Source: Macrostomum lignano (lineage: Eukaryota). From it: 52,534 nt of DNA. Shown one piece after another: positions 1 to 52,534 of this stretch. The notes below the pieces were generated by a model. That model was not told the DNA's origin. It saw nothing but the letters and a program-made list of their open reading frames with translations, and did no database searches. The DNA lies in contig NIVC01004263.1 of assembly GCA_002269645.1 (NCBI GenBank), positions 1-52,534 of the forward strand, given 5' to 3'. Numbering within the stretch: position 1 is the first letter of the stretch; every line of letters begins with the position of its first letter. The position numbers and the translations under genes were made by a program.

Positions 1-3000
1 GTTGTTAATATTTAATGGTAACTAAAGAGGCGGAAAAAGCTTCACCTTAAAATAGTTAAAAAATACTAAGCTCTTTGATATATTTTCTGCTAAGCATTTT
101 AATAATAGTATTTTGGATTTTATAACTACGAGTAATTCTTACCGCATGTTTTCGTCATTTAGTAGTCGCAAAAAGTGCGAATAAAAACTCATTTATTCTT
201 TGATGGCACATAAAACGGTTGACTGTCTTTTCTTTTTTCTTATGAAGATCATCTACCATTAGTTCTAATGCATAGCCGAATTCCTCCCTATCAGTTTTTA
301 GCAGTTGTTCGAAATAGTCATCGATCATCCAGTTAACATCTGCTGCCGTTCCAGTTGAGTGTGACATTGTAGATCTTGCTCCAGTCGGTCGGCAGAGTGT
401 AAGCAATTATCACATTACATTTTAAGGTCTTTCAGGGAATGGAAGCCTATATTGGGATACTTGTGCATGCTAAATTAAGTCAGAAAAACGATGTACAAGA
501 TGAACTGCTCAAATAAAAAATAATAATTTTGGTGGCGAATCAAATTTGTTCGATGCCTCAGTGTCTACCAGTCTAGAATTTTTAACATAATTGAAATCTG
601 TTAAATTAAATTGCATATTGAATATTTAAATTTCAAGCATCAGAAATTTTACTTATGTATAGCTTAAAAACTTTTATAGTACACATTTTGTTGTAACACG
701 TAAAAATCTCGATATTCTTTGCACGTGCGTTCCCGTCGCTCGCTACGGTCACGAAGTCCATTCATTACTTTAGACTAGGTCTAGTACTGATACTTAGTAC
801 TCGTTTTCTTCAGTTCAAGAAACTTCAATGTTCATCCGCTATGTGTGTAACTGCTAACAGCCTCACGTCAGTAGCAAAATTGTACTCTTAACGACTTAAT
901 TTATCATTTTAATTTTTTGTTTGAGACAGAAACTTTAACTTTAAACTTAAAATCAAGTCAAATAATTGAATGGTAATCATATTTATTATGTAGTATTAGG
1001 TTATTCTCGTTATTTTTTTCTGGGACATTTTGGGTTATAATTTATTTAGTTTTAATTTAAACTAGCATTGCTAATAGCAAAAAAATTATTGAAACAGTCA
1101 AATTCATGAAGTTAGTTTGTATTTTACTCAGTTTTAACACTTGGTCAACAAGGAATAGGCATAGGCGTAGGGCCTATAGCCTGCAAATTATATGGCTGTA
1201 TATAAAATTTCTTGCTACCTATATTAGCTATATATTTTTGAGCTTGGTGAATGGTGAAAGTGGAAAGACTAGATAGGCCTAGGCCCTATTAGTAAAAGTA
1301 ATGGAGCCTAATAAATTGCTTGAATATACAAGGCCTAACTATTTAGAATTCTAGCTAAGGCTAGCTATGCGGCTATGCCTAGACCTATGAATTTTAATAT
1401 GATAATATATACTAGACCTATGCATATAGGCCTAATATAAATATAATTAGTATATATATAATTTATAATGTATAAATAAAAACTAGTTCATCAATGCCTA
1501 TTCTATTTATTATATACAATAAGCATTCAACCTAGCCTTAGGCCTAATGGCTAAGAAGTTTTATTCCAAAAATTTAATTTTATTTATAATATAAAGTTCA
1601 ATGACTATTTATAAGAATTCTAACAATTATTAGGGGTTCCAGTGAGGTTTTGAAACATTTTTTATTCTTGGATATTTTTGGGCAGCTAAGTAGATCTCTG
1701 CAACCAAAATCCAAAATGGCCTCACTTGTTAATTTCTGTCAAGGAATAAAAAAGTTATAGCATTTTTAGTTGTAGAAAATTTTGTAATTCCTTATGGCAT
1801 TTTTGCATTACGGCCTGTGACCTTTTTTTGCGCAAAAAGTACAATTTGCTATCCATATGGTTCAGGCTGAGAGCCTCCCTGCCCTTTCGCAGGGGCAGTC
1901 TAGGGCAAAATTCTTCACCTTGAAACCACCGACTTGATCCACTCAATGGAAGAAGCCAAAGAGCAAATCATTGTTAATGGAATATCGATTCCAATGCAAA
2001 AACGAAAAAAAATCTGCAAATTTACCATTTATCTACTACAAGTAGACGCGCATTTTTTGGCAGGTTAACTTAAATATTGACCTTGCGGCAAACTTTCATG
2101 CAATGGGACTTATACCATGTCATTCAGCATGGAAATCTGCATATTAAACATGTTTAATTTCCTTGTCTCCGCATCTGTGAAGACAGACATCAACTTTATT
2201 GTTTTCTTAATGGCAGTTTACATGTATAAAGGAACATAGGCTCAGCTGCCTTGCGGCAAGTCATTCAAGATGCCTCTTTTTGGCAAAATGGAGCAAAGGT
2301 TACCCGCATATCAAATTGAATTGTTTAAAATGCGGCCTTTCATGACGACACAAAGAAAAACGTGTTGAAAATTTTCAACTGACAGTAAAGGGGCCTTAGA
2401 AATTTTTTTTTCATTTTTTTTATTGCAAAATTTGTGCTTTACTATATCCTTTATTCATTCCTTTCATTTAATTTGTTATTCCTAGCACGCTTTAAGGTGA
2501 TATTTCAATTGGCCGTATGAACCCTCATTTTACGATTGGCTTCATTTCGTATTTGTGACGCTTTTTGTGGTAACTTTCGACACGTATAACTTTTTTCTTA
2601 TGTCATACTATAAGAAGGTTCAACACATTTTGGAAAGTATAATTTGTCTAGTTTCTGTTGTATATTTCAGTTTGTCTTTATTTCGTAATTTAGTACCTTT
2701 TTTCTTCATTCTACGTAGGACACATTTTCACGTTTTTCGTGTTTTGGGACATATTTCACAAACCTCATCGGAACCCCTACAATTATATGATGTTGAACCA
2801 TTAGGACCTAATTTTAAAATCTTATGAATTACTTTAAACTTAAGAGGTTACTTAAGTATGTTTTATATAATGCTTATATATAATTATTTTAAGGCTTATA
2901 AGTAATTAGACTTCAAGTCCTAAATAAAGTTGCTATTGTAGACTTGTAGTTAAAGGTTAAATTATGCTAAACAATTATAATACTAAATAGGTCTATGTCT

Positions 3001-3779
3001 AAATAAATGCAAAATGTATTACTAATTTTAAGTTTTTCTCTCTTGTCTTGTTTAGGCTAGCAATTATTTGTGTCCTTATCATATAAAGATAGAATTAATA
3101 ACTGAAGGAAATCAAAATTTTAATCCATTTCTAATACATCTTTGCATCAAGAAAAAAATAAACTCTTGAGCTAAGATAGACATTTATCATTTATTAAAAT
3201 ATGTCCCCTTCTTATTAAGGTGTATTGCGCATGGCTAACAATCATATTTATACAACTTTCTAAGATGACACATTTTCTAATTAAATATAAGCATATAATG
3301 CTACCACCTTTGATGACTATCCATTCTGCAGGGAGGAGAATATATGACCATAGGGGGGGGGGGCAATGACTGTAGGCTGCCTATGATTAGGCAATGACCT
3401 GATGGACCTCTAGTACTAGACTATCCTACCCACATGTTTGATAGCTTTGGTAATGCTTTTGTGACCAGAAGGCCAAGGATCCACATGGATCCCACTTGTA
3501 GCCAAGATGCAAATATTTGTCACTTAGCCATAGCATGACCAAATGGCTGCCACCACTCTATATGACCTAGTGTACCTGGATCTAACGACTAGACCTTTTG
3601 AGGCTAGAGCCTTGCCTGGTTTTGGTTACCAGGGGATTTAGGCTAACAGGGGAGACGCATGCAGCCGAGTACAGGGACTCTGCTTGGGGCATATTTGGGA
3701 ACTCTAGGATCAATCTAGAAGATTTCTCAGCAGGGAGTCCTTTGTAGTTATGAATGAGATGGACTCGCAGCTTCAATCA

Positions 3780-5990
3780 CTAAGAGTAGTGTGAGGTGAG
3801 CATGTACTAGCTATAGTTTAGCTTGCTCAAGGCAAAGGGATGCGTAAGCAGGGTGTTGCAACCTTCCTGCTGCCATTCTGTGCCAAGATCCACTAATTCC
3901 CTCTACTACACGCACAAACAGATTCACAGCGTACACACAGGCAGGTTTTGCACAGGGAGACGCCATTAGCTTACCCAAACTTCCTTATGCTTTGCCACCC
4001 AGGGAGAAAGGCTCAGCAAGCCATGAGTGAAATGATGGTGAAGGTGTAAAAAATGAGGTAGTTAGTATTCCTTAGTAATTAGACCCTTAGGCGAAATTAA
4101 CAGGCAATTAGGTGGATTCACTATTGAGTAAAATACAGCAGGATACAATGGTACACAATTGGCTCAGTTCTCTAATCAAGCAATGGGAAATAAGCAAACC
4201 CCGGATAAGCAAATGCAATTAGAGCACAAATCAGTACAGGAACTCACCGGCAGCTGCGCAGAGAGAGAGAGAGAGAGAGTGATAGAGTGACCAAGGGCGG
4301 CTGTAGCCTCATGCTTGGGCGCAACCTAGGGATTCACCCAGCCATTTCTATTGGCAACACACACATGTAAGTCGCTATTGGACGGAATAGTAGTCACCGG
4401 ACTGCTCTCAGCCAATAGCGACTTACATGTGTGTGTTGCCAATAGAAACGGCTGGGTAATTCCCAAGGTTGCGCATGTATGTGTAGCCTGCGGACAGGCA
4501 GATAGTGAAGCAGCGATGCGCTGAAGCGACGAGGCACTGATGAAGCTCAGGTGATGCTGAGGATGCTAGGCGGTATCAGACTGCGGGCCGGCAGATGAGC
4601 TCGCTTGGGGAGCTGGGGAAACTTGGCGGTATTGGACCGCGGACTCGGACTGGTAGAGGTTCGTCTTATAGACAAGGTAAGTCCAAAGGTAGGATGAGAA
4701 GCCAAAGTGGGCGAAGGTATTGGAGAAGACCCAAGGCCAAAAGTTGAAGGTTCTCACGCCGAAAATCACTTCCTTAAATAGTCATCACGGTCGCCGCTCC
4801 AAGGTTGTTTCCATGACTCACTCTCTCTGATTGGCCGCCGGGAAAATGACGTCAGAATGAGTCATGATGTGAAATATGAGAACGGCATAGCAACATGAGA
4901 AATGGGAAAATCGTGCAATCCAGAGGGGGGTTGGTGGGAAAATGAGCACAGCGGGGGGTCGAAAAACTGCTGCGCAAACAAACATTGAGAACGATGGGGT
5001 CCAGATCGAGAACAAAGGAAATGGAAATCAGGGATAATTGGGGAGAATCGAAAGCAATCGAAAAGCAAACATTGAGAAAAATGTGCTAATTAGGTGCGAA
5101 AAAAAGAACAAAAAAATGAGAAAATCTGGGAAAATGTGATAATTAGTTGCAAAAAGGGAACAAAGGATCAAAAACGAAAACAAATAGAAGCGGAAGGAGG
5201 GGTGGGTGTTACATAAGAAATCTTGGGAAGAGAACAATAGCATGAGAAAGGTTGCGCAAGAGGAGGGTGATGAGTCATCAGGGTAAGGGAGACGTCAGGA
5301 GCCTTGCGTCACCATTTTGGGATCCTAAAGGGAGATGGGGTGACGATGAGCACAAGCGATACTCTAAGTAGGCATGGCATGAGGAGGGAACAGCGCAAGA
5401 AAACCGTGTTACAACATGATAAACAGATGGGAAACATGAAAAACACATGATAAATGGGGTGGGGCCCGTGAGAAATGGGGAGGCAGTTGAGGTGCACAAA
5501 AAAGGCTCCGGAAAGGCAAGTGTGGCTGAGTGGGAGATGGAGCAGAGGCAGCAGGGGTCGGAACAGAGTGGGAGTCAGTTCGCAGTCAGACAGCACTGCC
5601 CAATGGGTCAAAGGGGATCGGGGACATTTTGAAAAATTCCCCACATGATCCCGCGACCAAAACGTGGTTATCTCATGAGATAGGTAGGTTACACAGGGCA
5701 AGGTTAGTTTGCTTAGGCTTGATTATTTTGCCCAAATTGTGTTAGAGAGGTCTGACCTCGAGTATTTTCTTGCATTTGTCAAGCCCCACCTGCACCTCTT
5801 ACTCGACATGCCCTGCAGGGTTGATTGCCAGAGTTGGGCATGCCCAATGCTCTCCCTGTTGTTAGTCTCCAGCCCAGACACGTGCTGCACTTGTTTTGAT
5901 TTATTGTTACAGGTTGTACTTTATCTAAAATGGTCTAGTGGATGCTTTGGTTTTCTTTGGATGACCTTCTTTCAGATTTCTAACGCTTAT
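3780..5990 (-). mobile_element. Probable LTR-like remnant (boundaries uncertain)
   Basis: Non-coding, with promoter-like motifs (TGACGTCA 4847, TGA(G/C)TCA 4814/4858), a minus-strand donor cg|gtgagt near 4245 and a TGGTGGCAGC PBS-like motif on minus at ~3545-3554. Confidence 0.35.
4319..4474. repeat. 156-bp palindrome (63-bp arms, 30-nt loop)
   Basis: Arms 4319-4381 and 4412-4474 are reverse complements with 4 mismatches; the inner 37 bp are perfect. Confidence 0.92.
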
Positions 5991-6001
5991 AATGGATAAA
6001 T

Positions 6002-6096
6002 AATCAGCGGTCCCAGTGCGTGACAACGATTGTCTGGGGAGCGCCGGTAGGCGCGAGCCATAGACAAATCGTTGTCACGTGCTGCGACCGCTGATT
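6002..6096. repeat. 95-bp hairpin upstream of the kinase gene
   Basis: ~34-bp imperfect inverted arms aatcagcggtc...gattgtct / agacaaatc...gaccgctgatt. Confidence 0.8.
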
Positions 6097-6620
6097 CTTT
6101 GCATTGTTTTTCTGTTTGACGATCCTACAGACAATGCATTGTTTGTAGTAATGGATTGTTCTGCATTAAAAATGTGAATAATGATCGTCAAATTGCTAAA
6201 CAATGACTAGATAAAACTCCTTAGCACTGGTGCCTTAGCACTGGTATAAATGGGAAATATATACCATAGATTTCTAACGTTAATCGTGACTTTAGAATTT
6301 CCCTCGCGTACAAGCTTCAGCCAGTAAGAACTTAGGGGGGGGGAACTATTATTAAATTCCAGCAGCCAATAAAATTCATGGGGGGGAATAGCCCAATTTT
6401 TAGGATGTTTTAGCCATAGACTCGCTTTCAGATGAACCATCCTTTCTATTCCTTCATCCATGGTTTAATCCTTGGAGCACTCATTTAATGTCACAAATGG
6501 GGCATTGGGACCTCTCATTACTGGCTATTACAGCTGCCCCTGTCAACCTTGCAGACTACACCCTGTCAACCTGCATCAATTTAAAGTATCGTTCAGCCCT
6601 GCTCTGTCTTCTCACTAATA

Positions 6621-7154
6621 ATGTTAGCATCTAGCAGCGATGCAGACTTGCCGCCCCTCGCAGCAGCTGGGCCTCATCAATTGCCATCAATAAGCGATTT
6701 TGAAATAGTCAAACACGTATCTAGCGGTGCTTTTGGAGACGTGTTCCTGGCGAAGCGCCGAACTGGACAAGAAAATGATCAGTCGCAGCTGTTTGCAGTG
6801 AAACGCGTATCAAAAAAGACCCTAGTTACTAAGAATCTAATTGATCAGATCCAATGCGAACGAGCCGCTCTAGCTATTAGTCGCTGCCGTCACGTTGTGC
6901 ACCTGTATTACTCGTTGCAAACTGACACGCACGTTTATCTGGTGATGGAGTATCTGTGCGGCGGCGACCTCAGATCCATGTTGCTGGCTGTTGGCTGCCT
7001 CAGCCAAGAAGCTGCTGTTGTGTACACGGCCGAGGTGGCCACGGCGCTGGAGTATCTGCACAGTCACGGCATTATTCATCGGGATATTAAACCGGACAAT
7101 ATGCTTGTATCGGCTAATGGCCACATCAAGCTGACTGATTTTGGATTAAGTCAG
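6621..7154 (+). CDS. MASTL: Greatwall/MASTL Ser/Thr kinase, exon 1 (N-lobe through DFG)
   Basis: Translation ...[12 protein letters not shown]...FAVK...VHLYYSLQT...[11 protein letters not shown]...[14 protein letters not shown]...[11 protein letters not shown] follows the Greatwall N-terminal kinase half. GT donor at 7155, phase 0. Confidence 0.92.
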
Positions 7155-7332
7155 GTATATATACGAGCGTTAAGTCAGGTATATATAGATGCCGAAATTG
7201 AATGCAGATTATGGCGACATCTTTTGTACAATTCGCGTTCAATAGAGCCAAACCCCCAAGCTCCGGATTGTGTCTGTCTGTCTGAAGATGAAAAGTTCAG
7301 GGCCGCTAAACACCCTGTGTGAATGCTATAAA

Positions 7333-7472
7333 GGGTTTCACAAACTCAAAACTTCACAACGTCGAAAACTCCATAGCAAGGGACAATCATTATAGCAATC
7401 ATTCGTACCTTCATAGGCTGCTACATTCGAGTTTTCGACATTGTGAAATTTCGAGCTTGTGAAAGCACCCAA
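7333..7472. mobile_element. Small inverted-repeat element (MITE-like)
   Basis: ~40-bp imperfect inverted arms (gggtttcacaaactc...gtcgaaaactc / gagttttcgac...gtgaaagcaccc). Related sequence at ~44965-45075. Confidence 0.6.
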
Positions 7473-7729
7473 ACGCTATTCCCGTCTGCGTGCTCAGAAG
7501 AAATTTGTTGATTGCTTAGTAGAGAACCCTAAGGATTACCTTATTGCTATTGATGTTCCGTAGACCATACTGAAGATCAAAAAAGTTATTGTGACAAGAA
7601 GCGGTAAAGAGTCATTGCAAACAACTCACACATGTGACTCTAGCGACTCTGGGGGTGACTCTTGTGACTTTTTATCGACTCAAACGACTGTAATGCGACT
7701 GAGAGTTGCAGAATCGTAAGAGTCGCGAA

Positions 7730-8093
7730 CAGGCGCGTCGCCACCGGGGGGACGGGAGACATGTCCCACCCAGTAAAAGCTATGTGGGGACAGCCAGTGC
7801 TTTGTCCCCCCACCCCACCCCACCTTGTGACTCGTTGTGGTAATCAATAATTTTTCTTCAGGGTGCCAAAATATAGCGCCTACGGCACTAAAATGAATGC
7901 CTGCGGCGCCAAAATGAGTACCTGCGGCGCTAAAATGAGTACCTGCGGCGCCAAAATGAGTGCCTGTGGCGCCAAAATGAGGGCTGACAACACGATTCTC
8001 ACAAAATAATGGAAATGTAGGAAATTAGTCGTGTAAATGTTGAATTCTTGGCTTCCCCCCCCTCCCACCATAAAATCCATGGCGACGCCCCTG
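7730..8093. mobile_element. hAT-like MITE in kinase intron 1
   Basis: TIRs CAGGCGCGTCGCCA / TGGCGACGCCCCTG. 8-bp TSD GTCGCGAA at 7722-7729 and 8094-8101. Carries about 5 copies of a 21-bp repeat. Confidence 0.85.
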
Positions 8094-8508
8094 GTCGCGA
8101 AAACGTCGTCTAAGAGTCGTGCTAGCGCTTAACTTTCTACTAACTCAAGTAGACTGAATGGTATTGTTATCAATGCAAAATGCGATTCTAATTCATAAGG
8201 TTACACAGAAGCGCTTAGACGCAACTCAGTGATTGTACAGCCTCTGGCACGCCTCAGATACGTTATAATAACCCCCCCCCCCGCCTAGAGTCACTTGCGA
8301 GTCGTAGAGCCGCAGACATTAAAACGCCTCAAAGTCATGACATGTCGTTTCAGAGTCATCAAGAGTCATTTTTTATTTTCCTGTTACCTGCAACGACACA
8401 ACTGACTGTAGGACGCTTCTTGGCCTGGCCACCGTTTACATAGAGGTGACCCGAGACGATAAAATATCTTAGCAAACTTCTAAAACCCCACCAACCCGCC
8501 TTGTCCAG

Positions 8509-9178
8509 GTCAGCGTGAGGCGCGTCACCCAGCAGCAGCTCATGTTCGGCAACAGCACTCCCGGAGGCTACCAGGCCAGCGCTGAGAAGCGCTATCCTAG
8601 AACGCCTCGTCAGCTGATGTCCTTGGCGGCAGACTTCTCATTCGGTTCAGCTGGCGGCGGTGGCGGCGGCTGTGTTGTCGGCAGCGGCAGCTGTAGTCGC
8701 TTAGCTCGTCGCCGACGTCAGGCTAGGTATCTGGCATCCGCGGCGACGGCGTCAGCAACAGAGGATCCGTTGGGCACCCCAGCCGCCGGTTCGCCATCCT
8801 GTTTTCCTCCGTCAACTTTGCCGCCGCCTCTACCAGCTCCCTGTTTCGATGAATCGCCTTTGCCGCAGGAGGATGGCGAACAGGGCAATAAATCCGGTAG
8901 TAAGAAGTCGCCGTTAGAACTTTTTATCGAGTCGAATAATCGGATTGGAAAGGACAATTCGAAAAATTCTTTAGAAGTCACGCCGGAAGTCAGCATTGAA
9001 GAGGCTTTGACCGCTGCTTCAGGTTCAGAGGAGGTGTCGGCTACGGCGGCGGCGGTGACAGATCACGTGACCCGGGTCAGATTCAAGTCGGGCCCGGTGG
9101 CCTCAACCAGCGCCGCTTCTCCTCCGCTGTCTGCCGACGAGTTACATTGCGATCCTCTGTCAAGTCAGCTGTCTTCTG
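8509..9178 (+). CDS. MASTL: Greatwall/MASTL exon 2 (non-conserved middle insert)
   Basis: Acceptor ttgtccag|G, in frame with exon 1. VSVRR...YPRTPRQLMSLAADFSF resembles the Greatwall RTPGQ(V/L)LSL motif. Donor G|gtgagt at 9179, phase 1. Confidence 0.82.
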
Positions 9179-9261
9179 GTGAGTGTCGCTCGTGTCTTTT
9201 ATTGTTTCTTGCGCCTCTGTTGAAATAAGGGCAATAATAGCTAGATAATATAACATCCTGC

Positions 9262-9610
9262 CTAGCAACTGGGGGTCTGGGAGGCTGGTGGCCCAGCAAC
9301 TGAGGATCAGGGAGGCTGGCCCAGCAAATGGGGATCTGCATGGGAAACTGGTCCAGCAACTGACGATTTAGGAGGGTGGCCCAGCAACTGAGGATCAGGA
9401 AGGGTGGCAGCCCAGCAACTGAGGATCAGGGAGGAGGCTGGCCCAGCAAATGGGAATCTGAGAGGGTGGCAGCCCAGCAACTGAGGATCTGGGAGGGTGG
9501 CAGCCCAGCAACTGAGGATCTGGGAGGCTGGTGGCCTAGCAACTGGGGATCTGAAAGACTGGCCCAGCAACTGAGGATCTGGGAGGGTGGCAGCCCAGCA
9601 AGCGGGGGTC
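9262..9610. repeat. ~33-36-bp intronic minisatellite (GGCCCAGCAACTGAGGATCTGGGAG core)
   Basis: About ten degenerate tandem units in kinase intron 2. Confidence 0.85.
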
Positions 9611-9709
9611 TGTGAGGCTGGACAAGCTATAACACACAAGCCAGTCTAGGGATGCAGCTGTCAGTAAAATCCCAGTTTTCTAATGCACATAAATTCGTGC
9701 GGTTTTCAG

Positions 9710-10196
9710 GTCAATCGGTGCAGCAGCAGTATCAGCGCCTGCTAGGCACGCCAGACTACCTGGCACCCGAGCTAGTCCAGGGCCTGCCGCACGGCACACC
9801 TGTTGATTACTGGGCTCTAGGCGTTTGTCTATTCGAGTTTCTCACCGGTTGTCCTCCGTTTGCCGGAGATTCGCCCGAACAGGTGATGGAGAACATTGTT
9901 AATAGGCAGATCCCCTGGCCGGAAGCTGGATCTAGAATTGATGGAGAAGAGGACGAGCTGTCCGAGCCGGAGTTATCAGCCGAGGCGGTCTCAGCCATAG
10001 ACGGTCTGCTGTCGTACGAGCCGGCTAGCAGGCTGGATATTAACGACCTGCGGCGGCATCCGCTATTTGGCGGCATCTCCTGGAGCGATTGCACAGCTCC
10101 GAGGCGCCGTTTGTGCCGGATTTGGGCGGCGACTGTCAGGACACCAGCTACTTTGAGCTGGCTAATCGAGTGAGACGTACAGGCCCGGTTGAGTAG
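9710..10196 (+). CDS. MASTL: Greatwall/MASTL exon 3 (C-lobe and AGC tail); apparent 1-bp deletion at ~10090
   Basis: Acceptor ttttcag|G in phase 1. LLGTPDYLAPE...VDYWALGVCLFEFLTGCPPF...IPWPE...HPLF. The tail APFVPD...DTSYFE lies in a shifted frame ending at TAG 10194-10196. Confidence 0.88.
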
Positions 10197-10321
10197 TCTT
10201 ATTTTATTGACTTTGGACTGCGTCTTCTTCTGTAAACTATGTCTATGATTTTTTTAGACCAAAGGTTTGCAAACTGTCTACCCCAAGGGCCAGATGGACA
10301 GTCTAGCGGATGATTGCGGCC

Positions 10322-10670
10322 CAGAGGAAGGGAGAGAGTAGAGAGTATGGAGAAGAGAATACAGGAGGGAGAATAGAAGGGACAAGACGAGGGAGAGAAG
10401 AGAGCGAAGAGGAGACAGGAGAGGAGAGGAGAGAGGGGGAAGGATGAAGAGAGAGATGCGGGTGGAGAGGAGAGAAAGGAGAGAAAAGACGGGAGAGGAG
10501 AGAATGGAGAGAAGAGAAGGGAGAGGGGAGTGGAGAGAAGGGAGAGGAGAGAAGAGAGGGGAAGGGAGAGAAAGGAGAGAAGAGAAAGGGAAGAAAAGGG
10601 AGATGAGAGAAGGGAGGGAAGGGAGAGAATAGAAGGTAGGGGAGATTAGATAGAAGGGAGCTGAGAGGAG
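10322..10670. repeat. Polypurine (GA-rich) low-complexity tract
   Basis: Almost exclusively G/A for ~350 bp. Confidence 0.9.
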
Positions 10671-13639
10671 TCAGAAACCTTAAACAGGCCGGATTGCTAT
10701 TGTGAAGTTTTAAAGGACCCGAGTGCCGGATAGACAGGCTTTGCAGGGCTGGAGTTCGCCGACCGCTGTAGACAGTTGTAATATCGTAATTTTTTCCAGT
10801 CAGTTTGATCTGTTAAAAGCAGTTGACTCAATCTGACCTAAGAAAGAAATCATAATTTTGGCATTAATTTAGTCCATTTACCAAAAAATGAAACGTAGGG
10901 TGTTACTGTTTGTCAGGTGGTCAGTTGCTAAGGCCACAAGAGAGAGATAATTACGGAAGTTTAAATCTTCATCAATTAGCTATTGTTGCTATATATCTTC
11001 CTCTTTCAAGCTCTTTTAGTAGCTACTGAGAGTACCAATAAGACTTTTGGGTCATCAACTATATGAGTGTGGAATTCTGCCACCCTTGACTAAGTCAACT
11101 GCTCCTGAGCTGACTCTAAAAGCTGACTCTCCGCTAGCTATAATATCGCTTTTTCAGAAACGTCAATTAAGAATTGTTTCTAGTTAATTAAAGATCTCTT
11201 AAAATTTTGAATACCCCCCCCCCTGTGATCTGTGATCACTGTGATCATGTTATATAGATTATCAATAAAGGCCGAAACGTCTCTCTTTGAAGCAGGCGTC
11301 CAAGTAATATCATATCGGTCAGAACTCAATCATTGTCTGTCAAATTCGATGCAAATCTTGTTTGTCTCTAATATTGATGCATCGCATTATTGTCAGATGG
11401 CTGCTCAACACACGGAGGTTCAGTCGGAGAAGCTGCGTGCATCGGGACAGGATGGTAGTTGTCTTCTTCGAGCTATTTTCTGATCGATCTCCTCCTCCGT
11501 GGTCATCTTATGCCTGCGTACATCATCGGTCTTGACTCTCGCATGAATGAACAAAGACTTCAAAAAGTCGTGGTCAATTTCTACATGAAAAATCACATTG
11601 CAAAATCATATTTAAATACTGTAGTAGAGAAGTATATCGTATGAGAAATTTGTCGTCTCTCTCCTCGGTTTTCTCCTTGGACAAATGAAGTATCACTTTT
11701 AGTATCGCGCTTCGCCTCGGCCAATAAATACAGCCCTCACCCTCAGTCACTCTGTCAATCAAATAAATGAATCGATTGGGGTTATACCATATATTATACT
11801 TACTGCCAGGTGATAACTACAGGAATTTATTGGCAGGTGATGACCACACATATTTATTGGCGTTAAATGCTTTATCCATAGCAAGGAGTTCTATAAATCT
11901 AAAATAAGCAACCTGGAGTGGAAACAAGTTTTACCTCATGAGGCCACTCCAATGTCTATGGCTCTGTCTGACTCTGTCTATGCTAGTCTGGCCTCATGAG
12001 GTGGGACTCGTTTCCACTCCAGGTTGCTAATTATAGAACTCCTTGGCTTTATCATAGTCATTTCCTGTGTATGTCGAGTAGAAGATGCTAGTTTGGCCAT
12101 AGACATTCTAACAACCCTACGTCATGCATGTGATCTGATCTGCATGAGAAGGGGTTAAGTCTATCAAGTCCTAAACTAAAAACTAAATTGGTTTGCACAA
12201 ACCTAAAATTAATTCTGGAAAAGCTATAGCTTGCTGTCATTATTGTCATATACTTGTCGCATTTATTAAACTTTGTACAGACGTACTAGTATAAGTAGTA
12301 GTTATAATTTTCTTCTGTCTTAAAGTTCTGTACTGCTTTTTAAAACGTTAAAACGCATTTTTACTAACTTCTTTTACATTGTGCATCCAATTCGTAGATT
12401 AATACTCGTAGTTAATAAATATAATATGTACTGCTGATTGAGTGCGCCTAAACATGAAACTCTATTGCCTGATCGACATTTAATACATAATGCATATAAG
12501 CAAAGGCTTCTTACTTAATTTTTGTTTCAAGGTTTTGGTTCGTTTGCCAAGTTGAAGAAATTTAGATTTGGCGCACTTTTCCTACTCAACTGTGAGTGAG
12601 GTAGCAGCTGTGAGCTGCGATGCTGTGGAAATACGGGGGGGTATGGTTTAAGACTAACTCTTCGTCATGACTATAGTTGCTGTTGCATGTTCCGGTCGGT
12701 TGATCATGGAGAGAGAGAGAGAGAGAGAGAGAAACAGATGCTGCTTTTGAAAAGAGTCAAAAAGAAGTTGGTGCCTTTTATTACGAAAAAATTGCTTGGG
12801 GCAGAAAGTTGCGGGTGGTTCTCTGTTAGACAAGTTAAGCTTTGCTTCTTGGATGAAGTATCTACTCATCAACGACTTACCTTGGTGCGCACCTGTTTTA
12901 CAACATAGGCCTCACGTGTTTCTGTAAACTTCTACACTCTCCCCATATGCCATATATGGCAATGCTTTAGAAGCTTCTCCCGAAACTGCATCCCGGGTTT
13001 ATAAATAGAAACACCCCTCAACTGTCGCTAGTAGCATAACCAAGACTCTTACAACTACTGCTGTACGTTACTACTGCTGTCAATAATCTGGAATCTCAGC
13101 TCACTCAGCACATTCATTTACATTAAGGCCTAAACTCGCATGCTAAAGTGCTTAGCTCCATTCTGCAAGTATCTTTTTGTAAATGAATGTGCAAAAGTTA
13201 CGATTAAGCATACATTCATAGAAGTTTCTAGAATGCATGTTCACTGAATTACAAGCACCAGCACAACCCAGTTTCTATAGAAATGAAGTATTGATTTGCA
13301 AAAAAATTCAATTGCTACTGATTCTTAGTAAACGATTCAATATCCGGAATTGTTGCAAGAAAAAGAGATCGGATCAAAAGAATGTACGGAGCTAAAAAAT
13401 CCAGTTATTAGCAATGCAATCAGTTATGATATACGTGGCCATTAGCTAAGAAAAAATAAAGGCCACTAAGATTAAAACGTTTTGAGCCAAGAAACGGCTT
13501 ACATTTTCGTGTTGATGCTTCATATTTTGATGCCACTCATTTTTTCCACCTGCGGCACAGAAACCGATTGAAGTACGGCCGCGTACATGTTCATATACGA
13601 TTGTAGTACTACCTTTTCTACTATATGCTCTAAGTTCTC

Positions 13640-15400
13640 GGCTCTTACATTGGTGTCAGCGAGAACCCCGGTGCAAGTGCACTAATGGCCCAGAGCGCTT
13701 CTGCTACTGCCAAAGTTCAGTGGAACAGATCGATGGCATTGACGTGAGAAATTGGCTGTGTATCTTTGAGGAATTCGCCAACGATGCGAAATGGAATGAC
13801 GCGACCGTAGCATCGAAGGTGAAGCTTCTGCTCACGAGAGAAGCCCAATTCTAGTCGTCTGGGAGCTGGCCGAGACAAGACAAGAGTTTTAAAAGTATAC
13901 AGGAGGACCTCACAAAGTTCAATGGAGGCGAAGCGATCAAATAGCTTCAATGCCATGAACGACTTCTACGCGAGGAAACGTGGTGATGCATGAGCTCTGC
14001 TTCAACCTGAAGCACCAGAAAGCCAGACCGGATGACTCAATTGCTCAGCGAGACCGAGATGTGCGCTTCAAATAAACAGAAAGCTTAAAATCAACATTTA
14101 TTTAATATATTTCTGCCTAAATTTGCGACCCGTTTCGGTCGACATGGACCATTTTGAAGCATTGAAATTATTTTTTGCGAATGAAACTTCACTTTGCAAT
14201 AATTACCTTTTTAATTTCGTGAAGTTTTATTTGCAAAAAATTATTTCGCTGCTTCAAAATGCAACGCCTCGCGTCGCAAATTTAGGAAGAAATATATTAG
14301 CTCGTAAATAAATGTTTATTTTAAGCTTTCTGTTTATTTCACTTTTGAAGCGAAGCACCTTACCACAATTCTATTGTGCGCTTCAAAATTCTTCAGCTGT
14401 TCAAGGCCGACATTCGTGACAACCTGCTCAAGGCAGAGGACGCAGAGACCTGCAGCCTGGAGACTGCTGCAGCGGGTGGCTCGGCTTGAGGAGCTGGCTG
14501 GGCGACAGTCGGAGCCGTCGGCGCTAAATCAGTAGCAGGACCAGGCGAGGACCGCCTGGACCGACTGGAGACACGCATGGAGGAGCTCATCGCGAGGGTC
14601 GGCGTGCAGTCCGGTATTGACACTCGGCGTCGCCTTCAGCAGCGAGGAGGCGGCTGCTTCAACTGCGGCCAGCCCGAAAACCGTGCAGCGCAATGTCAGC
14701 AGCGTCAGAAACAGCTGGAACCAGATCATCTGCCACAAGTGCTCAGGGCGAGGACACAAGGCCTCTGTCTGTCCATTTTAGGCTCCGAGAAACTTCTAAG
14801 GGTTATTTTTATTCCTGGAGAGGCAAACAGCAAGCCGTGCCGCTGGCTGCTGGACACCGGAGCGCAGACCTCGCTGATCAGCGACTTTGCCTTGAGAGAG
14901 CTGCATGGTCGCTGCAAGCTGAAGCCGACAGATGTCATGCCTGTGTCTGTGGACAGCTCCGTCCTCGAGCTGCTTGGAAGAGTGAGCATTGCGGTGCGAC
15001 TCGGTCATCAGCTGCGCAGACAGATGCACGTGCTGGTGGTCTGCTGATGGCCCGGTGTCCTGTTGCTTGGTACCCACAGTGATCATCGCCAGAGTTCAGG
15101 GCGCCGTCGTCGTACCGCCAAAGTCAGTTAAAGTCGCGGACGTGACGACAGCGACCAAGCAGACACAGGGCATCTTCGAGCCGTCACAGAAGTTCATCAA
15201 CAAAATCGGAGTGCTTGGTGACATCGAAGTCTGTGTCGACTGGCGGGCGCTGAACAACCTTACAGTGAAGGACACCCACCCTCTGCGGCATTTGCACCGG
15301 GCGCTTGACTCCTTGGCTGGCTGCTCATGGTTCTCTACGATCGACATGCGCCAAGGCTTCCTTCAGGTGGAAATTGATAGCCGTCTCCTCTCTACCCTTT
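13640..15400 (+). mobile_element. Decayed Ty3/Gypsy LTR retrotransposon (LTR end, PBS, gag, protease, partial RT)
   Basis: TCTTACA + TGGTGTCAGCG PBS at 13651. Gag-like WLCIFEEFANDAKWNDATVASKVKLLL, degenerate knuckle CFNCGQPENRAAQC, protease LLDTGA, RT CVDWRALN...STIDMRQGFLQV. Contains stops and frameshifts. Confidence 0.85.
14066..14352. mobile_element. AT-rich foldback/MITE inserted in the decayed gag
   Basis: ~70-bp outer inverted arms plus ~40-bp inner inverted arms. Confidence 0.75.
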
Positions 15401-15654
15401 TTAAAAACATGTCGCCACCCCTCTAGAAGGGGATGCTCAGCTTTAGATAAAAGATACAATACGAGAGGTACAGAGAGAGAGAAAAAGAGAGAGAGAGAGA
15501 GAGAGAGAGAGGAGGGCACCTCCATTCCCCGGCACTGACACGGTAGAAAGGACTAAAGAAAGTCAATTTAGTTGAATTGCCGATATTTCGAATTAAGTAA
15601 ATTCTTTGTCAGGGCTGTAAGCGAGTAAAATTGTAAAAGATACAATATGAAAGG

Positions 15655-15720
<66 letters not shown>

Positions 15721-15995
15721 CAGATGCATGCAGCTTGTAGCTCCAGCAGCCTTGGAGCCACAGTTCCTTCGCTTCCACACTTCATTGGTGGAAAATCGCG
15801 ACAATGTAGGATGCTTCACTCCATAGCAGGCCTATCTACCAGACTGTACCTACCTTACAGGCCTGACTGTAACCAAAAAGATGTTTGCCAACTTTCTATA
15901 AAGCATCCAACGGAGAGAAATCTCGAAGTGAAAATCCCATGAATCTGCAATCATCTCTTCAGCTGATTAAAAATTTTCATTCTGCACAATCCATA

Positions 15996-17704
15996 ATAAT
16001 AATAATAATAATAGTTACGCCCCACGCCAGCCACGGGAGTGGCCAAGAGGGGGGAGCGTCAAATCGCGCGTTTCAGAGCCAGGTCTCTAATGTGCTTCAC
16101 ACCGGCCGTCTGGCTGGGTGCTCGCGCATCTTCAAAAAGGCGGTCGACGTAGCGGGCTGATCGTCCCTGACCACGCCTGCGCGGTCCCTGCGGGGTCCAC
16201 AGCAGGACGTCCTGCAGCGGCTCTGGGCAGTAGGCTTCGGCCCGGATGACATGTCCGGCAAGCCGCAGGCGCCGCTGACTCAGCAGGGCAGAAGGCCGCG
16301 TCAGGCCTGTGCGTTTGTACAGGGACTCGGTTGTCTCGCTGCCAGGGCCGCGGCGGGCGCCGAAAGCGGCGCGGACTAGGGCCGCATGCGCCGCGTCGAG
16401 CTGCGCCTCAAGCGCCCCGGTCAGCGTCCAGGTCTCAGCATTGTACAGCAGGGCGGTCTCAACAACCGCCTGGAACAGCTGGGACCTGGCGCCGTCGGAC
16501 AGGGCCTCGGAGAGCAGCACCGCCCGCACAGATCGGAAGGCAGCCCAGGCCTTGCCGCGCCGTCTCGCTAGGTCGTCACCGACGTCCGGCACCAGTCCGC
16601 CGAGGTAGACGAACTGAAGGCACTTCGGGAGCGCCGTCCCGGGGCCGTCGCCGTCTCGAAGTCGAATCTCGGCGGGTAGATCATGCGGCACCGTCAGCAC
16701 CTCGGTCTTCCTGGCGTTGATGACGAGACCGACCCTCGCCGCCGCCGCAGTCAGGCCGTCCAGCAGCCGTTGGGAGCCTTCGGCCGTGGAAGACAGCAGG
16801 GCGAGGTCGTCCGCGTAGCCAAGGACAGACAGTTTCTTCTCCGGGTGCCGTCTACTGGTGCGCCTTTGCAGCAGAAAGCCGTCCTCTGATGTCGGCAGGC
16901 CGGTCCTGAGCACCCAGTCCATCACCAGCACGAAGAGAAAGGGCGCCAGAGTGTCACCCTGTAGCACTCCGGAGGTCGTGCTAAACAGGTCCGACGGTCC
17001 GTCTGGCGTCGCTACCGCGGCGGTGGTGTCCTGATACAGCGCCATGATGGCGGAGATCAGCTGCTGCGGTACGTTGTAGGCACGGAGCACGTGAGGCAGC
17101 GCGCCGCGCGCCACCGAGTCGAAGGCCTTGAGGAAGTCAACAAAGATGACGATAAGGCTTGACTGGTGGATGCGCGCCTCCTCGATGATGCGGCGGAGGG
17201 CCAGGATCTGCGTCACCGTACCGCGATGGGGGCGGAACCCGTTCTGCTCGTACCGCAGGAACGAGTCCAGCACGGGCTGTAACCGTGCTAATAGCACCCG
17301 GTTGAACAGCTTGGCGGTACAGGACATGAGCGAGATTCCACGATGCTCCTCCTTCCGTGTAGTGCCCGGCTTCTTCGGGATGCCGACGATGTTGGCCTGG
17401 GTCCACTCGCGGGGCGCGGGGCCTCCTGCCAGGACGCAGTTCATCACGCGGGCCACCTCAGTGGCAACCCTTGTGACTCGCAGCGCCTCGACGGGGACCT
17501 CGTCCGGGCCGGGGGCGCGGCCTCCCGGAGCCCTGCGGGCGAATTCCACGACGTCGGTGCTGGTCACAGGACGGGTGTCGAAGTCCTCCTGCCGCGGCAG
17601 CGCCACCTCGGGGGGCAGCGGCATCTCGTTCGGCAGAGTCGGCGGCGGCGCGTTGACAATGGCGGCGAAGAAGGTGCGCAGCTCGTTTCTGCGCTCTTCG
17701 GCCG
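15996..17704 (-). mobile_element. 5'-truncated RTE-type non-LTR retrotransposon (RT domain)
   Basis: 521-aa ORF with RGISL...AKLF, EQNGFRP, FVDFLKAFDSV, GVLQGDTLAPFLF, YADD. Short 3' UTR and (TAT)n tail. 7-bp TSD ATCCATA at 15989-15995 and 17705-17711. No endonuclease domain present. Confidence 0.92.
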
Positions 17705-17712
17705 ATCCATAG

Positions 17713-18318
17713 AAAACTGATACGCTCGGTCATGGGTCTGTGCACGACGCCATGGCGGATACGAGTGTTTCTGAAACATGGTGGGTCGGACTGGTCGATG
17801 CGCTGAACGAGAGAGGCATTCAGAGAGACGGCTGGATTTGGATCAAGGACGGCCAGGTCACGGATGGTGGCGAATCATATTTTTATAGTGGCGAACCAAA
17901 TAATGAAGAAAACATCCAAGACTGTGTGACAGTCAGAAAGAACTCGTATAAAAAACTGAGGGACGAGACTTGCAATGAGCTAAAAAACGTTCTCTGCTAC
18001 GAGGATGCCGCTGTGGCCAACCGAATCTCTAACAAAGCGACAACTGGTAAATTCGTTCGCACGGAAATCGTCGCGTACGTTCAACCCAGCCCAGGCTGCT
18101 GGATCAAGGAACCAAGGGCTAAAACTCACCTCCGCTGCTCCCAGGCCTGCCTTGTGTTCGAGTTTGAGGACTGCATCGGATACTACTGGCACCCGGTGAG
18201 GAGGCAGTGCGTCCTGCTGCCCTACTTCGATGCCAGCCTGCCGCTCAGTGGCTCCGACTTTTCTGCCAACAACGAAGAGAAGCTGCAGTGGATGAAGTAC
18301 AAACGGATTCACGCGTGA
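17713..18318 (+). CDS. Terminal exon encoding a C-type lectin domain half plus a PAN/apple-like domain
   Basis: Acceptor ccatag|AAA, phase 0. WWVGL...WIWIKDG...GEPNN...DCV...DETC...LC is the CTLD pattern (EPN). It is followed by C...CSQAC...C.GYY...C.L. AATAAA at ~18529. Confidence 0.75.
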   Translation, partial: KTDTLGHGSVHDAMADTSVSETWWVGLVDALNERGIQRDGWIWIKDGQVTDGGESYFYSGEPNNEENIQDCVTVRKNSYKKLRDETCNELKNVLCYEDAAVANRISNKATTGKFVRTEIVAYVQPSPGCWIKEPRAKTHLRCSQACLVFEFEDCIGYYWHPVRRQCVLLPYFDASLPLSGSDFSANNEEKLQWMKYKRIHA

Positions 18319-19026
18319 ACGAACGTCATAACGAATTTAAACAATTTACAAAGCCACGAAAACAAATTAACGACATGCCGGAAATAACAACATTGAACAT
18401 TGAAACAACAAAAATTAACTCTGCTAAATTTCAATATTTGGTAAATCAACGTATAATTTTCAATACTATGCTGTTTTTAAATTTCTTAAAAAGTTTACTT
18501 CAAATCTATTTCTGTGTTATTACGAGCCAATAAAACGAAGACTTCAAGCAAGTTTTACGACTTGAGCATCAAAATTTCTGTATTTTTTGGTTTCATTCTC
18601 TGCTTCTGATGGCATAAATCAGGGTAGCTGTAGCGCACTCGCGAAACCATTGCAGTAAATTTACAGACACAAAACTGTAACAGACTGCTGTAGAAGTTTT
18701 GAGCAAGTAAACGGAATGGCATGTCGCAACAGTTTAGGTGCCCACGATGCCCAACAAGTCAGCTTGCTGGCTGCTGCATATCAATCTGTAAGGTAGATGT
18801 TCGTCTACAATCGGTGATGAATCGAGACGAAAGCGATTGAATTCGTTTGAGTCGAAAGTTCAGCACAGCGTCGCTGGACTGACGCGTCAGGCTTTTATGC
18901 ATTTGTGATTTGATTATTTAGAAGGAATAACGTACATTAAAAAGCAGCAAAGAAGTACTGTGACGTAAAAGTCAAGGATCTTAGGGCTGTGCCAAGTGGG
19001 GAGGGTGTAAAATAACATATTCAAGT

Positions 19027-19575
19027 ATCAGATGGGAAACTGATAATTCGCCTCAAGTTAACACCTGAGACTGGCTCTATCAGATTGGAAACTGATAATT
19101 AGCCTCAAGTTAACACCTGAGACTGGCTCTATCAGATTGGAAACTGATAATTAGCCTCAAGTTAACACCTGAGACTGGCTCTATCAGATTGGAAACTGAT
19201 AATTAGCCTCAAGTAAACACCTGAAACTTGCTCTATCAGATTGGAAACTGATAATTAGCCTCAAGTAAACACCTGAAACTTGCTCTATCAGATTGGAAAC
19301 TGATAATTAGCCTCAAGGTAACTCCTGAGACTGGCTCTATCAGATTGGAAACTGATAATTAGCCTCAAGTTAACACCTGAGACTGGCTCTATCAGATTGG
19401 AAACTGATAATTAGCCTCAAGTTAACACCTGAGACTGGCTCTATCAGATTGGAAACTGATAATTAGCCTCAAGTTAACACCTGAGCTGGCTCTATCAGAT
19501 TGGAAACTGATAATTAGCCTCAAGTTAACACCTGAGACTGGCTCTATCAGATTGGAAACTGATAATTAGCCTCAA
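19027..19575. repeat. 52-bp minisatellite, ~10 copies
   Basis: Unit GATTGGAAACTGATAATTAGCCTCAAGTTAACACCTGAGACTGGCTCTATCA. Confidence 0.95.
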
Positions 19576-20514
19576 ACTAAATTTTGTTGTTACTAAGAAA
19601 ATGCCCCACAAAGATGGCTTTCAAAAAGCATTGTAAACAAGGTACAGAAGCCATTTTAATACAGATTTTGTCGATGCATTGCATGGGTTGAAAAGAAGTT
19701 TTATTCTGGCGCCGATCTTAATCCGTAGAAATAACCATTAAAAGTACCCCTATTTTATTTTTTTCACGACAAAAACATATCGACTCCAGGGACAACTAAA
19801 ACTACAGTTTAGTAGTTTTAGTTGTCCCTGATATTAACTCTTGTTCCAGAACTCTCTGACTTTTTACCTTTTAAGATCGAAAAAGTGTACCAGTAATTAA
19901 GTAATTACCGCGGCAGATAAAGTTTTGGGTTTTGGGACTTCAGCAAGCTTAACCTGAGCCTGGCAACCAAATTAGACGTTGTTTATCTAAGCTACTGTAA
20001 GTAGTGCATTACGTTTGAGAAATATGTACTGCTGTTAGTACGACGTAGGTTTCTATAGCTCCATTTTTATTAAACTGTTTCTCCACCATACGGTAACTTG
20101 TGCAGCATTCGGTCAGTGACTCAGTTCCATGTTTGATCAATGAACAGCAGTAGTTTGAGCAATGAGCTCATTCTGTGTCAGATGACTCATCCAGTCACGT
20201 AGCGACTTTTCTTCTGACAGCTGCAGGACACGTTCGCGTCGAGCTGAGAAAGGAGAATTATTTTTAGAATGTACTACTAGCAATCTAGTGCCCCCCGAAG
20301 GGGGCGCCCAATAAGCAAGGAGCAAATTTTTTCATGCAACTCCATTAAAAAGCACATTTTCTTAAGAACTGATTCCTTCTTCACTTTTATAAATCATCTT
20401 ATTCGAGTATCATTGTCTCTCTCATTATCATTGAATCCCTTTTTTCTCAAAGTAACAAAAGTGCACAACAAAAAAGGCTTTCACAAAGATAACAGGCATT
20501 CCCCTTAAGTCGAA

Positions 20515-20795
20515 AGCATCCCCCAGGCAGCAAGCATCCCCCGATAGCAAGCATCCCCCAGATAGCAAGCATCCCCCAGACAGCAAGCATTCCCTAGACA
20601 GCAAGCATCCCCCAGATAGCAAGCATCAGCCGATAGCAAGCATTTCCCAGATAGCAAGCATCCCCCAGATAGCAAGCATCCCCCAGAAAGCAAGCATCCC
20701 CCAGATAGCAAGCATCAGCCGATAGCAAGCATTTCCCAGAAAGCAAGCATCCCCCAGATAGCAAGCATCCCCCAGATAGCAAGCATCCACCAGAC
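20515..20795. repeat. 18-19-bp minisatellite (AGCAAGCATCCCCCAGAT)
   Basis: About 15 tandem copies. Confidence 0.9.
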
Positions 20796-21251
20796 AACAA
20801 GTAGCTAGTGCTACAATTTCCTCAGCTAATGCAATATTCGCCTTCTCTGGTACAATAATATTCTTTTTCTAAGCTAGTGCAATAATCGATGTCTTAGCTA
20901 CCGCAAATAATTTTCTCAGCCAGTGCAATAATGCTTTTCTCATGTATTGTAATAACAACTTTCTAAGCTAGTGCAATAATCTATGTCTCAGCTAGCGCCA
21001 TAATCAGTCAGCTCACACCCAGGCTAGCCCTCATCGAATATATAAAATAAATTTTTGCACTTATAATTCATATACTTAAAAGACATGACGCCTCTTTTAT
21101 GTTTGACATGGTGCCTCTTTTATATTTGACATGGTGCCTCTTTTATGTTTGACATGGTGCCTCTTTTATGCTTTACATGACGGTTGTTATTATGTTTAGC
21201 ATTTTTGTGTCTATAAGCTTTTTTATTAAAAAAAGTATTTTACACCACAAA

Positions 21252-21300
21252 GATTCGAACCCAGGTCGCTACATTAGCAGTCTAGTCTGTTCACATCTAG
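21252..21300 (-). other. Degenerate tRNA-like/SINE-head fragment
   Basis: Minus strand ...gactgctaatgtagcgacctgggttcgaatc contains a B-box and a GCT anticodon-like loop; no full cloverleaf. Confidence 0.35.
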
Positions 21301-21462
21301 GTTATTTCTAGTTAATTGGAAAATATTAATTTTGGTCCTTATAATGTGATACGAGTACTTACACTATGTCGGCACCCGGTTAGAGTTAAAACTATGATAT
21401 AATCCATTTCTCAGTCAGCCAGAATCAATTTCAATTTTCATTCAACTTCATCCCATTTTCAT

Positions 21463-21650
21463 CCTTTGCAAAAAGCATGTTTTTCGAATATTTAATAATC
21501 CCTTTAGCATCGAGCAATTTCTTAGCCACGATGCATGTACCGTCACAGGAAAATTTCTGATCGTATGGTGCAAGTTTGAAGAAAATCGGTTGAGCCGTTT
21601 TTTCTGAAATCTATCGCATAATCATAGAGAAGACTAGCAATCAGCGGCCC
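21463..21650 (+). repeat. Dispersed repeat; related copies at ~31370-31410 and ~32440-32580
   Basis: Shared ttcgaatatttaat...tttagcat, with gcaatttcttagcca...gtaccgtcac...gaaaatttctgatcg...caagtttgaag in the two longer copies. Confidence 0.7.
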
Positions 21651-21889
21651 GTCTATGGGGAGCCAACAAAGAATGTACGAGAATACCTTTTTTAAATAAA
21701 CTACACGTAGCTTCTTACCACAGCCTTATCATCTCAGCAATTTTCTTCAAGCCTTGCCATCTCAGCAATTCTCTTCAAGCCTTGCCATCTCAGCAATTCT
21801 CTTCAAGCCTTAACATCTCAGCAATTCCCTCAGTAAGCCTTGAAATCTCCCAAGCCAAGCCTTGACATCTCAGCAATTCCCCAAAACTA

Positions 21890-22395
21890 CATGACACTTA
21901 TTTTATTTTTGACAAGATTGATATGACAATCCTTTTGTTACATGACACTTCTTTAATTTCTGATATGACACTTCTTTTGTCTCGCATAGTGCCTCTTATC
22001 TTTACATGACGCTTCGGTTATGTGTGGCAAAATGCTTCTGTCATGTCTGACATTATGATTTTTTATTTTTTTACATGATGCTTTCTTTAACTTTTATATG
22101 ATGCTTTTTTACATGACTCTTCTTGTATGTCTGACGTGATGTATTTTATTTTTAAACGATTCTTCTTTAATGTCTGGCATGACGCTTCTTTTGTATTTTA
22201 AAGGCTGCTACTTTTATGATTCACATGATAATTTTATGCTCTATATGACGTTTCCTTTATTCTGACATGACGCTTCTGATATTTTTTACATGACGCTTCT
22301 TTTATTTTTTACATGACACTTCTTGTATGGCTGACATGATACTTTTTTGTGGCTGGTATGACGCTTTCTTTTTTTCACATGAGGCTTCTTTTATG
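21890..22395. repeat. Degenerate ~23-bp satellite (CATGACGCTTCTTGTATGGCTGA); resumes at 26375-26680, short array at ~21085-21180
   Basis: The same unit lies on both sides of a ~4-kb interruption. Confidence 0.85.
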
Positions 22396-25300
22396 TGATG
22401 AGGACGCACTTTTTTCCAAATCTCACGCTCGCACATGGGTTTCTGTAGTGAGCCGCTAGTTTATGGTTAGGCGTCGCCCTTGTCAGCCGTTCCCTTGCCC
22501 TCCCTTTGGGTTGCTGTCTGCCGCTGGTCAGCTTCCCGCCCCCCTTTCGTTGCCTGTTGCCCCCGTGTCCCTTTCCGCCCTGCTGCGTCTCCGTTCTCAG
22601 CCCTCAGTCTCTCGACTGCGGGCTGTCTCTGTTTCGTTTCCGTCCTGTTTTCCTCTGTCAGTTCTTGCGTTCTTTGAGTCTTAAAGTGCAGTAAACATGT
22701 TTACTGCACTCATTGGCCCTGTTTACCGGGTGAGTCACATGCTTTCGGACCCCTCCCTTCTCTAAGGAGAGGAGTGACTCATGTTGCTAAAAATAGCAAC
22801 TGAGTCACAGCCATGTGCACTCTGCCGGGGGACTCTCAAGTGACGTCAGTTCTAAAAATAGAACAAGTCACGAGGTCTTCCGCGCGCTTGTACCCTGCCC
22901 GAGACTCTCGAGTGACGTCAGTTCTAAAAATAGAACAAGTCACGAGGTCTTGCGCGCGGGCGTTTCCCGGCTATAAATAGGAGCCCTCTCCCCCTTGTTT
23001 CCGTCAAGGAGTTTCTGGTATTGAGTTTCTGCTTAGTGTCAGTTCTTGATTCCCGAGTTCTAAGACCTGTGTGCGTTAGCGTCTGAACTGAGCGCCCGAC
23101 TGTGTTTATTGAATCTGTTCTTATTGGTCTGACTGAGACCCTATTAAAGCACACCCCAAGCCTACGAGAGGCTAACTCAGCCCTCCCTGTACCCTCCAAG
23201 CCCGGCAGGTGCTGCTGACGAGACGCCTTATACGTTGAGCTGCAAATCTGCACGTCGTGCTGTGTTCGTTGACTTCATTATTTCGTTCCGACGGGAAGCT
23301 CACCTCACCGAAGGCCGAGACCTGAAGGAACTGGTGGCAGCACTACCTACGCTACTGAGAGAGCAAAGAGAACTTCCCACTGAAGAGGCTCGAAACTTAA
23401 GGTAATCTTAAGTGCCTAAACCGGGAAGAAAACCCAGTCTACTTCACTGGTGGCAGCGGTGGGATTCAAAGACCTACCAGGCCACCTAGAGACAACCCTA
23501 TGTACTTCATTCCAAACTTGTTAGCCTACCGATAGCAGGCTATGGGTGTTCTACTTCTTTTTGTGTAATTTTCCTAAAATTCATACTAGTAGGATTTTTG
23601 TAGCTATATGATTTAGCAATATATGCTTTGTGCTATATGATCAGGGCCTATTGTTCGTGTTCACTCAAGCGTGTGACAGCTTTGACAGCAATGTGTTTTA
23701 CCCCAAAAAGTACTTTAGGATGAGCGACTATCGATTTCTCTTCACCATCCTCACTCTCACTTAATGAGATCTTTCCAATGCATATTTTTCATTAATTTTT
23801 GTAATTCCTACGCGAAAGGTCATAAATCGTAACGTAGCGATTTTGAGTGATTTATGACAACACCTGGCGCATTTTTATGGCCCCGAGGGAACTGATAGGA
23901 TCTCCCGGTCACGTGACTTTGGGTGGCAACAAGCTCAGCCAATCAGAAAATTCGACGTCAGTTATAACAAATCGGCTCAGCCAATCAGCGTCGAGGTTTT
24001 CCATTTTAACAAACTGCGGTCCAGTTGACGGCTATTTTAACCGGTGTTCTTGGCCCGCTCGGACTCAACTTGTGGCCTACAGGTCACCGGCTCTTACCTC
24101 GGCTTAACCGACACCCGACTGTCGTCTCTTGATCCCCGGACTTTGACAACCCCCCTCATCATCAAGGACGTGTCCCCCGGTTGATTGCAACAATCATCGA
24201 GGTTAAGATCATCACCTGCTAGCTAATTGCGAGAATTGTGTCAGCATCATCCCGGGTCTACAGCTGCGAAGCACTAAGCCGATTCGGTCACTGTGGATTA
24301 CCTGGTCTCCGGCTGTTGAGTTTCTGATTGGTTGGGTGAGAGGCTACCTAGACTTGCTTGATTGGGTGATCCCTTATCTGTCCCCTATTTCAGTAGCTGG
24401 ATTAGGCGCACACTTTTGCTCTTTTTGTTCAGTAGTACTGTTGTTGAAGCAGAGATCATTCAATAATACTGCTAGTAGTCTAAAACTCCAATTCAATCTG
24501 AAGTGTGAAGTGATCTAAGGAGAAGGTTAAATCTGACAGTTATTTTTATCGGTTTTATTTCTTTGTTCGCCGATGGCTCAGATGAGTAGCTAAGCTAGTA
24601 GGCGCCGGTCATAGTAGACCAATGGCAAGGTAGTTCTCAGTGGATCAATCTATCAAATCAGTTAGCGAAATTGCCAATAGTGCAAAATCGGCGCCAGAGA
24701 TGTACTTTGTGCACTCTAGGTTAGCCAAGCGGCTCGGGTAATGAATTAGGCGGTCTCTGAGGTTCGAGTTAGCCTATCATTAGCGCTATGAGAGGCTAGT
24801 TGGCGCGTTGAAGGCCAAAAGTACAATTCTTCGTATTTAGCAATGTAATAGTACATGTAGCTACCCCATAGTCTCGCCACTGCAAGAATCCCCTGCACAA
24901 GTCCCCTCTGTACCTGCATGGCCAATGCGATCAAGTCCCAGCAGTGTCCCTTAACATCGGCTATGACTTCGAGATTGACAGAAGAAAGACACTAGTTGGC
25001 AGGTAAGTGCAAAGCCCCTTCTAGTCGGAAGCCCGATTTCGAGAGTCCCGGTGTGGTGAGCCAGGACGCACGATGTGTTTCTTATTACTGAGACCTTTCT
25101 CGGTAATCAAAGAACAATCACTTCTAGCACTTAGCTAGGCAACCCAGTAATCAAATGAAGGTACATGTAACTATTACCTTGAGTCCTGATCAGTAGATAT
25201 CGTCCTGTGCGTAGTTCTCGGTCTCAATCGGTTTAGACGTCTAGATTTAGTTGTCCTGGTCCAGGTTCCTCTTTACTTCCAATGAAGTCGTTTCCGGCCG

Positions 25301-26368
25301 GTATCTGTCGTTCGGACCAATCAGAAGCTTCAAATTATCAATGGGATCCCTGCGCCAAACTGCGGTTTCAAATAAGCCTTCTTCTTCTAGCAGTGCTTCA
25401 ATGCACTCTAGGTATAGCTCCGGTAATCACTGATAGTCCTCTAAGATCTATCAGGGTAGTCCTTCTGGAGACTACAACCAATGGAGTCTCAATAGACTCA
25501 AGAGTCTCAACAGACTCTAACACAATAACAATAACGAGTCGACTCAAACGACGGGCGCAAATGAGCAAGGCTTACCGAAAGACTCAGCCGAGTCTCGATT
25601 GACTTGGTCTGCAGGAAGTCCTCCTAAGGCTTCCTCTTCGGAGCTCTTCTCCTTCCTGAGGTCGGTTTCTTGGCTCCGGGTCCGCTTCGGACCACTTGTA
25701 TTTATAGGCAAATGGACCTCCTTCGAGGTCGTCCATCACTTTTTCGCAAATGTCAAAAGGTCACATTTTGGTGGCTGTCAAGCATGATAGGGCGGAAAGT
25801 TGCGCAACTAGTCTACTGTAAAAGCGCATGATTGGTTACCGTAGTTGGTAGTCTTTGATTGGTTCATCCGGGTGCAACCCGAGTGCAAACCAAATGATGA
25901 CTTGACGGTGGGGTCTGAGTTGACAGTTGTGGGTCGCACGTGATTGGATGATTTCTAAAATTGGCATGCTCGAGATTCCTCTCTTCTTATTGGTTGACTA
26001 AAATTGCGCGTGTGATTCAGTACTTATTTTTATACATGCTACTCACTATACTACTGAATAAAACTTATAAGTAGTACGTTAACAATTTGTATGACTTTTC
26101 TTGGGAGGTATAGCACTCTACACGCACAGGCTGGTGGCAGCGGATTAGTTAATCTGCGGATTAGCTGATCTCCACCTTCAAAATTCTCACTGCTTGTCTC
26201 TCGCTGTCACTCTCTTAGCTATAGGACCAGACTGCTCGCCACACGATCAAGTTACCGTGGGGCTGACATCTGACAGGAGTGAGGGGGGGAACTCTCTAAT
26301 TGATTCATTTCTGAGACCTGAGGCCCGAAGGCTTTTCCCAAAGAAGCCGAAAAGGCCGAAACCCATCA
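22396..26368. mobile_element. Cluster of nested LTR-like remnants inserted into the 23-bp satellite
   Basis: No coding capacity. TATA 22971-22980. PBS TGGTGGCAGCGGTGGGATTC at 23448-23467, with partial PBS copies at 23332 and ~26132. Additional promoter-like segments on both strands. Outer ends TGATG.../...CATCA. Internal boundaries unresolved. Confidence 0.65.
22685..22980 (+). promoter_or_regulatory. LTR U3 enhancer/promoter: FOX palindrome, 3 AP-1, 2 CRE, MEF2-type sites, 72-bp direct repeat, TATA
   Basis: Palindrome 22685-22710. TGA(G/C)TCA at 22731, 22775, 22801. TGACGTCA at 22841, 22913. CTAAAAATAG three times. CTATAAATAG at 22971. Confidence 0.6.
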
Positions 26369-26929
26369 AATGACTGACATGATATTTCTTTTATGGCTGA
26401 CATGACGCTTCTTGTATGGCTGACATGATGCTTCTTGTATGGCTGACATGACGCTTCTTGTATGGCTGACATGACGCTTCTTGTATGGCTGACATGACGC
26501 TTCTTGTATGGCTGACATGATGCTTCTTGTATGGCTGACATGACGCTTCTTTTATGGCTGACATGATGCCTTCTTTTTTATATGAGCTAGGCTTCCTTTA
26601 TGTCTTACATGATGCTTCTTTTATTTTTACATTACGCCATTCTTTCATGTCTGACACGGCGCTTCCTTTTTGTTTTACATGACCACGCTTTTCATTTTTA
26701 CTTTGCCAGCTGACATCTCAACAAAAAATTTTGACATCTCAGCAAGGTCCCTTTAACCCACAACCCTTCACATGTTAGCCATTCGCCCATGACCCTTCCT
26801 CGACATCTTAACAATTTACCTCGCGAGCCTTGACATCTTAGAAAGCCACCACAAGAATTGAAAGCTTAGGAATTTCCCCATAAGTCTTTTATGGTTGACA
26901 AGGCGATTATTCCATGAGTCTTAGCATCT

Positions 26930-27280
26930 TAGCAATTCCCCCATAAGTCTTGAGCCTCAACATTTAGGCAGCTCCCTCATAAGAATCGAAATTTCAAGCA
27001 ATTCCCCCATAAGTCTTGAGCCTCAACATTTAAGGCAGCTCCCTCATAAGAATCGAAATTTCAAGCAATTCCCCCATAAGTCTTGAGCCTCAACATTTAG
27101 GCAGCTCCCTCATAAGGATCGAAATTTCAAGCAATTCCCCCATAAGTCTTGAGCCTCAACATTTAAGGCAGCTCCCTCATAAGGATCGAAATTTCAAGCA
27201 ATTCCCCCATAAGTCTTGAGCCTCAACATTTAAGGCAGCTCCCTCATAAGAATCGAAATTTCAAGCAATTCCCCCATGAG
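26930..27280. repeat. ~67-bp tandem repeat, ~5 copies
   Basis: Unit aagcaattcccccataagtcttgagcctcaacatttaaggcagctccctcataagaatcgaaatttc. Looser relatives at ~21720-21890, ~26700-26930 and ~28490-28910. Confidence 0.9.
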
Positions 27281-29289
27281 CCACAGCATTTTGCAGGGTC
27301 CCTTTGCCGTTCAGGCAACGAATCCATGTACCAATGAAAATGTCGATTTCCGGTCAGAGAACAGGAATATAAGAAATATCGGAGAGCTTTTCTATCAAGC
27401 TTTTATACGCTGACGAGTGAATAATGATTAGCCGAATGTGGTTATCGATTCAGCAGACCAATTTTAATTTCAATATAAGATAGTTTCTCCACTTTGCAGC
27501 GTCCATAACAACTGAACGCACTGGGAAAACTTTTAGTCAGCACCGTTTGCATTTGCCAAAATAAATGTTTGCATGTCGCACCAACCCGATGCCGGATGCC
27601 AACTCTCACAAGTAAAAATGCTGCTGTATGTAGATTACTTATTTGAGTTTTACAACCGGATCTGAATTTTGCTCAAATATCAAGCTTTAACTGTGTTTAG
27701 ATTGGGAAAAACTGACTCTAACGGAATTTGCACAATTTAAACTACAATTCTGTATAAAACTGCATGGGTGCCAACTGCAGTATCCAGATCAGATTCCACT
27801 AAGTAAATTAAGTGTGAAAATTGACAAACATGCTTATGGCAATAGTGTAATTTCATTTGCGAAGCTTTCGCAGGAATTTTCATACGTTGTCTAATGTAGA
27901 AAAGGCGAATTATATCTTCTTGGAATAGCAATCAAACAAGCGATGAAGACGCTTTGAGCTACCAATAATGACGTTTATATCTCCAATATAATCTCTAAAC
28001 AGTTTTGAAGATCCTTGTCATTTAGTGCGAGTAAAATCGCTTTGATAATGAAAAGTTTTTTGCGACCAATTTTTTATTAGAGGCAGGACCTGGCGCACTT
28101 TAAGCGACATTGTCGCACAACCAGCGAGAGGCATTGACTCCCCTGAGCAGGCACACAAGCGCGCGGATACGTACGCAGTCACACGCACAGGCACACCCTC
28201 ACACAGGAGTGTACAGCGGCCCTAACTTTATTTACGTATGTACACTTCACTGCGCCTTGGGGGGTTGGCCCTCAAGGGCGTTGATTGAACGAGCAGAGCC
28301 AAGCCGAGATTCCAATTCAGCCCCAAATTAATGTGACTGCACTTTGAATCGAGCCTGGGACTCTGGAGCATCAGAGCACCGGCTTGACCACTGGGCAATA
28401 GCAATTCTTCCATTCATAAGACTTTTTTAGTCAGTCGACAAGGGGATTCTTTTATGGATTAATCCTAGCCCTAACTTAACCCTAATCCTTCTGAAGCATC
28501 AGCATTTCAGCAATTTCCCATGAGCAAAAGCATTTCAGTAATTCACCACATAAGTCTTGGCATCTCAGCAGCTCCCATAGGGCCTTGAGCTAAAGCATTC
28601 CAGATATTCCCCAATGAGACCTAAACTCAGCAGGTCACCGCCGCATTAGCCTTGACATTTTAGCAATTCCCCCAACAACCACAGCATTTGCAGTAATTGT
28701 TTCCATGAGCCTTGACAGCAAAGCAATTTTCCAATGAACCTTGATATACTAGAAACCCCACCCGTGAGCCTGACATCTCAGAAATTTTCCAAATGAAGCT
28801 TGAAATCATAGCATTCTCTCCAAGAATTACAGCATTTCATCTATTCCCCTCCAGCCTTGACATCTCAGCAATTTCCGCCGTAAGCCTTGACTCTTAGCAA
28901 TTCCCAATGAGTCTTATATTCAACAGGGCGCTTCTGTTTTGGTTATTATTTTTTCGTTCTTTCTTTCATTGAGTTTTCTTCTCTTTAAAATAGCTTTTAT
29001 TAAAGAAATTTGCGATGGTTCACTAACAGTTTAGCAATGGTTCACCAGCGCTGTTTCGCACAATACCTGAGCAGATAGCCACAAATCTACATACTTCTCA
29101 ATAAATCAAAACCATTTGAAACTTTTGCAACTTGCAATTAACAATTGATTTGCAATTCTCTCATACCTATTACTTTACTGTAATAAGTCAGATTAGCACA
29201 GCTCCCCCAAATTAGTGCTGCTCACCTAGATTAGCACCACACCGCCCAGCTAAGCACTATTCTCCCCATATTACCCTACTCTTCCTATA

Positions 29290-30010
29290 TCAGAACTCCC
29301 CCATATTAGCCCCACTCCCCCATATTAGCCACTCCCCCATATTAGCCCCACTCCCCATATTAGCCACTCGCCCATATTAGCCCCACTCCCCATATTAGCC
29401 TCACTCGCCCATATTAGCCCCACTCCCCATATTAGCCTCACTCCCCCATATTAGCCTCACTCCCCCAGATAAGCCTCACTCCCCCATATTAGCCTCACTC
29501 CCCCATTTTAGCCCCACTCCCCCATATTAGCCCCACTCCCCCATATTAGCCCCACTCCCCAGATTAGCCTCACTCCCCCATATTAGCCCCACTCCCCCAT
29601 ATTAGCCCCACTCCCCATATTAGCCTCACTCCTCCATATTAGCCCCACTCCCCAGATTAGCCTCACTCCCCCATATTAGCCCCACTCCCCCATATTAGCC
29701 CCACTCCCCATATTAGCCTCACTCGCCCATATTAGCCCCACTCCCCATATTAGCCTCACTCCCCCATATTAGCCTCACTCCCCAGATAAGCCTCACTCCC
29801 CCATATTAGCCTCACTCCCCCATATTAGCCTCACTCCCCTATATTAGCCTCACTCCCTCATTTTAGCCCCACTCCCCCATATTAGCCTCACTCCCCCATT
29901 TTAGCCCCACTCCCCCATATAAGCCCCACTCCCCCATATTAGCCCCACTCCCCAGATTAGCCTCACTCCCCCATTTTAGCCCCACTCCCCAGATTAGCCT
30001 CACTCCCCCA
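29290..30010. repeat. 19-20-bp satellite (TCCCCCATATTAGCCCCAC)
   Basis: About 35 tandem copies. Confidence 0.95.
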
Positions 30011-30648
30011 GATCAGCACTACTCCTCTATACTATCGAAGAGGAGTAGTAATAGCAGCACTACTATTCCCAGATTGGCACCACTCCCAAACTGACATTAG
30101 GCGGCTACTATTATCGCCTAAGAAGTTTAAAGTAAATCCCCCTTTCCAGAAATCGTCAGTTATCCCCACAGCAACCTGAAATTATCCCTTCTAATCCCGA
30201 AAAGCAGACTGCAGTCATACTCTTAGAAGCCTGCAGTTATCCCTTTTTCAGTCTACAATGTTCATTAGCATTAAGCCTTTATTCCCTTAGCGGCCTCTCA
30301 AAACTCAATAGTTATTTATCCTCCTCAGAAGTCTGCCATTATCCTCTCAAGCAGTCTGCAGTTAACCCCCTCAGCAGTTTGCAGTTTGTTCCCTCAGCAG
30401 TCTGCAGTAATTTCATTTGTAGTCTTCAAGTTCTCCTCTCGGCCGGCTCCTCAGTATCCTCAACAAACTGCAATGATCCTCCTTTCAACAATGTAAAATT
30501 TTTCTAGCATTTAGTAAGGCTCTCTAATCAATTTTCGATACATATTTTGGTATCAGTAATACTCCAAGCAGTTTTTTACAAAATCAAATTTGCTTGGCGA
30601 CTTGCGACGCCGAAAAGCAAAAATGATTCATTAAGTGTGCTTTGTTAA

Positions 30649-31190
30649 TTAAAAAAGTCGCCGACGGCGCAACAGGTCGCTTGGACGGACCAGGCCGGCG
30701 CGGCGATACAAAGCCGCGTTGGGCACTCGCTCGTAGCTGACCTTGAACGCGGCACGCAGCAGGCCAGCGTGCGCCGCGTCAACTTGTTGCTCGAGCGACT
30801 CCGTCAGCGTCCAGGTCTCGGTGTTGTACAGCAGGACGGTCTCGATCACCGCCTGGAACAACGCCGCCCTCTGGCGGTCAGGTAAGGCCTCGGACTGCAG
30901 GACTGCCCTCACAAAACGAAAGGCAGCCCAGGCAAGCCCGCGGCGACGCCGCAAATCCTCGCGGACACCGGGAACCAGACCGCCGAGGTAGACAAACTGC
31001 TGACAACGCGGAAGCTCTGTCGCCTCTCCATCAGCGCCTCGGCACAAAATTGCAGCCTCGATGTCGTCCGGCACGCAGAGCACGACGGTCTTCTGCGTGT
31101 TGACCACCAGGCCGACACTCGCCGCAACAGCAACTGGCTTGTCCAGTTGTCGCTGGGTGCCCTCGACAGTTGAGGACTTGACTTACTTGA
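30649..31190 (-). mobile_element. Degenerate RTE-type LINE fragment (RT C-terminal part)
   Basis: FVYLGGLVP...DLRRRRGLAWAAF...ALFQAVIETVLLYNTETWTLT closely parallels the ORF at 16059-17624. Confidence 0.85.
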
Positions 31191-32677
31191 CTTAGCACCT
31201 GAAGCACCCCGAAGGATTTCTTAAAGACACTGCACACTGCAGTCTGCAGACAGTATTCAGGCCTACACAGTGGGGAGAGAAATGTTGTGGCGCAATTTAA
31301 TTGAAATTTCAATTCAGTCAGTCGAGATTTTTACCTTTTCTAGCCTCCCATTGATAGTATTCGAGAAACTTGTTTTTCGAATATTTAATACCTTTAGCAT
31401 TGAAGCAGAATAAAGAAATTTGAACTGTCTTCTTTCCAGACAATTCCGAATCTTTTGGCGAAAACGCAAGCAGAATTGGTTAATCGGTTCAATCTCTACA
31501 GCAGTTAGGTGGATTTAGATTTAACTTAAATTGGATTTATTAAAATTAATAACAGGTTACAGGAACACTCACGTCTAGCATTCTGTGACGTTGTCAGTTT
31601 AAAGTGGTCCCGCAAAAGGGCCGTTGGACTACAATTTCACTACAATTTCTCATTTAATTTTCTCCAATCGTGTATTCTCACGTTTACTTGTAGTAGCGCC
31701 CAACGAATCTGTATCAATTGCTAATCATTGCGTACTTTGTAAGCTCTGCGTACGTCTGTAGGGTCTCGCCCGATCAATAATTTCAGTTCTCGCTTTTTCC
31801 CCGCCAGCCAATGAGAACTCTCCGCATATATTATGCTAACCCTCCTGCGCTCCTTTATTAACCCCGCCTGGCGGCAGGCTGGGGGTTTTGGCTTTCTCCT
31901 TTCTCCTCCCACTCCTTCTCCTTCTGGCTGCCTCTTCTCTCTCTCGCCACGGCCCCACCCCGTCTGGGCCAGACTTGTTTACGCATTCGTGCTCCACCTT
32001 GTACTGCCACGGGCTAGCGCCCAATCACGCTACTTTCCTGTCTGCCAGTTTGCCGCCGAAGACTGCCACCACTGCATACTCATCGCCATCGCTCTACTAT
32101 TTGCGTCACCTTCATCAAACTGCTCATCATCCTACTCAACCTATTCAATTCAAACCCATTGTTGCAGCCGCCAGTGCCCCCGCGTGCTATAGCCTCTGTA
32201 GTAACTTATATTGACAATTGCAATAAACAAGCTGCGGCCCTTACTTATCTTGCCGCTGATTTGCCAAGTGCTACCGCTACAAAATCTACTCCGCCATTGT
32301 TGAGTTCACCATCCTTTGGGAACCTGCAACTAATAACGTCAAAAATTTTCGTCAAAACGGCCCTTTTGAGGGTTGCAGCCACCACACCAATACGTGACAA
32401 ATTCTTACAATGCATTTCAAATCGAAAAGTCAGAGCTTGACCTTTACAAAAAAGCATGCCTTTCGAATATTTAATCCTTTTAGCATCGATTAATTTCGCA
32501 ATTTCTTAGCCAAGACACTTGTACCGTCACGGGAAAATTTCTGATCGAATGGTGTGCAAGTTTGAAGACAATCTGTCAAGGAAAGCGAGCTCTAGATCGC
32601 TATGGGCAAGCAAGCAAGCAAGCGTACAAACCTTAGAGATTTAGTACGCTCGTATATTTAAAAGATTGTTTTCTGTG

Positions 32678-33575
32678 TGTAAGAGCCATTATTCCTTGCC
32701 TACTATACTTATACATTGCCTTATAAATACGACTATTTTTTATATTCGATTGAAGAATTCTGTGCCTAATAAATATATGTTTTTAGTATTGTTAAGTAGT
32801 AAAATAGCATCAATAGTAGCTTTTAGCCTAATTCTGTATCTTTAATTAGTTTTAATACGTACGCCATTTTTGCCTGTAATACTATAAAAGAGAGAGAGAA
32901 AAATAAACGAAGGAGAACTTGCGCTCGTTGGTTTCCTCCGCCTGCCAATTTTAGACTCCGGTCTTGGCCCCAGCGGTTGTAATTGTTCCAAAAATAGATC
33001 TGAATTGGTCTTAGTCATTTAAAGGCGCTCCGCCTTCCCTCTCCCACGGAGCTTCGTACAGCCAGAAGCGTACAGGCCTCCTTTCCCCACTCTCCCCAGG
33101 ACGTGCAGTCCCACCCCAAGCCGCTCCCCTTTCCTCCTCTTTCCCAGAGAATATACGCCCCGCCCCTCAATCCTCTCCCCTCTTTGTGGACATTCTGTCT
33201 GCACAGGTGTACAGCCTTATTCCCTCGGACTTACAGTCTGATCCTCCCCCAAGCATCCCCGCTCCCGACCCTTCCTCGTAGAAATTTCCCACATTCATTA
33301 GGCAGATTGCCTTCTTATCTAATGCTGTCAGCATTCCCTATTAGTATTTAGAAGTTCCCCATTAGTGTGCTTTCCCAGGCAACTCTGATCCATCGCGAAG
33401 CCCTTAATTCCCCTCTCCCATCTTTATTCCCTCGGACTAGTTAAGTTAATATAGATTGTGTCTTGCCGCTCGGACACTCACGCCACCAGGAGCAACCATT
33501 GGCTTACTTCTATTAGTAATAAAACTAGCATATCTATCAGAAATCCCCAAGAATCCCATAACTTACCCTACAACA
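32678..33575 (+). repeat. 5' LTR (end placed at the first ...CAACA before a PBS)
   Basis: Starts TG; identical to 41132-41608 over 477 bp; ends CA followed by AATT-TGG. The end is ambiguous because of the cassette array. Confidence 0.7.
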
Positions 33576-33752
33576 AATTTGGTTGCAGCAGTGAGATTAT
33601 TAAACAGAGAGACAGAACCCTACAACAATTTGGTGTCAGCAATAGGAAAACTTCCCTCCCCCAAGACCCCTGTAACAAATTTGGTAACAGCGGTGGGATT
33701 TTCTTAATAATAAACAGCCCTATAACAAATTTGGTGGCAGCGGTAAAGGATC
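33566..33752 (+). repeat. Array of four LTR-end + PBS cassettes, period 51/51/50 bp
   Basis: CCCT(AC/GT/AT)AACAA(A)TTTGGT core with TGG at 33580, 33631, 33682 and 33732. The tRNA-Leu-like PBS variants are followed by unrelated spacers. Confidence 0.85.
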
Positions 33753-33804
33753 AGAATCTGGAGAAACGCGCAACCCCAGCCTAATTTCCCATCCCAATCC
33801 CTGA

Positions 33805-34776
33805 AGTAGTAAGGCCGCAGTTAACGAGGCCCTTGCGCTCTTAGCTGAAGAGCTCCGCAACCGACTCGAATTAGGTCCCCTCAGACATGTGAAGATCCAG
33901 AAGTACCTTCCCAGCCAAGATATTAGAATCTGGCTTACCGCATTTGACCAGAGATGTGAAAATGAAGGCATAGAAGAAGAAAATAGGAAGCAGGAACTAC
34001 TTACCAATTTAGACCTGAGTACTGCGTTTGCAGCAGTTCAACGCCTCAACCTCCCAGCTAATCTCCCCTATGAAGAGTTCAAAGAAAGACTAATCGAAAG
34101 ATTTGGAAAAGTAGGTAGCTCCGCTGAATTTCGCGAAGAGTTTAGGAATCGCTGCCAAGGCAGAAACGAATCCACTGACAGTTTTGCCGATGCTTTGATT
34201 GAATTAGCCTCCCGCGCATTCCTAAATATGGATGCTGAGCAGAGAGAGGAAGAACTGGTCGAACAGTTCATTAAAGGTGTGAGAACCCCTCCCGACACCC
34301 GTGAGAAGCTAATTTTTGCCCAACCTGCTAGTCTCCAAGCCGCCCGCAGAATACTGCGCAGAATTGAAGCTGCTTACCAGATGTCCCACAAAGGAGGAAT
34401 CCGAGTGACTAAGGAAGAAAAAGAGGAGTATAAAGGCAGAACTGACCAGTTGATCATCAATCAGCAGAACCAGATTGATCGCCAAGAACGAGTCATCCAG
34501 GACTTAAAGAAGCAGCTAGCAGCGCAAAGCGCTCCGCCACCCCAAGCCTATCCCCAGCAACAGTATAGACAGCCACCCCCTCAGCAGTATAGACTGCCAC
34601 CTCCTCAGCAGTACAGACCGCAACCCCAGCAGCAGTTCAGACAGCCACCCCAGCAGCTGATGAACCAACCGCCAAGGCGTGAACCCCCAAGAAGGAATGA
34701 GCGTCAGCCCCCCAATCCCAGATATGAGCCGCTGAAGTTCCGTAACCCCCGTGACTCCCAGAAGTCGGGAAACTGA
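33805..34776 (+). CDS. gag: Gypsy gag (no in-frame AUG at the 5' end; Gln/Pro-repeat tail, no Zn knuckle)
   Basis: KYLPSQDIRIWLTAFDQRC...YEEFKERLIERFG...FRNRCQGRNESTDSFADALIELASRAF...EQFIKGV. Frame open from 33805. Confidence 0.88.
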   Translation, partial: SSKAAVNEALALLAEELRNRLELGPLRHVKIQKYLPSQDIRIWLTAFDQRCENEGIEEENRKQELLTNLDLSTAFAAVQRLNLPANLPYEEFKERLIERFGKVGSSAEFREEFRNRCQGRNESTDSFADALIELASRAFLNMDAEQREEELVEQFIKGVRTPPDTREKLIFAQPASLQAARRILRRIEAAYQMSHKGGIRVTKEEKEEYKGRTDQLIINQQNQIDRQERVIQDLKKQLAAQSAPPPQAYPQQQYRQPPPQQYRLPPPQQYRPQPQQQFRQPPQQLMNQPPRREPPRRNERQPPNPRYEPLKFRNPRDSQKSGN

Positions 34777-37700
34777 GAAGCCAGGGTCGAGTTAAGAGGC
34801 CACGCCCCTCAGGCCAAAATTTTGCTTACTCTCCGGCCTCCCCATCATTCGAAAATGCCCCCCAACCAAAATACCGGCAACCTCCCCAGTACGGTTTCCG
34901 CTATCCCCGCAAAACCTCCCATGTACAGCCAATGCCTGTAAATAATGCGATATTTGTCTCCCCCAATAATTTTTCACTTCTTGCCTTTGATGATGCCGAC
35001 GATGCCATGCCAAATGCCCCCCATGACCCCCATGTGTACAATTCCCCCCATGCGACCGCCTCTCATGTAACCAATGCGACCAAAGCTCATGTACATCATG
35101 CGTCCGCACCCCATGTACCCACTGCGCTTGCACCCCATGTATCCCATGCGATTAAAACCAATAATGCTCTATCCAGTGCTGGAACCCGCTCAAAGAAGCG
35201 ACGAAAGCCAAAACCCAATTCCCCATCCCGAATCGACCTGACCAAGCTAGAAGGCTATGAAGCTGTAATAGTCGGCGATATCCAGAAAGAATCGATTAAT
35301 TTCTTGCTAGACACAGGCGCCAGAAATAACTTCCTGAGCCGCTCAACCTGGTCTAAGCTATTCCGTGCCGATCAAATCCGAGACACTAGCAAAAGTATCA
35401 GTACATTTGACGGTACACCAGTACAATTAGAAGGAGAAGTATCTGCCCAAGTGAAGTTTGGCGATATCCAAATCGAAGTAGACTTCCTCCTATGCCGACA
35501 CGATTGCGATAATATCTTAGGAATGGAATTTTTCCTATCCCAATGCGAAAGCATTCAGCTAGCCAAAGGAATGCTAGTGCTTAACGAAGGTACCTGTATA
35601 CCCATGCAGTATACCCGCCTACCCGTGAAAGTTTGCCGAGTCTATACTCAAGAAAGAGTAATCATCCCAGCTAATAGTGCCCTCCGAATACCCGTGAAGT
35701 TAGCCAAGAACTGTGAATCGAATTACGGCACCCCCATGACCATTGAAGCTATTGGCGATACTGTCCGAACCCGTGATTTCTCATTAGAAATGGTTCCAAC
35801 CCTAGTAACCATGAAAGAAGGCAAAGGAATTGTCGAGATAATAAATCGTCACCCAGTAGATGTGAACCTAACCAAAACTTCCCTAATTGGCTTAGCCAGA
35901 CCCATGAAAGCTAAAGACTTAACCTATTGGCAAACCCAACCCCCCAGTTCCCAACTCCCTGCGAAAGTCAACCAGACTCAATGTACTGAAGATTCCTGGA
36001 TTAATGAAGTGAGCCTTGGCCCTGAATTGTCAGATGAACAGCGAAAAGCAGTCATCGACTTAATGAAAGAAAACCGTGAAGCCTTTTCCCAGAATGAATT
36101 AGACATGGGCCTGACACATTTAGTAACCCACGAAATCTCTATCAAAGACCCCACTCCCGTTAGAATCCCAGCTAGACGCATCCCCCCACACTTGCAAAAG
36201 CAAGTTGACGCCCAATTAGACGATATGTTAGCCAAAAACTTAATTAGACCCTGCTACTCAACCTATTCCACCCCCCTAGTAATTGTCCCCAAGAAAGACG
36301 GTTCTATCAGAATCGTGAGCGATTTCCGAGTGCTCAACTCAAGAGTTAATTATTACCCCTACCCCCTCCCCAATATCCAAGAGACCTTCTCCCACCTGAC
36401 TGGTAGCCAATACTTTAGCAGCCTTGATTTAAACTCAGGATACTGGCAAGTCCCCATCAAAGAAGAAGACAAGCATCGAACCGCCTTCTCCACCCTAACT
36501 AGAGGCCAATTTGAATATCAAGTGATGGCCCAAGGACTTTCCAATGCCCCCGGAACCTTCCAACGCCTGATGAATTTAGTACTATTAGGAATCCAACACA
36601 AGTTCGCCATGTCCTATATCGATGACATAATAGCCTACTCCCAAACTTTTGCCGACCATTTAGAGCACCTAAGAGAAGTATTTAAGCGACTAATTGCCGC
36701 AGGTCTGAAGTTGAGACCCAAAAAGTGCAACCTTTTCCATCACGAGTTGAAATATCTAGGACACGTGATTGGCCGGCAAGGCATTCAAACAGACAAGACG
36801 AAGATTGAAGCAATCCAAACTTGGCCCCGTCCCAAAGACGTAAAAGAATTACGCAGTTTTCTTGGCCTATGCAATTATTATTGCCGATTTGTGAAGAATT
36901 ATGCCGAAGTGGCTCACCCCCTATTCCAATTGACCCGAAAAGGAGTTCAGAATTTCCAATCTAAGTGGAGCAAAGTGCATGATGAAGCCTTTGAGTCCCT
37001 GAAACAGCGAATGATGTCCACCGAAGTGTTAGCCTACCCCGAATATGTCGAAGATGAAAATGTGAAGATGGTGCTCGACACAGATGCCAGTGACGACAGG
37101 ATTGGCGCATGCCTTGGCCAAATCCAGAGTGATGGCATAGAGCGACCAATAGCCTATTTTAGTAGAGCAATGAAAGAATCTGAGAAGCGATACCCCATTA
37201 CCCGGAAAGAATTGTTAGCCCTTGTCGACGCTATGAGGCATTTCAGATTTTATCTGATCGGCAAGAAATTCTTAGCCCGAACTGATCATAAAGCGATAAT
37301 TTGGCTCATGAGACAAACTGAAGCAACCGGAATCCTAGGTAGATGGATAGAGCGTCTGAACGAATTCAGGTTCGACATTGAACACAGAAGCGGCGCAAAG
37401 CATTCCAATGCCGACGGATTGTCGAGAAGACCAGCTGAGATAGCTGAAGCCCCTGAAGTATCCCCTGAAGCAGCCCCTGAACTTGCTGAAACAGCACCTG
37501 AAGTTTCCGAAGTCCCTGACGCAGCCACTGAGCCTGCTGAAGCGATCCTTGAAACCCCTGAAGTACCTGAAGCGATTCCTGAGAAAATTGAGCCAATCCC
37601 TGAGAAAGTTGAGAAGTTGACCCCTGTTCCCCTGAGAGATGAGAGTGCTCCCGCTGAAACTAAGGACAACCCCATGTCCCAGTCACCTGAAGCCCTGACA

Positions 37701-39524
37701 GAAAGCGAGACCCAGCTTGAATATCCCGAATCTAGGATACAGCTGAATGTCTCAGGAAGAGAAGTAGATGAAAGAGAAGAAGAGACAGGAAAGTGTGAGA
37801 AACTATTAACTGATTACCTCCCCAACCCCCTGAAGAAAGAACAGATTGAAGAAGCCCAAGCTGCTGATCCCATCATTAAAGCCCTGCTAGAAGCCAAGAA
37901 ACAGAAATTGAGCCAATTTCCCAAATCACCGGACGTGCCAGAAAAGATCAGTAAGCATTATGCGCTGATGAAAATCGATAACGAATTATTAACAATTACT
38001 GAAGACGGAAAAATTAAAGTTGTTTTGCCCCCATCCCTAGATAAAGCAGTCTTTACTGACCTTCACTGCAGCCCCCTCGCAGGACATCTAGGAAGAGATA
38101 AGACGCTCCAGAGAATCCGAGAAAGATTTTGGCGACCCGGATTGAGTACCTCAGTTGAGCAGTTGATTGCTGAGTGCATCCCCTGTCTCGAGAGCAAGAA
38201 AGGACACTTTGTCCAGGCCCCAGTCCAGTCATTCCCCATTGGCGAAGCATTTAGCCGCCTGCATATAGACATTATCGGCCCAATATCTAAAGAAAGCAAA
38301 CGAGGTCATAAATATGTCCTGACAGTTGTTGATAGTACAACTAGATACCCCTTCGCTTTTCCCATTAGAAACCAAAAGTCAGACACAGTTATTAAGATAC
38401 TACTCGAGCGAATAGTAGCAGAGTATGGACAGCCAACGTGGATTCACACGGACAATGGAAAAACCTTTGCTAGTAAACAGTTTAAGGCATTTTGTGAATT
38501 ATATAATATTCGCCACACCTTCACTACCCCCTATCATGCCCAATCTAACGGACTAGTTGAACGTTTCAATAAGCAAGTCAAGTCAATCATCACCTGTCTG
38601 ATCAATAAGGATCATGGTGATTGGGATTTACTAATTCCAGCAGCCTTAGTAGCAGTCCGCACCAGCCCCAATTCAACCACAGGTTTTTCCCCTCACTTCC
38701 TATTATTTGGCAGAGAAGCCACCTTACCTCTAGACACTCAGATCAGAAGTACAGCAGAACACGCTGATTATCCCGCCTACATTACTAAGCATGCCGAAAG
38801 ATTAGAGGAAGCTCATAGGATAGTCAAGAAGAAGTTGGAAAAAGTAGTAGAGAAAAGACAAGTCGCCGCTTAAACTAACAAGTTACCCCCTAGAATCCCT
38901 ATAGGTTGCCTTGCACTGATTAATAACCCCCAGCTAGATAGCGAAGAATCCCACAAGTTCCACCGAAAGAAGAGATCCGCCTTTAGAGTTTTAGCCCAAC
39001 TATCAGAAGTGGTTTTCAAAGTCCAGAAAGAAGAAGAAGGAGAATTAGTAGGGAAAGAAATGCTCGTGCATCGAGATAACCTAACTCCAGTCCCGAACTC
39101 AACCCCAGAACAAATCACTAAGGAAGGCCAGCGAGATGCCCCTGATTCCGCCCCTGTTCCCATCCCCACTTCCGCTAAACCTAAGAGACAACCTGTAATT
39201 AAGGAAGGCCAACCCAGCCGAAATTCCCAAAAATTAATCTTGCCCGAACCAGTTGAATCTGAAGAAGAATCCGATGAAGAAGAAATTAATTGGAGATGCC
39301 AAATTAGAGAAGCAGAGAACGAAGAGTTAGAAGAAGAAAACAATGAAATCCAGCCAGAAGAATGGAGTGAAGCCCAAACAGAGGAAGAGAATGAAATGAC
39401 CGATGAGTCAGAGAGTGAGGCCCCAAACGAAGAGATCCCTCAGCCCCAACCCCCCTCTCCTGCCCGCGAGATCCCGAACCCCGCGCCGTCACCCCTACAA
39501 TTTAAGGCCCCCACCCCAAAATAA
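34767..39524 (+). CDS. pol: Gypsy pol (protease, RT, RNase H, integrase), reached by a putative -1 frameshift; in-frame TAA at 38871-38873
   Basis: FLLDTGA; LDLNSGYWQV, YIDD; LDTDASD...ELLALV; H-x4-H...C-x2-C; HIDIIGP, HTDNG, VERFNK. The same frame continues past the stop into a GPY/F-like region and VHRDNL. Confidence 0.93.
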
Positions 39525-39971
39525 ACAGCGTTGCAACTGTCATCTAGACAGACTACTATTAACACTAAACCTCTTGCGCAACTTAGAATTTTAGCCCGTC
39601 TACACCTTCCTACCCCTCCCTCGCCGTCCCCATTCGCCCAACAGACCCCAAATTTTAGACAAAGAGAGCCCTCGACTAGACCCTTGCTATGCACAAAGGA
39701 CCCCTCAAATTATCGATCGACAAAGAAACTAGAGCCCAAAGAGCGTAGAAAAATGAGGTTGGTCACGAAAACAAGAGGACCTCCCTGGTCTGTGAACAAT
39801 AGTCAGTAAATATAAGCATTTTTAGGCCGTTGCACAATCAGATCCCAAGCCTCCTGCTCTCCGAAATTCCCGAATCCTCCGCAATCACTACTGTCAAGCC
39901 CGACTTTTAAAATTTCTACTATCCAAGCGATTTTTAAGACCCTATACTGATCAAGCAATCAGTCCCCAATC

Positions 39972-40966
39972 ATGTACTCCGAGGAGAGTCTTAGGCAATT
40001 AGAGGATGACCTCCGCCTCAGCGATTCTGACGCTGATGAGTTCGACGACGAATCAGATAGCGACTTGCCTGTCCCCGAGCGCCAGCCTACGAGACCAAGT
40101 AAGCCCGGTCCCAAGCCCCGCATCGCCTCGGTTGTGACTCGTCCTCCGCCATCCACCTCAAACGCCTGCCCACCGTCATCCGCCTCAGACGCCCGTCCGC
40201 CGCCATCCACCTCAGACGCCCGCCCGTCGCCATCCATCTCGGAAGCTCGAGTAGCACTGCTCAAGCGTCACGCCGACGTGCCAGTTGCTATCTCCCCGGC
40301 CGCCATTCAACGCCAACCCCCAACACCAAGTCGGCTATCGTTTTGAGCACGAGTGAAGCCCCGCCGCCGCCCATCCGCAAGAGACTTGGACCCCGTCCCT
40401 CATCAGCGCAACAAGAGTCTCGACCCCGCTCCCGATCTCCGCCGAAGCAGCAGCCTGTGAAACCTCTTGTCACCCCGCCGCCGAATTATGGAGTACGGCC
40501 GATGAACCAGCCGCGTCCCCGCCCCGCTCCGCCGATCAAAATGGAGCCACTGGATTCTGGCATACCGCCCCTGATGGCCGGCTTTGTCAGGCAGGATCAG
40601 CCGCTGCGCGAAATCGGCGGTAACTTCACACAAGCTGTCGAGAGCCTGCCGGAGGCTCAGCGTGCCAGCTACCGCCGCCTGATTACGGCCATTAAGCTGT
40701 ACTTGGTTCAGGCTGGAAGGTTTCGAGACGGACGCGAATTCCCACAGCGCGAGACTCTGCGGCCGGTTTTAAATAATCTGCGCCAACTGCAGCCCGTGCA
40801 CGCAGTCGCTGCCTGGAGGCGCGCTGTGCATTACGCACTATCGGACCTTCGGCGCGGCCCTCGACGTTTCAACGAGCAGAGCCTCGGCCTCGAAATTCGC
40901 TGGCTCGGCCAGGAGTGCGGCTGGCCGTATCGTAATCAACTGCCAAGCGAGTTTAATATGTTTTAG
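39972..40966 (+). CDS. Extra ORF of unknown function inside the Gypsy element (split by a frameshift near 40320-40346)
   Basis: ATG at 39972. Acidic N-terminus, Pro/Ser repeats and a ~120-aa complex C-terminal domain. GC-rich. Lies between pol and the 3' LTR. Confidence 0.7.
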
Positions 40967-41131
40967 TAGCATTTGACATTCATTTTGCATGCGTAAAACT
41001 TTTAGGTACATCATTTTGTTTCCATAATCTATGTTTTAATTTTGTGTGTATTGTTCACTATTGCTTTATTAGTACTTTTTGAAAATTTTCACTCATTACT
41101 CATTCAAATTTTTCAAGCCAGGAAGGCCAAT

Positions 41132-41608
41132 TGTAAGAGCCATTATTCCTTGCCTACTATACTTATACATTGCCTTATAAATACGACTATTTTTTATATT
41201 CGATTGAAGAATTCTGTGCCTAATAAATATATGTTTTTAGTATTGTTAAGTAGTAAAATAGCATCAATAGTAGCTTTTAGCCTAATTCTGTATCTTTAAT
41301 TAGTTTTAATACGTACGCCATTTTTGCCTGTAATACTATAAAAGAGAGAGAGAAAAATAAACGAAGGAGAACTTGCGCTCGTTGGTTTCCTCCGCCTGCC
41401 AATTTTAGACTCCGGTCTTGGCCCCAGCGGTTGTAATTGTTCCAAAAATAGATCTGAATTGGTCTTAGTCATTTAAAGGCGCTCCGCCTTCCCTCTCCCA
41501 CGGAGCTTCGTACAGCCAGAAGCGTACAGGCCTCCTTTCCCCACTCTCCCCAGGACGTGCAGTCCCACCCCAAGCCGCTCCCCTTTCCTCCTCTTTCCCA
41601 GAGAATAT
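41132..41608 (+). repeat. Truncated 3' LTR
   Basis: Identity to the 5' LTR stops abruptly after GAGAATAT. Confidence 0.9.
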
Positions 41609-41794
41609 CACCTAACGGCCGTGGGCTAGCCAGACAATCCACTACACAAAAAATACCTGGCTAGCCAGTGAGTCCACGTGTGGACCCACACAGGCTAGCC
41701 TCACCTAACGGCCGTGGGCTAGCCAGACAATCCACTACACAAAAAATACCTGGCTAGCCAGTGAGTCCACGTGTGGACCCACACAGGCTAGCCT
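41608..41794. repeat. 93-bp tandem duplication rich in short palindromes
   Basis: Two copies starting at 41609 and 41702; GGCTAGCC and GTCCAC-GT-GTGGAC motifs. Confidence 0.9.
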
Positions 41795-41937
41795 AGAGAG
41801 TCCACACAGTGCGCACAGTGATAGTACGCTAGATATGCCAAGGAACGCTGCTATTGGTCCGTGTAGGCTGGGGTCGAGTGCACCCGCGGACGGGAATGAG
41901 AAGTCTGGGAATTCTGAGTGCTAAAAATAGACACCGC

Positions 41938-42008
41938 TAAAAATTGGTCGAGTGGCCAGTGCGCCTGACTTGAAATTGGAAGGTTTGAGGTTCGAATCTT
42001 GCTAGACA
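41938..42008 (+). other. tRNA-like sequence (pseudo-tRNA or SINE head)
   Basis: A-box TGGTCGAGTGG at 41945-41955 and B-box GGTTCGAATC at 41989-41998 at tRNA spacing. GAA sits in the anticodon-loop position, but the stems pair poorly. Confidence 0.5.
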
Positions 42009-42418
42009 AAATATTTTCTTGATGTAAGTATTGTGGGTGTAAAAAAAGCAGAACAGGCAGAAGACCAAAAATTAGAATTTAAGTGAACAACATTAAATTA
42101 TGGTAAGGATTATTACTATTAAAATTAGAGGATTATTAAGTTTAAGCGATGAAAATACGCGGATTAGAAAAGTAGTATTGAAAGAGTAAAAAGTATTATT
42201 TATTCGAACATAAATAAAAACGGTGGAAATGATTTTTTAAAATTTAGTATTAGCATTCATACTTCGTCTGTAATCATAGTACTTTAAATCAGTAGCTCAT
42301 TTTGGGTTTGTAGAATTTAAGTGATTAAGCTGGTGATAATGCATTGGAGAGCCACTCATAAGCCAAATTGATATATTATCGGGTTAGCCAATAGCCCTAA
42401 TACTAAGATGCACAGCAC

Positions 42419-44716
42419 AGGTAGGCTCCTTGCATGCACGCGCTCACAGCTCACACTGCTGCCAATATCAGCAGCAAGCTCAACCGCCTGCAAGTTAGCG
42501 ATGTGGCAGTCCATTAATGTGGCAGTTGCAGGCCTAAAGTTAAGTAACTCTCATGAAGTCATGCACTCATCACTCATGGTCTGTGTTTTTTTGGTTTGTT
42601 TTTGTTTTGGCACGGTTTGAGTCTAGCAGTGCTAATATTGAACACTTAGTAATCTTTTGTAACACTTCGGGTGAAGCACATTTAGTTCCTGTCATATTTA
42701 TTGTCATTGAAGTCGAAGATCAATTATACCGGTACCGTTTCGACGTATCGTAATTATTAAAAAAAGAATCCATATTTGAAAGTTCAACTGTTGTGCCACC
42801 TTAGATACATTTTTTCTGGTAAAAAAGTCTTAAATGTTTTATGTATTGCAATAAAACTTAAAAACTCCCCTGCTTTTATCATGGACGAGTAAAAAAATCG
42901 AAAGGTAAGTTCAGTTTTGTTAATGTTTTCCGTAGCTGTTGACAACAAGAACTCAGTTACTTTTTATTTAATGTATCGTAAATTTATGATTTTTAAAGTT
43001 CATATGAGAATGCAGCCTAATTGTTATTATGAATTGTCATGCATTTAATACAGTTCTAGAGTAAAGTAAAATTATTCAGACACTTTCTCAAGACCTCAGG
43101 CAGTACATTCGCGGCATTCGCCGTGCAATTTTATAATTTTTGGAGGCTAATATCCATCAAAAATAACAGTGCGGATGCGGAGACAGGAAAAGCGTCATTT
43201 TTGCATCACAAAATCAAGCGATAGCATTTGATCTCGGTTAATGAATACTACCATTCTTTTAATTTAGGATGCAAAGCATGTCAGTCTGTTGTATTATATA
43301 CATGTATGTTGCCTGTTGGGTTTAAAAAGTTTTTGCCTAATATAGATTATATTTAGATTTAATCTGAATATAATTTAGATATAATTCTTTTTTAAATTTT
43401 TACAAGCCAAAGGTTATAAATACTCACTAGTGACATTAGTATCAGTAGCCGAAATATTTTGTTTTGCTTTGTCTTGAAACAAGTATATATATAATGTAGC
43501 ATATAAAGTGTGAAGAAGGGACACAACAGTAAAAAAATTCATAAGTGTATTAAAAATGAAAACTAGGTAGGCTCCTTGCATGCACGCGCTCACAGCTCAC
43601 ACTGCTGCCAATATCAGCAGCAAGCTCAACCGCCTGCAAGTTAGCGATGTGGCAGTCCATTAATGTGGCAGTTGCAGGCCTAAAGTTAAGTAACTCTCAT
43701 GAAGTCATGCACTCATCACTCATGGTCTGTGTTTTTTTGGTTTGTTTTTGTTTTGGCACGGTTTGAGTCTAGCAGTGCTAATATTGAACACTTAGTAATC
43801 TTTTGTAACACTTCGGGTGAAGCACATTTAGTTCCTGTCATATTTATTGTCATTGAAGTCGAAGATCAATTATACCGGTACCGTTTCGACGTATCGTAAT
43901 TATTAAAAAAAGAATCCATATTTGAAAGTTCAACTGTTGTGCCACCTTAGATACATTTTTTCTGGTAAAAAAGTCTTAAATGTTTTATGTATTGCAATAA
44001 AACTTAAAAACTCCCCTGCTTTTATCATGGACGAGTAAAAAAATCGAAAGGTAAGTTCAGTTTTGTTAATGTTTTCCGTAGCTGTTGACAACAAGAACTC
44101 AGTTACTTTTTATTTAATGTATCGTAAATTTATGATTTTTAAAGTTCATATGAGAATGCAGCCTAATTGTTATTATGAATTGTCATGCATTTAATACAGT
44201 TCTAGAGTAAAGTAAAATTATTCAGACACTTTCTCAAGACCTCAGGCAGTACATTCGCGGCATTCGCCGTGCAATTTTATAATTTTTGGAGGCTAATATC
44301 CATCAAAAATAACAGTGCGGATGCGGAGACAGGAAAAGCGTCATTTTTGCATCACAAAATCAAGCGATAGCATTTGATCTCGGTTAATGAATACTACCAT
44401 TCTTTTAATTTAGGATGCAAAGCATGTCAGTCTGTTGTATTATATACATGTATGTTGCCTGTTGGGTTTAAAAAGTTTTTGCCTAATATAGATTATATAA
44501 TTTAGATTTAATCTGAATATAATTTAGATATAATTCTTTTTTAGATTTTTACAAGCCAAAGGTTATAAATACTCACTAGTGACATTAGTATCAGTAGCCG
44601 AAATATTTTGTTTTGCTTTGTCTTGAAACAAGTATACATATAATGTAGCATATAAAGTGTGAAGAGGGGACACAACAGTAAAAAAATTCATAAGTGTATT
44701 AAAAATGAAAACTAGG
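42419..44716. repeat. 1146-bp near-identical tandem duplication
   Basis: Copies start at 42419 and 43565; identical ORF-track hits at 42553 and 43699. Confidence 0.95.
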
Positions 44717-45422
44717 ATGATGAAACTTATTAACGCGCAACTATTAGCATATAAAATAAAGTAGAGTAACATGTTGTGCACGCTATATTAAAATAATGGT
44801 AGTCTTCATCCTTCAGAATGAAATGCTTTGGGTAATATATTTTGTTAATGATATATTCTCCAGTGTATTTTCACGGAAATCAGCCTCTAAAACAATTACA
44901 GGATCTCTGAATCTGACTGCTTTTATTTAATGTATTGATTGTATTCACAGATCAATGTATCGTGGGTTGCTTTCACAAGCTCGAAATTTCACATCGAAAC
45001 CAGTTATTTTCATAAACTCGAAATTTCACAACCTCGAAAACCATTTTGAACTCGAATAAACTCGATAAACTCGAAAGCAAGTTTAACGGAAAACCAATTT
45101 AAGTATTTATGCACTTTCTGCAGTCCGTCTAGACTGTGTTGTTTATTGCAAAGGCATGCTAGTCTAAATAACGGCGGCAAGGAATGAGTACGTTAGTATT
45201 CCTGAAGTACATGTTCGTAGCAAGGTTTTACAAATTGTAGATACATCTAGACTGCGCATATCTCTAATTCCCCAATCTGGTATGTTCTGAAGTTCTGTCC
45301 CAGTCAGGTGGTATACAGTTACTACAGCAATCGTTAGGTAAGTACATGTAAGTGACTGCAGCAAGGTTTTTTAATGTTTTCAGTATGCCATTTGTTGTAT
45401 TCCCGAATGCAACAAAATCAGT

Positions 45423-46101
45423 TTTAGCGCCGCAGGCACTCATTTTAGCACCACAGGCACTCATTTTAGCACCGCAGGCACTCATTTTAGCACCGCAGGC
45501 ACTCATTTTAGCGCCGCAGGCACTCATTTTAGCGCCGCAGGCACTCATTTTAGCACCACAGGCACTCATTTTAGCGCCGCAGTCACTCATTTTAGCACCG
45601 CAGGCACTCATTTTAGCGCTGCAGGCACTCATTTTAGCGCTGCAGGCACTCATTTTAGCGCCACAGGCACTCATTTTAGCACCGCAGGCACTCATTTTAG
45701 CGCCGCAGACACTCATTTTAGCGCCACAGGCACTCATTTTAGCACCGCAGGCACTCATTTTAGCGCCACAGGCACTCATTTTAGCGCCACAGGCACTCAT
45801 TTTAGCACCGCAGGCACTCATTTTAGCGCCACAGGCACTCATTTTAGCGCCACAGGCACTCATTTTAGCACCGCAGGCACTCATTTTAGCGCTGCAGGCA
45901 CTCATTTTAGCGCTGCAGGCACTCATTTTAGCGCCGCAGGCACTCATTTTAGCGCTGCAGGCACTCATTTTAGCGCCGCAGGCACTCATTTTAGCACCGC
46001 AGGCACTCATTTTAGCGCTGCAGGCACTCATTTTAGCGCTGCAGGCACTCATTTTAGCGCCACAGGCACTCATTTTAGCACCGCAGGCACTCATTTTAGC
46101 A
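45423..46101. repeat. 21-bp minisatellite (GCAGGCACTCATTTTAGC(A/G)CC), ~32 copies
   Basis: Stop-free in some frames, which produces spurious long ORFs. Same unit (opposite strand) as in the MITE at 7730-8093. Confidence 0.95.
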
Positions 46102-46760
46102 CTAAAAGTAAGCACTGGTATTTTGGCCTTAGAAAAGAATACCGACAGGCAACTCATTTTTAGGATATATAGGATGCCCGGCGCTTCAGCTTGGCCGGCT
46201 CTTACGCCACTATGTATTATTATATTTCAAATATTTTTACAGTATTGGTTACAGTTTGTATATAATGGTGTGCGAGTAATAAAGCAGTGCATCAATATAA
46301 ATAAATCGAAGTACAGTATAAAATAAATCGAATAAAAGTAGAGAATTGATATTTGAAAACTGATATGTATTGAATTGTAAAATAGGATTTGACATTATGG
46401 AATTAAAAGATATCTCAGTTATTAGGCAATAAAATATTGATTACTATTGTGATGGATTTAAGTAGTAAAAAATAGTTTACAGGTATTGTCATGGATACAG
46501 AGTAATAAGTGACTGTGGATATCAGTTAATTGCTCATTAATTGGTAACGTATGTAAACAGTCAACATTCAGTGTAAATTTATAGCGTAGCATGACTAGAG
46601 AGCTTTATGGTTGCTATAGCGAAGATATTAAAATTGTCAATGTTAGTCAGTTAATTCTGTTTTCACTGAACTAAAGTTACTAAACCAATAATTAAACTGG
46701 TTTTAAATAAGCATTCATATGCTTCTCACTTTCAACTCGTTTTGCTATGGTGACAAAAGT

Positions 46761-46928
46761 ATCCAGGTATCCAGGTGCAGATTTGTGGTGCCCCTATGGC
46801 ATCGCAGCGGCCAGGCCATAGGCGTTGAATATCCTGGGCCCCAGGTCCGGCTAGATTAAAAAGCCGGCAGCCCAGAGCTCCGGCAACGGCAGAGCGCGCT
46901 CGAAGCCCTCGTAGCGATCGGGCAGAAT
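46761..46928 (-). pseudogene. KDM3: Disrupted JmjC exon of a KDM3/JMJD1-type histone demethylase
   Basis: Acceptor ctcactcag|ATT. Across frames: ILPDRYEGFERALPLPE..., NLA, PDLGPRIFNAYG, GTTNLHLD. This matches the KDM3 signature P.RF..L...LPLPEY...NLA...PDLGPKMYNAYG...GTTNLHLD, recalled from memory. Contains stops and frameshifts. Confidence 0.8.
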
Positions 46929-47473
46929 CTGAGTGAGAGTGCAAAATGTTTTTAACTGGTTAGTTTTGTCTTCGTTACATATTGCTGAAGATTCTGGAGG
47001 GTAAAGACCCAGGGTGGATTCTGGAGGGTATTTGCTTAAGACGAACGAGTCAATTGTGGATGGAATGTACTTATCTGTTGTAGTAGGATGCAATAACTCG
47101 TAGGATGGTAGGATGCAGTGCCGCCAAGTATCAGAACGTAGCCGAGTGGCCAAACCAAGGCTGCTGGGGGGCTGGAATTGAACTTAATTGGTTGCATTGA
47201 ACAGCAGTCCTAAGTAATATTTTTTTAATGTAAATCGTAACAGTGTGCAATGCTTTTTTACTGATTACAACTTGCCAAGCTTATACTATGGTATGATCAA
47301 TAAATAAGGAAGAAATTGAAGGCAAAGATTTTTAATCCAAAAAGGGGGCTGGGTAAGAACCCTCGGGCGAACCATTTTACTTAATGCAAAACTAAACAAA
47401 ACAACAAAGAACAAGCACTTCAAACCATTTCGCCCCGAGGGTTCATATCTGATTGTAGGGAAAGTTCTCGGAA

Positions 47474-47700
47474 TTGTCTGTCTGTCTGTCCTTCTGTGTG
47501 TCTGTATGTATGTCTGTATCGGTTCGCCTGCCTGTCAGTCTGTCTGTCCTTCTGTATGTCTGTCTGTATCGGTCTGTCTGCCTGTCTCTCCTTCTGTATG
47601 TCTGTCTGTCCTTCTGTATGTCTGCCTGTCTCTCGGCCTGTCTGTCTGTCTGTCTGTGTCTGTATGTATGTCTGTATCGGTTCGCCTGCCTGTCAGTCTG
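47474..47700. repeat. (TGTC)n-rich microsatellite-like tract; related at ~50410-50500
   Basis: Degenerate TGTC/TGTA repeats. Confidence 0.85.
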
Positions 47701-47789
47701 TTAAAATGTTAAAAAATTCCGAAAACTCTCCCCACAATCAGATAGCCCAGCCCACCCAGCGCAATTTTACACAATTTTACAATTTTACG

Positions 47790-47968
47790 CAAAGTTTTTA
47801 AAGCCGCAGGCCGCTGCTGCGGAGGCGCCGAATGCGGCGGCGCTGAGCCAGCGGCGGCGGTGGTGGCGGTGGCGCCGGTGGTGGTGGCGGTGGCGCCGGT
47901 GGTGGTGGCGGTGGCGCCGGCGGTGGTGGCGCCGGCGGCGGTGGCACTTGATCCTGATCCTGATCCAT
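47790..47968 (-). CDS. Possible low-complexity exon (Gly/Ser/Ala/Thr- or Pro-rich)
   Basis: Acceptor tttcttttccag| followed by a GC-rich triplet-periodic tract; donor uncertain. Confidence 0.35.
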
Positions 47969-50556
47969 CTGGAAAAGAAACCAGAGTTGAGTGAAAAAAA
48001 CCATTTTTCGCACCATCTTGAAACCATAATGATGAATTGCGTCACTTAAAACATGATGCTAGTGTATGTCTAGAAACCATAGTGCACATGTCCTCCTCAT
48101 ACTAATTTTAGTAGCCTACTCTTCCTAGTTGTCTCGCAGGTCACTCAGATACTCAGGGTGAACCTCCTGGATTTAAAGGTCTGTGTTCAGTATATTGCTT
48201 GTGTATAGGAAAAATTTGTGTGCTTTGGGAGCACTAGAAACGGTGGGAAAGAGAAAAGTGGATGGCTATGTAATCCTACTAAATTAGTTACGCCATGAAG
48301 ATTTTAACATTAAGATTCGCATAAGGTAATTTTTTAAATCTAAATGGCCTCCTAAAAATGCATGTTTCCTTGGTTGTTACACTGCCGCAGACTGTGATGG
48401 AGCTGGAGATACACAAATTCCTCTTAGGGCTGCTGATTGATTAGTTTCAATATTTAAGTTTTAATTTCAAGTTGAAATAGGAAGTTTCAACTCTGTAACT
48501 CAACCGAAAAAGAAACTGTAAGCATGTGAAGTTTGTCTGCTTTTTCTGTTGTTTTTGCCACTCACTCACTCATTCCCCCAGCCCAGACGAAGGGTCAGGC
48601 GATAGGGCTGAATGTACATAGCAAATGTACCGTGTTTTAGAATAACTTTTTAATAGCCTTCTGTGTACCCCGCGCGTGGAAAGGCTACGTTTAGCCATGA
48701 CAGTTTAGTGAGAAATTCTAACCACTGTCCTCTGTATTGGCAAACTCTGCAGCAGTTTAACAGTGGATGGCAAATCGAGGGAATTCAGCATGGTTTGTAA
48801 AAGCGAAAGATTTATGAAAAGGCGATGCAATGCAATACAACCCTACTAAATTAGTCACACCATGGAAATTTTAGGTTTCTCTTAAAAGTACTTTGAATTT
48901 TAAATTTCCTCCTAAGAAATGCGTATTTCCTTTGTTGTTAAACTGCTGCAGACTGCAGTGGAGATGAAAATACACAAATTCCTTTCAGGACTGCAAATTG
49001 GCAAGAAAGAAGACATGATCAAAGCATGAGAACAGCCATGAGAGTACTAAGAGAGGAAAGAAGACGGGAGAGAGAGCAGAGGAGAGACAACGGGAGAGAA
49101 GTGGAGTAAGACAGACACTAAGAAAGACATTGGGACAGACACTAAGATAGACACTAGGATAGATAACAGATATGACAGAAATAACTATATATAGCTTATT
49201 ACTAAATATATATATATAGCTTATTATGAACTGTAAATATCCACCTATAATAAATGTCTAAGTCTGTTATAACTAAATGCGCATAGCTTAAAACTCACTA
49301 TATATGCTTATAACTAAGCAAATATTGGTTATTATGAAGCGTATTATCAGAGTAAGACTCTAGGAAGTCGAACAATTTTAAAGTTCAAAATGCCATCCAC
49401 AATTTGTGCAAGCGAAAATCACAATCAAAAAAACGTGGCGCCAAGTCTTATGACGCTCGTTAAAAGATTAATCTAATATATTCCATTGAAAAAACTTGAT
49501 ATCGTGCGCTTGCAGCAAAACTGAATTTTACTAAGAATTATTCAAACAGTGGCATTTTCGCTTTAAAATTATTCGATTCCTTGAACTTACCTGTATTTAA
49601 AGACAAATTAAAAATAACCAAGTATAGCCGTTAAGCTTGCGCTCAAATATTTATACTCTATGCAGGCCTATGCTTAAAATGAGACAAGGATAGAATTTTC
49701 TTTCCAGCTCTTTATATAAGCTCCTTGATACTGGTGAATAAAGCCACAAATTAACTTACACCGTGGGTGGTGGCCGTCGTTGAATCAAAAAGCGAGAGGC
49801 TCATTAATCAAAGGGAGGGGTTGGCTTGCCTAACTCACCGTGGGAGAATTCTCATTGGCCCGCGTGCTCAGTTTTGGGGTGGGTGTAGAACGGTGGCCCT
49901 CTCTCAATGTACGATAACTCCTAGTAGGCTGCTTGCAAGTCAGCGTTCAAACTTTTATGGGAAAACTATTCGACTATATATAATATACTAGAATTTAGAA
50001 TTAGAATTTATAATGTATATTAGTACATATAGAATATATACGAGCGTATGGTCAGACACACAAGACAGACAAATCTGCTGACTCATCAGTTCAAGTGCTT
50101 GGAAGGTCAGTTTGTCATTGTGGGGGGACAGAATACTCTCAAGTCGCAATCAGATAGCTCGTAGTAGGACAGTAGTTGAATTCCTTACTGTACTGTCATG
50201 GTTAACGTTACCAGAGAAGGCTATAAAAAATTATTTCAACTTTCCCTCACAGTTATCCCTATCACCTGATCCTTGTCTGGGGGAAGGGTGGCTGTCTTGC
50301 TGACGAAAAGCAGACTAACTTTAAAAGCTTTAAAAGCGCGGGAAAGCTCGAATTGGCGCCGGAAGCTAAATTTGGCGCCAGGATCCCCAAATTGGCGCCA
50401 GGATCGCCGAATCTGTCTGTCTGCCCGTTTATCTGTCCTTCTCCGTGTTTTTCTGTCTCTCTGTGTGTCTGTACAGGTGTCTGGACTGTACATGTATGTG
50501 TCCAAAAAATTAAATTTTGTGTGTTGAAAAACAAATGGTGTCCTATGGCAACTTAC

Positions 50557-50760
50557 CAATGATGGAAGGGCTGGCCGCCTCGCCCTCGTCCCCCTCGCCC
50601 TCGTCCCCCTCGTCCTCGTCCCCCGCCTCGCCCGCCCCGCAAGCCGAATCCAGTATTTCTGTAAAGTTCAAAAGTCGCAATGTAAGTTTTTTTGAGAGGC
50701 GCGCAATTTGTTCTATCAAGATATTTCGGGTGGGGCGGGGATGGGACGTGAATAAGGTCT
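50557..50760 (-). CDS. Possible exon with an acidic Gly/Glu/Asp tract
   Basis: Acceptor gctatcag|, donor G|gtaagt, length 204 nt; open in two frames. Confidence 0.45.
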
Positions 50761-51811
50761 CTGATAGCGAGAACATTAGAACCAGAGAACAAGTGTAAGT
50801 TTTACTCTGAGAACTGTTGTTTATTTCATTTATAGTAAATTGCTTATTAACTCTAAACTGCTCAGCTTTTGATGCACAGAGACGTTATACATAAACTATA
50901 GTTGTGTTGTGTATGAGGCTATTCTGAGATTAACATGAGGAAATCAGATAGGAAGATATGACATTCAGGGATAAGGATGTGAGAATCAGGAAATCTGGAG
51001 ATTCGGGGATGCCTTCTCTGACCAGCTACTCCAAGTAGACAGCTACGAAATGTGTCGATTTTAGATTTTAGATTTTGGGTTCTGAAGGGGCATCCACTGA
51101 AGGATCTGAGGGGGCACCCACTGAAGGACCTGAGGGACCAGCCAGTGCAGCCACTGAAGGAACTGCTGGGCATCTAAAAGGTGTTTGACAGTGCTGAGAA
51201 TTAATGAGGTCTTTAGCATAGAGGGGGAGGGATTTTACACCTGAAAATCTGAAATCTCCTACGATCTGCGAGCAGCTTCACTTCTGATCCCTGCAGCCCT
51301 ATAGCCTTCTTTTGCTAGCCTGCATATGTATAAGGTATCACCCCATGGACTGATTTATCTGGACCACATACAATACTGAGGACTGTGTTGATGGGCCGAG
51401 ACGAAGCCGATCTAGTTACGATTTAAATCGTAAATGAAAGAAATTAGACTGCATATTTAGGAGTATACATTTTAGCATTCAATATTTGAAAAATATCTTA
51501 CCCAGCCAGCTGGCCCAGCAGCTGGGCTTGGAGCAGCTGCAGGCGGGCGACGGTTTGCATCTGGAAATAAATTAATATTTACACAAATAAGCTTGCTGAA
51601 TTTAATTCTGTGTAATGTAATGTCCTAGTGCATGACCATCAATCTGAAAGCTCAGTAAAGCTTATTCTAACTTGAGACTGTGTCTGGAATCTGAGATCTG
51701 GAACCTGAAATCTGGAATCTGAGATCTGGGATCTGGAACCTGAAATCTGGAATCTGAGATCTAGATAGCAAAGATATATATAGAAATGATTTAGGCAGCA
51801 AATGCACGTAC

Positions 51812-52168
51812 TAATGTCTCTCGTTTGCGGACGCGGGCCCAGCGGCGGCCCGCCCGCCGTCTGGCAGCCGCCTCCGCCGGTGCTGCCTCCGCCGGTGCTG
51901 CCTCCGCCTCCGCCGGAGCCGGAGCCGCCGCCGGAGCCGCCGCCGGAGCCGCCGGAGCCGCCGCCGGAGCTGCCGGCGCTGCCTCCGCCGGAGCCGCCGC
52001 CGGAGCTGCCTCCGGAGCTGCCTCCGGAGCTGCCTCGGAGCTGCCTCCGGAGCTGCCTCCGGAGCTGTCTCGCCGCCGCCGGAGCTGCCTCCGCCGCAGC
52101 CTCCGACTCGGCGGCCCAGTCAACAGGGCCCCTTTTTGGGGCCCTCTTTTTATTCCTTTTTGCCATTG
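51812..52168 (-). CDS. Possible Ala/Pro/Glu-rich exon starting MAKRNKKRAPKR
   Basis: Acceptor atttgcag|, donor |gtacgt, GC-rich triplet repeats. A coherent EAAP-repeat reading requires indels. Confidence 0.4.
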
Positions 52169-52534
52169 CTGCAAATGATTACAGAAATTCTATTATATAA
52201 AATTCTAATCCTTTCGAAATTTATATTTTTATATACTAAATATGGGAGAAATGGAAGAAGTGACAGATAGGGTGAATAGGGAAAAATGGGAGAGAAGTGA
52301 CCTATAGGGTGAATAGGGAAAAGAAATGGGAGAGAAGTGAGAGCTGGGGTGCATTGGGAGATGGGAGAGAGATGATACACGATAGAGGAGGGAGTCAGTA
52401 GAAAGAAAAGAGACAGAGAAGAGAAGAGGGAGTTGGAGTCGTGTGAGTTCTAATACACAGGTATTTTCATGAGAAAACAAGACATTAAGAATATATGCAC
52501 AATATAGGTAATGACTGTTGTATTTTGTATATTA

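Follow-up and report, generated by a model that had tools for sequence, protein, structure and literature searches.

A selected, clade-wide, non-env third gene of flatworm Ty3/Gypsy retrotransposons, and its possible role as a type-specific activator of its own LTR

A young Ty3/Gypsy retrotransposon lies in the window, a 52,534-nt contig of the flatworm Macrostomum lignano (NIVC01004263.1, the whole stretch that was analysed), and carries downstream of pol an additional open reading frame, here termed ORF3, which is a real, selected, clade-wide, non-env gene of its Ty3/Gypsy clade. Comparison of copies indicates that old ORF3 types have been exchanged among near-identical gag-pol backbones as one block with U3. 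By analogy with foamy-virus Tas and plant VANC, we propose, with a probability of roughly 45%, that the ORF3 product may activate, or protect from silencing, the LTR promoter that travels with it, in a type-specific manner. The element is laid out as follows.

32678..33727, + strand: 5′ LTR (TG...CA), the first 477 bp identical (100%) to 41132-41608
33566-33692, + strand: three internal 'LTR-end + PBS-like' units within the 3′ end of the 5′ LTR
33732..33749, + strand: primer-binding site (PBS) TGGTGGCAGCGG, immediately after the LTR end, a position shared by most elements compared; we take it to be of the tRNA-Leu type
33805..34776, + strand: gag open frame (Retrotrans_gag E=0.0017, below the Pfam cut-off; 59-99% identity to gag of clade members)
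34755..39524, + strand: pol in PR-RT-RH-IN order (Pfam gag-asp_proteas, RVT_1, RT_RNaseH, Integrase_H2C2, rve)
39809..39839, + strand: putative internal ORF3 promoter, a TATA-like AATATAAG ~160 nt 5′ of the ATG, then a TTGCACAA motif
39972..40966, + strand: ORF3 (~331 codons where sisters are unbroken), its frame broken near 40316-40321 in the window copy
39972..40061, + strand: acidic N-terminus with a predicted amphipathic helix (residues 4-15), from charge count and helix prediction
40589..40963, + strand: basic C-terminal domain of ~120 aa with five helices, from alignment A1 (32 sequences) and an AlphaFold2 model
41116..41131, + strand: polypurine tract (PPT) AGCCAGGAAGGCCAAT, directly 5′ of the 3′ LTR and kept in sisters
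41132..41608, + strand: truncated 3′ LTR, of which 477 bp remain, 100% identical to the 5′ LTR

The window element thus has the marks of Ty3/Gypsy: LTRs, PBS, PPT, gag, and a pol arranged PR-RT-RH-IN. Its youth is seen in the LTR stretch 32678-33154, which is 100% identical to 41132-41608. The end of the 5′ LTR was inferred from sister copies, in which the 3′ LTR stops at the last CCCT(A/G)(C/T)AACA unit. The first-pass annotation had placed the extra frame between pol and the 3′ LTR; the position is right, except that the 3′ LTR itself is cut short at 41608, leaving 477 bp against ~830-1100 bp in sister LTRs. The pol tail gives a weak Integrase_p58_C match in Pfam, and the frame is interrupted by an in-frame stop at 38871-38873; several sisters keep frames of 1609-1618 aa. 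The accessible part of PMC12801592 lists the Mag, CsRN1, Gmr1/Osvaldo and Mdg3 clades for M. lignano, and its Table S1 holds counts only.

Several further features were noted along the window. At 33566-33749 stands a tandem array of four 'LTR end + PBS-like' units, each with a different TGGT..CAGC variant; in other copies (L056, L057, L062, L118) several such units lie inside the 3′ LTR, which stops at the last, and copies differ in the number and order of units. The units could act as alternative primers or as decoys for tRNA fragments. Exactly at the 3′ LTR cut, a direct duplication of 93 bp begins (41608-41794), unrelated in sequence. A reverse transcriptase gene fragment, presumably of the non-LTR type, occupies 30649-31182 on the - strand, and minisatellites with units of 21, 19 and 52 nt are found at 45275-46183, 29182-30010 and 18922-19545.

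The first-pass annotation, made from the letters alone, had read an ATG-started ORF of ~330 codons in two frames joined at a C-run, and other copies in the genome bear this out. In the window, 124 codons are open from the ATG at 39972 (MYSEESLRQLEDDLRLSDSDADEFDDESDSD..., with RPPPSTS repeats), a second frame (40103-40966) encodes the helical C-terminus, and the frame changes near the C-run at ~40316-40321. A DNA search of the same genome with ORF3 yielded 24 matches including the window, and 7 of the 23 others (L002, L004, L005, L006, L008, L013, L014) hold the intact gene as a single frame of 322-343 aa from its ATG. Of four public runs, three have contigs that span the break; there, at full depth, these contigs depart from the window sequence and match the unbroken sisters, so the break is either private to the window copy or an assembly error. 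Contigs of public runs presumed to be RNA also overlap parts of ORF3, an overlap that cannot report expression. As had been remarked, ORF3 is richer in GC (0.616) than gag (0.503) or pol (0.463), and over 18 elements mean GC3 is 0.63 in its C-terminal domain versus 0.45 in RT. The RPPPSTSDA repeats that had also been pointed out are present in the window ORF3 but are confined to its subfamily and are not family-wide.

The first-pass annotation had left room for a frame that is not under selection (dN/dS ~1) or that belongs to a described Gypsy accessory family. Among four close open copies of the nearest group, dN/dS over full ORF3 was 0.039-0.154 in all six pairs, with 0.058-0.173 for the low-complexity N-terminal part, and no described family was found. 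Used as a query, the C-terminal 141 aa gave at least 151 matches whose identity went as low as 24%, with 150 of 229 candidates scored; among 40 loci fetched over that identity range, 29 had upstream pol domains, 5 a gag piece only, and 6 were fragments or interrupted. A search that started from integrase, and is therefore free of ascertainment via ORF3, returned 106 matches at 66-100% identity, followed by a gap before the next 44 at 47-53%. The domain lay within ~3 kb downstream of 89 of these 106 in-clade matches and at 5-10 kb in 4, while 2 were at contig ends; for the remaining 11, profile search found it in 8 and in 3 it did not. ORF3 thus follows 101 of 104 assessable in-clade integrase matches, a count obtained by pairing integrase and domain coordinates by hand and adding the profile search. 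The accessory protein first suggested from the letters is supported by this purifying selection and clade-wide presence, by its not being env-like and by the finding of no described family.

A sister lineage (RT ~62%) has its own ORF3, with 83 matches, whose C-terminal domain is collinear with the one described here (hhalign E 1.9e-4 and 3.6e-5; score 29.6 versus at most 19.5 across 60 block shuffles) and is likely its remote homologue. Because the two align collinearly, the domain is likely older than its Ty3/Gypsy clade. ORF3 of the sister lineage (L139-L143, L147-L176) is 240-290 aa long, has a very acidic middle and starts right at the pol stop. In a more distant Gypsy lineage (RT ~59%; L144:847-6243, L177-L193), an ORF3-like region with its own Met and an acidic LEQQLSLSAS start continues, in most copies, the frame of the integrase tail; homology of this pol-fused ORF was not supported, the C-terminal domain giving an hhalign E of 0.24.

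The protein has a constant plan. In all 28 full-length members the first 30 residues carry a net charge of -7 to -11, followed by a basic linker and a net-basic domain, and the hydropathy maximum over 19-residue windows is at most 1.11, with no transmembrane segment. The signal peptide and transmembrane anchor of env or errantivirus envelopes were thus not found, and the N-terminus is acidic, in keeping with the original reading of ORF3 as not env-like. Helices are predicted at residues 4-15 and 80-94 and in the C-terminal domain; the remainder is predicted to be disordered, with the short conserved motifs PxRxxTRP, SVV and RQP. The AlphaFold2 model of the C-terminal domain is all-helical (pLDDT 83.1, pTM 0.78), and alignment A1 (n=32) has invariant D47, P52, E102, W112 and L118 and nine mostly basic positions. 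The acidic N-terminus, basic linker and helical C-terminal domain first described for the window copy therefore recur throughout.

No family was recognised at first sight, and the searches agree. None of the 32 domain members matched Pfam at E <0.02, nor did Pfam reveal in them an SGNH or DEDDy catalytic domain of the rotifer-type enzymatic ORF3s; the DnaJ profile matched 0 of 32, and alignment A1 has no HPD column. Homologues of Tas/Bel1 and VANC were absent among the matches listed from Pfam, PDB and viral folds, an absence that does not exclude them. A profile search of 1.84 billion representatives gave seven matches (five M. lignano proteins, one unnamed ORF3-like protein and one TPR protein), so that, the TPR protein aside, the named homologues are from M. 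lignano only.

The same searches weigh on the captured host domain that had been offered as a second origin. It is not supported: no cellular homologue appeared in the 1.84 billion representatives, and the sole non-element copy seen is itself element-derived; a very old capture is conceivable. This copy is a 118-aa domain-only gene at one host locus, present on three homologous scaffolds (L107:8213-8569 = G000:C846; L109, L110); neither gag, pol nor an LTR pair lies in the 8 kb upstream of it or in the ~9 kb downstream. It lacks the acidic end and linker and keeps the element's ORF3 promoter motif and TATA; because it bears this motif, it derives from the element and is not its source. It groups with the subgroup that carries the GCGGTCCAG/GAGGTCCAG motif, on a long, unsure branch, and is still open at ~40% identity to its nearest relatives. 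Its three copies differ by four synonymous and two conservative changes; on these few changes the gene is likely functional, and we regard it as a candidate domestication.

ORF3 is far more diverse than the backbones that carry it. Of the 210 pairs formed by 21 elements, 62 show RT identity of 96% or more, yet in 48 of these the domains are less than 60% identical (median 49%). Relative to the window, dS rises from 0.05-0.2 in RT through up to 0.9 in integrase and, except in the closest copies, reaches 1.2 or saturates in ORF3, and sliding identity along the elements has its trough at the same place. This rise argues against a fitted contact of ORF3 with Gag or Pol, and strong purifying selection together with saturated dS suggests that the types are old and not recently swept. 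We then compared U3 across the 32 elements whose LTR start was defined, after setting aside three in which the domain was broken. The first 300 nt of the LTR were at least 75% shared in 0 of 473 pairs with domains less than 70% identical, in 8 of 16 at 70-95% and in 7 of 7 at 95% or more, and all 29 LTR segments common to distant ORF3 types begin at position 277 or later, past the LTR TATA. These patterns of identity and LTR sharing indicate that promoter, ORF3, PPT and U3 travel together as one block, whereas exchange affects gag-pol and R-U5. One element (L092) pairs the LTR of the window with a 78-80% identical ORF3. Physical linkage with strand transfer at R alone could predict this coupling too, and the region upstream of ORF3 shares no excess of words with its own U3. 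In other LTRs (L065, L070, L075, L078, L086, L089, L112, L116, L123), subfamily-specific tandem repeats of 12-46 nt follow the LTR TATA box, and many have ACGCTACCA in common; these repeats fall in R-U5, are common to several ORF3 types and are absent from the window LTR.

ORF3 also persists on a backbone without pol. Elements of one old lineage, 5-6 kb long, lack pol and encode a shortened Gag of ~195 aa that has a CxxC-H-C knuckle and is under purifying selection. In nine of them (L074, L078, L079, L082, L112, L113, L115, L117, L122) this mini-Gag has a new C-terminal half and the zinc knuckle, and LTRs mostly 98-100% identical point to recent mobility. With mini-Gag as the query, 53 matches at 46 loci were obtained, after three weak rows (E >3e-4) were dropped and split rows merged: the ORF3 domain lies downstream at 39, most of ORF3 is lost at 4, where LTRs are identical or units tandem, and 3 are decayed. 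Between pol-less copies ORF3 dN/dS is 0.07-0.26. The same ORF3 (98-99%) occurs on autonomous and pol-less backbones (L116/L122, L086/L118, L120/L112), and near-identical mini-Gags carry ORF3s only 44% identical. A pol-less subfamily with ORF3 mostly deleted (L196-L198; G000:C1833, C554) includes three copies head-to-tail with a 4.6-kb period. Loss of ORF3 in a young pol-less subfamily with identical LTRs fits supply in trans.

Upstream sequence suggests that ORF3 is likely transcribed from its own internal promoter. Of 31 sequences, 18 have a TATA-like word 60-200 nt 5′ of the ATG, versus 4.4 expected, and with one sequence per ORF3 type it is found at -200..-60 in 12 of 21 versus 2.3 expected; a control window gave 3 of 21 and the antisense strand 7 of 21, the latter because TATATA is palindromic. 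The GCGGTCCAG/GAGGTCCAG motif, often accompanied by CCAAT boxes, precedes ORF3 in 14 of 14 members of one subgroup and in 0 of 15 from the others. The subgroup of the window has the TTGCACAA motif in common; its promoter pattern was seen in only 3 of 10 members, clearer in sister subgroups, which makes the putative promoter of the window the weaker case.

Anatomy and evolution favour a nuclear, type-specific regulator. We propose the activator or anti-silencing role because the own promoter, the acidic amphipathic end, the basic domain, the indifference to Gag-Pol and the travel with U3 recall Tas and VANC. Expression from the internal promoter would supply the protein while the LTR is still off, as happens with foamy-virus Tas. 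In the nucleus, the target of the basic helical domain would be element DNA or chromatin, or a factor bound there; the acidic amphipathic helix at the N-terminus would bring in co-activators, and the product would act on its co-travelling LTR promoter. Host silencing might favour rare ORF3-U3 types and so maintain many, and the stand-alone host copy, without acidic end and linker, may be a domesticated competitor. In its full and rather doubtful form, the proposal would describe, for an animal LTR retrotransposon clade, a foamy-virus-like or VANC-like self-activation system with a new fold, in which ~20 old ORF3+U3 specificity types serve as cassettes over shared backbones and a parasitic mini-Gag lineage, the bare domain being domesticated as a dominant-negative brake.

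Two alternatives, each unlikely but deserving equal weight, keep ORF3 as a helper. It may act at the RNA level, in export, stability or translation, as a Rev-like protein whose domain, putatively HEAT/MIF4G-like (Gle1-type), perhaps binds transcribed LTR-leader repeats. Or it may counter host defence in general by binding a silencing or restriction factor of the host, in which case its types would reflect an arms race or simply hitchhiking with divergent U3 and not cognate recognition. The conserved motifs of the disordered region resemble docking motifs, linkage suffices for the U3 coupling, the upstream region and its U3 lack excess shared words, and the subfamily without ORF3 still moved; but a type-blind factor could be borrowed, and yet 39 of 46 pol-less loci retain ORF3 under selection, and the types are old and not recently swept.

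A particle or integration cofactor, comparable to the chromovirus chromodomain and serving tethering or nuclear import, is improbable: the acidic-start ORF fused in frame to the integrase tail and the ORF3 that begins right at the pol stop in another lineage would suit it, but the fused lineage has no detectable homology in the C-terminal domain, ORF3s only 25-50% identical pair with identical RT and IN, and elements without pol retain ORF3. Least probable, by a little, is an interference or selfish factor (same-type exclusion or toxin-antidote-like) kept by negative frequency dependence, for although many old types over a homogenised backbone, ORF3 on parasitic pol-less elements and a host copy kept open are what it predicts, a second partner gene was not seen, and the invariant residues show no evident catalytic motif.

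The activator reading has partial counterparts in known systems. Non-env ORF3s (rotifers, plants) and recombining non-autonomous lineages (Athila) are already known. The accessible text of PMC5408684 describes bdelloid rotifer LTR retrotransposons with non-env ORF3s of GDSL, DEDDy, CC and TM types; like ORF3 here, they are extra ORFs between pol and the 3′ LTR of invertebrate Ty3/Gypsy elements and separate transcription units, and the pol-less family TelKA2n keeps its ORF3, as M. lignano pol-less elements mostly do. They are, however, recognisable enzymes or membrane proteins, reportedly made from spliced messages, and family-specific, whereas ORF3 of M. lignano belongs to no recognised family, is clade-wide, has promoter signals of its own and comes in many exchangeable types.

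Tas carries an acidic activation domain. In the available portion of PMC7390438, foamy-virus Tas/Bel1 is a 3′ accessory gene with an internal promoter and species-specific activation, which resembles the proposed type specificity; unlike that case, no sequence or fold match to it was found, the host element is a flatworm retrotransposon without env, and activation is inferred. VANC of Arabidopsis VANDAL elements, as far as PMC10398659 and PMC13547354 were accessible, is likewise an element-encoded accessory protein in types, with fast-diverging non-coding regions that include tandem repeats; its targets hold such repeats (PMC10398659), as many M. lignano LTRs hold subfamily-specific ones. VANC differs in belonging to a plant DNA transposon and in its MAIN-like fold, and LTR repeats in M. 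lignano do not track ORF3 type (PMC10398659, PMC13547354). Athila offers recombination between distant families and non-autonomous elements with intact ORFs under purifying selection (accessible part of PMC2410132). Plant elements likewise carry additional ORFs of no established origin, of which the sense ORFs are env-like with transmembrane segments (PMC7264820, part), whereas ORF3 of M. lignano is soluble and has a domain-only host derivative. No description of it was found in the literature searched: the main text of PMC12801592, on M. lignano LTR elements, has 0 occurrences of 'orf' and 'accessory', although its supplementary family diagrams might show it, and the main text of PMC13524379 does not name Macrostomum. 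An LTR-reporter assay is published for M. lignano (accessible text of PMC12801592).

Element-encoded, sequence-specific activators and anti-silencers are established in complex retroviruses and plant DNA transposons, and none was found in the literature searched for an env-less animal LTR retrotransposon. One genome of a transgenesis-capable model holds a candidate protein, its variants, matching promoters, natural loss and a truncated host copy. Mechanism aside, ORF3 provides a domain that is predicted to be well folded and fits no recognised family, and it clearly exemplifies balanced, modular polymorphism inside one transposon clade; the system also bears on transposon escape from silencing in stem or germ cells of animals.
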